From Dokdonella sp. (lineage in GTDB: Bacteria > Pseudomonadota > Gammaproteobacteria > Xanthomonadales > Rhodanobacteraceae): a DNA stretch of 64,000 nucleotides. The notes below the pieces were generated by a model, which made no database searches, was not told where the DNA came from, and saw nothing but the letters and a program-made list of their open reading frames with translations. Positions 1 to 64,000 of the stretch are shown here, in pieces. The stretch spans positions 29,194 through 93,193 of the forward strand of contig NZ_JAHCAP010000007.1 of the NCBI RefSeq assembly GCF_019634815.1, given 5' to 3'. The position numbers were made by a program, and so were the translations under genes. The stretch's first letter is position 1. Every line of letters starts with the position of its first letter.

Positions 1-1328
1 GCCGAATGACTCAAGGGATAGCGGTCCCATACCAGCAGCTTTTCCATCGCCGGATCGTTGGCAAGCGGACGCAGGGCGGCAAGATGCTCGTCTGCCTGAC
101 CGAGATGCCCCTTGCGGACCGCGGCCATGCCCTGCGCGTAGTGCCAAATCGCGGTGACGTAGGGCAAGTCGGGCGCCGGGTTGCCTGCCGCGGAAACCTC
201 GTCCCAGCGACCAAAACGCACTCGCTCGAACCACGGCGTCAGCCAGTAATGCTGCAAGCCGGCGAATCCGGGCTGGCGCATCAAATCCTGAAGGTCGGTT
301 CGCTGTGCCGTGGCCGCTGCCGATGATTTGGCGAGCGCACTGCTGCCTTCCATGCTGGCGGCAAACCAGAGGAAATGGTGGTTGTGCGGTACATAGCCCA
401 GTGGATAGACACCTTGCGTGTTGCCGCGGCAGATCGCGAGATAGGCATCATCGGCCTCGATCGCGCGCTGATTGGCGATCACCGCGTCATGCCAGCGCCC
501 CACCCGCGCGTAGATGTGTGCGGGCATGTGCACGAGATGCCCCGAGCCGGGCACCAACTCGCGCAATCGATCAGCGGCATCGACGCCCCGTTGCGGATCA
601 GCCGAGGCCTCCACGGCATGCACATAAAGGTGCAAGGCACCGGCGTGATCGGGGCTGCGCGCAATCACCGACTCGAGAAGTTCGACGACCTCCGCCGTGT
701 TGCCCTTGGGCTGAAGCTGCGCGTCGTAGTAATCCCAGGGCTGCAGATCCATCAATGCCTCGGCATGGAGTACCGCGGCGTCGAGGTCCTGCGGGCGTTG
801 TCGCACCAGTTCACGCGTTGCCACCGCATACGCCTCGTCGAGCGCCCGACGATCCTGCGGCGGTTGCTGCGCATATCGTGCGGAAAGCGCGGTGATGAAG
901 GCTTGCTCGCGCTCACTCGCCTTGGGCGCGAGAGCGATGGCCTTCTGCAGTCGCGTCCATGCATCGTCATTGTCCGCCGGATCCATGCCCGCATTGACGT
1001 GCGGCCCGAGCACCAGCGAGGCACCCCACCAGCACATGGCACATGCGGGATCGAGTTCGGCAGCCTTGAGAAACGAGCGTTCGGCAGCGTCGTGATTGAA
1101 GCCGAACGTCAGCATCAATCCCTGATCAAACCAGCGCTGCACTTCCGGATGACTGCTGGTGACCGGAAACCGGTGGCTGCCCAATCCATCAAGCAGATTC
1201 GCACCAACCGCCGCAAGTTCAGGGGCAGACACCTTGGCGACCTCATCGGTGGTGGCGGGCTTGCGGCAAGCGGCAAGCGCGAGCAGGGCCAGGACGCAGG
1301 GCAGGAGCCGAGTGCTCATGGTTTTCAT
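1..1328 (-). CDS. Conserved TPR-like lipoprotein, 3' end truncated by window edge (>442 aa)
   Basis: Own translation of the minus strand from ATG 1328: MKTMSTRLLPCVLALLALAAC (lipobox-like)...FPVTSSHPEVQRWFDQGLMLTFGFNHDAAERSFLKAAELDPACAMCWWGASLVLGPHVNAGM; still in frame at the window edge (...WDRYPLSHS). Absent from ORF track because it has no stop in the window. Confidence 0.75.
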   Translation of the reverse strand, partial: MKTMSTRLLPCVLALLALAACRKPATTDEVAKVSAPELAAVGANLLDGLGSHRFPVTSSHPEVQRWFDQGLMLTFGFNHDAAERSFLKAAELDPACAMCWWGASLVLGPHVNAGMDPADNDDAWTRLQKAIALAPKASEREQAFITALSARYAQQPPQDRRALDEAYAVATRELVRQRPQDLDAAVLHAEALMDLQPWDYYDAQLQPKGNTAEVVELLESVIARSPDHAGALHLYVHAVEASADPQRGVDAADRLRELVPGSGHLVHMPAHIYARVGRWHDAVIANQRAIEADDAYLAICRGNTQGVYPLGYVPHNHHFLWFAASMEGSSALAKSSAAATAQRTDLQDLMRQPGFAGLQHYWLTPWFERVRFGRWDEVSAAGNPAPDLPYVTAIWHYAQGMAAVRKGHLGQADEHLAALRPLANDPAMEKLLVWDRYPLSHS

Positions 1329-1776
1329 GCATGTCCCCAGAGGGTGGAATTCAGCGTGATTCGACGGCGCCACGGGCGGGCATTCCAGCGCCGATCCGGC
1401 CCGGGCGGCAGCGAGCCGCCATCTTCCTTCGGGCCGGGGAACGGTGCAATGTGCATGCACGACTCCATCCAGCCGGGTTCCTGCAAGATCGCGCCGGGGA
1501 GCAGCCAGGCCAGGCCTGATCATGCTGCATCGACCCGGAGAGACCTTCGCGGGCCGGCCGCGGACGCACGTACTTGTCGGTGGAATTTGGCGCCCAGATC
1601 CACGCTCGGTTTGCGGTGGTCGCCTGCACCGCCCGCTGTCCGGCCATCGGCGCCGGTCCGGCGTCGCCACTGGCATGCAGCTGAACACCGCGGCGCCTCC
1701 GGCCCGTCCGCAAGAAGCCCGCGACCCGCCCGGCGTTTTCCTTGCCCCGGCCGCGCATGCGTCCGACAATAGCGCC

Positions 1777-3672
1777 ATGATTGACAGTCAGCGTTATCCA
1801 CGCCTCGCCCGCATCGACTCGCCGGCGGACCTGCGTGAGTTTCAGGAAAGCGAGCTTCCGCAGATCGCGCAGGAATTGCGCGACTACCTGATCGAGTCGG
1901 TGGCGGCTTCGGGTGGGCACTTCGGTGCCAACCTCGGCGTGGTCGAACTGACCGTGGCCCTGCATTGGCTCTACGACACGCCGACCGATCGCCTGGTCTG
2001 GGATGTCGGCCATCAGGGCTATCCACACAAGATCCTAACCGGCCGCCGCGACCGCATCACCACGGTCAAGAAAAAGGATGGCGTGGCGCCGTTCCCCAAG
2101 CGCGACGAAAGCCCGTTCGACAGCTTTGGCGTGGGTCATTCCTCGACTTCGATCGGCGCCGCGCTGGGCATGGCGATCGCCGCACAGCGCAATGGCGATG
2201 CGCGCCGGATCGTCGCGGTGATCGGCGACGGCGCGATGACCGCGGGCATGGCCTTCGAGGCGCTCAATCACGGCGGCGACGTCGAGCCGGACATGCTGGT
2301 CATCCTCAACGACAACCAGATGTCGATCAGCGAGAACGTCGGCGCGCTGACCAAGATGCTGGCGCGGCTGATGTCGAGCCGCACGCTCAACAAGATCCGC
2401 GAGCGCGGCAAGTCGATGATGAAGCGCGATGGCCTGTTGTGGCGCGCGGCCAAGCGCTGGGAGGAGCATGCCAAAGGCATGTTCGTGCCCTCGACGCTGT
2501 TCGAGGAACTGGGTTTCCATTACACCGGCCCGATCGACGGCCACGACATTCCGCAACTGCTGACCACGCTGCGCACGCTCAAGGAACTCAAGGGCCCACG
2601 CCTGTTGCACGTGATCACCACCAAGGGCAAGGGCTACGCACCGGCCGAAGCGCATCAAATCGAATATCACGCGGTCGGCCCCTTCGATCCGCATCAGGGC
2701 GTGCTGAAGAAGGCCGCGCCGGCCAAACCGAGCTACACCGAAGTATTCGGCGACTGGCTGTGCGACATGGCCGCCGCCGAGCCGCGCCTGTACGGCATCA
2801 CGCCGGCGATGCGCGAAGGCTCGGGTCTGGTGCGGTTTTCCAGGGAATATCCGCAGCGCTATCTCGATGTCGGCATCGCCGAGCAGCATGCGGTGACGCT
2901 CGCCGCCGGCATGGCCTGCGAGGGCGCCAAGCCGGTGGTGGCGATCTATTCGACCTTCCTGCAACGCGGCTACGACCAGCTCATCCACGACGTCGCCTTG
3001 CAGGACCTGGACGTGCTGTTCGCGATCGACCGCGCCGGCGTGGTCGGGCCTGATGGCGCCACGCATGCGGGCAGTTTCGATCTGTCCTACCTGCGCTGCA
3101 TCCCCAACATGATCGTGATGGCGCCGTCCAATGAGGACGAATGCCGCAAGCTCCTCACCACCGGCTTCCTGCACAGCGGTCCGGCCGCGGTGCGCTACCC
3201 GCGCGGCACGGGTACGGGCGTCACGATCACGCCCGAGCTCGTGCCACTGCCGATCGGCAAGGCTGAAGTGCGTCGGCGTGGTCGCGGCATCGCCCTGCTC
3301 GCATTCGGCGCAATGGTCACGCCCGCCGCAAAGGCGGCCGAGACGCTCGATGCAACGCTCGTCGACATGCGCTTCGTCAAACCACTCGATGAAACCCTGC
3401 TGCACGAACTGTCCAAGTCACACGCGGCCTTCGTGACGATCGAGGACAACTCGATCATGGGCGGCGCCGGCAGTGCGGTCGGCGAATGGTTGCACGCGAG
3501 CGGCCTTGCGCTGCCCCTGCTCCAACTGGGTCTCTCCGACGCCTTCCTCGAACACGCGAGTCGCGACGAACTGCTTGCCCATGAAGGGCTGGACGTCGCC
3601 GGGATCGAAGCGGCCGTGCGCAGGCGCTTTGCCGATCTGCTTGCGGCCGCGGCGCTGCGCAACGCCGTGTAG
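1777..3672 (+). CDS. dxs: 1-deoxy-D-xylulose-5-phosphate synthase
   Basis: [31 protein letters not shown]...ILNDN TPP motif, [23 protein letters not shown]; start trimmed to [10 protein letters not shown] at 1777. Confidence 0.97.
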
Positions 3673-3683
3673 GGCAAATGCAC

Positions 3684-4694
3684 TCAGGCGGCGTAACCGC
3701 CAGCGACACCCTTGGTGACGAGCGCCACGGCATCGTGTGGATGCAGGCTTTCGTGGTGCGCGGCGCGAACGCGGAAGTCGACGATATGCGGGTCGGCATC
3801 GAGCACGCGCTGGATGCGCCGCGCGGCGTCCTCGCAGAACATGAGGTTCTGTCCGTTCGCCAGCGCAAATGCCTGTTCATCCTCGCGCTTGACCGCAGTC
3901 TGCACCGGCGTGCGCAGCGTGCTTTCGACCGCGTCGATCCAGGCATCGAGTGCGAAGCTTGCGCCTTCAGCCAGCCGCAGTTGCAGTTGCGCACTGCTGC
4001 GCTGGCTGTGGGGGGTGGCAACGATGCCCTCGCTGCTGCCGAGCCAGGCGAGCACGGCGTCGCGATCAAGCGGCGCAGCCAGCGGAAAATCCTGCGCGAA
4101 TTGCTGCTGGATCAATTGCCGCGCGAGCGCCGCCGATGCCGGGCAAGTACTCGAATACGTGATCTCGAGTCCGGCCTCGGCCACGAAGTTTTCGCGCACG
4201 AGACTGGCCGCGACTTCAACCGGATAGGAGCGCCAGCCACTGTGCGCGCTGGCCAGCGCCGCGCGGCGCACCAGATGATCGAAGCGGATCCGCACGCGCG
4301 CCCGCGTCGAAAGCTCGGCGTGCGAATGCAGGAACTCGCGCAGCAGGCGCCGCAGTCCCGTCGGGGCGAGCGGCTCGACCGCGAGGTGCCGTTCGAGCAG
4401 GAGGTACAGGCGCGACATGTGGATGCCGCGCGCATTGCTGCTGGACAGATCGACGAAGGCATCCACGCGCGCGCTCACACGCTGCGCGCGACCCTCGCCA
4501 TCCAGCACGAGCACCGGCATCTCGATGCATTCCATGCCCACCGCATCGAGCGCGCCGGCGTGATCGGCATGGCTTTCGAGCGCGATGTCGGGCAAGGCGC
4601 GGACGGAGGATTCTGGGGCAGACATGGGATCAGCGAGCGGGGCGTCGGTGCCGGATGGACTGAACGCATTGTAATTGGAGCGCGGCGCGGACAT
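3684..4694 (-). CDS. folE2: GTP cyclohydrolase IB (FolE2)
   Basis: LPDIA...VGME, RGIHMSRL, YSSTCPAS, TPHSQRS, QTAVKREDEQAF, NLMFCEDAARR, HHESLHPHDA. Start is either 4694 (1 nt gap after the upstream stop) or 4625. Confidence 0.9.
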   Translation of the reverse strand: MSAPRSNYNAFSPSGTDAPLADPMSAPESSVRALPDIALESHADHAGALDAVGMECIEMPVLVLDGEGRAQRVSARVDAFVDLSSSNARGIHMSRLYLLLERHLAVEPLAPTGLRRLLREFLHSHAELSTRARVRIRFDHLVRRAALASAHSGWRSYPVEVAASLVRENFVAEAGLEITYSSTCPASAALARQLIQQQFAQDFPLAAPLDRDAVLAWLGSSEGIVATPHSQRSSAQLQLRLAEGASFALDAWIDAVESTLRTPVQTAVKREDEQAFALANGQNLMFCEDAARRIQRVLDADPHIVDFRVRAAHHESLHPHDAVALVTKGVAGGYAA

Positions 4695-4695
4695 C

Positions 4696-5538
4696 TCAAG
4701 GGCTCGCCAACGCGGCTCCGGCGCGACGTGCACGCCAGGCGGCGAGCGTCGCGCGCAATGGCACGCGCGCAAGTCGGTCACACAATGCCTGCAAGGGCTC
4801 GGCGGCAGCCTGCGCGCGCCGCAGGCGCCAGCGATCGGCGCTGAGCGTCGCCGCGCTGATCGGGTCGAGTCCGTGCGGATCGACCGCATCGGCGTGAACG
4901 CGCAGTGCATCCAGCCATTCGCGCAGAAGCTCGGCCGAAGCCACGCCGGGCCGAGCGAGATCGCCACGCGCAAGCCGATGGCGTGCGAGCAGGTCGAGCG
5001 GCAGCGGCAAGCGACCCGCCGTCAGTGCGGCGGCCAGATTGGCGCATTCGCGCACGACACGGGCAAGACTGCGCGCCCGGCTCAGTGCTGCGACATCGAG
5101 CGGAGAAAACAACTGCGCCTGAATCCGTACCAGCGGCTGATACAGGGTGGCGAATTCGGCCAGCAGACCGTCCCCATCGCTGGCGGGCGCGGCCTCGCGC
5201 AAGCTGAAGGCCGCCGCGCACACGGTTTGCCACGACTCTGGCGCAACTCGCGCCAGCGGCACGGCGGCAGCCAGCGCCTGGGTCAGGGGATGACTGGCTT
5301 CACCTCGTCCGGCCGCGGCCAGTTCCTCCGTCCACCATTGCAGCTTGAACAGCGCCGGCTGCGGCTCGGCGATGCCGAACGCGGCGTACTCGAGCTCATG
5401 AACGAGGCAGGCGAAGGCCGCTTGCGCCGCGCGCAGCGGCTGCGGCGTGAAGGCCAGCGCAAGCTCGAGCTCGGGCGCGGTCTGTGCCCACTTGCCGATG
5501 AAGCTGCCGAGCACGCCGTCGTCGTCGACTTCGCTCAT
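4696..5538 (-). CDS. Squalene/phytoene synthase-like protein with degenerate Asp motifs
   Basis: KLQWW...HPL..AL and RLPLPLDLLARH segments typical of the fold; no DDxxD motifs; 4-nt overlap with gph stop. Confidence 0.7.
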   Translation of the reverse strand: MSEVDDDGVLGSFIGKWAQTAPELELALAFTPQPLRAAQAAFACLVHELEYAAFGIAEPQPALFKLQWWTEELAAAGRGEASHPLTQALAAAVPLARVAPESWQTVCAAAFSLREAAPASDGDGLLAEFATLYQPLVRIQAQLFSPLDVAALSRARSLARVVRECANLAAALTAGRLPLPLDLLARHRLARGDLARPGVASAELLREWLDALRVHADAVDPHGLDPISAATLSADRWRLRRAQAAAEPLQALCDRLARVPLRATLAAWRARRAGAALASP

Positions 5539-6197
5539 GCCCCGAGACCAAGCGCGACAATCAATTCGATCGGTGTGTCGACGATGCCATCGGCCTGCCA
5601 GGCCTGCGGCGGCTCGCCATCGAGATAGCCCCAGCCAGCGACTAGCGTGCGGGTTCCGGCAGCGCGTCCAGACACGACATCGCGCAGGTCATCGCCGACC
5701 ATCACCGCCTCGGCGGGCATGACGCCGAGCTGGGCGCAGGCATGCAGCACTGGCGCCGGATCGGGCTTGCGAACCGGCAAGGTATCGCCGGTCACGAGCA
5801 CGGCACTGCCGGCGAAAAACTCCATCTGCGCGAGCAGTGGCCGTGCCAGCCAACCCGGCTTGTTGGTGACGATGCCCCAGGCAATCGAACGCGCGGCAAG
5901 CGCTTCGAGCACCTCCTGGATGCCGTCATAGAGTCGCGTGTGTTGCAGCATCGCCACCGAATAGATGTCGAGAAAGCGCGGCAGCCACTGATCGATCATT
6001 GCTTCGTCGACTCCGGGCAGGCCCTTGCGCAGCATCGCGCGGCCACCAGCGGAGACGACCCGGCGCACATCCTCGAACGCTGGCTGCGGCGCACCCAGTT
6101 CGATGCAAAGTGACTGCACCGCGGCGACCAGATCGGGCGCCGAGTCGATCAAGGTGCCGTCGAGATCGAACAGCACCGCGCGCGGCGGCTGGTTCAT
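5535..6197 (-). CDS. gph: Phosphoglycolate phosphatase (HAD family)
   Basis: FDLDGTLIDS, IVTNK, RKPDPAP, MVGDDLRD motifs; ATG 6197 overlaps the ubiG stop. Confidence 0.85.
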   Translation of the reverse strand: MNQPPRAVLFDLDGTLIDSAPDLVAAVQSLCIELGAPQPAFEDVRRVVSAGGRAMLRKGLPGVDEAMIDQWLPRFLDIYSVAMLQHTRLYDGIQEVLEALAARSIAWGIVTNKPGWLARPLLAQMEFFAGSAVLVTGDTLPVRKPDPAPVLHACAQLGVMPAEAVMVGDDLRDVVSGRAAGTRTLVAGWGYLDGEPPQAWQADGIVDTPIELIVALGLGA

Positions 6198-6913
6198 GCA
6201 GGGCGCGTCGCGCAGGCGAGATAGTTCACCGCGACGCTGCGCGTGAGCCAGGCGCGGTGCGTGAATGGATTCCAGGCCAGGCCCGAGATGTCGTCGACGA
6301 CCAGACCTGCGACGCGCAGTGCCGCGGCCAATTCGCTCGGCTTGATGAACTGCGCATAGTGATGGGTGCCGCGCGGCAACAGCCGCAGCAGATGCTCGGC
6401 GCCGAGGATCGCCGCGCCGAACGCAATCGGCGTGCGATTGAGCGTGGAAACAAACAGCTTGCCGCCAGGTTTGAGCATGCGCGCACAGGCGCGCACCACG
6501 CTGCCCGGATCGGGCACGTGTTCGAGCATTTCCATGCAAGTGATGAGATCGAACGTGGACGGCATCGTCTCGGCGAGCGCCTCGGCCGATGTCTCGCGGT
6601 AATCGACTTCGAGTGCAGACTCGTGCAGGTGCAGGCGCGCGACATCGAGCAGGGCCGGCGCCAGATCGATCGCGGTGACCTGCGCACCGGCGCGCGCGAG
6701 CGCCTCGCTGAGCAGTCCCCCCCCGCAGCCGACATCGAGCGCACGCGCGCCCTTCGTCGCGGCACGCCCGGCGACATAGGCCAGCCGTACGGGATTGAGA
6801 TCGTGCAGCGGGCGCATCTCGCCCAGCGGATCCCACCAGCCAGCTGCGAGGCGCTCGAACCGGGCCGTCTCGGCAGGATCGACGTTGCCGGCAGTCGCGG
6901 CGGCAGAAGTCAT
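6194..6913 (-). CDS. ubiG: Ubiquinone biosynthesis O-methyltransferase
   Basis: NVDPAE..RF, WWDPLGEMRPLHDLNPVRL, LDVGCGGGLLSE, CMEMLEHVPDP. Confidence 0.95.
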   Translation of the reverse strand: MTSAAATAGNVDPAETARFERLAAGWWDPLGEMRPLHDLNPVRLAYVAGRAATKGARALDVGCGGGLLSEALARAGAQVTAIDLAPALLDVARLHLHESALEVDYRETSAEALAETMPSTFDLITCMEMLEHVPDPGSVVRACARMLKPGGKLFVSTLNRTPIAFGAAILGAEHLLRLLPRGTHHYAQFIKPSELAAALRVAGLVVDDISGLAWNPFTHRAWLTRSVAVNYLACATRPA

Positions 6914-8235
6914 GGCGCCAGACGCTCGCGCCAGCGCCGGGCCTTGTCCATCAGCTCGCTCGCATCGAGCCCGGTCAGTGCGCGATCGCGCAACTGGCGT
7001 CGGCCGGCAATCCAGACATCGCTCACCTGATGGCGACCGGCGGCATAGACGATCTGCGAGGTCACGTCGTAAAGCGGCTGGGTTTCCAGGTCATCGAGAC
7101 GGATCGCGGCCAGATCGGCCTGCTTGCCCACCTCGATGCTGCCGATGCGCGCCTCCCAGCCGAGCGCCCGCGCGCCGCCCAAGGTGGCCGCCCGCAGCGT
7201 GGCGGCAGCATCGAGTGCGCGGGCGTCACCCGCCACGGCCTTGGCGACCAGTGCCGCACTGCGCATCTCGCCAAGCATGTCGAGGTCATTGTTGCTGGCA
7301 CAGCCATCGGTGCCGATGGCGAGATTGACCCCACCGCGGCGCAGCTTTTCGGCAGGACAGAAACCCGATGCGAGCTTGAGGTTGGATTCCACGCAGTGCA
7401 CGACCGAAACACCGGCCTCGGCGCAGGCGGCGATCTCGGCATCCGTGAGCTGGGTCATGTGCACGGCGATCAGATGATCGTTGACCAGACCCAGAGACTG
7501 GATGCGCGCGAACGGGCGCGCGCCATGCTCGCGGCGCGAGTCATCGATTTCCTGTGCGGTCTCGTGCAGGTGCAGGTGCACCGGCAGGTCGAGCTGGTCG
7601 GACAACACGCGGATGCGCTCGAAACTCGCATCGGCCACGGTGTATGGCGCATGCGGCGCAAGCGCAGTCCCGATCAAGGCCTCGCTGCGATATTCGTCGT
7701 GGACGGCCAGTCCCTTCTCGAAATACTCGTCGCGGCTCGCGGCCCATGCGGTCGGGAACTCGATCACCGGCAGGCCGACCATTGCGCGGAAACCCAGACG
7801 CCGATAAGTCGCGGCCTGCACGTCGGGGAAAAAATAGTTCTCGTTGCAGCACGTGGTGCCGCCGCGCAACATCTCGGCGACCGCATACTCCACCCCGTCG
7901 CGCACGAACTCCGCGCTGAGCGCGCGCGCCTCGGCCGGCCAGATGTGCCCCTGCAACCATTCCATCAGCGGCAGGTCATCAGCGAGCCCGCGCATCAGCG
8001 CCATCGGATTGTGGGTGTGCGCGTTGATCAGGCCTGGAATCAACGCGTGCCGTGCCAGCTCCACCCGCTCGCGCGGCGCAAAGCGCTCACGCGCCTGCGC
8101 CAGCGGCAGCACGGCAAGGATCGCGCCGCGCTCGATCGCAACCGCATGGCCTTCGAGAACGACGCCCTGCGGTTCAACCGGGATCAGCCAGCGCGGCTCG
8201 ATCAGCAGGTCGATGGGTTGCGGCGATGCAGGCAT
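6910..8235 (-). CDS. mtaD: TRZ/ATZ-family amidohydrolase, probable MTA/SAH deaminase
   Basis: PGLINAHTH, APHAPY, HLHET, AVH, GTDGCASNNDLDM; conserved position upstream of ubiG. Substrate is inferred. Confidence 0.8.
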   Translation of the reverse strand: MPASPQPIDLLIEPRWLIPVEPQGVVLEGHAVAIERGAILAVLPLAQARERFAPRERVELARHALIPGLINAHTHNPMALMRGLADDLPLMEWLQGHIWPAEARALSAEFVRDGVEYAVAEMLRGGTTCCNENYFFPDVQAATYRRLGFRAMVGLPVIEFPTAWAASRDEYFEKGLAVHDEYRSEALIGTALAPHAPYTVADASFERIRVLSDQLDLPVHLHLHETAQEIDDSRREHGARPFARIQSLGLVNDHLIAVHMTQLTDAEIAACAEAGVSVVHCVESNLKLASGFCPAEKLRRGGVNLAIGTDGCASNNDLDMLGEMRSAALVAKAVAGDARALDAAATLRAATLGGARALGWEARIGSIEVGKQADLAAIRLDDLETQPLYDVTSQIVYAAGRHQVSDVWIAGRRQLRDRALTGLDASELMDKARRWRERLAP

Positions 8236-8242
8236 CGGCGCG

Positions 8243-8809
8243 TCATTTGACCCGCGACATGTACTCGCCGGTACGCGTGTCGACCTTGATCTTTTCGCCT
8301 TGGGCGACGAACAAGGGCACACGCACCACCGCGCCGGTCTCGAGCTTGGCCGGCTTGCCGCCACCACCCGAGGTATCGCCACGCACGCCAGGATCAGTTT
8401 CGCTGATTTCCAGTTCGACGAAGATCGGTGGCGTCACCGTGAGCGGCGCGCCGTTCCACAGGGTCATGATGCACACTTCGTTGCCCTTGAGCCACTTGGC
8501 AGCATCGGCCATCGCGTTCTCGTCGGCGGCGATCTGCTCGTGCGAAGTGGGGTCCATGAAGTGCCAGAACTCGCCATCGGAATAGAGGAACTCCATGTCG
8601 GTGTCCATGACGTCGGCGGCATCGACCGAATCGGTCGATTTCATCGTCATTTCCTGGGTGCGACCGTTCTTGAGGTTGCGATACTTGACGCGGGTGAAGG
8701 CTTGGCCCTTGCCGGGCTTGACGTACTCGGTGTCGACGATCGTGCACGGATACCCGTCGACGATGATCTTCTGCCCGTTCTTGACATCGTTCATGCCATA
8801 ACTGGCCAT
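8243..8809 (-). CDS. efp: Elongation factor P
   Basis: VKPGKGQAF (Lys acceptor loop), [39 protein letters not shown]. Confidence 0.97.
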
Positions 8810-8921
8810 GCGCAACTCCTGATATGAAAATTCGTGAACGCGCCACGCCGTGGGCGCGAATGCCGCCTGCATCCCGATACAATGGCCGGACGAACCATCC
8901 GGTCGGTCAAGCAATCCCGCC

Positions 8922-9965
8922 ATGATACCTGCTAGACGCCCGGTCGCGCAGCCAATCCGTTGGCAACAACTCTGGCGCGAAGCGGTCACCAATGCCCTTG
9001 AGCTGCTCGATCTGCTCGGGCTGTCGGCGCACGCCGAGAGCTTGCTGGCAGACGGCGACGCAGGCTTCCCGACCCGCGTTCCGCGCGGCTTCATTGCCCG
9101 CATGCGTCACGGCGATCCACGCGATCCGCTGCTGCTGCAGGTGTTGCCGCGTGCCGCCGAAGCCCTGGATGTACCCGGCTTCAGCGACGATGCGGTCGGC
9201 GATCTGGCCGCTCGAAGCACCAGCGGCGTATTGCGCAAGTACCACGGCCGCGCCCTGCTGATCGCCACCGGCTCGTGCGCGGTCAACTGCCGCTACTGTT
9301 TCCGCCGACACTTCCCCTATGCCGAGGAAACGGCCGCCGCAGGCCACTGGCAGGCGGCGCTCACCAGCATTGCCGCTGACACCTCGATCAGCGAGGTGAT
9401 CCTGTCCGGCGGCGATCCCCTGTCCCTGGGCACAGCCAAGCTCGCCGAGCTGGGCGCCGGACTGGCGCGGATACCCCACGTACGCCGCCTGCGCATCCAC
9501 AGCCGCCTGCCGATCGTGCTGCCCGAGCGCATCGATGAGGAATTCTGCAGCTGGCTCACCGACCTGCCGCTGCAGAAGGTGATGGTCGTACATGCCAACC
9601 ACGGCAATGAAATCGACGCCGCGGTGAGCGCCGCCTGTGCGCGTCTGCGCGAGTGCGGTGCGAGCCTGCTCAACCAATCCGTGCTGCTGCGCGGGGTGAA
9701 CGACAACGCGCCGGTGCTGGCCCGGCTGTCCGAGCGGCTGTTCGCCGCAGGCGTGTTGCCCTACTACCTGCACCTGCTCGACCGCGTGCGCGGCGCCGCC
9801 CATTTCGAGGTTGATGCTGCCTGCGGGCGCAGACTGATCGAAGAGCTGCGGGCATGCCTGCCCGGTTATCTGGTGCCGCGCCTGGTGCGTGAAATCGCCG
9901 GGGCGTCCAGCAAGATTCCGCTCGAAACCGCACCGATGATGGCGCCCGATGGCCGAATCGAGTAA
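8922..9965 (+). CDS. epmB: EF-P beta-lysylation protein (KamA-family radical SAM lysine 2,3-aminomutase)
   Basis: [50 protein letters not shown]; divergent from efp. Confidence 0.93.
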
Positions 9966-10095
9966 ATATCCACCCAAGAACCCGGTCGTGCTCGCACACG
10001 CCGGCCTGCCATCGGCCAGGACGCCGGCCTTTGCTCGTGCATGCGTCCGGGCCGATCTTCCCAGCCTGGCCGTTCACTGACCCTGACGCTTCCCC

Positions 10096-12165
10096 ATGAC
10101 CAAACTCAATACGCTCATCAGGCTCCTCATCGTCGACGATTCAGTCGAAAGCGCCGAGCAAATCATCAGCATCCTGCGCAACGGCGGCATCGCGGTACGA
10201 CCGTCGCGCGCGACCAACGAGGCCGAGCTCGAGGCCGAATTCGGGCAGCAGCCACCCGACCTGGTGGTGGTCACGCTCGACGGCACCAGCCTGACGATGC
10301 CGCAGGTGCGCGACATCGCCGAACGCAGCGGCCGTGACGTCGCCCTGATCGCCACCGCCACCAGACTGGTCGACGATGCGATCGTGCAGGCGTTCAAGGA
10401 CGGCGCGCGCGCGGCGATGCTGCGCACCTCGCACGAGCATGTGCAGATGGTGGTGCGGCGCGAGTACGACGGCCTGATCATGCGTCGCAGCGTGCGCCGG
10501 CTCGAAGCGGCCTTGCGTGAATCCGAGCGGCGTGGCGATGCCCTGCTCGATTCCTCACGCGATCCGATCGCCTTCGTCCATGAAGGCATGCACGTGCGCG
10601 CCAACAAGGCCTATCTGGAAATGTTCGGCTACGACAGCTTCGAAGACCTCGAAGGCATGTCGATCCTCGACATGATCGCCGCGCCCGATGCCGACGACTT
10701 CAAGGCCCTTCTCAAGCGACTGTCCAAGGGCGAAAAGCCGCCGCAGCGCCTCAACCTCAAGGCGCAGCGCGGCGACGGCTCCACCTTCGATGCCGCGATG
10801 GAGTTTGCCGAGGCCAGCTTCGAGGGCGAACCCTGCCAGCAGATCACATTCCGTCTGCAGGCCTCGGATCCGGCCCTGCACGAAAAGCTCGACGAACTGC
10901 GTACCAAGGATCTGGTCACCGACCTGTTCAACCGCACGCATACGATCACCGAGCTGGAAAACGCCTGCGCGCGCGCCGCCAATGGCACCATCGATCAGGC
11001 GCTGCTGCTGGTCGAGCCGGACAATTTCCGCAGCGTGCTCGACAGCATCGGCATCGGCAACGCCGATCTGCTGCTCGGTGACATCGCCACCCTGTTGCGC
11101 AAGCAGCTCGACGAGGACGACATCGCCGGCCGCGTGGGCGACCATCTGTTCGCACTGCTGCTCGGCAAGCGCGATGCCGAAGCCACCAGCAAGTTCGCCC
11201 AACGTCTGCACGCTGCATTTGCCGAGCACATCTTCGAGGTCGGCAAGCGCTCAATCAGCCTCACCGCGAGCATCGGTGGCGTTCTGCTCGGCGAGAAGAA
11301 CGCACGCGCAGACACTCTCATGGCCGATGCCGCGACCGGCCTGCGCCAGGTCCAGACCGAAGGCGGCAATCGCGTGCATATCCACGACCCTTCGGCGCAG
11401 GACAAGGCCGCCGCCGAAAGCACAAAGCGCTGGGTCGGCCTGATCGACCAGGCGCTCGCCACCGACGGCTTCGTGCTTTACCACCAGCCGATCATCAGCC
11501 TGCACGGCGCCGAAGGCGATTTCTACGAAATCCTGCTGCGCATGGCCGGACCCAAGGGCGAGATTCCGCCCGGCCACTTCCTGCCGATCGCCGAACGCAA
11601 CGGACGCATGCCGGCAATCGACCGCTGGGTGATTTCCAAGGCGATTCAGGCGATCGCCGAACGCGAACGCGCCGGCCACCGGACCACCTTCTTCATCAAG
11701 CTCACGCCACAGTCACTGGAAGACCAGACCTTGGTGCCGTGGATCGCGCAGCAGCTCAAGACCGAACGCCAGCGCGGTGATTCGCTGGTGTTCGAAATGC
11801 CCGAAGCAAAGGTGGTGACCAGCCTCAAGCAAGCGCGTGCGTTTGCCAAGGCACTTGAGCAGATCCATTGCCAGTTTGCGCTCGAACAATTCGGCGCCGG
11901 GCTCAATTCGTTCCAGTTGCTCAAGCACGTGCCCGCGCACTACCTGAAGATCGACCGCCATTTCATGGCCGACCTGCCCAAGCAAAAAGAGAACCAGGAA
12001 AAGGTCAAGGACATCTGCAATCAGGCGCATCAGGCTGGCAAGCTCACCGTGGCCGAATTCGTCGAAGACGCCGCCAGCATGTCGATCCTGTTCGGTTGCG
12101 GCGTCAACTTCGTGCAGGGCAACTTCCTGCAGGAACCGGAAAAAGTCCTCAGTCACGTGGCCTGA
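10096..12165 (+). CDS. fimX: REC-PAS-GGDEF-EAL protein, FimX-like c-di-GMP receptor
   Basis: N-terminal REC (LLIVDDS), PAS (HVRANKAYLEMFGY), degenerate GGDEF (GDHLF), EAL domain (EILLRM, LKID, EFVED, QGNF). Same architecture as FimX. Confidence 0.8.
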   Translation: MTKLNTLIRLLIVDDSVESAEQIISILRNGGIAVRPSRATNEAELEAEFGQQPPDLVVVTLDGTSLTMPQVRDIAERSGRDVALIATATRLVDDAIVQAFKDGARAAMLRTSHEHVQMVVRREYDGLIMRRSVRRLEAALRESERRGDALLDSSRDPIAFVHEGMHVRANKAYLEMFGYDSFEDLEGMSILDMIAAPDADDFKALLKRLSKGEKPPQRLNLKAQRGDGSTFDAAMEFAEASFEGEPCQQITFRLQASDPALHEKLDELRTKDLVTDLFNRTHTITELENACARAANGTIDQALLLVEPDNFRSVLDSIGIGNADLLLGDIATLLRKQLDEDDIAGRVGDHLFALLLGKRDAEATSKFAQRLHAAFAEHIFEVGKRSISLTASIGGVLLGEKNARADTLMADAATGLRQVQTEGGNRVHIHDPSAQDKAAAESTKRWVGLIDQALATDGFVLYHQPIISLHGAEGDFYEILLRMAGPKGEIPPGHFLPIAERNGRMPAIDRWVISKAIQAIAERERAGHRTTFFIKLTPQSLEDQTLVPWIAQQLKTERQRGDSLVFEMPEAKVVTSLKQARAFAKALEQIHCQFALEQFGAGLNSFQLLKHVPAHYLKIDRHFMADLPKQKENQEKVKDICNQAHQAGKLTVAEFVEDAASMSILFGCGVNFVQGNFLQEPEKVLSHVA

Positions 12166-12183
12166 CGCACGCTCCGGCACCAG

Positions 12184-12215
12184 AAGGAAACGGGCAGCCG
12201 CGGCAGCGGCTGCCC
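12184..12215 (-). terminator. Hairpin between convergent fimX and htpX, probable htpX terminator
   Basis: GGGCAGCCGC-N4-GCGGCTGCCC perfect 10-bp stem followed by GTTTCCTT on the minus strand. Confidence 0.55.
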
Positions 12216-12235
12216 ATCACGGTCAATCGCGGATA

Positions 12236-13111
12236 TCAGCGCGCACGCAAGGCGGCAATGCGCTCCTCGAGCGGCGGATGACTCATCAGCAGGCGAGCGA
12301 TCCCGCCTTCGCCGGAAATGCCGAACGCGGCGAGTGCCTTGGGCAGGCTGCTCTCGCCCTGATTGCCGGCCAGGCGCTGCAAGGCGGCAATCATCGACTC
12401 GCGCCCGGCCAGGTTCGCGCCGCCCGCATCGGCACGGAACTCGCGCCAGCGCGAGAATGCCATCACCACCAGCGAGGCGAGCATGCCGAGCACGACCTGC
12501 AGCACCATCACGATCGCGAAGTAGGCAATGCCGCCACCGCTGTCACGGTTGCCGCTGATCGCCCGGTCGACGAGCGTACCGATCACGCGGGCGAGGAAGA
12601 TCACGAAGGTGTTGAGCACGCCCTGCAACAGCGCCATCGTCACCATGTCGCCATTGGCGACGTGGGCGATCTCATGCCCGAGGACGGCATCGACCTCGTT
12701 GCGCTCCATGTTCTGCAGCAGGCCAGTGCTCACCGCCACCAGCGAACTGTTGCGCGTCATGCCGGTGGCAAACGCATTCATGTCGGGCGCGTCGTAGATC
12801 GCCACTTCGGGCATGCCGATGCCGGCCTTCTCGGCGTGGCGGCGCACGGTATCGACCAGCCATGCCTCGGTGGCATTGCGCGGCTGGATGATGACTTGCG
12901 CGCCGGTCGTGAACTTGGCGATCCATTTGGACATCGCCAGCGAAATGAACGAGCCACCCATGCCCATGACCGCGGACAGGATCAGCAAGGCCTCGAGGTT
13001 CAGACCGCCGCGCCGATAGGCGTAGACGTCGATGCCGGTGAGCTTGACGACGATCGTCAACAGCGCCATCACGGCCAGGTTGGTGAGCAGGAACAGTACG
13101 ATACGCTTCAT
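12236..13111 (-). CDS. htpX: Membrane zinc protease HtpX
   Basis: [39 protein letters not shown] (HExxH), [18 protein letters not shown]. Confidence 0.96.
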
Positions 13112-13177
13112 GCAGAACCCCAGAGTAGAACGTTGGATGCAATGCCCATGCTACGCGATGTGCGCGCACTTGCCTTG

Positions 13178-13205
13178 TGATGGGGGAGCGCCAGAGGCTT
13201 TCAAG
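13178..13205 (-). promoter_or_regulatory. Sigma-32 (RpoH) promoter of htpX
   Basis: Minus strand reads CTTGAA-N14-CCCCATCA, about 67 nt upstream of the ATG; matches the RpoH consensus. Confidence 0.8.
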
Positions 13206-13264
13206 CTTCATGCCGGCAAGACCCCGGGGGATTGGACCCGGACCGTCACCGCGGGTTCCCGCGG

Positions 13265-14146
13265 ATGAGCGGCTATCGCGGTCGCTTCGCACCTTCGCCG
13301 ACCGGCCGCCTCCACCTGGGTTCGCTGGTCGCCGCACTCGGCAGTTGGCTGTTTGCACGCGCCGCAGGCGGGCAATGGCTGCTGCGCATCGAGGATCTCG
13401 ACCACGACCGCGAAGTCCCCGGCGCGGCGCAGGACATCCTCGCCACACTCGCCGCGTTCGGGATGCAGTCCGACGGACCGGTGATCGTGCAGAGCGAGCG
13501 GATCGAACGCTACGCGGCGGCGCTGCGCGAGTTGCAGGATGGCGGTCACGCCTATGCGTGCTGGTGCAGCCGCTCCGATCTGGAGCCCCACGCGGGAATC
13601 CATCCTGCGACCTGCGTGGCAACGCCCACTGCCCGCACACCGGCGTGGCGCCTGCGCGTAGGCGGCGCAGTGATCGGCTTCGATGATGCAATCTGCGGCG
13701 CGCAACGACAGGACCTTGCCCGCGCCGTCGGCGATTTCGTCGTCTGGCGCGCCGACGGCGTGTGCGCCTACCAGCTTGCAGTGATCGTCGACGATGCGGC
13801 CCAAGGCATCACCGATGTCGTGCGCGGCGCCGATCTGCTCGATTCCACACCGCGCCAGATCCTGTTGCAGCAGATGCTCGGCCTGCCCCGGCCACGCCAT
13901 GCACACCTGCCACTGGTGCTCGATGCCCAGGGCGGAAAGCTCGGCAAGCAGGATGCGGCATGCCCGGTCGATGCAGGCGATCCGCTGCCCGCACTGCGTG
14001 CGGCTCTGCGTCACCTTGGCCAGATCGTTCCGCCTGCCGACTCGGTCGATGCGCTGCTGGAACAGGCCGTGCGCGGCTTCGATATCCACCGCATCCCGGC
14101 CAGCTCGGCCGGCGATCATGTCGCAGCGCATAATGCATCGCGCTGA
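13265..14146 (+). CDS. gluQ: Glutamyl-Q tRNA(Asp) synthetase
   Basis: GRFAPSPTGRLHLGS, RIEDLD, CWCSR, GDFVVWRADG..AYQLAVIVDD, RGADLL, KLGKQ; lacks the anticodon-binding domain. Confidence 0.92.
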   Translation: MSGYRGRFAPSPTGRLHLGSLVAALGSWLFARAAGGQWLLRIEDLDHDREVPGAAQDILATLAAFGMQSDGPVIVQSERIERYAAALRELQDGGHAYACWCSRSDLEPHAGIHPATCVATPTARTPAWRLRVGGAVIGFDDAICGAQRQDLARAVGDFVVWRADGVCAYQLAVIVDDAAQGITDVVRGADLLDSTPRQILLQQMLGLPRPRHAHLPLVLDAQGGKLGKQDAACPVDAGDPLPALRAALRHLGQIVPPADSVDALLEQAVRGFDIHRIPASSAGDHVAAHNASR

Positions 14147-14212
14147 CGAATCGGCACACACTGCACATTCAAAAGCGAACTTCGCCGTCCATTTTTCCAA
14201 CAGGAGTCAGTC

Positions 14213-14953
14213 ATGACGACACGCGTCGCCCTCGTCACGGGCGGTACCGGCGGCATCGGTACCGCAATTTGCAGGTATCTGGCCTCGCAGGGCCACAAGG
14301 TGGCCACCAACTATCGCGACGAAGGCAAGGCTCGCGCGTGGCAGGAAGCGCAGAAGAAGGCCGGCTTCGACTTCGGCCTGGCCAAGGGCGATGTCGCCGA
14401 TCCCGCCACCGCCGAGGCGATGGTGCGCGAGGTCGAGCGCCAGCTCGGACCAGTCGACATCCTCATCAACAACGCCGGCATCACCCGCGACACCACCTTC
14501 CACAAGATGAGCGCAACGCAGTGGCAGGACGTGATCTCGACCAACCTCGGCTCGTGCTTCAACGTCACCCGCCCGGTGATCGATGGCATGCGCGAGCGCA
14601 AGTGGGGCCGCATCGTGCAAATCAGCTCGATCAATGGCCAGAAGGGCCAATACGGCCAAGCCAACTACGCAGCCGCCAAGGCCGGCATGCATGGCTTCAC
14701 GATTTCGCTGGCGCAGGAAAACGCCAAGTTCGGCATTACCGTGAATACCGTCTCGCCCGGTTATGTCGGCACCGACATGGTGATGGCCGTGCCCGAGGAC
14801 GTGCGCAGCAAGATCGTCGCGCAGATTCCGGTGGGGCGCTTGGGTGATCCCGACGAGATCGCCTTCGCGGTCGGTTTTTTCGTCGACGACCGCGCGCGCT
14901 GGATCACCGGTGCGAACCTCGCGATCAACGGTGGCCAATACATGGGTTGGTGA
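14213..14953 (+). CDS. phbB: Acetoacetyl-CoA reductase, NADPH-type fingerprint
   Basis: TGGTGGIG, NNAGITRD, SSINGQKGQYGQANYAAAK, SPGY; RBS AGGAG; adjacent to phaR. Confidence 0.92.
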   Translation: MTTRVALVTGGTGGIGTAICRYLASQGHKVATNYRDEGKARAWQEAQKKAGFDFGLAKGDVADPATAEAMVREVERQLGPVDILINNAGITRDTTFHKMSATQWQDVISTNLGSCFNVTRPVIDGMRERKWGRIVQISSINGQKGQYGQANYAAAKAGMHGFTISLAQENAKFGITVNTVSPGYVGTDMVMAVPEDVRSKIVAQIPVGRLGDPDEIAFAVGFFVDDRARWITGANLAINGGQYMGW

Positions 14954-15237
14954 TGCGCGCGCTGATCCGACGCCCTCCGGCGTCGGATGCGCGCATCACC
15001 AGGTGAGGCATGGATGCCGAACGGGCCGCGTCCCAGGGACGGATGCTTGCCACGCCTTGCGCTGACCCGACGCCCTCCGGCGTCGGATGCGCGCATCACC
15101 AGGTGAGGCATGGATGCCGAACGGGCCGCGTCCCAGGGACGGATGCTTGCCACGCCTTGCGCTGATCCGACGCCCTCCGGCGTCGGCTGCATGCGCTTTG
15201 CCCCGGACGGTGGCTGCAGCGCCCGCCAGGTGAGGCA
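14949..15237. repeat. 100-bp tandem repeat (2 full copies plus a partial, degenerate third) built on a REP-like palindrome
   Basis: Units start at 14961, 15061 and 15161; copies 1 and 2 differ at one base (GCTGAT/GCTGAC). Core ATCCGACGCC-CTCC-GGCGTCGGAT; CCAGGTGAGGCA recurs at about 15226-15237. Confidence 0.93.
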
Positions 15238-15375
15238 GGTCGAGCGCAGGCGCAGGGCCGAGTGGGCGAACGGGCACCCTTGGCCCGCCGACCCGGCTCG
15301 GTCCAGCCGATCATCCTCGCGCGGCGCGCACCCGTGGCCGCGGCCGCCGCTCGACATCGGCCGAAGCATCGCAAC

Positions 15376-15390
15376 TGGTGCGCCGCACCA
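15376..15390. promoter_or_regulatory. Putative PhaR autoregulatory operator
   Basis: Perfect inverted repeat TGGTGC-GCC-GCACCA (TGC-N3-GCA core) 20 nt upstream of the phaR ATG. Confidence 0.55.
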
Positions 15391-15410
15391 CATTCTGCTA
15401 GCGTGGCGGC

Positions 15411-15914
15411 ATGACCACGTCCCGCATCATCAAGAAGTATCCCAATCGCCGCCTCTACGACACCGAGATCTCCAGCTACATCACGCTGGAAGAAATCCGT
15501 CAGCTGGTGCTCGACAACGAGGAATTCGAAGTCCGCGACGCCAAGACCGGCGAGGACCTCACACGCTCGGTCTTGTTGCAGATCATCTCCGAGTACGAGG
15601 ATCGCGGGCAGCCTATGTTCACCAGCAAGCTGCTGTCGCAGATCATCCGCTTTTACGGGGACTCGATGCAGGGCTTCATGGGCGCCTACCTCGAACGCAG
15701 CCTGCAGGTGTTTCTCGACCAGCAGACCCAGTTCCGCAGCCAGCTCAACAACATGCTGGGACAGGGTCCGTGGTCGATGCTCAATGATCTCACCGAGCGC
15801 AACATGGACATGTGGAAGTCGATGCAACAGGGCTTCCTCACGGCCGCGGCCAGCAGCATGCGCGGCAACGCCCCCGACACCGGTGAGCGTCCCAAGAAAG
15901 ACTCCAAATCCTGA
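15411..15914 (+). CDS. phaR: Polyhydroxyalkanoate synthesis repressor PhaR
   Basis: IIKKYPNRRLYDTEISSYITL, DAKTGEDLTRSVLLQII, IRFYGDSMQG. Confidence 0.95.
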   Translation: MTTSRIIKKYPNRRLYDTEISSYITLEEIRQLVLDNEEFEVRDAKTGEDLTRSVLLQIISEYEDRGQPMFTSKLLSQIIRFYGDSMQGFMGAYLERSLQVFLDQQTQFRSQLNNMLGQGPWSMLNDLTERNMDMWKSMQQGFLTAAASSMRGNAPDTGERPKKDSKS

Positions 15915-15992
15915 TCATCCGGCCTGCCGCAGATCGGCCGCGCCTCCGCGCCGCTGTCTGCCGTGCGTGCCCGAACTTCCGAGAGGACATCC

Positions 15993-16739
15993 ATGAACGA
16001 TCGCGTCGCCGTCGTCACCGGCGGTATTGGCGGACTGGGCACCGAAATCTGCAAGGCGCTGGCGCGTGCCGGCCGCAAGGTCGTTGCCGCCGACTTGGCA
16101 GCCCGCAGCGAGCGGGTGGCGGAATTCCGTACCGAAGTTGCTTCCTTTGGCGAGCAGATCACCTTCGAGCCGCTCAACGTCGCCGACCGTGACGATTGCG
16201 CAAGCCTGGTCGATCGCGTCGGCAAGCAGCACGGTCCGGTGTCGATCCTCGTCAACTCGGCAGGCATCACGCGTGACACCAGCCTGCGCAAGATGGATGA
16301 CGCGCAGTGGGACGACGTGATCCGGATCAATCTCAGTGGCGTGTTCAACATGTGCCGGCTGGTGGTCGACGGCATGACCGGCCAAGGCTTCGGTCGCATC
16401 GTCAACATCTCTTCGGTCAATGGCCAGACCGGCCAGTTCGGCCAGACCAACTATTCGGCGGCCAAAGCCGGCCTGCACGGTTTCACGATGGCGCTTGCGC
16501 GAGAAGTGGCGAAGAAGGGCGTCACCGTGAACAGTATTTCGCCGGGCTACTGCGACACGCCAATGGTGCGCGCCGTGCCCGAAGACATCCGCAAGCAGAT
16601 CGTCGCCTCGATTCCGGTTGGCCGTCTGGGCGAGCCGCGCGAGATCGCGCGTACCGTCAGTTTCCTCACCGACGAGGATGCCGGCTACATCACCGGCGCG
16701 AACATCCCGGTCAACGGCGGCTACTTCATGAGCTTCTGA
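15993..16739 (+). CDS. phbB: Second acetoacetyl-CoA reductase paralog, NADH-type fingerprint
   Basis: TGGIGGLG, NSAGITRD, SSVNGQTGQFGQTNYSAAK, SPGY; RBS GAGAGGA upstream of ATG 15993. Confidence 0.85.
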   Translation: MNDRVAVVTGGIGGLGTEICKALARAGRKVVAADLAARSERVAEFRTEVASFGEQITFEPLNVADRDDCASLVDRVGKQHGPVSILVNSAGITRDTSLRKMDDAQWDDVIRINLSGVFNMCRLVVDGMTGQGFGRIVNISSVNGQTGQFGQTNYSAAKAGLHGFTMALAREVAKKGVTVNSISPGYCDTPMVRAVPEDIRKQIVASIPVGRLGEPREIARTVSFLTDEDAGYITGANIPVNGGYFMSF

Positions 16740-16759
16740 GCCGCTCGCGCGCGGCTCAT

Positions 16760-17827
16760 TCAGTAGTCATAGCCGTCGATGAAGATGAAATCATCGGGCG
16801 TGCGCACACAGTCGTAGGTCACCGTCATCGGATCGCCCGCCTCGACCACTTCGAAGTCGGTCGGACGGATCCCGTACAGCGAGTGTGAATCGATGTCGAT
16901 GTCGGCATCCGACCACTTGTGCGTGGTGAAGGCATCGGCCTCGGCCGTGAGCGGAATCCCGCCGCCGTCGGAAAGAAACATCCCGTACTTCTTGAGCGAG
17001 CGCAGGATCACGCGCACCGCCTCGTTGCTGCTGAATCCGTTGATGTCGAACGAGGCCTTGAGCCGCAGCCGCGAACCATACGGCACGGCGTCGGGATGGG
17101 TGTCGGAGGTCGCGGTGGTGCCGTGCGAGGCCGGATGCACGTACTTGTGCCGCATCATCCGATTGTTGCCGAGGATGAAGCGGATCGCGTGGCCGAAATC
17201 GCCCTGGGTCTGCATCGCCGCCCACACCTCGTCGGCATTGAACAGCAGCGGCGCCACCGGAAATCCCGCACCATCGGCACTGGTGCAATGCTCGCCACGA
17301 CCGTAGCGAGGGTAGACCTTGGTCAGGTCCCAGCGCAGCCCGCAGATCGTGTCGACGCCGCCGGCTCCGGCGGCATTGACGCCGTACGCCTCATAAAGAA
17401 TCTTGCTGCTGTCGTTGACCACCAGCAGATGGCAGTCGTTGTCGCTGGCATCGCAGTCATAGCCCGGTGGATCGGTGCCCTCGATGCCGCCTACCGCGGG
17501 CAATGGAAACGCCATGCCCGGCGCATCGCAATCGGGGCTGTAGTAATCATCGGGATCCGGCCAGGCAACCACCGGCACAGTCGTCGTCGCAGCATTGGCA
17601 TGCAACACGTACATCCCGAAATCGATCTGGAAATCGAAGTTGCGCGTATCGCCCCAACCCGACGAGGAAAACGCAGCCAGATGCGTCATCATCGCCGCCG
17701 AGTTCGGCCGCAGCGGTGCCTGACTGACATCGACGTTCCAGATCGCATTGGGCTGGGTGAAGCGCGGCAAGGGCGCCGCCACCACCGATGATCCGGAGAG
17801 CAAAGCCATCAAGACCAGTGCACGCAT
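16760..17827 (-). CDS. Secreted protein of unknown function with C-terminal DFIFIDGYDY tail
   Basis: GGAGG RBS; signal peptide MRALVLMALLSGSSVVA; conserved-looking core (WNVDVSQAP, DCHLLVV, TSADGAGFPVAPLL, HAIRF, YVHPASH, GSRLRLK, LKKYGMFLSDGG). Confidence 0.8.
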   Translation of the reverse strand: MRALVLMALLSGSSVVAAPLPRFTQPNAIWNVDVSQAPLRPNSAAMMTHLAAFSSSGWGDTRNFDFQIDFGMYVLHANAATTTVPVVAWPDPDDYYSPDCDAPGMAFPLPAVGGIEGTDPPGYDCDASDNDCHLLVVNDSSKILYEAYGVNAAGAGGVDTICGLRWDLTKVYPRYGRGEHCTSADGAGFPVAPLLFNADEVWAAMQTQGDFGHAIRFILGNNRMMRHKYVHPASHGTTATSDTHPDAVPYGSRLRLKASFDINGFSSNEAVRVILRSLKKYGMFLSDGGGIPLTAEADAFTTHKWSDADIDIDSHSLYGIRPTDFEVVEAGDPMTVTYDCVRTPDDFIFIDGYDY

Positions 17828-17897
17828 TTCAGATCCTCCCGGCCACATGATCGACGCCACGCCATCACAAAAACCGTGACGGCTTGCGCAAGCCGAG

Positions 17898-18464
17898 CTA
17901 CCAGACCAGATCGGCCGGCACGTCGTCTTCGCTCGCCGCGTGCGGATCGCACAACAACACCAGCGCCTCGGCATCGATCGCCTGCGCCGCCAGCGCCACT
18001 TCACGAGTCACCAGCAGATAGCGCCCCGCCAGTTGCACCACCGCCAATTCGCCGCCGTTGAGGCGTGGCAATTGCTCGGCGGTGACGTAGATGCGGCGGA
18101 TCTTGTTGTGATGCGGAAAATGTCGCGGAATGTCGGCCTCGGCGACACCTTGCCCGGCGGTCGCGAGCAGGGCCGAGAGTTTTTGCCTGCGTTCGCGTTT
18201 TTCCTTCGCGCGCGCCTCGGCTTCGCGCTGCTCGCGCTCGCGCGTCTCGCGCTCGTCCTTGCCGCGCAAGGCGTAAGCCTTGGCCAGATCGATCTCATCC
18301 CGTGCGTGCGGCGCCTGCGATCTCGGCTTCGCCTGCGGGCGCCCCGGCCCTTGCGGTTTACCGCTTGCGCCCGCTCCTGACTTGGCCGGCCGCGGCTTGG
18401 CTTCGACCTTGGGTGCCGGCTTGAAACCGGCCTTGAGCAACTGATCGCGCAGGGAATCGGACAT
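17898..18464 (-). CDS. DUF2058 (YaiL-like) family protein
   Basis: MSDSLRDQLLKAGF start, EIDLAKAYALR, KIRRIYVT, C-terminal DDVPADLVW. Confidence 0.8.
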   Translation of the reverse strand: MSDSLRDQLLKAGFKPAPKVEAKPRPAKSGAGASGKPQGPGRPQAKPRSQAPHARDEIDLAKAYALRGKDERETREREQREAEARAKEKRERRQKLSALLATAGQGVAEADIPRHFPHHNKIRRIYVTAEQLPRLNGGELAVVQLAGRYLLVTREVALAAQAIDAEALVLLCDPHAASEDDVPADLVW

Positions 18465-18607
18465 GGATTGCAGACTCGGCACAGCCATCACGGGATTGCG
18501 GCGCAAAAGCTTACACGATCAGGGACGGCCACTTTGGAAGTTCCGGAGCCGGCAACCAGGCAGGCAGAAAAGGTCTGCCCCGCAAGCCGCGCTCACGGAC
18601 GAACGCA

Positions 18608-18823
18608 TCAATAATGCGGTGGCGGCGGCTCGTCCTGTGCGGCCGACCCGAGACTGCCGCGCACCGCCTGCAGATCGATGCGCAGCGCTTCGATCGCATT
18701 GCGCAAGGCGAGCAGGTTGCGGTCGTGGGCTGCCACGGTGTCGCTGAGCACGGCCATGGTGTCGTCGATGAACGACACACGTACTTCGAGTTCGGTCAGG
18801 CGTTGTTCGAGTGTGGCCGTCAT
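18608..18823 (-). CDS. slyX: SlyX family protein
   Basis: LEQRLTELEVRVSF...DEPPPPHY signature; ATG overlaps the gmd stop (TGATG). Confidence 0.9.
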   Translation of the reverse strand: MTATLEQRLTELEVRVSFIDDTMAVLSDTVAAHDRNLLALRNAIEALRIDLQAVRGSLGSAAQDEPPPPHY

Positions 18824-19959
18824 CACGCCAAACCGGGCAGTTTCTCGATCAGGTGGCGGCCATGACGCGCACCGATCGCGCCGCGCGATTCACGCTGGGC
18901 AAGCGCCAGATCAGCGGCCGCCATCTCGCGCACGAGTTCAGCGAAGCTGGTCTTGGGCGTCCAGCCCAGGCGCTCGCGCGCCATGCTTGGATCACCGAGC
19001 AGGGTTTCCACTTCGGCCGGGCGGTAATACTGCGGATGGATGCGCACGATCACATCGCCGACCTTGACCTGGAGGCTGTCATCGCGCAGCGATTTGACTG
19101 CAGCGTACTCGTCGGCACCGGCGCCGTGGAATTCGAGTTCCATGCCCATCTCGCGCGCAGCGAGCACCACGAATTCACGCACCGAATGCTGCTGCCCGGT
19201 GGCAATCACGTAGTCGACCGGCTCGTCCTGCTGCAGGATCAACCACTGCGCCTCGACGAAGTCGCGAGCATGGCCCCAGTCGCGGCGCGCGTCGAGATTG
19301 CCCAGATACAGGCAGTGCTGCAGACCACTTGCAATGCGCGCGAGCGCACGCGTGATCTTGCGCGTGACGAAGGTCTCGCCGCGAATCGGCGACTCGTGAT
19401 TGAACAGGATGCCATTGCAGGCATACAGGCCATAGGCTTCGCGGTAATTGACCGTGATCCAGTAACCATAGAGCTTGGCGACGCCGTAGGGCGAACGTGG
19501 ATGGAACGGCGTGGTCTCGCGCTGCGGCACTTCGCGCACCAGACCGTAGAGTTCCGAGGTTGAAGCCTGATAAAAGCGGCAATGCTCGCCGAGGCCGAGG
19601 CTGCGGATCGCTTCGAGCACGCGCAAGGTGCCGATGCCGTCGGCATTGGCGGTGTATTCGGGTTCTTCAAAGGACACCGCCACGTGACTCTGCGCGGCCA
19701 GGTTGTAGATTTCGTCGGGGCGCACTTCCCGCACCACGCGCAGGATGCTCAGCGAATCGGTGAGGTCACCATAGTGCAGGTGCACACCGCTGCGCGTGTC
19801 GTCGAGTTCGTGATGCAGGTGGTCGATGCGCTCGCTGTTGAAGGATGACGAGCGCCGGCGCAGGCCATGGACTTCATAGCCCTTGGCCAGCAGCAATTCA
19901 GCGAGATACGCGCCGTCCTGCCCGGTCACGCCCGTGATGAGTGCGCGCTTGTGCTCCAT
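18823..19959 (-). CDS. gmd: GDP-mannose 4,6-dehydratase
   Basis: [78 protein letters not shown]. Start 19959 preferred on RBS spacing; 19968 is the alternative. Confidence 0.95.
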
Positions 19960-20031
19960 CCAGCCCATGCTCCCTGACGAAAGCGACGATGGTAGCGGGC
20001 AGTGGCAGCGAAAAACAGCCTTGTTCCCGCC

Positions 20032-21381
20032 TCAAGGCCTGTTCTGGGTGCGAATGCTGCGGCCCCGTCCGATGCCGTAATAGGCGAGCCCCTCGGCCTC
20101 GACCACGGCCGGTTCATAAAGGTTGCGGCCATCAAACACGACCGGTGTGCGCAGGCATGCACGGATGCGCGCGAAGTCTGGACTGCGGAAGACCTTCCAC
20201 TCGGTGACCACGACCAGGGCGTCAGCGCCTTCGAGCGCGACGTAGGGTTGAGCACACAGCAGCAGGTCTGCACGTTCGCCATACAAGCGGCGCGTCTCTT
20301 CCATCGCCTCCGGGTCATGTGCGCGCACCGTGGCACCCGCCTGCCACAGGGCTTCAAGCAGGACCCGGCTGGGCGCCTCGCGCATGTCGTCGGTATTGGG
20401 CTTGAAGGCCAGCCCCCATACCGCGATCCTGCGGCCGGCAAGCGCCCCGTCGAAATGGTCTTCGAGCATGCTGAACAGGCGGTTCTTCTGCGCCACGTTG
20501 ACTGCTTCGACCGCATCGAGCAGGCGCGGCTCGCAGCCTTGCCCACGCGCAGCATGGGCGAGTGCTTTCACATCCTTGGGAAAGCACGAGCCACCATAGC
20601 CTGCGCCCGGATAGATGAAGTGATAGCCGATGCGCGGATCCGAGCCAATGCCGCGGCGCACCTGTTCGACATCTGCGCCGACACGTTCGGCGATGGAGGC
20701 GATCTCGTTCATGAAACTGATCTTGGTCGCCAGCATCGCGTTGGCCGCGTACTTGGTCAGCTCGGCCGAGCGCACGTCCATCAGCACGATGCGTTCGTGA
20801 TTGCGGTTGAATGGCGCATACAGGCTGCGCAGAAGTTCGACCGCACGCGCGCTGTCGCTGCCGATGACGATGCGATCGGGGCGCAGGCAGTCCTGCACCG
20901 CATCGCCTTCCTTGAGGAATTCGGGATTGGAAACCACGTCGAAGTCGATCGCGGCCCCGCGCCGAGCCAATTCCCCGGTGATCGCCGCGCGAACGGCATC
21001 GGCCGTTCCGACCGGCACCGTGGACTTGTTGACCACGACCAACGGACGACACATCACCTGCCCGATCGTGCGCGCGACCGCGAGCACATGCGACAGGTCG
21101 GCGCTGCCATCCTCGTCGGGCGGCGTGCCCACGGCGATGAACGCCACCTGTGCCTGGGCCAGTGCCGCAGCTGCATCGTCGGTGAAGCGCAATTGGCCGC
21201 TGCCTTGGTTGCTGCGCACCAGCGGCGCCAGACCCGGCTCGAAGATCGGAATCTCGCCGCGCTGCAGTTGCGCGATCTTGGCGGCATCGATATCGACGCA
21301 CACCACGTGGTTGCCCACTTCCGCCAGACAGGTTCCGGTGACCAGGCCGACGTAGCCGGTTCCGAAAATGGTCACTTGCAT
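20032..21381 (-). CDS. ugd: UDP-glucose 6-dehydrogenase
   Basis: [61 protein letters not shown]. Confidence 0.95.
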
Positions 21382-21657
21382 GAACGCACACCAAGATCCG
21401 AAGGGTCGGCAATTCTAGCCTGTGTGATCGACCGTCGGCCCTGCACGGCGCGTGTGGACGAGAATCCTCCTTCGGGCCCTTGCCGGACCGCTCCGAGCAG
21501 GCCAACCGCCGGGCACCGCCGCGCAATTCAAGATTCCCGATCGCGGCAGGAGGATCCGCGACCCCAGGCTTCCCCGGCCATCCCGCCTGCGCGCGCTCCA
21601 ATCCGCATAGCCCACGGGCCCGCTTTTTTCGTCTTTCCGCAAACGGCGCGGCGAAGC

Positions 21658-21692
21658 AAAAAAGAAGGCGCGCCGGTTCGCGGCGCGCCCTC
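21658..21692 (-). terminator. Intrinsic terminator after fkpA
   Basis: GGCGCGCC-N7-GGCGCGCC stem followed by a T6 tract on the minus strand. Confidence 0.75.
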
Positions 21693-21716
21693 GTGAACTG
21701 CGTGAAGCCGGCGAAC

Positions 21717-22514
21717 TTACTTCTTGGCCGGTTCTGCCTTGACCGCGGGCTTGGCGGCAGCCGCGGGCTTGGGCGCCTCGGCAGGCTTTTCGATGTCGAG
21801 CAGCTCGACTTCGAAGATCAGCGTCGCGTTCGGGCCGATCTGGCCGGGGCCATTCTCGCCGTAGGCAAGATCGGACGGCACGAACAGCTTGTACTTGGAG
21901 CCCACCGGCATCAGCTGCAGGCCTTCGCTCCAACCCTTGATCACGCCATTGAGCGGGAAGGTCGCCGGCTGACCACGGTCGTAGGAGCTGTCGAACTTCT
22001 CGCCGTCGATCTTGGTACCCAGGTAATTGACCTTGACCGTATCGGTGGCCTTGGGCTTGGCGCCCTTGCCTTCCTTCTCGACCAGGTACTGCAGGCCTGA
22101 GGCCGTGGTCTTGACGCCGGCCTTGGACTTGTTCTTGGCAAGGAAGTCGGCGCCTTCCTTCTTGTTCTTGTCGGCAGCGGCCTTCTGCTCGGCAACGCGC
22201 TTGGCCTGGAGCTGCTTCATGAACTCCTGACGCACCTGCAGCGCCTCTTCCTGGGTCAGCGCGGTCTTCTCGCCCTTGAGGGTCTGCTCGAGCGCCTTCT
22301 CGACCACTTTGATGTCGATGTCGTCCTTGATCTGGGTGAGACCGCGGCCGATGTCCATGCCGACCATCGTGCTGATGTTGTTCTTGTCGACGGCGACCGT
22401 CGGCGCCGCCGGCTTGGCCGCTTCCGGCGTCTTGGCCTTGTCGTCGGCGTAGGCGCCGATGGCGAAACTCGCCGCCAGCGCGGCAACAAGGGTCTTCTGC
22501 ATGAAACGCGTCAT
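21717..22514 (-). CDS. fkpA: FKBP-type peptidyl-prolyl isomerase (FkpA/Mip family)
   Basis: Signal peptide, N-terminal dimerisation helix (STMVGMDIG), TASGLQY, KFDSSYDRGQP, VIKGWSEGL, LAYG, LIFEVELL. Confidence 0.93.
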   Translation of the reverse strand: MTRFMQKTLVAALAASFAIGAYADDKAKTPEAAKPAAPTVAVDKNNISTMVGMDIGRGLTQIKDDIDIKVVEKALEQTLKGEKTALTQEEALQVRQEFMKQLQAKRVAEQKAAADKNKKEGADFLAKNKSKAGVKTTASGLQYLVEKEGKGAKPKATDTVKVNYLGTKIDGEKFDSSYDRGQPATFPLNGVIKGWSEGLQLMPVGSKYKLFVPSDLAYGENGPGQIGPNATLIFEVELLDIEKPAEAPKPAAAAKPAVKAEPAKK

Positions 22515-22783
22515 GGTTGCTCCTGAAGTGAAGAAATGCCGGTCACTGCCAATCTGGCATCACGCACGGCTTAATCCGGCCGCTTGTGCGGGACCGCGTA
22601 TTGTGAACATCGCCTCCGGCCTTGGCAAACCCGGAACGCGCGCCTTGGACAGCGCCGCGGCGATTTGGTTTCACGGCCGCGCCGGCCCGGATGCCGCCGA
22701 GGTCGGCCCCGCAGAATCAGACACTTGCGACGCCACAGCCGCGGACTGGCGGTGAACCCTGCAAGGATTCACCGCGCCCGGAC

Positions 22784-24085
22784 TCACAGCAGGGCCGCGC
22801 GCTTGAGCGCGAGATAGTGCTCGACCAGCGCCGCGGGCAATTGCGCGCAGGTCACATCGAGCACATCGGCGCCCTGCGCCCGCAGCATCGCATGCACCCG
22901 TCGCCGTTGTTCGATGTACTGCGCCATCGCGCCAAGGTGGATCGCATCATCGAGGTCTTGCACCTTGGCTCGCCGACCCAGATCGACGACGTCCTCGCGC
23001 AGGCTTGCAACGCACACCAGATGACGCTTGCGCAATTGGCGCACCGCACCGAGCAGATCCTCGATGTCCTCGTCGCGCGCATTGGTGACCAGCAGCACCA
23101 GGCAACGTCGCGGCTGGCGCGCCGAGAAAGTCGAAACGGCCTCGAGATAGTCGGTCGCCACGGCCTTGGCCTCGAGGTCGAACAAGGCATCGAGCAACAC
23201 GTCGATCGTGCCCAGTCCACGCCGCGGTGCGACGAACCGCGCATCGCCTCCGCTTGCCTGCAGGCCCACCGCATCACCTTGGCGCAGGGCGATCCACGCC
23301 ACCATCAGCGCGGCATTGAGCACATGGTCGAAGTGCGACAGGATGCCGTCCCGCGCGAGCATGCGCCGACCGGTATCGAGCAGCAGCATGACCTGTTGAT
23401 TGCGCTCGTCCTGATATTCGCGCGAGATCAGCTTGCGCATGCGCCGGGTCGCCTTCCAGTCGATCTGGCGCATCGAATCGCCCAGGCGGTATTCGCGCAG
23501 CTGCTGGAAATCGGTGCCTTCGCCACGCCGACGCTTGAGATGCGCCCCGATCACGCGCGTGACCTGCTCGGTGCCAACCAGGGCCAGTCGTGCAAGCGGC
23601 GCAAAGTTCGGATACACGCGCAGCCGCTGTCGCGCCTCGACCACGCGCTGCTGCTGCCACAACCGCAGCGGTGAATGCAGGCGCAGCATGCAGCCGGCGA
23701 ACTCGAAGCGACCGCGCTCGGTGGGCGTGAGTCGATAGACCAGACGCAGTTCGCGCTGCACCGGAATCTCCACGCATTGCGGCTGGTCCTGTACCGGCCA
23801 TGCGCCGGGATGCAGGTCGTGCACATCCAGACGCAGTGCCTGATGTCCGTCGTGACGCAAGCGCAGTGCGATCTCGCGCTCGACACCGACCGGCACCACC
23901 GCCGGCGCCTCGCGTTCGACCACGGGTGTCGACAAGCGCTGCAGTTGCCGGACATCGACAATCGCGAGCACGGTCAGCACCACGGCCGCAACCGCAAGTG
24001 CGGCAGCGGGCAGCAAACCGGCCGCGACCAGCACGCCAAGTCCGGCGAGGCCAAGCAGGGCGATGACGAATGCGCGCGAGGGCAT
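22784..24085 (-). CDS. DUF58 (VWA-like) MoxR partner with N-terminal membrane anchor
   Basis: GEGTDFQQLREYRLGDSMRQIDWKATRR, LLDTGRRM (MIDAS-like); TGATG overlap with the moxR stop. Confidence 0.85.
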   Translation of the reverse strand: MPSRAFVIALLGLAGLGVLVAAGLLPAAALAVAAVVLTVLAIVDVRQLQRLSTPVVEREAPAVVPVGVEREIALRLRHDGHQALRLDVHDLHPGAWPVQDQPQCVEIPVQRELRLVYRLTPTERGRFEFAGCMLRLHSPLRLWQQQRVVEARQRLRVYPNFAPLARLALVGTEQVTRVIGAHLKRRRGEGTDFQQLREYRLGDSMRQIDWKATRRMRKLISREYQDERNQQVMLLLDTGRRMLARDGILSHFDHVLNAALMVAWIALRQGDAVGLQASGGDARFVAPRRGLGTIDVLLDALFDLEAKAVATDYLEAVSTFSARQPRRCLVLLVTNARDEDIEDLLGAVRQLRKRHLVCVASLREDVVDLGRRAKVQDLDDAIHLGAMAQYIEQRRRVHAMLRAQGADVLDVTCAQLPAALVEHYLALKRAALL

Positions 24086-25098
24086 CACTGGCGCGGCGCT
24101 TCCACCTTGAGCAGGAGTGCTTCGAGCACGTCGTCGACGCGCCGCCCTTCGATCTGCATCTCCGGCGCCAGACTGAGTCGATGCCGCAGCGCGGGTCGCG
24201 CGATCGAACGTACGTCATCGGGCGTGACGAAATCGCGCTCGCCAAGCACCGCCTGTGCCCGCGCCGCGCGTACCAGCGCCAACGAACCGCGCGGCCCGGC
24301 GCCCATCGACAAGCCCGGCCATTCACGCGTCGCGCGCACGATCCGCACCGCATAGTCGAGCACCACCGGATCGACGCGCACCTGCGCCGTACCCAATTGC
24401 ATCGCCAGAATCTGCGCCGGACGCACCACCGCGCGCACCCGCGACAGGTCGAAATCGTTGGCACTTCGGCCTGCGCTGATCGCCTCGACCATCCGCACTT
24501 CCTCGGCAAGCGGCGGATAATTCATGTGGATCTTGAGCAGGAATCGATCCAGTTGCGCCTCGGGCAAGGGATAAGTGCCTTCCTGCTCGATCGGGTTCTG
24601 GGTGGCGATCACGAAGAACGGCGGATCGAGCACGAAACTGCGCGATTCGATCGTGACCTGGAGTTCCTGCATGGCTTCGAGCAGGGCAGCCTGGGTCTTG
24701 GCAGGCGCGCGATTGATTTCGTCGGCCAGCAGCAAGTTGGCAAATACCGGTCCACGGCGGATGCGGAAGCTCTCGCTCTTGGGATCGTAGAAGGCGTGCC
24801 CACTGACGTCGCTGGGCATGAGGTCGGGCGTGAACTGCACGCGCGCATGCGTGCAGTCGAGTGCGCTGGCGAGCGACCGAACCAGCAAGGTCTTGCCCAG
24901 TCCCGGGACGCCTTCGATCAGCACGTGGCCGCCGGCGAGCAAGGCCACCAGCAGTTGATCGAGGACCTCCGCCTGGCCGATGAACGCCTGCGCGACCTGG
25001 CTACGGATCGCCGCGCAACACTGGCTCAGTGCCGCGCCAGTCATCGGCGCGACCGGCGGCATCGGCTTGGCGGGGGTGGATTCATCGCTCATGCGCAC
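24085..25098 (-). CDS. moxR: MoxR-family AAA+ ATPase
   Basis: HVLIEGVPGLGKT (Walker A), RVQFTPDLMPSD, LADEINRAPAKTQAALLEAMQE, ATQNPIEQEGTYPLPEAQLDRF. Start 25098 or 25092. Confidence 0.93.
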   Translation of the reverse strand: MRMSDESTPAKPMPPVAPMTGAALSQCCAAIRSQVAQAFIGQAEVLDQLLVALLAGGHVLIEGVPGLGKTLLVRSLASALDCTHARVQFTPDLMPSDVSGHAFYDPKSESFRIRRGPVFANLLLADEINRAPAKTQAALLEAMQELQVTIESRSFVLDPPFFVIATQNPIEQEGTYPLPEAQLDRFLLKIHMNYPPLAEEVRMVEAISAGRSANDFDLSRVRAVVRPAQILAMQLGTAQVRVDPVVLDYAVRIVRATREWPGLSMGAGPRGSLALVRAARAQAVLGERDFVTPDDVRSIARPALRHRLSLAPEMQIEGRRVDDVLEALLLKVEAPRQ

Positions 25099-25182
25099 AT
25101 TCCTTGGATTGATGGCCGCCCGAGGCAGCCTCGTGGGTCACGGTTCTGGATTGCCCGCAGGCATTGATGGAGCATTGCTCAT

Positions 25183-26316
25183 TCATCGCAGGCCGAGCTC
25201 ATCGAGTGCCTTCACGGTCTGCAGGAAGGCATCGGACCGGTTGATATCGGCCGGCTGCAGGGCTTGGCGAACGAAGGCGATCGGCCGACCGCGCAGCTTG
25301 GCGACTGCCGCAATCAAGTCCTCGCCGTCGAGCGCGGCAACGGCCGGATCTTCAAGCCGCAGTCGTTCGTCGAACGCGCGCCGCAAGGGCGCATACAGCG
25401 CGCTCGCCTTGCGCTGACGGATGATGAACTCGCCGGCCGCGTCAATGTGCTCGCGCAAGGCGCGCCGAGGTGCGACGGGCGCCGGCAGCAGCGGCCCCAA
25501 CCGGCGGCTGCGCAGCCACAACCACGCCAGCAGGGCCAGCAACGCCGGCACCAGCGCCTGCCAGGCATGGCGGGCCAGCAACACATGCAGCGGCGGCAGG
25601 CTGCTCGCATAAACCAGATGCACACGGCCGCCCTGCAGCAAGGGCGCAAGCAATTGCCAGCTCAGCTGCGCGTTGCGTGCCTTGGACAAGTGCTGGTTGT
25701 CGAGAAACTGCAGATCGCCGATCACCGTCCAACTGCCCTTGCCCAGGAATCGCCGGCCCATGAAGTAGCCTTTTTCGGCATCTCCGACCAGCAGGTCGAA
25801 ATTTTCGTCAGAGCCTTCATCGAAGGTGAACGTCCTGAAACAATCCGGCCGCATGTTCGCCTTGCTCCGGGTCTGCCCAACCGCCGACTCGGCCATGTCG
25901 ACGCAGTGCATCCGCATGCCACGCTTGATGCCAAGCGCTTCGATCAGATCGCCATCCCTGCCCTCCACACCCGGCGGCACCGCGAACAGCAATCTGCCGC
26001 CATTGCCCATCCAGTCGAGCACGGCATCCACTTGCGCCTCACTCAAGGTGCGCACATCCGAACCCAGCACCAGCGTGTCGTGATCACCCATCGTCATCGC
26101 CGCGAAATCCAGCCGCGCGCGCGAGCTGACCTCGTGACCACTGGCCTGCAGGGTTTTCTTCAATGCGTAAAGCGGGTTGTATGCCGCTTCGCCCTGCAGC
26201 GGCGCATCCTGGTCGACCTCCACGAGTTCGTGACCGCTCAACCACCAGGCGCCGACCGCAACGACCAGCAGGGTGAAAAGGACGATCATCAGGAGATTGC
26301 GGCCTCTTTGCGTCAT
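25183..26316 (-). CDS. DUF4350-like protein (N-terminal TM, GATase-like extracytoplasmic domain, C-terminal TM)
   Basis: YNPLYALKK, WMGNGGRLL, FLDNQHL, WLRSRRLGP, REHIDAAG; position in a MoxR operon; ATGA overlap upstream. Confidence 0.7.
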   Translation of the reverse strand: MTQRGRNLLMIVLFTLLVVAVGAWWLSGHELVEVDQDAPLQGEAAYNPLYALKKTLQASGHEVSSRARLDFAAMTMGDHDTLVLGSDVRTLSEAQVDAVLDWMGNGGRLLFAVPPGVEGRDGDLIEALGIKRGMRMHCVDMAESAVGQTRSKANMRPDCFRTFTFDEGSDENFDLLVGDAEKGYFMGRRFLGKGSWTVIGDLQFLDNQHLSKARNAQLSWQLLAPLLQGGRVHLVYASSLPPLHVLLARHAWQALVPALLALLAWLWLRSRRLGPLLPAPVAPRRALREHIDAAGEFIIRQRKASALYAPLRRAFDERLRLEDPAVAALDGEDLIAAVAKLRGRPIAFVRQALQPADINRSDAFLQTVKALDELGLR

Positions 26317-27947
26317 GGCACCACTGCCCTGTCTCGCTGCCAAGCGACCAGCAGGGCTTCGACTTCGCCGGGGGCCGCTGGACGCTGCGCATACGCCGTC
26401 GCTTGCCATGCGCGCACAATTCGCGCAAACAGGCCGGCGTAGGCGGAATCGGTCAAACCACGCGCACTGCGCAGACAATCGGCTTCGGTGGCCCCGGGCG
26501 GCAAGGGCGTGCCCAGCGCCACCACCAGTCGTTCCACCCCGGCGCGGTAGAGCAGCGCGAGGGCATCGCGCACGCGGTCGGCTTTCAGCAGCGCGCGCAC
26601 CGCCCCTTCGATGTCGACGGGCAAAGGCTCGCGCGCCCGGATTCCATGCAGGCTCGGGGCCTGCTGCGTCCTGCGCACTTCGACACGCTCGGTGATCCAC
26701 GGCAACCAGCGCCGCCAATTGGCGATGACGAGGATCAACAGTCCGGCGGCGATGATCCACAAACCGTAATGAAACACGAATCCGACGACCTCGCCGATCC
26801 GCCGGATCCATTCCGGATTGCTTGCGGTTTTGCGTTGCCCGGACTCCGATCTGGAGCGCCATTGGCTCACACGTTTGGTCGGATGCAGATCCTGACTTGC
26901 GTAGACCTTGCGCACCGCGGCCTCGAAGTCCTTGCCATCGTCGCGCCAGGCGTCACCGAAACTGTCCTGGATCGGCACGAGTTCCGAATGTTGCCCGTCA
27001 GCCTTCCCGACCGCTGGATCCGCGGCAGTCCCGGCGGTGGGCGACGCCTGCGCCGGCTGTCCGGATTCGCCGTCCACATGCACAGTCCACGGTGCCTCGC
27101 TGCCCGGATGTTCCTGCGGCGATGCCGCCACAACAGGCCTTGCCGTACCCAGGCCCAGTCCGCAAGCGAGCAAGATCGCCCCCGTGACCGACGCGAGCCG
27201 GGTCGCAATGCGGCGAAAGGCCAGCTCGATATCCCAAGCTTCCAGTTGCATGCGGCGGTTGAGATAGAGCCCGAAACCGGCGCCGATGTAAAACGGCTCG
27301 ATGATGCAAGTCGCCGCCCAGAATGCGAGGTTCGACAGCAGTTGCGCCCACGGCGGCGGATTGTCGAACAAGGTCGAAAAGGTTGCCTGCACCGATTCAT
27401 CGAGAAATTCGACCGGCACAAACATCAGCACCAGAACGATGAAGGAGAAATACATCATCGCTTCGAGGTTGGCGGCGACCAGGGTCACCGCACCCGCGGT
27501 GGTGCCATCGCCGCGGCCAAGTACCTGGGCGCGCTCCTTGCGCTGACTGCCGTGCACGCCTTCGAGCAGATCGATTGGCAGCAACAGCGCGCGCAGGGGA
27601 TGCAGGCGCCGCCAGGTCAACCATGCCGCGGTCGCCGGCCAACCGCGGGACCACTGCGCGGCAAGCGCCTCAACCACGCTCGGCATCTGGCCGAACACGG
27701 CGCGCGCAAGCACGAACACGAGGCCGCGATCGAACAAGGGCTTGAGCCACCACATCACGAACGGCGCCACGCTGAGCAGCCCCAGCAGCCATGCCAGACC
27801 GTTGATGAGGATGAATACCGGCAAGGTCGTCAGCACCCAGACCGCAAACACCCGCGCCGCATTCGCACGCACGATCGCAAAGCCCAGGTCCGTGGCCTCC
27901 CAGGCCGATCGCGGGCGCAACTGGATGCGCAGATCGTCGACAAGCAT
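26313..27947 (-). CDS. Multi-pass membrane protein with DUF4129-like C-terminal domain
   Basis: LRPRSAWEATDLG, YLNRRMQLEAWDIELAFRR, ALALLYRA, GATEADCL, WQATAYA. Confidence 0.7.
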   Translation of the reverse strand: MLVDDLRIQLRPRSAWEATDLGFAIVRANAARVFAVWVLTTLPVFILINGLAWLLGLLSVAPFVMWWLKPLFDRGLVFVLARAVFGQMPSVVEALAAQWSRGWPATAAWLTWRRLHPLRALLLPIDLLEGVHGSQRKERAQVLGRGDGTTAGAVTLVAANLEAMMYFSFIVLVLMFVPVEFLDESVQATFSTLFDNPPPWAQLLSNLAFWAATCIIEPFYIGAGFGLYLNRRMQLEAWDIELAFRRIATRLASVTGAILLACGLGLGTARPVVAASPQEHPGSEAPWTVHVDGESGQPAQASPTAGTAADPAVGKADGQHSELVPIQDSFGDAWRDDGKDFEAAVRKVYASQDLHPTKRVSQWRSRSESGQRKTASNPEWIRRIGEVVGFVFHYGLWIIAAGLLILVIANWRRWLPWITERVEVRRTQQAPSLHGIRAREPLPVDIEGAVRALLKADRVRDALALLYRAGVERLVVALGTPLPPGATEADCLRSARGLTDSAYAGLFARIVRAWQATAYAQRPAAPGEVEALLVAWQRDRAVVP

Positions 27948-27950
27948 GCG

Positions 27951-28955
27951 TCAGGGCCCCGTATCGCCTGACCGGATGTCGCGTCCGCCACGCCACAGCC
28001 AAGCCAGGATCAGCACCCACAGCAGGCCGCCGACGCCGTACTTGACCGATGGCGGAACCCACAGCTTGGATGACCAGTAGGCCTCGATGAATGCGGCAAA
28101 AACCAGCATTGCGAAGATGCCAAGCACGAGCTTGGCGCCGATCACGCCCGCTTCGACCAACGCCCGAGCGCGCGAGCGGCGACCTGGCGCGACCAAGGCC
28201 ATGCCGACCTGCAAGCCCGCGCCGCCGCTGATGACGATGGCAAGGAGTTCGGGCGCGCTGTGCCCGGCCACGAAACTCCAGAACGGTTCGCCATAGCCGA
28301 TCGAAGTCAGATGCCCGGCCACGGCGCCGATGATCGTGCCGTTCAACAGCAATACGAAGATCGAACCGATACCCGCAAGCAAGCCGCTGGCGAAAGTGCG
28401 AAAACCAATGCTGATGTTGTTGAAAATGTAGTAGCCGAACATCGTCAGATCGGCGCCCTCGCTGCGACCGATGCGATCCCTTGTCCGGGCCGGGTCGTAC
28501 ATCGACTCGAAGTTGGCAAGTTGCTGCGGGTCGAACAGGGAATGAATGAGTTCCGGGCGCAATTGCAACATCACCACCGCCGCGATCAGCGACAGGAAGA
28601 ACAAGGCGGCCGAGACTGCCATGACGCGCCATTGCGCCCGCACCAGACGTGGAAACTGCGAAGAGAAGAACGCAAGCATGTGCTGCAGGCGCGGCGGCGC
28701 GGGCTTGTACAGCACCTGGTGTCCGCGCTGGGCCAGTGCGCGCAGCCGGTCCCTCAGTCGCACGCTGTATTCGCGCCGCTCGGCCAGTGCCAGTTGCTGG
28801 CACAAACGACGCAAGGCCAGCGGGAACTGCCCGGCGGGTATGAGTCCCTCGGCCGTTTTGCGGTCGCGCTCGCGCCGCCCCGCGTGTGCGTCAAGCCAGC
28901 GCTCGAAGTTGAGCCAATCCTGCTCGTGCTGCGCCTGGAACGCTTCCTGCTTCAT
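27951..28955 (-). CDS. Stage II sporulation protein M-like (DUF95) membrane protein
   Basis: YIFNNISIGF, LLLNGTIIG, HSAPELLAIVISGGAG, AAFIEAYWS; ATGA overlap with the RDD stop. Confidence 0.8.
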   Translation of the reverse strand: MKQEAFQAQHEQDWLNFERWLDAHAGRRERDRKTAEGLIPAGQFPLALRRLCQQLALAERREYSVRLRDRLRALAQRGHQVLYKPAPPRLQHMLAFFSSQFPRLVRAQWRVMAVSAALFFLSLIAAVVMLQLRPELIHSLFDPQQLANFESMYDPARTRDRIGRSEGADLTMFGYYIFNNISIGFRTFASGLLAGIGSIFVLLLNGTIIGAVAGHLTSIGYGEPFWSFVAGHSAPELLAIVISGGAGLQVGMALVAPGRRSRARALVEAGVIGAKLVLGIFAMLVFAAFIEAYWSSKLWVPPSVKYGVGGLLWVLILAWLWRGGRDIRSGDTGP

Positions 28956-29632
28956 GCGCGCCCCAGGAATGAGGCCGCCAGACCATGCAATCGACGCACC
29001 GCGACCGATTGCCGCGCGCCAGTGAGCATCGGCAGCAGATCCGCGAGTTCCGCCTGCCGTTCGGGCGTAAGCCGCGCACTGCGCTCGGCGAACTCGATGA
29101 TCGCCGCGCGCTCCGTTGCGGGCAGCGAAATGGACGAAGCCAGCGCAGGTACGCTCGGCAACTCGCCGACGCGAACAGGGACGTCGACGTACACCACGAG
29201 GGTACCTGCGACAAGGTCGCCCAGACGCCGGCCATATGGATCGGCCAGACTCGCCACCAAACCGAATCCATAGGCAATCGGCAACATGTCGACCGTGCGC
29301 ATCAGGTTGCGCACGATCGAGGCAAGCCAGGTGACCGGCGTGCCATTGGCGTTGACGACCCGCAGGCGCATGATTTTCTTGCCTGGCGTCTGGCCCTCGA
29401 GCAGCACCTCGAACAGGATCGGATAGAGCCAGATCACGGTGAACAGCGCGAGCAAATAGACGCCCGAGCCGCTCGCGCCCAGCGCAGCCAGCATGCCCGC
29501 CAAGGTGAACAGCGCTGCGGCACGGATGAGGAAATCCAGCGCCCATGCACAGGCACGCGGCAAGGCGCCGGCCGCGCGCATCTGCAGGAAGATTCCCTCG
29601 GGCGTCTCGGCGACGCGCAGTGTATCGATCAT
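28952..29632 (-). CDS. RDD family membrane protein
   Basis: ETPEGI, RACAWALDF, GQTPGKKIMRLRV, RNLMRTVD, RLGDLVAGTLVV. Confidence 0.85.
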   Translation of the reverse strand: MIDTLRVAETPEGIFLQMRAAGALPRACAWALDFLIRAAALFTLAGMLAALGASGSGVYLLALFTVIWLYPILFEVLLEGQTPGKKIMRLRVVNANGTPVTWLASIVRNLMRTVDMLPIAYGFGLVASLADPYGRRLGDLVAGTLVVYVDVPVRVGELPSVPALASSISLPATERAAIIEFAERSARLTPERQAELADLLPMLTGARQSVAVRRLHGLAASFLGRA

Positions 29633-29644
29633 CGCACCACGGGT

Positions 29645-30187
29645 TCAGGCGGCCTTGACCACGATCGTGTCGGCAATCAGGTCATGCAGGCAGCGACGGT
29701 CCTCGCGGAAGATCATCAGCGGATCGCCGAGTGAAAACAACCAGCCAACGAGCGGAATCGCGCCGAGCAGGCCCACCGGCAGGCCGCGCGCGAAAATCAC
29801 TCGCAGCAAACTGCAGCGATCGCCATTGCTGCGCACGATGCGCACCTTGAGCAAGCGCTTGCCCAGCGTCTGACCGTAGCGATGCAGCCAGATGCAGTTG
29901 AGGACGATCAGGCCCACCACATAGACAAGGAAGACCAGGCCGATGCCACCCAGCAGGAACTCCGAGGGCCCACCCTCATCGGAACCACCTTGCGAAAACG
30001 CGAATGCCGGAGCCAGCACCGCCACCACAATCGCGGGAACCGCGTAGCTGGCGCCATCGATGATGGCCGCTCCCAGGCGCGTGACGCGCTCGGCAAGTTC
30101 CTGACTTTCCACACCAATCCCCGGATCGATCCGGGCGGTGGGTGCGGCGTAAGGGTTGGCTGAGGACGAGGGGTTGGGTGTTGACAT
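29645..30187 (-). CDS. Second RDD family membrane protein
   Basis: NPYAAP, RLGAAIID, GQTLGKRLLKVRIV, RCLHDLIADTIVV. Confidence 0.85.
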   Translation of the reverse strand: MSTPNPSSSANPYAAPTARIDPGIGVESQELAERVTRLGAAIIDGASYAVPAIVVAVLAPAFAFSQGGSDEGGPSEFLLGGIGLVFLVYVVGLIVLNCIWLHRYGQTLGKRLLKVRIVRSNGDRCSLLRVIFARGLPVGLLGAIPLVGWLFSLGDPLMIFREDRRCLHDLIADTIVVKAA

Positions 30188-30386
30188 GAGATCCGGTCTC
30201 CCGTTCGCGGATGGGCATCGAACTGAACGATAACGGCCATTCAGCTAGCTGACTCTATCAGGAACACCGCCGCGACCCGACGGGATCCGGGCAACGGACC
30301 GCAAAGCGCGCGCTGGCGCGCTCCCATTCGGTTTTCGGCCCCTGGATCGCCAGACGACCCCTGTCTTCAGTCATGGGGACATTCCC

Positions 30387-30426
30387 TTGACGCGACCAAA
30401 TATGGTGTTATAGTTGACTACAACAC
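30387..30426 (+). promoter_or_regulatory. Sigma-70 promoter overlapped by a GntR/YtrA-type operator
   Basis: TTGACG (30387-30392)-N16-TATAGT (30409-30414) with extended TG; inverted repeat GTGTTATAG-TTGA-CTACAACAC at 30405-30426. Confidence 0.75.
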
Positions 30427-30455
30427 TACTTCATCAAGCGCCGACGGAGGCGACC

Positions 30456-30866
30456 ATGTCCAAGCCCATCAGCCGCACCTACAACTTCCTCAATACCGCA
30501 GCGCGTCTGCCCAGCCGCATCCTGAACGCCTTCTACCTCGCTACAGCTGTCGCGGTGACCGGTGCGACCTTGTTTGCACTGACCCACCTGCCCAAGGTCG
30601 ACCATCCCGCGCTGAGCGCAAGCGCACATGCAAGCCGCCTGACCGACAACAGCGTCTGGCCGGGCGCCGTAACCTTGCCGACCGTGACCGTGCGCGCCAG
30701 CGATGGCCAGACGGGAACGCGCCATGCATCGAACCCGACGGCGCTGGACGCCTTGGGCAACGCGCCGGCCACTGCCGCGGCGGCGCTCTCGCGCCGTGCC
30801 AAGGCCAGTCTGGCAATGCCCTACTATTCCTTCGCCAATCCGCTGCAGGTTGCCACCGAGGAATGA
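30456..30866 (+). CDS. Small single-TM hypothetical protein leading the GntR/ABC operon
   Basis: GGAGG RBS at 30446-30450; one hydrophobic segment; VTLPTVTVRA and SLAMPYYSFA motifs; 5-nt gap to the GntR gene. Confidence 0.7.
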   Translation: MSKPISRTYNFLNTAARLPSRILNAFYLATAVAVTGATLFALTHLPKVDHPALSASAHASRLTDNSVWPGAVTLPTVTVRASDGQTGTRHASNPTALDALGNAPATAAAALSRRAKASLAMPYYSFANPLQVATEE

Positions 30867-30871
30867 ACGCA

Positions 30872-31240
30872 ATGAGCATCGCCTGGAGCGACTCGACGCC
30901 GATCTATCGCCAACTGCGCGACCGCGTGGTGGCCATGATCCTCGATGGCGTCCTCAAACCGGGTGATCCGCTGCCCTCGGTGCGACAGGTGTCCGGGGAC
31001 TTCCAGATCAACCCGATCACGGTGTCGAAGGCTTACCAGGAGCTGGTCGACGAAAACCTCGTGGAAAAACGCCGGGGACTTGGCATGTACGTCAGCGATG
31101 GCGCGCCCGAAGCGCTGCTCAAATCCGAACGTGAGCGCTTCCTGCGCGATGAATGGCCGCAACTGCGCGCACGCCTGGTCCGGCTCGGACTCGATCTCAA
31201 GCAATTGTTGGCGGATGCCGCCAAGGAAGATCACTCATGA
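30872..31240 (+). CDS. GntR-family regulator, YtrA subfamily
   Basis: PIYRQL, GDPLPSVR, INPITVSKAYQEL, KRRGLGMYV; short C-terminal helix; followed by ABC genes. Confidence 0.9.
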   Translation: MSIAWSDSTPIYRQLRDRVVAMILDGVLKPGDPLPSVRQVSGDFQINPITVSKAYQELVDENLVEKRRGLGMYVSDGAPEALLKSERERFLRDEWPQLRARLVRLGLDLKQLLADAAKEDHS

Positions 31241-32094
31241 CCACGCTCGTTCAAGCCCGCCATCTGAGCAAGGCCTACGGCACGACCAAGGCGCTCGACG
31301 ACGTGAGTTTCGACATCGAGCCGGGGCGCATCGTCGGACTGGTCGGCCCCAACGGTGCCGGCAAGACCACCGCGCTCAAGGCCATCCTCGGCCTCACCGA
31401 TTTCAGCGGCGAGCTGCAAGTCAACGGCGTCGACCCGCGCAAGGATCACCCGCGGCTGATGCAGGATGTCTGCTTCATCGCAGACGTCGCGGTACTGCCA
31501 CGCTGGCTGCGGGTGCGCGAGGCGATCGAATTTGTCGCCGCGGTACATCCGCGCTTTTCCCGCGAGAAGTGCCTGGCCTTTCTCGCCCATACCAAGATCG
31601 GCCACGGCATGCGCGTGCGCGAGTTGTCCAAGGGCATGATCGTGCAATTGCACCTGGCCCTGGTGATGGCAATCGACGCGCGCCTGCTGGTGCTCGACGA
31701 GCCAACCCTCGGTCTGGACATCCTCTATCGCAAGGCGTTCTACGAGAGCCTGCTCAACGACTACTTCGACGCCGACAAGACCATCATCGTCACCACCCAC
31801 CAGATCGAGGAAATCGAGCACATCCTCACCGACCTCATGTTCATCCGCGACGGCAGGATCGTGTTGTCGGCCAGCATGGATGCGATCGCCGAGCGCTATG
31901 TCGAAGTGATGGTCAATCCCGACAGGGCCGAGGCGGCACGGGCGCTGGCGCCGCTCAACGAGCGCCAGATTTTCGGCAAATCGATCTTCCTGTTCGACGG
32001 CGTCGACAAGGCAAAGCTGTCCGAGCTGGGTGAACTGCACAAACCCAGTGTGGCCGACCTGTTCGTCGCCACGATGAAGGGGACTTACTCATGA
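31237..32094 (+). CDS. ABC transporter ATP-binding protein
   Basis: GPNGAGKT, LSKGM, LLVLDEPTLGLD, TTHQIEE. Confidence 0.93.
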   Translation: MTTLVQARHLSKAYGTTKALDDVSFDIEPGRIVGLVGPNGAGKTTALKAILGLTDFSGELQVNGVDPRKDHPRLMQDVCFIADVAVLPRWLRVREAIEFVAAVHPRFSREKCLAFLAHTKIGHGMRVRELSKGMIVQLHLALVMAIDARLLVLDEPTLGLDILYRKAFYESLLNDYFDADKTIIVTTHQIEEIEHILTDLMFIRDGRIVLSASMDAIAERYVEVMVNPDRAEAARALAPLNERQIFGKSIFLFDGVDKAKLSELGELHKPSVADLFVATMKGTYS

Positions 32095-33068
32095 AGAACC
32101 TGCCCATCCTGCTCAAACGCGAATACTGGGAACACCGCGGTGGTTTCCTGTGGACCCCGGTGTGGGTGACCGGCGGCGTCCTGATCCTCACCGTGCTGGG
32201 CATGATCGCAGCGGAAATTTTCCGCGCCCGCGCCCAGGTGCAGCTCGGCGGCTTCTCGCTCGATGCGGTGCGCGCGAGCATCAGCGCCCATGACTATGCC
32301 AACGCCGGTCGTGCCTTCGACATCAGCCAGGTGATGCTGGGGGTGGTTCCGTGCATTGCCCTGTTCTTCGTGCTGTTCTTTTACCTGCTCGGCGCGCTCT
32401 ACGACGACCGCCGTGATCGCAGCGTGCTGTTCTGGAAATCGCTGCCGGTCAGTGATGCCGCCACGGTGGTGTCCAAGGCCGCGTCGGCGATGCTGGTGGC
32501 GCCGTTGATCGCGCTGCTCATCTCGACGCTTGCCTATCTCGTGTTCGTGGTCATCGTCGGCATCTGGTTCGCCCTGCATGGCCTCAACGTGCTGCCCGCG
32601 CTGATGGCTGCGCATCCCCTGCGTACCTTTTGGCACATGCTGCTGACGGTGCCGCTGGACGCGCTGTGGGCCCTGCCGGCGATCGGTTGGCTGCTGTTCT
32701 GGTCGGCCTGGTCACGCAGCAAGCCTTTCCTGTGGGCGGTGATGCTGCCTTTGCTGGTGATCTTCGCCAACGCCTGGATCGGCATGCTCGGCGGCCCCAG
32801 TTTCGGATCGACCAAACAGGTCGCCCACGTGACCGGCCGACTCCTGCTGAGCGTGATGCCCGGCAGCTGGCTGACCTCGGACATCTCGGTCGCCGGCGAC
32901 AGTTGGCAAGCGGCACTGCGCAGCGAAGGCAGTCCATCGATCCTGGATCCATCGCGGATGGCGGCGGTGCTCACTTCGGCCGAGCTGTGGATCGGAGTCG
33001 TGGTCGGCGCGGCGCTGATCGCTGCGGCAATCTGGGCACGTGGGCGGCGCATCGAGACTTCGGTGTGA
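32091..33068 (+). CDS. ABC-2-type permease
   Basis: LKREYWEHR, LYDDRRDRSVLFWKSLPVSD; about six hydrophobic segments; ATGA overlap with the ATPase. Confidence 0.85.
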   Translation: MKNLPILLKREYWEHRGGFLWTPVWVTGGVLILTVLGMIAAEIFRARAQVQLGGFSLDAVRASISAHDYANAGRAFDISQVMLGVVPCIALFFVLFFYLLGALYDDRRDRSVLFWKSLPVSDAATVVSKAASAMLVAPLIALLISTLAYLVFVVIVGIWFALHGLNVLPALMAAHPLRTFWHMLLTVPLDALWALPAIGWLLFWSAWSRSKPFLWAVMLPLLVIFANAWIGMLGGPSFGSTKQVAHVTGRLLLSVMPGSWLTSDISVAGDSWQAALRSEGSPSILDPSRMAAVLTSAELWIGVVVGAALIAAAIWARGRRIETSV

Positions 33069-33112
33069 ATGCTCCGATCCGATGCATCACGGGATCCGGA
33101 ACTGCATGAACG

Positions 33113-33141
33113 AAAAGGGCCGCTCACGCGGCCCTTTTTTT
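33113..33141. terminator. Bidirectional intrinsic terminator
   Basis: AAAAGGGCCGC-TCAC-GCGGCCCTTTTTTT between convergent genes. Confidence 0.88.
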
Positions 33142-33185
33142 CGCATTGGGCAGGATAGCCCGCCGCCACGCGGCAACGGCATCCC

Positions 33186-34397
33186 TCAGTGGATCGAATC
33201 ACTGATGATGCGATAACGATTGGCAGCTTCGCGCAGGATGCCTTTCTGGTTCAGATCGATCGATCCGTCCAGCCAGTAGCGCGTGAAGATGATGCCATCG
33301 CGGCGGGAGACCACGATTGCATCGCCGTCGACATTGAGCACATCGCCATTGCGCAGATCCTTGATCGACATGCTGTCGTTGATCGCATTGCCGCCATTGA
33401 CGCTCATTTCGAGCGACTTGCGCGCAGTCGAGGTCGCCGACGGCAGCTTCGCCTCGACGCGCTTCTCGGTTGCGAATTCGCGCCGCAGGGTTCCTTCGCC
33501 CTGGATCAAACCCAGCACCTGGTAGCGGTTGGTCGCGGTCTCCTTGAGCTCGCTGCGACGCAGGTCGAGGTCACCCTCGAGCCAAAAAAGCAGCGGTTTG
33601 CCTGCATCGCGCCGAACCACCGCAATCACGCCATCATCGACATACAGCGTGTCGCCGGAACGCAGCTTGTTGACAGCCAAGTTGCCCGAAGCCGCGCGTC
33701 CATCGTTGAGCGATTTTTCCATGCGCTCGCGCACTGCAGCCTCACCCGTCAGCGCGCCCGCTCCGGTCGCCTGCCCCGCCGCTGCCCTCACCCCTGCGCG
33801 ACCATTGCCATTGGCCGCAGGCGCGGTCGCAGCCGCGGCAAGCTCACGCTCCAGGCGCGCTTTCTCGGCGGCGACGCGCTCGGCCTCAAGACGCGCCTTG
33901 GCGGCTTCGGCCTCGGCTTGCACCTTGGCCGCATCGGCTTCCGCGCTGGCCTTTTCCGCTGCCGCCTTGGCGGCTTCGGCTTCAGCCTTGGCGGCTTCCG
34001 CTTCAGCCTTGGCAGCTTCGGCTTCGGCCTTGGCTTTTTCGACCTCGGCGCGGCTGCGCTGCGCTTCGATGCGCGCGCGCTCGGCAGCCGAAGGCTCCGC
34101 GGCTGCCTTGGCTGCATTCTTGTCCTCGATGCGCACCAGCACGTTTTCGTAGAAGCCATCGCGCATCACGACGTTGGCCTTGCCACCCGCACGAACCTTT
34201 GCCGCGATCCTGGCGTGCCATTCATGCGGCGCGGTAATGATCAGACGGGCGCCCGAAGCGGCAGCCTCGCGGCCAAGCTTGGACAATGTGGCGTCGGCGC
34301 TGCCGCTCTGGAAACTCGCTCCGCTGATGTCGGCGCTTTCCTGGGCAAACGCAGCCGATGCGACCAGGGCGAGGGCAAGGAAGGATTTTTTTAGCAT
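33186..34397 (-). CDS. Secreted protein with TolA-like Ala/Glu/Lys helix and two C-terminal 74-aa repeats
   Basis: Signal peptide MLKKSFLALALVASAAFA; KAEAEAA repeats; internal duplication aligned by eye. Confidence 0.8.
   Translation of the reverse strand: MLKKSFLALALVASAAFAQESADISGASFQSGSADATLSKLGREAAASGARLIITAPHEWHARIAAKVRAGGKANVVMRDGFYENVLVRIEDKNAAKAAAEPSAAERARIEAQRSRAEVEKAKAEAEAAKAEAEAAKAEAEAAKAAAEKASAEADAAKVQAEAEAAKARLEAERVAAEKARLERELAAAATAPAANGNGRAGVRAAAGQATGAGALTGEAAVRERMEKSLNDGRAASGNLAVNKLRSGDTLYVDDGVIAVVRRDAGKPLLFWLEGDLDLRRSELKETATNRYQVLGLIQGEGTLRREFATEKRVEAKLPSATSTARKSLEMSVNGGNAINDSMSIKDLRNGDVLNVDGDAIVVSRRDGIIFTRYWLDGSIDLNQKGILREAANRYRIISDSIH
33964..34034. repeat. 21-bp in-frame tandem repeat (3 copies plus partial) encoding KAEAEAA
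   Basis: GCCTTGGCGGCTTCGGCTTCA-like units at 33964, 33985 and 34006. Confidence 0.85.
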
Positions 34398-34649
34398 GAC
34401 GATTGCAACCTTGTGTTGAGCTTTCAGGCGCCGCCTTCAGTCAAGTCGACCGGCGCGACGAAATGCGCGACCCGATGGATCGCAGCTGCGTGAAGGCGTC
34501 AGGGCACGCCTTTTTGATGCGCCAATCGGGCGCAGAAGAAGCAGGCTTGTGCGCAGCCCCCGTTGGACCCGCGCGCCGCCGCGAGGGCGCCGATTATCCG
34601 GATCGAGCGCGCCCGTGCATATGCCATAGATCACATGTTGCGGTTTCGT

Positions 34650-36044
<1,395 letters not shown>

Positions 36045-36165
36045 GACTTGCGTTCGCTCTGGCAGAAAAGGAAAGAGCGGAATTATAGCGGTTTTCCCGC
36101 AGCCCCCCGGGGATCGCGGCGGGTGAATGCTAGAATCGCCCGTTCCTGCCACTGCCCTCGCGGCA

Positions 36166-38843
<2,678 letters not shown>

Positions 38844-38876
38844 ACGGGCAACGGGCGCGCGGCCCTTCGGTGCGAA

Positions 38877-40220
38877 TCAGGATTCGAAGCCATTGGCGAA
38901 AATCAGATCGCCCGCTCGCTCGATCGCGCCGATGTCGATCGTGCCCGAAGCCGCGCGCGATGTTGCGGCGCCCGGCGCAAGCTGTCCACGCACGGGCTGC
39001 CAGAGCGGTGGAAACAGCGTGCTGGGCACGGCGTATCCCGGAATCGGCTGCGGCGCCGGATCACCGGCATCGACCAGGGCGCTGGCTGCGCTCGGCGTGA
39101 GGTCGAACGCGGCAATATTGGCAAAGCCCGGATCGCTGCCCTGGATCGTCCCGCTCCACTCCGCGGGCAGATAGGTCGCGCCCGACTGCACCCAGTTGTT
39201 GCTGCCGCCGACCTGACGGCCATTGATCCAGCTCGCCTCGACCGTGCGCTCCACGCGCAGGGTGCCGCCGGCGCTCGCATACAGCACGTTGTTGTGGGCC
39301 TCGACCGCCTGGATGCCGTCGAAGATGCGGAATACAGTGACGTCCTGCCCCGAAGTGACGAGGATCGTGTTGTTGACGAAACGCGCGCGTCCGCGGCTTT
39401 CGCCCGAGCCGTCGCCGCCGACACGAATCACCGCATTGAATGCCGGGTTGCTGTGCACGATCACGTTGCCGACCACGTCGGCATCCTCACGCACCAGATC
39501 GGGCGTCCAGAGCGGATCCTGCGTTTCCTCGTCGGGACCGATCAGCTCGAGCTCGTGATAGGCCGCGCCCTCGAACCAGTTGTAGTAAACCTCGCTGCGC
39601 TCGTGCCGGCTCTTGAGCAGGTTGCCGCCGTTGCTGTCGTGAATGTAGTTGTGCTGCATGCGAAACACCGAGCCTGGATGGGCAACCTCGTCGCTCTGGA
39701 TGTAGAGCGCATGCCGGGTGGTCGCGCTGCCAGCATCGAAGACCTCGCTGTATTCCAGCGTGAAGGAACCCGAATCCAGATCGGAGCTGAGGATGCCGTG
39801 ATTGGGGCAGGCATGGATCACCGAATCGCGCACCGTGATGTCGTGGGCATGCACGAACACGCAGCGCGAACTGCCGCCAGTGATCTCGAAGCCTTCCAGC
39901 ACCACGTGGTCGGACAACTCGAACTGCACGGTATTGGTGCCGCCGGCGATATGTGGGCGCTGGCCGCCGACGCGAATACCACGGATCAACAGCGGATTGG
40001 CGGCGGTGCCGCCGGCGTCCTGCGGCACACTGAAGCTCGGATAGGTGGCATTGCCATCGACTTCGACCACATCACCCGGCTGCAGGCTAACCGCATTGAA
40101 CAACGCCGTGGGCGTCGCATAACTACGGGTCGGACCGACCTGCCAGGTCGCAGCAAGGGCAAGTCCGGGCAGGCAAGACACCAGGACGACAGACAGCACA
40201 ATCGGCAGGCGGCGCAGCAT
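38877..40220 (-). CDS. Secreted right-handed beta-helix protein with C-terminal DLIFANGFES tail
   Basis: Signal peptide MLRRLPIVLSVVLVSCLPGLALA; repeated beta-helix strands (HNYIHD, YNWF, GNVIVH, VNNTI, HNNVL); DIGAIE closing motif. Confidence 0.8.
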   Translation of the reverse strand: MLRRLPIVLSVVLVSCLPGLALAATWQVGPTRSYATPTALFNAVSLQPGDVVEVDGNATYPSFSVPQDAGGTAANPLLIRGIRVGGQRPHIAGGTNTVQFELSDHVVLEGFEITGGSSRCVFVHAHDITVRDSVIHACPNHGILSSDLDSGSFTLEYSEVFDAGSATTRHALYIQSDEVAHPGSVFRMQHNYIHDSNGGNLLKSRHERSEVYYNWFEGAAYHELELIGPDEETQDPLWTPDLVREDADVVGNVIVHSNPAFNAVIRVGGDGSGESRGRARFVNNTILVTSGQDVTVFRIFDGIQAVEAHNNVLYASAGGTLRVERTVEASWINGRQVGGSNNWVQSGATYLPAEWSGTIQGSDPGFANIAAFDLTPSAASALVDAGDPAPQPIPGYAVPSTLFPPLWQPVRGQLAPGAATSRAASGTIDIGAIERAGDLIFANGFES

Positions 40221-40375
40221 TGGGCGTTCTCCGCAGCAGGCAGGGCAGCGTCCAGTATCGATGATTGCCTGCGGCCACGCTCGGAACCGCGTCACGCAAT
40301 CACTCCTCCACAACGTCCGCGGATGTCGCTAGCGACGAGTCGTGTCACACTGATCGCCTGACGCGGGAGGCCGAC

Positions 40376-41332
40376 ATGGGCGAGGACGGATTCCACATCG
40401 AACTGGCGAACTGGGATGCCGATGGCGATGCCCTGCGCGCGGTGCGCGAGCAGGTTTTCGTGGTCGAGCAGCATGTGCCGGCGGACGAGGAAGGCGATGC
40501 GCTCGACGCCGACGCGATCCACGTGATCGCCCGCGACGGCGACGGCCGCGCGATCGGCACGGCACGCCTCACCACCACGCGCGCGATCGGGCGCATGGCC
40601 GTGCTTGAAGCATGGCGCGGCAAGGGTGTCGGCGCAGCCCTGCTGCGCACCTTGGTCGAACAGGCGCGCGCGCGCAGTTGGCCCGAGGTCGAACTCCACG
40701 CCCAGACCCACGCGCTTGCGTTCTATGCGCAGGCTGGCTTCGTGGCCGAAGGACCCGAATTCGACGAATGCGGCATTGCCCACCGGCGCATGCGACTGAC
40801 GATCGCCGCCTTCACGCCGCCGCCACCGCGTGCGCCCGAGGCGCGGCCCGCGGTGAAGACCCTCCAGAGCAGCAACCTCGAGGAGGCCTTGGCCGCGACC
40901 CTGGCCATCCTCGCCGATGCGCGCTACGAACTCGTGGTGCAGACGCGCGACCTCGATTCCGGCCTGCTCGATGACGGCGCGGTGATCGACGCATTCAAAC
41001 GCGTGGCGCTGTCGGGGCGCCGTGCACGCATCCGCATCCTCGTGCAAGAACCGCGCATGGCGATCAGCGAAGGTCATGCCCTGCTGCGCCTCGCGCAGCA
41101 GTTGCCGAGCGCGATCGCGGTACGCGTGCCCACCGAGGAGCGCGATCTGGGGGAGCCGAGCGCGATCCTGCTCAACGATCGTGGCGGCTTCCTGCTGCGC
41201 CCACTCGCCAGCCGCATGGATGGCGAAGGCAACACCTGTGCGCCGGGTCGGCACCGGCAACTGCTCGCCGGCTTCGACGAGCTGTGGGAGCGCGCCGAGC
41301 CCTGCGCCGACCTGCGCGTGCTCGGTATCTGA
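40376..41332 (+). CDS. GNAT acetyltransferase (ElaA/YjcF-like) fused to an uncharacterised C-terminal domain
   Basis: VREQVFVVEQ, IGTARL, IGRMAV..WRGKGVG, LHAQ..A..FY..GF; GGGAGG RBS before ATG 40376. Confidence 0.85.
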   Translation: MGEDGFHIELANWDADGDALRAVREQVFVVEQHVPADEEGDALDADAIHVIARDGDGRAIGTARLTTTRAIGRMAVLEAWRGKGVGAALLRTLVEQARARSWPEVELHAQTHALAFYAQAGFVAEGPEFDECGIAHRRMRLTIAAFTPPPPRAPEARPAVKTLQSSNLEEALAATLAILADARYELVVQTRDLDSGLLDDGAVIDAFKRVALSGRRARIRILVQEPRMAISEGHALLRLAQQLPSAIAVRVPTEERDLGEPSAILLNDRGGFLLRPLASRMDGEGNTCAPGRHRQLLAGFDELWERAEPCADLRVLGI

Positions 41333-41551
41333 ATCGCCATTCACGCGCGACGCAAACCTGTACCGAAGGACGCCGGCAAATTGACCGCCTTTGATCCGGA
41401 TCCAGGGCGGCAAGTGATTGTGCAAGCGCAACAAAAACCCGGCTGAGCGGCTATAATCCCGAGTCGTGCCGGTTGCGTCTTGCGCAACGGCGCCCATCGG
41501 TTCGCGGCGCGCACCGCAGCGCGCTCTTCCCCGTGCAAGAAGGCAGCCAGC

Positions 41552-44455
41552 GTGAGCGCAAATCCGACACCCCAGAACCTGTTCGAACGATTCCAGGCCA
41601 GCTCCGCGATCGGCGGCGGCAATGCGTCCTACATCGACGAACTCTACGAGGCCTGGCTGACCGACCCGAATGCGGTCGATCCCGGCTGGCGCAGCTATTT
41701 CACCCAATTGCAGGGTGCACGCAATGGGCGTGATGTCTCCCATCTGGCTGCAATCGCGCGCATCGAAGCCGCACAGCGCCAGCCGCGCGCAAGCCAGGCC
41801 GCCGTCGCGGCAGTGGCCGACCCGGGCAAGGCACACAAGCAGGCCGCCGTACTCAAGCTCGTCACCGCCTACCGCTCGCGTGGCCACCTGGCCGCTCATC
41901 TGGATCCGCTCGAACTCGAGCGTGCCTTCCCCGCTTCCGACCTCGAAGCGATCGGCCTGCTGCCACGCCCGAGCGCGCCCGATCTGCAGCCCGAGTTCCA
42001 TGGCCTGGGCGCTGCCGACATGGACAGCGAGTTCAATACCGGTTCACTCGGTGGCCCAGCCCGGCAGACCTTGCGCGGCCTGCTCGAGCGCCTGCGGGCA
42101 ACCTATGCCGGCAGCATCGGCGCCGAGTTCATGCACATCTCCGACGTCGAGCAGCGGCAGTGGGTGCACGAGCAACTCGAACGTGCCGGCGGCAATTACG
42201 GACTGAGCAAGGCCGACCAGCTGCGCGTGCTCGAGAAGCTCGTGCAGGCCGATGGCCTCGAGCGCTTCCTGCACACCAAGTACGTCGGCCAGAAGCGCTT
42301 TTCGCTCGAAGGCGGCGACAGCCTGATTCCGCTGCTCGACGAATTCGTGCGCCGTGGCGGCAGCGACGGCATGCGCGACATGGTGATCGGCATGGCCCAC
42401 CGCGGGCGCCTGAACGTGCTGGTCAACGTGCTCGGCAAGTCGCCGGAAAAACTCTTCGCCGAGTTCGACGGCAAGTTCGACCACCCCGACGACCCGGCCC
42501 ATTCGGGCGACGTCAAATACCACATGGGTTTCTCCGCCAACGTCAAGACGCCGGGTCGCACCGTGCATCTTGCGCTCGCCTTCAATCCCTCGCATCTGGA
42601 AATCGTCAACCCGGTCGTGTGCGGCTCGGTGCGCTCGCGACAGGTGCGACGCAAGGACGAACATCGCGCCCAGGTGGTGCCGATCCTCATCCATGGCGAC
42701 TCGGCCTTTGCCGGCCAGGGCGTCAACATGGAACTGCTCAACATGTCGCAGGCGCGCGGTTTCGCGGTCGGCGGCTCGATCCACGTGGTGGTCAACAACC
42801 AGGTTGGTTTCACCACCTCCAACCCGCATGACACGCGCTCGACGCTCTACAGCACCGATGTCGCCAAGATGGTCAATGCGCCGGTATTCCACGTCAACGG
42901 CGATGATCCCGAAGCGGTGCTGTTCGTGGCGCGGCTGGCATTCGATTACCGCCAGAAATTCAAGCGTGACGTCGTCATCGACATCGTCTGCTATCGCCGC
43001 CATGGCCACAACGAGGCCGATGAGCCGGCGGCAACGCAGCCGCTGATGTACCAGATCATTCGCAAGCGCCCGACCGCGCGCGAGATCTACGCACAGCGTC
43101 TGGTCGCCGCGGGCGTGATCGCCGATGGCGATGCACAGAAGCTGGTCGACGACTATCGCAAGCGCCTCGAGGCCGGCACGCCGATTCCGGAGCTCGATGC
43201 CGATTTCGAGGACGTCTACGCAGTCGACTGGAGCCAGCACATCGGCGCCCGCCTCGACCAGCAGGTCGATACCGGCGTGCCCAGGGATCAGCTCGCCGCA
43301 CTCAACCACGCAATCCTCGAGCTGCCACAAGGTCTGACCCTGCATCCTCGCGTGGCCAAGATCTATGAAAGCCGCGTGGAAATGGCCGCTGGCACGCATC
43401 CGCTCGATTGGGGCGCGGCCGAGAACCTCGCCTATGCCTCGCTGATTGCCGATGGACACGACCTGCGTCTGGTCGGACAGGACAGCGGGCGCGGCACCTT
43501 CTTCCATCGCCATGCCGTGCTGCACGATCAGGGCAGCGGCGGCGAGTATCTGCCGTTGGCGCGCGTGCGCGACGGCGCGAGCGTCACCATCGTCGACTCG
43601 CTGCTCAGCGAAGAAGCGGTGATGGCCTACGAATACGGCTACTCCACCGCCGATGCCAACACGCTGGTGCTCTGGGAGGCCCAGTTCGGTGACTTCGCCA
43701 ATGGCGCGCAGGTCGTCGTTGATCAGTTCATCTCCTCGGGCGAGGCCAAGTGGGATCGGCTGTCCGGCCTCGTGCTGCTGCTGCCGCACGGCTACGAAGG
43801 CCAGGGCCCCGAGCATTCATCGGCGCGCCTGGAGCGTTACCTGCAACTGTGCGCGCTCGACAACATGCAGGTGTGCGTGCCGACCACACCCGCGCAGATG
43901 TTCCATCTGCTGCGCCGGCAGATGCGACGCGACTGCCGCAAGCCGCTGATCGTGCTCACGCCCAAGTCACTGCTGCGCCACAAGCTCGCAGTGTCCTCGC
44001 TCGATGAACTGGCCAGCGGGCGCTTCCAGTGCATGATCGCCGACAGCACCGCCAAGGGTGGCAAGAAGGTGGCACGCGCCGTGCTGTGTTCGGGCAAGGT
44101 CTACTATGACCTCGTCGAAGAAGCCGCCAAGCGCGGCGTCGACAACGTCGCGATCATCCGCGTCGAACAGCTCTATCCGTTCCCGCGCGAGGAAGTCAGC
44201 GCGCAATTGCGCAAGTACCCCGCGCTCAAGGACGTGATCTGGTGCCAGGAAGAGCCGATGAATCAGGGTGCGTGGTACCAGATTCGTCACCATCTGCAGG
44301 CGGTCGCGCCCGCTTCGACCACACTTGGTTACGCTGGCCGCGGGCGCTCGCCCGCGCCGGCCTGTGGTCACCTGTCGACCCACGTGGCCGAACAGACAGC
44401 CCTGGTCGAGAAGGCGCTGGTTGGACCGGTCGGGACGGACAACGCCGCCGAATGA
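41552..44455 (+). CDS. sucA: 2-oxoglutarate dehydrogenase E1
   Basis: [61 protein letters not shown]; GTG start inferred; TATAAT at 41452-41457. Confidence 0.97.
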
Positions 44456-44600
44456 CGTGAGCGCGAGCGTTCCGCATCAGGGGACGCTCGCCAAGCCCGA
44501 AGCGGCGCGCAAGCGCCACTTCGACCTACAATTGCCGTTTTGCAGCCCAATGCCTCCCCTCGCCGGGGCGGCGCTCCAGAAGCCCAAGGACATCCAGGTC

Positions 44601-45809
44601 ATGTCGATTGAAGTCAAGGTTCCCGTTCTTCCCGAGTCGGTCTCCGATGCAACCATCGCCAGCTGGCACAAGCAGCCGGGCGAGGCGGTCAAGCGTGATG
44701 AGAACCTTGTAGATCTCGAAACCGACAAGGTGGTGCTCGAAGTTCCCGCACCGGCCGACGGCGTGCTCAAGGAGATCAAGTTCGCCACCGGCGCGACCGT
44801 GACCAGCCAGCAGGTGCTGGCGATCCTCGAGGAAGGTGCCGTCGCGGCCGCTCCCGCTGCCCCCAAGGCACCGGCTGGTGCAGCGAGCGCTGCGCCCACA
44901 GCCGCGCCTTCGCCGGCAACCGCTGCGAAGCCGGGGGATCTGTCACCGGCCGGTCAGCGCATCGTCGCCGAAAACAACATCGATCCGGCGCAGGTGGCCG
45001 CAACCGGCCGCGATGGCCGCGTGACCAAGGAAGACCTCGTCAACTTCATGCGCACCGGCTCACCCGCCGCGGCAGCGCCAGCCACAGCCGTCAAGCCGAC
45101 GCCGGGCGCGCGTCCCGAGGAGCGCGTCCCGATGACGCGCATGCGCGCCAAGATCGCCGAACGCCTGATGCAGTCGAAGAATTCGATCGCGATGCTGACC
45201 TCGTTCAACGAGATCAACCTCGCCAAGGTCGCGGCGATGCGCAAGGAACTGGGCGAACAGTTCGAAAAGGCCAATGGCATCAAGCTCGGCTACATGAGCT
45301 TCTTCGTCAAGGCGGCCTGCGAGGCGCTCAAGCGCCATCCGATCGTCAATGCCTCGGTCGACGGCAACGACGTGATCTATCACGGCTATCAGGACATCTC
45401 GGTCGCGGTGTCGACCGACAAGGGCCTGGTCACGCCGGTATTGCGCGACGCGCAAGACATGGGCTTCGCGCAAATCGAGAAGGCAATCGCCGATTTCGCC
45501 CAACGTGCGCGCAAGGGCGGCCTCACGCTCGATGACCTGCAGGGCGGCACCTTCACCATCACCAACGGCGGCACCTTCGGATCGCTGTTCTCCACGCCGA
45601 TCGTCAACCCGCCGCAGAGCGCGATCCTGGGCATGCACACGATCAAGGAACGCGCCGTGGTCGAGAATGGCCAGGTCGTCGCCGCGCCGATGATGTACGT
45701 GGCGATCAGCTATGACCACCGCATCATCGACGGCAAGGACGCGGTGCTGTTCCTGGTCGACATCAAGAACCAGCTCGAGAATCCGACCCGGATGCTGCTG
45801 GGAATGTGA
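44601..45809 (+). CDS. sucB: Dihydrolipoamide succinyltransferase E2
   Basis: Lipoyl motif LETDKVV, E3-binding [29 protein letters not shown]. Confidence 0.97.
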
Positions 45810-47375
<1,566 letters not shown>

Positions 47376-47427
47376 ACATCCGAAGATCGGGCGCCAGCGT
47401 GACGCGCAGGACAGCGAGCACACTACG

Positions 47428-48426
47428 ATGAATGGCAGCAGCACGTTTTCCGCCTACCGCATCCACAATGACGCCGCCGGATATCGCGCCGGCATCGAGG
47501 AGATGCGTGCCGATGACCTCACCCCCGGCGAGGTGCTGGTCAAGGTCGCGTTCTCCTCGGTCAACTACAAGGATGCGCTGGCCGGCACCGGCAAGGGCAA
47601 GATCCTGCGCCGGTTTCCGCTCAATGGCGGCATCGACCTCGCCGGTTACGTGGCGGCATCGAGTGACCCGGCGTTCAAGGAAGGCGACGAGGTGCTGTGC
47701 ACCGGCTGCGGCCTGTCGGAAACGCGCGACGGCGGCTACGCGCAGTACGCGCGACTCGAATCGCAATGGGCGATCCCGCTGCCACCGGGCCTCACGCTGC
47801 GCGAGTCGATGCAGATCGGCACCGCGGGCTTCACCGCAGCGCTCGCCCTCACGCAGATGATCCGCAACGGGCAAACGCCGGCGATGGGCCCGATCGTCGT
47901 CACGGGCGCGACCGGCGGTGTCGGCTCGTTGGCGATCGACATTCTCAGTCGCGCCGGCTTCGAGGCGCACGCGATCACCGGCAAGGTCGATCTGTTCGAC
48001 TATCTGATCGGGCTGGGCGCCAAGCAGTGCATCGCCCGTGAGGGTCTGCACTGGGGCCAGCGCCCGCTCGAAACCGCGCGCTGGGCCGGCGCGATCGACA
48101 ACGTCGGCGGCGATACCCTTGCCGGCCTCAGCCGCGTGATCAAGCCCTACGGCAACATCGCCACCTGCGGCAATGCGGCAAGCATCGAACTGGCAACCAC
48201 GGTGATGCCGTTCATCATTCGTGGCTTGTCCCTGCTCGGCGTCGCATCCGCCGGCACGGCGCGCGTGCTGCGCGATGAAATCTGGCAGCAGCTCGCCGGG
48301 CCGTGGAAGCCTGCGCATTTGCAAACCATTGCAAATCGCGAAATCGGCCTTGCGGAACTGGCCGAAACCTTTGCCGCTCAGCTTGCCGGCGGAGCCCACG
48401 GCCGCGCGCTGGTCCGGATCGATTGA
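47428..48426 (+). CDS. YhdH/AcuI-family MDR oxidoreductase (acryloyl-CoA reductase-like)
   Basis: SSVNYKDALA, GIDLAG, IGTAGFTA, VTGATGGVGS, DNVGG, FIIRGLSLLG; substrate is inferred. Confidence 0.85.
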   Translation: MNGSSTFSAYRIHNDAAGYRAGIEEMRADDLTPGEVLVKVAFSSVNYKDALAGTGKGKILRRFPLNGGIDLAGYVAASSDPAFKEGDEVLCTGCGLSETRDGGYAQYARLESQWAIPLPPGLTLRESMQIGTAGFTAALALTQMIRNGQTPAMGPIVVTGATGGVGSLAIDILSRAGFEAHAITGKVDLFDYLIGLGAKQCIAREGLHWGQRPLETARWAGAIDNVGGDTLAGLSRVIKPYGNIATCGNAASIELATTVMPFIIRGLSLLGVASAGTARVLRDEIWQQLAGPWKPAHLQTIANREIGLAELAETFAAQLAGGAHGRALVRID

Positions 48427-48489
48427 GCGCACTTGGCGCGAACGCGAAACCGGGCCTAGAATGACCCGTCCACAGGGGGTATACCGAAC

Positions 48490-48858
48490 ATGTCCAAAGT
48501 CTTGATCATCGACGATTCGCCTTCGCAGCTCGTCAGCATGAAGCGCGCGGTAGAAAAGCTCGGCCACGAAGTCGTCACCGCCGAAGATGGCGCGGCTGGC
48601 GTCGAAGCCGCCAAGCGCGAATTGCCCGACCTCATCCTCATGGACGTGGTCATGCCCAACCTCAACGGATTTCAAGCCACCCGCACGATTTCAAAGGATG
48701 CGAGCACGAGCCACATTCCGATCGTGCTGGTGACCACCAAGGATCAGGACACCGATCGCGTGTGGGGCATGCGCCAGGGCGCCAAGGCCTACGTGACCAA
48801 GCCGATCGACGACGCCGAACTCATGCGCGTCATCAAGGAATATCTGCCCGGCGCCTGA
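48490..48858 (+). CDS. pilH: Single-domain response regulator, PilH-like
   Basis: LIIDDSPS, DLILMDVVMPNLNGFQATR, TTKDQDTDRVWGMRQGAKAYVTKP; candidate TTGGCG-N18-TAGAAT promoter at 48433-48462. Confidence 0.85.
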   Translation: MSKVLIIDDSPSQLVSMKRAVEKLGHEVVTAEDGAAGVEAAKRELPDLILMDVVMPNLNGFQATRTISKDASTSHIPIVLVTTKDQDTDRVWGMRQGAKAYVTKPIDDAELMRVIKEYLPGA

Positions 48859-48930
48859 GGTTTCGCTGCCGGGCCAGCGTCCGGCGCACGCGCTCGCAAG
48901 CTCCGCGTGGGTGCAATCGCCCCACGCCAC

Positions 48931-49821
48931 TCAGGCCTTGCGCGGATCAAACCCCGGAAACGCCTGCGCCAGCTCTGCCCAGGCCTCGCGCTGCTTTTCG
49001 TTGTGCGCAGGCGGGACGTGCACCACCAGCGTGACGATTTGATCTCCCGCGGTCTTGCCCGGCCAGCCACGGCCGCGCAGTCGCATCTTGCGTCCGCTGT
49101 CCGACCCCGCAGGAATGCGCAGCTCGACGCTGCCGCCAAGGGTTGGCACGGTCACCGTTGCACCCAGCGCAGCCTCCCACGGCGTGACCGCAAGCGTGCT
49201 CAACACGTCGCGCCCATCCAGTTCAAAGCGCGCATCATCGCGCAGGGCGATTTCGAGGATGAGATCACCCGCGGGGCCACCCTGGCTGCCCGGATGCCCC
49301 TGTCCGGCCAGACGGATCTGCTGCCCCGGCAGGATACCCGCGGGAATCCTGACCTCGAGGGTGCGCGCACGCTGGCCATCTCCGAGACTGATGCGCTCAA
49401 GGCCACCGCGCCATGCACTCTCGATACTGATCGCGACCTGTGCCTGCAGGTCGCGGCCACGACGCGGCCCGGCCTGACGTGCCCCACCCGCCGCACGCCC
49501 GAACAGCGATTCGAAGAAGTCGCTGAAGTCGGCTTCGTCGGCAGCCCCACCCTGCGGGTGATGCCAGTTTGGCGGCGGTCCGCGGAACTGGTCGCCGGCA
49601 CGGTAGCCCCCCGCGCGCAGTTGATCGTAGGCCTTGCGCCGGTCTGGCTCCTTGAGCGCTTCGTAGGCCTCGTTGACTGCCTTGAACTTGTCTTCGGCCC
49701 CGCTTTCCTTGCTCACATCGGGGTGGTATTTGCGCGCGAGCCGGCGATACGCCGACTTGATGTCGGCATCGCTGGCGTCGCTCTTCACACCAAGGGTGTC
49801 GTAGTAGTCCTTGAACTCCAT
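48931..49821 (-). CDS. cbpA: Class II DnaJ protein (CbpA-like)
   Basis: MEFKDYY, YHPD, FSDFFESLFG, no zinc finger, PWEAALG, LRLRGRG-like C-terminus. Confidence 0.85.
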   Translation of the reverse strand: MEFKDYYDTLGVKSDASDADIKSAYRRLARKYHPDVSKESGAEDKFKAVNEAYEALKEPDRRKAYDQLRAGGYRAGDQFRGPPPNWHHPQGGAADEADFSDFFESLFGRAAGGARQAGPRRGRDLQAQVAISIESAWRGGLERISLGDGQRARTLEVRIPAGILPGQQIRLAGQGHPGSQGGPAGDLILEIALRDDARFELDGRDVLSTLAVTPWEAALGATVTVPTLGGSVELRIPAGSDSGRKMRLRGRGWPGKTAGDQIVTLVVHVPPAHNEKQREAWAELAQAFPGFDPRKA

Positions 49822-49966
49822 ACTCTGCTCCAGGCAGAAACGAAAACGCCCGCGCACCAGCCAACTGGTCCGCGGGCCGACTCCGCTCGCTCAGCGCAGC
49901 GGGGCGGACGGCAGGGTAACAAACCCTTGTCGTGCGCCATGCGTGCCGAACGAATGCGCGTGCGCC

Positions 49967-50413
49967 TCAGGCGTTGATCGTGATGCGCCGCGGCGTGGTC
50001 TCGGGCTTCTTCGGAATCGAGATCTCGAGCACGCCATGGCGACCCGCTGCCGTGATGCCATCGGCATCGGCGCTGTCGGGCAACGCGAAACGGCGATAGA
50101 ACGTGCCGTGCGTGCGCTCGACGCGCGTGAACTGGCCGTTGGCTTCCTTGCTCTCGGATGCGCGCTCGCCCTTGAGCGAGAGGATGCCCTTGTCCATGTG
50201 AATCTCGATCGCCTTGGGGTCGACACCCGGCACATCGGCAAAGATCACGAAGCGCTTGTCCTCTTCCTTGATGTCCACGCGCGGCGCCCACTGGCTGGTC
50301 ACCACGTTGGATTGGTCGGCATCGCCTGAATTGAAGAAACGGTCGAAAACGCCCTTGAGTTCGTCCTGCAAATTGGCTTGCGTAGCGAACGGCGAATAAC
50401 GGGTAATGGTCAT
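49967..50413 (-). CDS. Small heat-shock protein (Hsp20/alpha-crystallin)
   Basis: WAPRVDIKE, ADVPGVD, GILSLKGER, ERTHGTFYRRFALP, GVLEISIPK. Start 50413 or 50425. Confidence 0.93.
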   Translation of the reverse strand: MTITRYSPFATQANLQDELKGVFDRFFNSGDADQSNVVTSQWAPRVDIKEEDKRFVIFADVPGVDPKAIEIHMDKGILSLKGERASESKEANGQFTRVERTHGTFYRRFALPDSADADGITAAGRHGVLEISIPKKPETTPRRITINA

Positions 50414-50461
50414 GGTCTTGTCCATCGGGTCGGAGCGGCGCGGTGTGCCGCGATGAACACC

Positions 50462-50489
50462 AGATGGGGGCCGGCGCGGTGCATTCAAG
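50462..50489 (-). promoter_or_regulatory. Sigma-32 (RpoH) promoter of hsp20
   Basis: Minus strand reads CTTGAA-N14-CCCCATCT. Confidence 0.85.
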
Positions 50490-50554
50490 AGTTCCGCTGC
50501 GCAGCGGCACCACGGCTTATGATGAGACTCCTTCTGTTCGCACGGAGCCAGCCC

Positions 50555-51034
50555 ATGACAATCCAGATCGGTACGCGCATTCCCGACACAAGCCTCAGCG
50601 TGCTCACCGATGGCGTGCAGTCGATCACGTCCCGCGACCTGTTCGCGGGACGCAAGCTGGTGTTGTTCTGCGTGCCCGGCGCGTTCACGCCGACCTGTTC
50701 GGAGCGTCACCTGCCGGGCTACATCGAGGCGTACGATGCCTTTCGCCAGCGCGGCATCGACGTCGCCTGCATCGCGGTCAATGACGCCTACGTGATGGCG
50801 GCCTGGGCGAAGGCCCAAGGCGTTCCCGCGGGCTTGCAGATGCTGGCCGACGGCAATGCACAGTTCGTGCGTGCGCTTGGCCTGGAGATGGACGCAAGCA
50901 AGTACGGCATGGGTGTCCGCGGCAAACGCTTTGCCTTGTACGCCGAGGACGGCGTGGTCAAACACCTCGCAGTCGAAGCCCCGGGCGAACTGCGCGTGAG
51001 CAGCGCCGCGGCGATGCTCGCCGCGATCGACTGA
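50555..51034 (+). CDS. Peroxiredoxin, Prx5 subfamily
   Basis: PGAFTPTCS, VNDAYVMAAW, MLADGN, RGKRFA; GGAG RBS. Confidence 0.93.
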   Translation: MTIQIGTRIPDTSLSVLTDGVQSITSRDLFAGRKLVLFCVPGAFTPTCSERHLPGYIEAYDAFRQRGIDVACIAVNDAYVMAAWAKAQGVPAGLQMLADGNAQFVRALGLEMDASKYGMGVRGKRFALYAEDGVVKHLAVEAPGELRVSSAAAMLAAID

Positions 51035-51125
51035 AGCCATCGGCGCGCGGGGCGATCGTCGGCACGGGACGTTCGGGACGGGAATGCGAAATGCAATGGT
51101 CCGCATCGAGCCGACAGGCCTGCGC

Positions 51126-53801
51126 CTACTCCACGGGCATCGAGCCCTCGGCCATCGCGTCGCCCTCGCCGCTGTCTTCATCATCGCCGTTGCCGTTGAG
51201 GCCTTCGACCTTGACGATGCCGGCAAGTGACTCGTCTCCGGGCAGGCTGATGAGCTTGACACCCTGGGTATTGCGGCCGACGCGCGCGATCTCGCTCGCC
51301 CGCGTGCGCACCAAGGTGCCCTGATTTGAAATCAGCATGACCTCGTGGGCGTCGTCGATGAGCACCGCGCCCACCAGCGCACCGTTGCGCTCGGAGCACT
51401 GGATGCCGATCACGCCGCGAATGCCGCGACCCTTGCGTGGATACTTCGACAATGGCGTGCGCTTGCCGTAGCCGCGCCCGGTCGCACTGAGCACGCAGAC
51501 CTCGTTCGAAATGGACTCGGTATCGGGCGTTTCGTTCTCGGGCACGTCGCTGGCGTCGTCCTCGCCCTCTTCCTGCTGGTCGGCATGCTCGACCACCAGC
51601 AAGGACACGACCTGCGCCTCGTCGGCGAGGCGGATGCCGCGCACGCCGCTCGCGGTACGGCCCATCGCCCGCACCTCGTCTTCGGCGAAGCGCACCGCGC
51701 GACCGTTGGAGGCAAACAGCATGATGTCGCGCGTGCCGTCGGTGATCTCGACATCGACCAGCGCGTCGCCCTCGTCGAGATTGATCGCGATCTTGCCGCG
51801 CTGCAGCTGGAAGGCGAACTCGGTGAGCGGGGTTTTCTTCACCGTGCCGTTGCGCGTGGCGAAGAACACGAAGTGGCCTTCGTCATACTCGCGCACGGGT
51901 TGGATCGCCTGCACCTTCTCGCCCTCGACCAGCGGCAGCAGGTTGACGATCGGCTTGCCACGCGTGTTGGGGCCGGCATCGGGCAGGCGATGCACCTTGA
52001 GCCAGTAGACGCGACCCGCGCTGGTGAACACCAGCAGGGTGTCGTGGGTATTGGCAATCCACAATCGCTCGATGAAATCCTCTTCCTTCATGTTGGTCGC
52101 CGAGCGACCTTTGCCACCGCGGCGCTGCGCGCGATACAGGCTGACCGGCTGGCGCTTGGCGTAACCGGCATGCGAAAGCGTGACCACCACGTCCTCGGGC
52201 TCGATGAGGTCGAGGATGTCGAGGTCTTCCTGGCTGGCCTGGATCAGGGTGCGGCGCGTGTCGCCGTACTGCTCCTTGAGCGCAACCAGCTCCTCGCGGA
52301 TGAGCCGCAGCAGCACATCGGGGTTTTCGAGGATCTCGATCAGGCCGGCGATGGTGGTGAGCAAGTCGCGGTATTCGTCGCTGAGCTTTTCCTGCTCGAG
52401 GCCGGTGAGGCGCGCCAGGCGCATCTCGAGGATTTCCCTGGCCTGGATTTCCGACAGCTGGTAGCCATCGGACTTGAGCCCGGCAAGCGGGTCGAGATCC
52501 TCGGGCCGCGAGGCTTCGGCGCCGGCGGCGGCGAGCAGTGCACCGACCATGCCCGGCTCCCAACGCCGCGCCAGCATGCGCTCGCGTGCGACGTCGGGCG
52601 AAGGCGAAGTCTTGATCAGCTCGACCATCGCATCGATGTTGGCCAGCGCGACCGTCAAGCCCTCGACGATGTGTGCGCGCGCGCGCGCCTTGCGCAGATC
52701 GAAAATCGTGCGCCGCGTGACCACTTCACGACGATGGCGGATGAAGGCATCAAGGATCTCGCGCAGGCTCAGCGTGCGCGGCTGGCCATCGACCAGCGCC
52801 ACCATGTTGATGCCGAATGTGACCTGCAGCTGGGTCTGCTGGAACAGATTGTTGAGCAGGACATCGGCCATCGCGTCCTTGCGCACGTCGATGACCACGC
52901 GCAATCCGTCCTTGTCGGACTCGTCGCGCAGCTCGCTGATGCCCTCGATCTTCTTTTCCTTGACCAGTTCGGCGATCTTCTCGATCAGGCGCGCCTTGTT
53001 GACCTGGTAGGGAATCTCGGTGACGACGATCGACTCGCGACCGTTGTCATGCGTGACGATCTCGGCTTTGGCGCGCACGAGGATGCGACCACGACCCGTC
53101 TTGTAGGCCTCGACGATGCCGGCGGCACCGTTGATGATGCCCGCGGTCGGGAAGTCCGGCCCCGGGACCAATTGCATGAGCTCGTCGAAACCCAGCTCCG
53201 GGTCATCGATCAGGGCGATGCAGGCCGCTAGCACTTCGGAAAGATTGTGCGGCGGCACATTGGTCGCCATGCCCACCGCGATTCCGGCCGACCCATTGAC
53301 GAGCAGGTTGGGCACGCGCGTCGGCAACACCGACGGCTCCAGTTCCTTCTCGTCGTAGTTGGGGACGAAATCGACGGTTTCCTTGTCGAGATCGCTGAGC
53401 AGCTCCGAGGACAGGCGGTCGAGGCGGCATTCGGTGTAACGCATCGCCGCGGCGTTGTCGCCATCGACCGAACCGAAGTTGCCCTGGCCATCGATCAAGG
53501 GGTAACGCAGTGAAAAATCCTGCGCCATGCGCACCAGCGCGTCGTACACCGCGCTGTCGCCATGCGGGTGGTATTTGCCGATCACGTCGCCGACCACGCG
53601 CGCGCACTTGACGTACGGGCGGTTCCAGACGTTGTTGAGTTCCTGCATCGCGTAGAGAACGCGGCGATGCACCGGCTTGAGGCCGTCACGCACGTCAGGC
53701 AAGGCGCGCCCGACGATCACGCTCATCGCATAATCGAGGTAGCTCTTCCTGACCTCGTCCTCGATATTGACGCGAATGATCTCTCTGGCCGTCTCAGCCA
53801 T
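51126..53801 (-). CDS. gyrA: DNA gyrase subunit A
   Basis: [35 protein letters not shown], GyrA-box QRRGGKG, beta-pinwheel repeats, acidic tail. Confidence 0.98.
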
Positions 53802-53938
53802 CGGCAACCTCGAAGTCCATGATGATGCGTACCGGGGCGGCAACCAGACCGATGCTGCGCAGCGCCCGCAACCCACCCGGAAGCGGTTCTCCACGCTGCG
53901 CGTGGCCGGGTGCCGGCACGCTCAGAATCAAAGGCGGA

Positions 53939-53947
53939 ATTCTAGCA
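53939..53947 (-). promoter_or_regulatory. Candidate extended -10 element for gyrA
   Basis: Minus strand TGcTAGAAT about 140 nt upstream of the ATG; no clear -35. Confidence 0.4.
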
Positions 53948-54084
53948 CATACGGCCCTTGATCAGGCAGTTTCCGCAGCGATCCAAGGTGCTGCAAGACA
54001 CGGCAAATCAAGGCCTTGCGCGGCCACGCCAAGCGCACGCCTGTGAACACGGATCGCGGGTCCCCAAAGCGCACCCGGAGCAGC

Positions 54085-54525
54085 TCAGATCCGCTCGCCG
54101 GACTCGATTTGCTGCGCATCGGGCGAGGTGCGCGGCGCGCGGAAGATCCAGTATTTCGAGCTCAGGAAATTGACGATCGCGCCGGCGATGGAACCGACGG
54201 CGACGCCGATCGCCGGCCATTGCCGCACCAGCGGCCAGCTCGCCACACAGATCGCGTAGGCACCGTAATTGAGCGCGAACCCGGCCGCCATTGCCAACAG
54301 ATAGCGCAGCAACTGGCGCCGCTTGCTGCCACCACCGTGACCGGCGAAGGTGTAGCGGCGGTTGAATGCCCAGGTGGTGGTCGCGGCGGCAAGAAAGGAA
54401 AACAGCCGCGCCAGATATGGATTGACCGCCCATTCACGCACGAGGAACTGCACGATACCGGCATCGACGACGAAGCCGAGCACGCCGCTCAGTGCAAACA
54501 GGACGACCTGGCGACGCAGGCTCAT
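54085..54525 (-). CDS. GtrA family membrane protein
   Basis: LFALSGVLGFVVD, WAFNRRYTF, QLLRY, NFLSSKYWIF; four hydrophobic segments. Confidence 0.85.
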   Translation of the reverse strand: MSLRRQVVLFALSGVLGFVVDAGIVQFLVREWAVNPYLARLFSFLAAATTTWAFNRRYTFAGHGGGSKRRQLLRYLLAMAAGFALNYGAYAICVASWPLVRQWPAIGVAVGSIAGAIVNFLSSKYWIFRAPRTSPDAQQIESGERI

Positions 54526-54534
54526 CGTCGGGCT

Positions 54535-55560
54535 TCAATACCGGCCCAACAGCGCTGCCATGCGCGCCGCATCGGGGCATTCGACCACACCGCGCTCGGT
54601 CACGATCGCGTCGATCAGCGTCGCGGGCGTCACATCGAACACCGGATTCCACGCCTTGGCGCCGGCGACCACGGTGCGCGTGCCGGCATAACCGAGCAAT
54701 TCGTCACCTGCGCGCAGCTCGATCTCGATGTCTTCACCCCCCGCGGTGGCGAAATCGACCGTCGAGGTCGGCGCCACCACCATGAAGCGCACACCGTGGT
54801 GACGCGCACTGATTGCGAGCTGGCAGGTGCCGATCTTGTTGGCGGTGTCGCCATTGGCGGCAATGCGATCGGCGCCGACGATCACCCACTGCACCTGACC
54901 GCTCTTCATCAGGTGTGCGGCGGCCGAGTCGGCAATCAGGGTCGCATCGATGCCGTCGCGCAGCAGTTCCCACATGGTCAGGCGCGCGCCCTGCAGCCAC
55001 GGCCGGGTTTCCCCCGCGAATACACGCGCAATGCGGCCCGCAGCGACGCCGGCACGGATCACGCCCAAGGCGGTGCCGAAGCCCGCGGTTGCGAGCGAGC
55101 CGGTATTGCAGTGGGTGAGTACGCCGCTGCCCGGTGCAATCAGCGCGGCCCCGCGTTCACCCATCCGGCGATTGGCGGCAAGATCTTCGTCTTGAATCGC
55201 CTGCGCCTCGCGCGTGAGTGCAGTCAGATCGCCCCCCGCCCCCAGCACGACCTGCATGCGATCGAGCGCCCACATGAGGTTTACCGCGGTGGGCCGCGCC
55301 GCGCGCAACCGCGCACACGCCGCCAACACTTCAGCACGTCCCGCTTGCGCCGCAAGCACCACGCCCCACGCCGCGGCAATGCCGATTGCGGGCGCGCCGC
55401 GCACGGCCAGATCACGAATCGCCGCGGCGACCTCGTCGGCGCTGCGGCAATCCAGATACTGCTCCTGCATCGGCAACAGCCGTTGGTCGAGCAAGCGCAA
55501 GTGGTCGCCCTGCCAGAGCACGGCGCGGATCGAATCGTGGGCGGTATCGGCAGCAGTCAT
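54535..55560 (-). CDS. mtnA: Methylthioribose-1-phosphate isomerase
   Basis: [70 protein letters not shown]. Confidence 0.96.
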
Positions 55561-55627
55561 CGGCAATCGAACGAAAAGTCGGATGGGTGATTATGCCGGG
55601 CTTTGCCTGCCGCGAGTCCGCATGGCA

Positions 55628-57358
55628 TCAAGGCGTTGGCATCGACCAAGGCTGCACCTTGATGCGCCCAGCGATCACCTGTGCGCTGACATCGACGAAA
55701 CGCCCATCCTGCCAACGCAGGAACTGCGTCGTCGCGAGCGTGTGCGCATCGAGCTGTGTCGGCGCGCTCAGGTAGGCATAGCGCAGTGCGCCCACCCGCG
55801 GCCACGGCAGCGGCTTGCCATCGACCGCCAGCGGCATCCACGGCGCCGCATTGGCCGGCACGGCTGCCGCGTCCTGCAGGTGGAACCAGGTCGGCGCATC
55901 GGCATGGATCCAGCAGTGTGCGATTTGCGACCGATCCCTGGCCAGCGCCTTGACGATCGAATCCATCGCCACGAAACCGCCCCACTCGCGCGCTTCTTCG
56001 ACACCGACAAACACGATCCGGCACGGCGCATCGCTGCGCGGCAGGGCGTCGACTGCGGCAATGGCTGCGTGTGCCATCGACGCGATCTGCGCCGAACGCT
56101 GCGCGAATGCGCGAGCCGCCTGCCACGAGGCGCTGCCGAACACGATCAGGACGATCGTGACGATGCCTGCGGCAAACCATTGCCGCTGTGGCCGCATGCT
56201 TGCAAGCGCGGCGCCGAGCACGAGCGCGATGCCGGCGCTGCCGAGGTAGTACAAGCGCGCCTGCATCGCCGCCTCGACTGCCGAGTACGCGGCAGAAAGC
56301 GACTGTGCATTGAGCCGCGCGACCGGCGCCTGCAACAGCGCCGGTACCAGCAACAGCAGCAGGCCGCAGACCACGAGGTCGATGCGCAGGTCGGCCGCGC
56401 CGACCACGTGCACGGCGGGCGCAGTCCGGCGCGATCTCTCGCGCCAGCGCGCGCGCAGCTCCAGCGCCAGCAGCGCAAGTCCCGCGAACATCGTGCAAGC
56501 CAGCACAGCGCGCTGCCAGGGCAACCAGCGCGCAGCCCATGACAGATAACCGCCTGCATCGCGCAGCCAGACGCCGACGCCCGCAAGCAGCGCGGACAGC
56601 GGCGAAGCATCGCCTAGCAGGTGGCTCGATGCGGTGCCGAGTACCGCCGCGCGCCAAGCCAGGAACACCAGCGCGCACGCCAGCGCTGCCGCGCAGGCGC
56701 GCAGCGCCCGCACGCGCGACGCACGATCACGCCATGCCCAACGCGCCCAGATCAGGATCAAGGCAGCGGGCGCGAGCAGGCCGATCTCCTTGCTCGCCAT
56801 CGCCGCGAATGCCGCGACCGACGCCAGCAGCAGGGTGCGTGGCCGCGGGCGCAGTCGATACGCCAGAGCGGCCTGCACGGCCAGCAGCACGAACAGGGTC
56901 GCGAGCACGTCGAAGCGCGCCGACCACCACTGCGCAGTCGACGCCGCAGCCGGATGCAGGGCAAAAAAAAGTGCCGCAAGCGCCGCCGCCAAGATCGGCA
57001 CGCGCGCCTTGCACAGCACGCCGAACAAGGCCAGCGCGACGCCCGCATGCAGAAACAGATCCACCAGCGCATGCGCGGCATAGTTGGTGCCGAACAGACG
57101 CGTATCCAGCCACATCGATGCGAAACCCAGCGGCCGAAACACCGAGCCGGGCACCGGATAGTGGTCGCTCACGAACAGCGGCCAGGGTGAGCCGACCATG
57201 CGCGCAAGCGCGAGCTGGAAAAAATCGTCACGGCCCCAGTCACCGGCAAGGCCAGACCAGCCGATCACGATCACGATTGCAGCGATGAGGATCGCGGCGA
57301 GCCAGCCGCGGCGACGCGGCGCCAGGATCGCATCGACGGCGGCGGCAGGCGCGCTCAT
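55628..57358 (-). CDS. Multi-pass membrane protein, GT-C/PMT-like glycosyltransferase candidate
   Basis: RDDF in the first loop, FRPL, LHP...W..ARFD.L, SKE motifs; about 10-11 TM segments plus a C-terminal soluble domain. Function is inferred. Confidence 0.6.
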   Translation of the reverse strand: MSAPAAAVDAILAPRRRGWLAAILIAAIVIVIGWSGLAGDWGRDDFFQLALARMVGSPWPLFVSDHYPVPGSVFRPLGFASMWLDTRLFGTNYAAHALVDLFLHAGVALALFGVLCKARVPILAAALAALFFALHPAAASTAQWWSARFDVLATLFVLLAVQAALAYRLRPRPRTLLLASVAAFAAMASKEIGLLAPAALILIWARWAWRDRASRVRALRACAAALACALVFLAWRAAVLGTASSHLLGDASPLSALLAGVGVWLRDAGGYLSWAARWLPWQRAVLACTMFAGLALLALELRARWRERSRRTAPAVHVVGAADLRIDLVVCGLLLLLVPALLQAPVARLNAQSLSAAYSAVEAAMQARLYYLGSAGIALVLGAALASMRPQRQWFAAGIVTIVLIVFGSASWQAARAFAQRSAQIASMAHAAIAAVDALPRSDAPCRIVFVGVEEAREWGGFVAMDSIVKALARDRSQIAHCWIHADAPTWFHLQDAAAVPANAAPWMPLAVDGKPLPWPRVGALRYAYLSAPTQLDAHTLATTQFLRWQDGRFVDVSAQVIAGRIKVQPWSMPTP

Positions 57359-57395
57359 CGCCACGACGATGCCGCCGCCAGTCGCACCGACACGC

Positions 57396-58337
57396 TCAGA
57401 TCAGCTTGATTTCGCGCAGGCGTTCCTGCAGGTAGTCGTGCGCGCTGATCGGCTGCGGGTAGCGATTGGGATTGTCGGCGCTGATGCACGAAGGCAAGGC
57501 GTCAATGATGAAATCCGGATTGGGATGCAGGAAGAACGGCACCGAGTAGCGAGGCTCGCGCCCCGCCGCACCGGGCGGGTTGACCACACGGTGGGTGGTC
57601 GACGGATAGACGTGATTGGTCAGGCGCTGCAGCATGTCGCCGATGTTGACGACGATGGTGTCGGCATCGGCGGTGAACGGCACCCACTCGCCCTTGCGCG
57701 AAAGCACTTCCAGACCTTGCGCGCTGGCGCCTACCAGCAGGGTGATGAGGTTGATGTCCTCATGCGCACCCGAGCGCACATTGGGCACGTCGGCCGTGGT
57801 GATCGGCGGATAGTGGATCGGTCGCAGGATCGAATTGCCGAAATGGGTCTTGTCGTCGAAGTAGTGCTCGGGCAGGCCGATGTGCAGGGCGAGCGCGCGC
57901 AGCACGCGCGAACCCAGTCCATCGAGTGCCTGATACAAACCATAGCCACGCGCATGGAATTCGGGCACTTCGGCTGGCCAGACATTGGGCGCCATCACCT
58001 GCGCGTAGCTTGATTCGCGCGGGATCTCGCGACCGATGTGCCAGAACTCCTTGAGATCGGGATACTGCGAGCCCTTCGCGGTCTCCACACCGAACGGCGT
58101 ATAGCCGCGCGCGCCGCCGCCACCGGCGAGGTGGTATTGCATCTTGACTTCGGTCGGCAATGCGAAGAACGCCTTGAAAACCGCATAGGCGCCATCGATG
58201 TCGGCTTGCGAGATGCCATGATTGCGGATGCCGGCAAAGCCCCATTCGCGATAGGCCGCACCCAGTTCGGCGACGAAGCCGTTGCGATCACTGTCGTAGC
58301 GGCGGATATCGAGAGTCGGAATGACTGCGCTCATCAT
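57396..58337 (-). CDS. 2-oxoglutarate/Fe(II) dioxygenase, isopenicillin N synthase-like
   Basis: [33 protein letters not shown] (HxD), [26 protein letters not shown]. Confidence 0.9.
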
Positions 58338-59698
58338 CGTTCACCGTGCGGACTGGAAGCTGCGGATTCTACGGCGTGCGCAAGGTCGCCGGCGAGTTCG
58401 CGCACCAGCGCGGCATCGTCCGCCTCGATCGTCACGCGCACCACCGGCTCGGTGCCCGAGGGCCGCAACACCACGCGGCCATGACCGTCGAGCCGCGCCT
58501 GCACCCGCGCCAACGCCGATTGCACTTCGGCTGCGCTCACCACCGCTGCGGCATTGCCAGCAACGCGGACGTTTTCGGTGTGCTGGGCGACCTTGCGCAT
58601 GCCGGCCACGGCGGCATCGAGGCTGTGCCCGCGGCGCACGAGCACCTCCAAAACCTGCAAGGCGGCAACGATGGCATCGCCGCTGGTGGCGCGGTCGAGG
58701 GTGAGAATGTGGCCCGAAGTCTCGCCGCCGAGCACACCGTGATGCTGTTTGAGCAGTTGCAGCACGTAACGGTCGCCGACATTGGCGCGCAGGAACGGCA
58801 CACCCAGCTCGCCAATGGCGCGCTCGAGCCCGAAATTGCTCATCAGCGTGCCGACCACGGGCCCTTGCAGACGACCTTCGGCGTGCCAGTCGAGTGCGAG
58901 CAGATAGAGCAGCTGATCCCCATCGACCAACGCGCCGTGGCGATCGACCATGAGCACGCGATCGCCGTCACCGTCGAAGGCAATGCCCAGATCGGCCTTG
59001 CGTTCGGCCACCGCACGCATCAACGCCTGCGGATGCGTCGAGCCGACCTCGTGATTGATGTTGAGGCCATCGGGCTGCGCGCCGATCGATTCGACGCGCG
59101 CGCCCAGTTCGGCAAACACCGTCGGCGCCACCTGGTAGGTTGCGCCGTGGGCGCAGTCGAGCACAAGCGACAGGCCGCGCAGGTTGAACGTCGGTGGTAC
59201 GGTCGATTTGCAGAATTCGGCGTAGCGCACCACCGCATCGCGCACGCGCACGACCTTGCCGATCGAGGCCGATTCCACCGTGGTGAACGGCGCTTCGAGC
59301 TCGGCTTCGATCGCCGCTTCAAGCGCATCGTCGAGTTTCTCGCCCGCGCCGGAAAAGAACTTGATGCCGTTGTCGTGATGGCTGTTGTGCGAGGCGCTGA
59401 TGACGATGCCGGCACTGGCGCGCAGCGAACGCGTGAAATAGGCCACCGCGGGCGTCGGCATCGGCCCGAGCAGGCCGACATTGGCACCGGCCGCAACCAG
59501 CCCGGCTTCGAGTGCCGACTCGAACATGTAGCCGGAAATGCGCGTGTCCTTGCCGATGATGACGTTGACTTCGCCACCGCGTGCGCCGAGCACGGTGCCG
59601 ACCGCACGTCCTAGGCGCAACATGAATTCAGCCGTGATCGGCCACCGGCCGACGCGGCCGCGAATGCCATCGGTACCGAAATAGCGCTTGGTGCTCAC
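58334..59698 (-). CDS. glmM: Phosphoglucosamine mutase
   Basis: [44 protein letters not shown]; GTG start. Confidence 0.96.
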
Positions 59699-59781
59699 GG
59701 CAATCGGGAAACCCTGGAACCGACAACGCGCCGCTGTGGCGATTCCCGCGTCGCGATTGCCGATTCCCGGTCGTCTTCCAC

Positions 59782-60687
59782 TCAGTCGCCCATCTGTTTC
59801 TGGCGATGTTCCCAGCGTTCCTGAGCATCGAGACTCAGGGTTGCGATCGGGCGCGCTTCGAGGCGATCGATGCCGATTTCCTCGTCGGTTTCCTCGCAGA
59901 AACCGTAATGGCCTTCCTCGATGCGCTTGAGCGCCTTGTCGATCTTGGCGATCAGCTTGCGATAGCGGTCGCGCGTGCGCAATTCGAGCGAGTTCTCGGT
60001 TTCGCGCGTGGCGCGTTCGGCCTCATCGCCGACATCGCGCACTTCATCGCGCAGGCTCTCGATGGTCTGGCGGCTCTCCTCGACCAGCTCTTCACGCCAG
60101 TTCGACAACTTGTCGCGGAAATACTGGAGCTGACGCGGCCCCATGTACTCTTCCTTGGCCAGCGGCTTGTAGCCCTTGGGCAGCGGAATCTGCACATTGG
60201 CCGGGAGCGCATAGCGGCCGTCCTGCATGGTGGCGCCGGAATCGCTTTCCGGTGGCCGCTTGACGCCCTTGGCGACGTTTCCTTCGGTTCTTGCTGTACT
60301 TTCTTTCACGATTGGCTTGTTCGGTGCCGCGTGTACCGCGGCCACCTTCTTCGATGGGACGGAGGATGACTTGTGACTGACCGCAGGCCCCTTCGACTTT
60401 GTCGGCTTGGCCGCCGGCTTGACCGGTACGGCCTTTTTGGCAACGACCTTTGCCTTGGCCTTGCTTGCCGCGACAGGCTTCACCGGCTTTTTTGCAGCCG
60501 GCGTCCTGGCCTTGGCCGGAGCCGCCTTCCTGGCCGGCGCAGGTTTCTTCGCCGGCGCAGGTTTCTTCGCCGGCGCGGACTTCTTGGCGACAGGCTTCTT
60601 GCCAGCGGCCTTCTTCGTTGTCGCGGGCTTGGCCGCCTTGCGTGCGGGTGCGGGCTTGGCTTTGACTTTCGCCTTGCTGTTGGCCAT
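59782..60687 (-). CDS. dksA: DksA with a long Lys/Ala/Pro-rich N-terminal extension
   Basis: EEYM...[58 protein letters not shown]. Confidence 0.92.
60533..60576. repeat. 18-bp in-frame tandem repeat (KKPAPA) in the dksA extension
   Basis: GCCGGCGCAGGTTTCTTC at 60533 and 60551, partial copy at 60569. Confidence 0.85.
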
Positions 60688-60721
60688 GTCTTCGGTCGTC
60701 TGGTGACTCTAGCGGTCGCGT

Positions 60722-60750
60722 GTTATAGCCCAAGAACCGACCACGGGCAA
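60722..60750 (-). promoter_or_regulatory. Candidate sigma-70 promoter of dksA
   Basis: Minus strand TTGCCC-N17-TATAAC, 35 nt upstream of the ATG. Confidence 0.55.
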
Positions 60751-60815
60751 CCGCAGCAAAGCCGCGCAATCGGCGCGAAAATCCCGCGGCCGTCCGCATT
60801 CCTCCTGGCACCACG

Positions 60816-61082
60816 ATGTCACGTTGGTTGATCCACCTGCTGCGCGGCTACAAGCGCATGCTCAGTCCCCTGCTCGGTGCGCGCTGCCGCTTTCACCCAA
60901 GTTGCTCGGACTATGCGCGCGTCGCGCTGGCGCGCTTCGGTTTGGCGCGCGGCCTGTGGCTGGCGGCGTGGCGCATCGTGCGTTGCCAGCCGATGTGCAG
61001 CGGCGGACTCGATCCGGTACCGTTGCAGTTTCGCTGGTTCCCCGGCCCCGACGCCGCCACTCACGAGCATCCGCATGACTGA
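60816..61082 (+). CDS. yidD: Membrane protein insertion efficiency factor YidD
   Basis: [36 protein letters not shown]. Confidence 0.92.
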
Positions 61083-62421
61083 CTCCGACGCGCGTTGGCT
61101 GATCCGCAATGCCGAACTGGTGAGCGACGGACGCCGCTTCCATGCCGACCTACGTATCCGCAACGGCCGCATCGAACGCATCGATGCCGGCCTGAGCGCG
61201 CAACCGGGCGAACAGGTGATCGACGCCGCGGGCTGTTGGCTGCTGCCGGGCATGATCGACGACCAGGTGCATTTCCGCGAACCCGGCCTCACCCACAAGG
61301 CCGACATCGAGAGCGAATCGCGCGCCTGCGCCGCGGGCGGCATCACCAGCTTCATGGAAATGCCCAACACGCGGCCGCCAGCGACCGACCACGCCGCGCT
61401 GGAAGCCAAGTACGCGCGCGCCGCGCAGGTTTCGCGCGTGAATTACGCGTTCTACCTGGGCGCGACCAACGACAATCTCGAACAGATCCGCACGCTCGAT
61501 CCGCGCAGCGCGCCGGGCATCAAGGTATTCATGGGCGCCTCGACCGGCAACATGCTGGTCGATGATCCGGCCACGCTGGATGCGATCTTCCGCGAGGCGC
61601 CCACGCCGATCATCACCCACTGCGAGGACACGCCGATGATCCTCGCCAATGAAGCCGCCGCGCGGCAACGCTGGGGCGAGGACATCCCGGTCGGCCAGCA
61701 TCCCCTGATCCGCTCGCGCGAGGCCTGTCTCAAATCCACGCAGCTGGCGATCTCGCTGGCGAAGAAGCACGACACACGCCTGCACGTGCTGCATATCTCC
61801 ACCGCCGACGAGTGCGCGCTGTTCGAGCCCGGCCCGGTCAAGGGCAAGCGCATCACCGCCGAAACCTGCGTCCACTTCCTGCACTTCTGCTGCGAGGACT
61901 ACGCGCGACTGGGTTCGCTCATCAAGTGCAATCCGGCGATCAAGGATGCCGCCGATCGCGAGGGCATCACCCGCGCACTTGCGCAAGGCCGCATCGACGT
62001 ACTTGCCACCGACCATGCACCGCATCTGGTCACCGAAAAATCCGCGCAGTACGGCAAGGCGCCTTCGGGCCTGCCGCTGGTGCAATACGCGCTGCAATGC
62101 GCGCTCGAACGTGTGTTCGATGGCGCGCTCAGCCTCGAGCGCGTGGTCGAAGCGGTGTCGCATGCACCAGCCACCCTGTTCGACGTGCGCGAGCGCGGCT
62201 GGTTGCGCGAGGGTTTTCACGCCGACCTCGTGCTGGTCGATCCACGCAAGCCACACACCGTCTCGGCACGCGAAGTGCTGTCCAAGTGCGGCTGGACGCC
62301 GTTCGAAGGGCACACCTTCCGCTCGAGCATCGCTGCGACCTTCGTCAATGGCGAACGGGTCTGGGATGGCACGCAGGTCGATGATCGCGTGCGCGGCCAG
62401 CGACTGGCGTTCGCGCGATGA
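61075..62421 (+). CDS. pyrC: Dihydroorotase (long type)
   Basis: [53 protein letters not shown]. Confidence 0.9.
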
Positions 62422-63284
62422 TGCGTGGCGTCCCGAGCGTGTCGCAGACGCCCGTTCTGCGCACCGGCCTGCTGCTGATCGCACTCGCAGGCGTGCCGAT
62501 CGCCTGTCACGCAGCCGACAGCGGCAGCGCCTTTCCTGCCAGTGTCCCGCAGGGCTCGCTGATCCGCGCCAAGGTCGATCCGCATGCAACCGTGGTCTTT
62601 GCCGAGCGCAAGCTGCGCGTCGGCCCGCATGGCGAGATCGCCTTCGGCGTCGGGCGCGATGAATCGGGTCCAGTCACGGTCGAAGTTCAGACTGCGGGTG
62701 GCAAACGCGAACACGTATCCATCGAAGTCACGCCGCGCGACTGGCCGACCGAGCGCATCGTCGGCGTGCCGCCCAAGACCGTCGAGCCACCACCCGAGAT
62801 CGCCGCACGCATCAAGCGCGAGCAGGCACGCGTGGTCGCCGCGCGCGCGCGCGACGATGCCCGCGTGGATTTCGCGGAAACCTTCCAATGGCCACTGCAG
62901 GGCCGCATCAGCGGACGCTTCGGCAACCAGCGCGTCTACGTCGTCAACGGCAAGGATGTACCCAAGTCGCCGCATTCCGGCATGGACATTGCCGCGCCCG
63001 AAGGCACGCCCGTGCACGCGCCCGCGAGCGGCATCGTGAGCTTTGCCGAGAACGGGCTCTACCTCACCGGCGGCACCGTGCTGATCGACCACGGCCACGG
63101 CGTGAGCTCGAACTTCCTGCACCTCTCGCGCATCGACGTGAAACCCGGTGAGCATGTCGCCCAAGGCCAGGTGATCGGCGCCGTCGGCATGACCGGCCGC
63201 GCGACCGGCCCGCACCTGCATTGGGGCATGAACTGGTTCAAGGTGCGCCTGGATCCCCTGCTCCTGCTCGAACCCGCGTCTTGA
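62418..63284 (+). CDS. M23 family metallopeptidase
   Basis: HSGMD (HxxxD), DHGHGVSSNFLHLS, GMTGRATGPHLHW (HxH); signal-like N-terminus; ATGA overlap with pyrC. Confidence 0.9.
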   Translation: MMRGVPSVSQTPVLRTGLLLIALAGVPIACHAADSGSAFPASVPQGSLIRAKVDPHATVVFAERKLRVGPHGEIAFGVGRDESGPVTVEVQTAGGKREHVSIEVTPRDWPTERIVGVPPKTVEPPPEIAARIKREQARVVAARARDDARVDFAETFQWPLQGRISGRFGNQRVYVVNGKDVPKSPHSGMDIAAPEGTPVHAPASGIVSFAENGLYLTGGTVLIDHGHGVSSNFLHLSRIDVKPGEHVAQGQVIGAVGMTGRATGPHLHWGMNWFKVRLDPLLLLEPAS

Positions 63285-63418
63285 GAGCAGCCGGCCGTCA
63301 GGCCCGCTGAGCCCGCGCTGCGTGTTGCAACGCATTTCACCCAATGCGGCAGCGGCACGCGCCGACACCGCAGCAGAGGAATAGAATGCCCCCACGACCG
63401 GCATTCAGGGGATCGGCC

Positions 63419-64000
63419 ATGCGCATCATCTTCACTCTCCTTCTTGCTCTGTGCAGCGCGACGGCGCTCGCGGCACGCCATGAAATGGCGCTGTCGGCGT
63501 CGATGTCCAGCCAACTCGATCGCTTGCCGCTCGACACGCAACTGGTGATCAGTGGTTTTCCCGATGGCCATGGCGGCACGCATACGGTGCAGTTCAAGCG
63601 CATCGACGTCTATGCGCCGGGCGCGCGCCTGATCGTGATCGATGCCAACGGTGAGCGGGAGATTCCGCGCAGCCAGCGCATCGAACTCATCGGCACCGAC
63701 GAAGACGGCCAGATGCGCGTGCATCTGGGTTTCGATCCGGGCCTGCGCAATCTCGTCGGTTCGGGTTCGGCGCCCGCGGGCAATTTCGCGATCCATGCAC
63801 AGGCCGACAGCCACGGCAGCCGGCTCGTGGTGCAACCGAGCGAAGAAGCCCTGCCTGCGGGCGTGACGCCGCAGATCCTCGGCACCGACGATGCCATTCC
63901 CAACCCGCAGGCACGTCCCTTGCCGCCACTCACGCTCGGTCTCGACGCGGTCACCGCGGCCTCACGCAGCGCGGTGGTTGCGGTCGATGTCGATCAGGAG
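63419..64000 (+). CDS. Secreted protein truncated by the window edge, probable pro-domain of a reprolysin-like (M12) metalloprotease
   Basis: Own translation: MRIIFTLLLALCSATALA signal; open for 194 codons to the edge; ends RSAVVAVDVDQE, resembling the strand that opens M12B catalytic domains; TAGAAT at 63382-63387. No HExxH is visible in the window. Confidence 0.55.
   Translation, partial: MRIIFTLLLALCSATALAARHEMALSASMSSQLDRLPLDTQLVISGFPDGHGGTHTVQFKRIDVYAPGARLIVIDANGEREIPRSQRIELIGTDEDGQMRVHLGFDPGLRNLVGSGSAPAGNFAIHAQADSHGSRLVVQPSEEALPAGVTPQILGTDDAIPNPQARPLPPLTLGLDAVTAASRSAVVAVDVDQE

Follow-up and report, generated by a model that had tools for sequence, protein, structure and literature searches.

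The 64,000-nt window analysed here comes from a soil or wastewater gammaproteobacterium with a 3.24-Mb Dokdonella-like genome. Two phaB paralogs, called copy 1 and copy 2 below, flank the phaR gene on its forward strand, as the earlier note had described, with phaR lying between them. The locus comprises the following features.

14213–14953, + strand: phaB copy 1, encoding a 246-aa acetoacetyl-CoA reductase of predicted NADP(H) type (TIGR01829, 381.5 bits)
14315–14317, + strand: codon CGC for Arg35 of copy 1, the first residue past β2 (codon read directly)
15411–15914, + strand: phaR, encoding the PHA synthesis repressor, 167 aa (TIGR01848, PF07879, PF05233)
15981–15987, + strand: Shine-Dalgarno-like GAGAGGA, 5 nt ahead of the copy-2 ATG (read from the sequence)
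15993–16739, + strand: phaB copy 2, encoding a 248-aa acetoacetyl-CoA reductase of predicted NAD(H) type (TIGR01829, 345.7 bits)
16092–16094, + strand: codon GAC for Asp34 of copy 2, the last residue of β2 (codon read directly)

The phaR gene scores 162.9 bits against TIGR01848 (cut-off 109.45) and also matches PF07879 and PF05233. Copy 2 appears in the list of open reading frames as running from GTG 15963 to 16739. We assign its true start to ATG 15993, not to the upstream GTG, because the Shine-Dalgarno-like GAGAGGA precedes this ATG and the orthologs begin at the same position, nearly all of them with Met; the residue numbers given in the earlier note already imply this start. The gap between phaR and copy 2 is 78 bp, and a terminator was not found in it. 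A scan of positions 13900–17000 for sigma-70 promoters and terminators returned no promoter-like site and a single terminator-like site, which lies inside copy 1. Copy 2 and phaR are probably co-transcribed. Given this tight linkage and probable co-transcription, the level of copy 2 would likely be coupled to PhaR autoregulation.

Membership in the PhaB family was tested with the NCBIfam model TIGR01829 (acetoacetyl-CoA reductase) at its curated whole-protein cut-off of 302.1 bits. Copy 1 (381.5 bits) and copy 2 (345.7 bits) are the only genes in the whole genome above this cut-off; the FabG-like genes are separate from them and lower-scoring. Both copies contain the YxxxK and N[NS]AG motifs, 31 sequences drawn from the two clades all have N111/S139/Y152/K156 (numbered as in copy 1), and the ISS[IV]NGQxGQxGQxNY segment of PhaB crystal structures is kept in both. 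The best PDB sequence matches of both copies are acetoacetyl-CoA reductases, copy 1 being closest to Cupriavidus necator PhaB (4n5l, E 3e-83). The AF2 model of copy 2 (pLDDT 85.5) has the PhaB structures 4k6f, 3vzp and 4n5m as its nearest neighbours, with TM scores of 0.88–0.90, and each of the top 13 Foldseek matches to this model is a PhaB entry. The tree nests the copy-2 clade (support 100/99) in the PhaB radiation, which is split from FabG-type sequences at 99/97. The family test, the structures and the tree agree with the earlier assignment, and on these sequences and models we regard both genes as PhaB-family (SDR, FabG-like) acetoacetyl-CoA reductases, with (R)-stereochemistry predicted for both enzymes. 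The two copies are 53% identical. Copy 2 as a recent duplicate of copy 1 is unsupported by the tree, where each clade is well supported but the two are not resolved as sisters.

Copy 2 could be imagined as a non-PHB enzyme beside phaR, namely a FabG-like NADH-dependent reductase of 3-oxoacyl-ACP or of longer-chain 3-oxoacyl-CoA. It passes the PRK12824 and PRK12826.1-2 '3-oxoacyl-ACP reductase' cut-offs, and scores 271.9 against TIGR01830, below the cut-off of 297.75. We consider such an identity highly improbable: the best family of copy 2 is TIGR01829, above cut-off, the protein branches within the PhaB radiation and apart from FabG-type sequences, it keeps the PhaB-type NGQxGQxGQxNY segment, and the genome has other, lower-scoring FabG-like genes. 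Moreover, phaR is the gene immediately preceding copy 2 in all 77 loci (median gap 109 bp).

The two PhaB proteins differ where the adenosine ribose of the cofactor is bound. According to the SDR rules, an acidic residue ending β2, some 18–20 residues past the Gly motif, indicates NAD(H), and a basic residue just past β2 and/or before GIG indicates NADP(H) (PMC2792337, PMC4785404). The residues singled out in the earlier note occupy exactly these positions: Arg35 of copy 1 is encoded by CGC, 19 residues past Gly16 of TGGTGGIG, and Asp34 of copy 2 by GAC, 18 residues past Gly16 of TGGIGGLG. In the AF2 models of both copies, β2 comprises residues 29–34, with a pLDDT of 93 over residues 31–40 of copy 2; therefore, Asp34 is the last β2 residue in copy 2, and Arg35 is the first residue after the strand in copy 1. 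The description of the copy-1 strand as ending TNYR has to be amended accordingly, because Arg35 is present but lies just past the modelled strand, whose last residues are TNY. The copies align without gaps around β2, placing Asp34 opposite Tyr34 and Leu35 opposite Arg35. Copy 2 has no basic residue at either canonical NADP position, with Leu35 past the strand and TGGIGGLG as its Gly motif. In copy 1, β2 does not end in an acidic residue, and Tyr34 is followed by Arg35. Two features weigh against its assignment: of the canonical pair of basic residues it has only one, with Gly14 instead of Arg or Lys before GIG, and Arg35 is succeeded directly by Asp36-Glu37. Since the NADPH-dependent PhaB of C. 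necator likewise lacks a basic residue there (GGMGGIG), Gly14 is no argument against NADPH use.

The N-terminal segments behave consistently with this division. Among PDB entries, the N-terminal 65 residues of copy 2 match the (3R)-hydroxyacyl-CoA dehydrogenase 2et6 (KVVVNDL) best, and the segment also matches NAD-type SDRs including FabG4 and 4nbu/4nbt/4nbw, which the copy-1 segment does not match. The copy-1 segment matches NADPH-type PhaBs at E 1e-12 and then other NADPH-type SDRs such as MabA. In C. necator PhaB, Arg40 is the 2'-phosphate ligand (PMC8904767). Lys39 of copy 1 aligns with this Arg40. The absence of an acidic β2 end together with Arg35 and Lys39 leads us to predict an NADPH preference for copy 1, in which both basic residues would bind the 2'-phosphate. 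Asp34-Leu35, with no basic residue past the strand or before G-x-G, leads to the prediction of an NADH preference for copy 2, in which Asp34 would form hydrogen bonds to the 2'/3' hydroxyls of NADH, whereas a 2'-phosphate would be repelled by it. The proteins are best explained as paralogs of ancient origin with different adenosine-ribose pockets.

Asp34 might not be decisive, in which case copy 2 would use NADPH or accept the two cofactors to about the same extent, and the paralogs would differ in another respect, for example in regulation, kinetics, chain length or the substrate inhibition that is known from this family. The copy-2 loop reads D34-L35-A36-A37-R38 and contains two invariant arginines, R38 and R41. 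The latter is aligned to Arg40, which binds the 2'-phosphate in C. necator PhaB, and this leaves room for dual specificity. Cofactor recognition in SDRs also goes beyond the key residues (PMC4785404), and determinants outside the β2-α2 loop influence preference in the PhaB family (PMC8904767). We nevertheless judge this reading quite unlikely because Asp34 is found in all 75 orthologs read, at the exact canonical position and in a confident region of the model, and neither canonical NADP position of copy 2 is basic.

A different determinant of NADH preference has been proposed within the β2-α2 loop, namely Glu37 in Allochromatium vinosum and E37-F38-x-K40-P41 in Candidatus Accumulibacter phosphatis (PMC5116212, PMC8904767). 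Copy 1 is unlikely to be a Glu37-type NADH enzyme, although its Glu37 is paired with Asn37 of C. necator PhaB in the HMMER alignment, because its loop has two residues fewer than the Chromatiaceae HPSE loop and no Pro, because Arg35 occupies the canonical NADP position, and because its N-terminal segment matches NADPH-type enzymes.

Both cofactor motifs are conserved among orthologs. TN[YF]RD is invariant in the 54 copy-1 orthologs read, and all 75 copy-2 orthologs read have [AVCL]DLxxRxxR, with D34, L35, R38 and R41 invariant and the loop residues between them varying freely. Judged from these alignments, both motifs are under strong purifying selection and are not a chance feature of one sequence. 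The copy-2 type occurs in 82 of the 201 sampled genomes of the order, about 78 of which also have copy 1, so that the pairing is kept in about 40% of the sampled genomes. Copy-2-like Asp-type relatives number in the thousands in metagenomes. The earlier note had called a naturally NADH-preferring PhaB uncommon, which holds among characterised enzymes but not for the Asp-type clade, widespread as it is in genomes and metagenomes alike. In Rhodanobacter and Dyella, copy 1 is absent beside phaR and present elsewhere in each genome. A dependence of these genera on copy 2 alone was rejected on account of that second gene. Our literature searches on the cofactors used by PhaB in Rhodanobacter, Dokdonella or Xanthomonadales gave nothing relevant, and no published assay or kinetic data were found for either clade.

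The PHB gene set is complete in this genome. The class III phaE-phaC genes, whose location the earlier note had proposed as a check, were found on contig C23, and phaZ, a phasin gene and three thiolase genes are also present elsewhere in the genome. We somewhat favour the interpretation that copy 1 is an NADPH-type and copy 2 an NADH-type enzyme, and that both are true PhaB reductases serving the PHB cycle, in which they would interconvert acetoacetyl-CoA and (R)-3-hydroxybutyryl-CoA. Through the pair, PHB metabolism would be able to draw on either pyridine-nucleotide pool.

The same cofactor split would also accommodate a division by direction, in which copy 1 serves PHB synthesis with NADPH and copy 2 acts mainly as an NAD+-linked (R)-3-hydroxybutyryl-CoA dehydrogenase that oxidises the monomer set free in PHB mobilisation, so that its physiology would be catabolic and not a second reductive entry. 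We regard this division as rather unlikely, even though a catabolic copy 2 matches the evidence equally well as a redox-flexible PHB pathway. The nearest solved cofactor segment is that of 2et6, which shares the VVxxDL end of β2 and is the catabolic NAD+-dependent enzyme of peroxisomal MFE-2. In addition, the genome encodes an intracellular PhaZ, cellular NAD+/NADH ratios generally favour oxidation, and the linkage to phaR would couple expression to the presence of granules. However, the sequence carries no indication of direction, and the NADH-using PhaBs of Allochromatium and Accumulibacter run reductively in PHB synthesis (PMC5116212, PMC8904767).

A more speculative extension, to which we give little credence, treats the phaB1-phaR-phaB2 unit as a PhaR-gated redox valve whose two reductases share the acetoacetyl-CoA/(R)-3-hydroxybutyryl-CoA couple. 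The cell might then pick the pyridine-nucleotide pool that is drained by PHB synthesis or refilled by PHB mobilisation. With both enzymes active, reducing equivalents could be moved between NADH and NADPH, as by a soluble transhydrogenase. A similar pair adjoins genes of phaR-like and phasin type in an unrelated assembly, which suggests more than one origin or more than one retention of such a unit. PntB is present in the genome, and SthA, the soluble transhydrogenase, gave no genome match above the family cut-off. The idea of the pair as a substitute for missing transhydrogenases is thus only partly true.

Production of PHB as a fermentation product requires an acetoacetyl-CoA reductase with a true NADH preference. 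Such a preference has been rigorously shown for the Accumulibacter enzyme only, and shifting C. necator PhaB toward NADH by engineering is laborious (PMC8904767). The copy-2 type is a large natural clade of the PhaB family with a textbook NAD(H) signature, the Asp ending β2, which is a structural solution other than the Glu37 loop. The pairing indicates that the NADH-using PhaB wanted by PHB engineers may have a source in nature among uncharacterised enzymes. The clade includes the cultivable Dokdonella fugitiva, D. soli, Rhodanobacter denitrificans and Mizugakiibacter sediminis, and the prediction is therefore directly testable. The co-retention of NADPH- and NADH-type paralogs in about 40% of the sampled genomes suggests that PHB metabolism in the order is connected to both redox pools. 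This matters for the function of PHB as an electron sink in organisms of habitats with fluctuating oxygen. Should copy 2 not prefer NADH, the finding would be an ordinary pair of paralogs.

The best-known relative is PhaB1 of C. necator (Ralstonia eutropha; PDB 3VZP/3VZS and 4N5L-4N5N), an NADPH-dependent acetoacetyl-CoA reductase to which both copies are 50–53% identical. It has in common with them TIGR01829, the fold, the catalytic residues and the NGQKGQFGQTNY segment. Copy 1 resembles it in having no acidic β2 end and a basic residue, Lys39, at the position of Arg40. The two key positions are Cys34-Gly35 in C. necator PhaB, which depends on Arg40 (PMC8904767), whereas copy 1 adds Arg35 directly past β2 and copy 2 has Asp34-Leu35. 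The C. necator gene belongs to a phaCAB operon (PMC8904767), whereas the two phaB genes flank phaR here and phaE-phaC lie on another contig.

By overall identity, copy 2 is closer to PhaB (52–53%) than to NADH-dependent FabG enzymes (39–42%). The FabG enzymes 4NBT, 4NBU and 4NBW were reportedly found to be NADH-dependent by Javidpour et al. in 2014, and FabG4 of Mycobacterium tuberculosis is likewise an NADH-dependent FabG-like SDR; these proteins are annotated for 3-oxoacyl-ACP, whereas copy 2 is linked to phaR. The (3R)-hydroxyacyl-CoA dehydrogenase domains of yeast peroxisomal MFE-2 (2ET6) are SDRs that use (R)-3-hydroxyacyl-CoA as substrate and share VVxxDL with copy 2, but this enzyme is catabolic (β-oxidation), eukaryotic, multidomain, far more distant overall and unlinked to PHA genes. 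NADPH- and NADH-linked acetoacetyl-CoA reductase activities occur together in Zoogloea ramigera and in Alcaligenes eutrophus, where the NADH-linked enzyme is an (S)-specific dehydrogenase of the β-oxidation type from another family. Unlike those pairs, both proteins of the present locus belong to the (R)-type PhaB SDR family.

An NADH preference like that predicted for copy 2 is reported for the PhaB-family enzymes of A. vinosum and Accumulibacter, which drive PHB synthesis, the former also using NADPH (PMC5116212, PMC8904767). Allochromatium-type database sequences, which we retrieved with an approximate A. vinosum query 97% identical to its best match, read VVAN[CH]HPSE and have no Asp ending β2; only the retrieved sequences were used for this comparison. 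Copy 2, with Ala37 and the canonical Asp at the end of β2, is not a member of the Glu37-loop type, although it may work alike. The copy-2 clade is also paired with an NADPH-type paralog, whereas the Accumulibacter phaB is monocistronic (PMC8904767). Because the Allochromatium (Glu37) and Accumulibacter (E37-P41 loop) enzymes solve the choice of cofactor differently, copy 2 looks like a new, canonical-Asp variant of an NADH-using PhaB.

Two genes of the PhaB family lie in the window; their cofactor-pocket signatures are fixed and opposite, and the second gene (copy 2) shows tight linkage to phaR. On re-reading, the three open reading frames fell at the same coordinates as in the earlier note.

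14213–14953, forward strand: copy 1 (PhaB family), 246 aa
14959–15190: tandem repeat array between copy 1 and phaR
15411–15914, forward strand: phaR, 167 aa
15993 (ATG)–16739, forward strand: copy 2 (PhaB family), 248 aa
16760–18004, reverse strand: open reading frame of 413–414 aa, convergent with copy 2 and directly downstream of it, GC3 0.79

Both copies pass the NCBIfam acetoacetyl-CoA reductase model TIGR01829 (381.5 bits for copy 1 and 345.7 bits for copy 2; cut-off, 302.1 bits), and the gene between them passes TIGR01848 (PhaR). Related loci place the source genome in the order Lysobacterales (Xanthomonadales), family Rhodanobacteraceae, close to Dokdonella. Across this genome (3.24 Mb in 60 contigs, rated 100% complete), the two copies alone exceed the TIGR01829 cut-off, the runner-up scoring 259.5 bits. 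The catalytic Asn/Ser/Tyr/Lys and the ISS[IV]NGQxGQxGQxNY segment of PhaB structures are retained in both, and among solved structures each copy is closest to acetoacetyl-CoA reductases from Cupriavidus necator and Burkholderia. Superposition of the copy-2 model on PhaB structures gives TM 0.88–0.90, and PhaB entries make up all of its top 13 Foldseek matches. In a maximum-likelihood tree built with 50%-identity representatives, the copy-1 clade (support 100/100) and the copy-2 clade (100/99) both lie within the PhaB radiation, which is split from FabG-type sequences with support of 99/97. The tree leaves the branching order among the PhaB sub-clades open and so does not support a recent duplication of copy 1 as the origin of copy 2, which we take to be an old paralog. 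Dokdonella fugitiva has a third TIGR01829 member over the cut-off (352.8 bits, C5:16872–17582) beyond its phaR-linked pair.

The two copies share 53% identity, and their gap-free alignment around beta-2 places Asp34 of copy 2 opposite Tyr34 of copy 1, and Leu35 opposite Arg35. Codon 16092–16094 (GAC) encodes Asp34, 18 residues past Gly16 of TGGIGGLG, and codon 14315–14317 (CGC) encodes Arg35, 19 residues past Gly16 of TGGTGGIG. The AlphaFold2 models of both copies assign beta-2 to residues 29–34, with a pLDDT of 93 for the block in each. Codon and model thus agree with the earlier note that Asp34 ends the strand in copy 2. For copy 1, the codon and the spacing held, but Arg35 is modelled as the first residue after beta-2 rather than its last. 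The opposite motifs themselves are real and strongly conserved.

In classical SDRs, an acidic residue ending beta-2 marks NAD(H) use, and NADP(H) enzymes are recognised by a basic residue immediately following beta-2 and/or immediately preceding GIG (PMC2792337, PMC4785404). Copy 2 has all the NAD(H) features, namely Asp34, then Leu35, and a Gly motif with GGLG. In copy 1, Arg35 follows a non-acidic strand end; the Gly motif is without a basic residue, as in the NADPH-dependent C. necator PhaB, and Lys39 is aligned to the 2'-phosphate ligand of that enzyme, Arg40 (PMC8904767). As a soft cross-check, the PDB was searched with the N-terminal ~65 residues of each copy alone. The copy-2 segment matched best the (3R)-hydroxyacyl-CoA dehydrogenase 2et6, KVVAADL aligning with KVVVNDL. 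Apart from PhaBs, its matches are largely NAD-type SDRs: M. tuberculosis FabG4, secoisolariciresinol dehydrogenase, 4nbt/4nbu/4nbw, butanediol and 3-hydroxybutyrate dehydrogenases, 7-alpha-HSDHs and an "NADH-dependent quinuclidinone reductase". Between the two segments, that of copy 1 matched NADPH-type PhaBs with an E-value about a million-fold better, and its next matches were MabA, S. aureus FabG, trihydroxynaphthalene reductase and carbonyl reductases, all NADPH-type SDRs. Copy 2 may have dual cofactor specificity, because among its invariant residues Arg38 and Arg41 the latter aligns with C. necator Arg40; determinants beyond the loop also matter for cofactor use in the PhaB family (PMC8904767). 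NADH use by copy 2 and NADPH use by copy 1 is the best-supported reading, yet a prediction, and our literature search turned up no enzyme assay for a member of either clade.

The arrangement copy 1–phaR–copy 2 recurs across a set of 80 related loci, in most of those with sufficient upstream sequence, and phaR lies immediately 5' of copy 2, in the same orientation, in all 77 loci having upstream DNA (median gap, 109 bp). Copy 1 does not adjoin phaR in Rhodanobacter and Dyella, where each such genome has a copy-1-type gene elsewhere (370–376 bits). In 201 genomes sampled evenly from the order and counted by hand, a copy-2-type gene occurs in 82 (60–100% identity), about 78 of which also have the copy-1 type; another 27 of the 201 have the copy-1 type without it. 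TN[YF]RD was read in 54/54 copy-1 orthologs and [AVCL]-D-L-x-x-R-x-x-R in 75/75 copy-2 orthologs, with free variation at the loop positions among the fixed residues, the pattern expected if each pocket were under selection.

The mechanical reading frame of copy 2 opens at GTG 15963, 30 nt 5' of the conserved ATG. The true start is ATG 15993, on which the earlier residue numbering was already based, because a Shine-Dalgarno sequence (GAGAGGA) lies 5 nt before it and the orthologs start there, nearly all with Met. Some database orthologs are 256–299 aa long, which suggests over-extended starts in several public annotations. Since the phaR–copy 2 gap is 78 bp and a terminator scan of 13900–17000 detected none in it, we infer that the two genes are co-transcribed. 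The copy 1–phaR spacer (14954–15410, 457 bp; 85–1857 bp among relatives) holds a 100-bp tandem repeat (2.3 copies, 97% matches) with many GC hairpins, e.g. CCGACGCCCTCCGGCGTCGG. This array resembles an intergenic element of the REP/BIME kind and might bound or stabilise transcripts between copy 1 and phaR. None of the surrounding genes in the window is PHA-related (GluQ-RS-like, HtpX-type M48 peptidase, PAS-GGDEF-EAL protein, the 413-aa protein, DUF2058, SlyX and GDP-mannose dehydratase), and a Pfam search of the 16760–18004 frame at E 1e-5 gave zero matches.

The earlier note had left phaC and phaE to be located; they were found elsewhere in the genome as a class III pair, and the PHB gene set is complete.

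Contig C23, around 181–183 kb: phaE–phaC, class III pair
C23:103786–105015: phaZ, intracellular depolymerase
Contig C32: phasin
Contigs C12, C9 and C2: three thiolases

Of the transhydrogenases, PntB is encoded on C23. The genome search with the soluble transhydrogenase model NF003585 gave no SthA match above the family cut-off of 465 bits; the top match (window about 45948–47354, G000:C58:75141–76547, forward strand), at 331 bits, falls well under it and is probably another flavoprotein disulfide oxidoreductase. Copy 1 would reduce acetoacetyl-CoA with NADPH, and copy 2 would use NADH, or NAD+ in reverse, so that the pair would couple PHB metabolism to both nucleotide pools. Copy 2 may serve PHB synthesis under reduced, low-oxygen conditions or monomer oxidation during mobilisation. 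The pair implies no new mechanism and no new fold; copy 2 could be of practical value for NADH-driven PHB production.

Among PhaBs described as using NADH, the A. vinosum enzyme has Glu37 facing the cofactor (PMC5116212), and the loop of the Accumulibacter enzyme is described as E37-F38-x-K40-P41 (PMC8904767). Allochromatium-type database sequences read VVAN[CH]HPSE, with Glu37 and a strand end without Asp, whereas copy 2 has Ala37 and the canonical strand-end Asp; by these residues copy 2 falls outside the Allochromatium type, even if functionally alike. A second Asp-type TIGR01829 member (P0146; 310.7 bits, motif ALDL) occurs in an unrelated genome (locus L092:4172–6680, GCA_000373765.1, KB892382.1), directly preceded by a non-Asp PhaB-like SDR (beta-2 end CYFKDGKH) and followed by a phaR-like PHB_acc_N gene and then a phasin. 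Opposite-fingerprint phaB pairs beside PHA regulators thus appear in at least two lineages, and the copy-2 clade is an uncharacterised, widespread canonical-Asp PhaB variant retained in pairing with an NADPH-type paralog.
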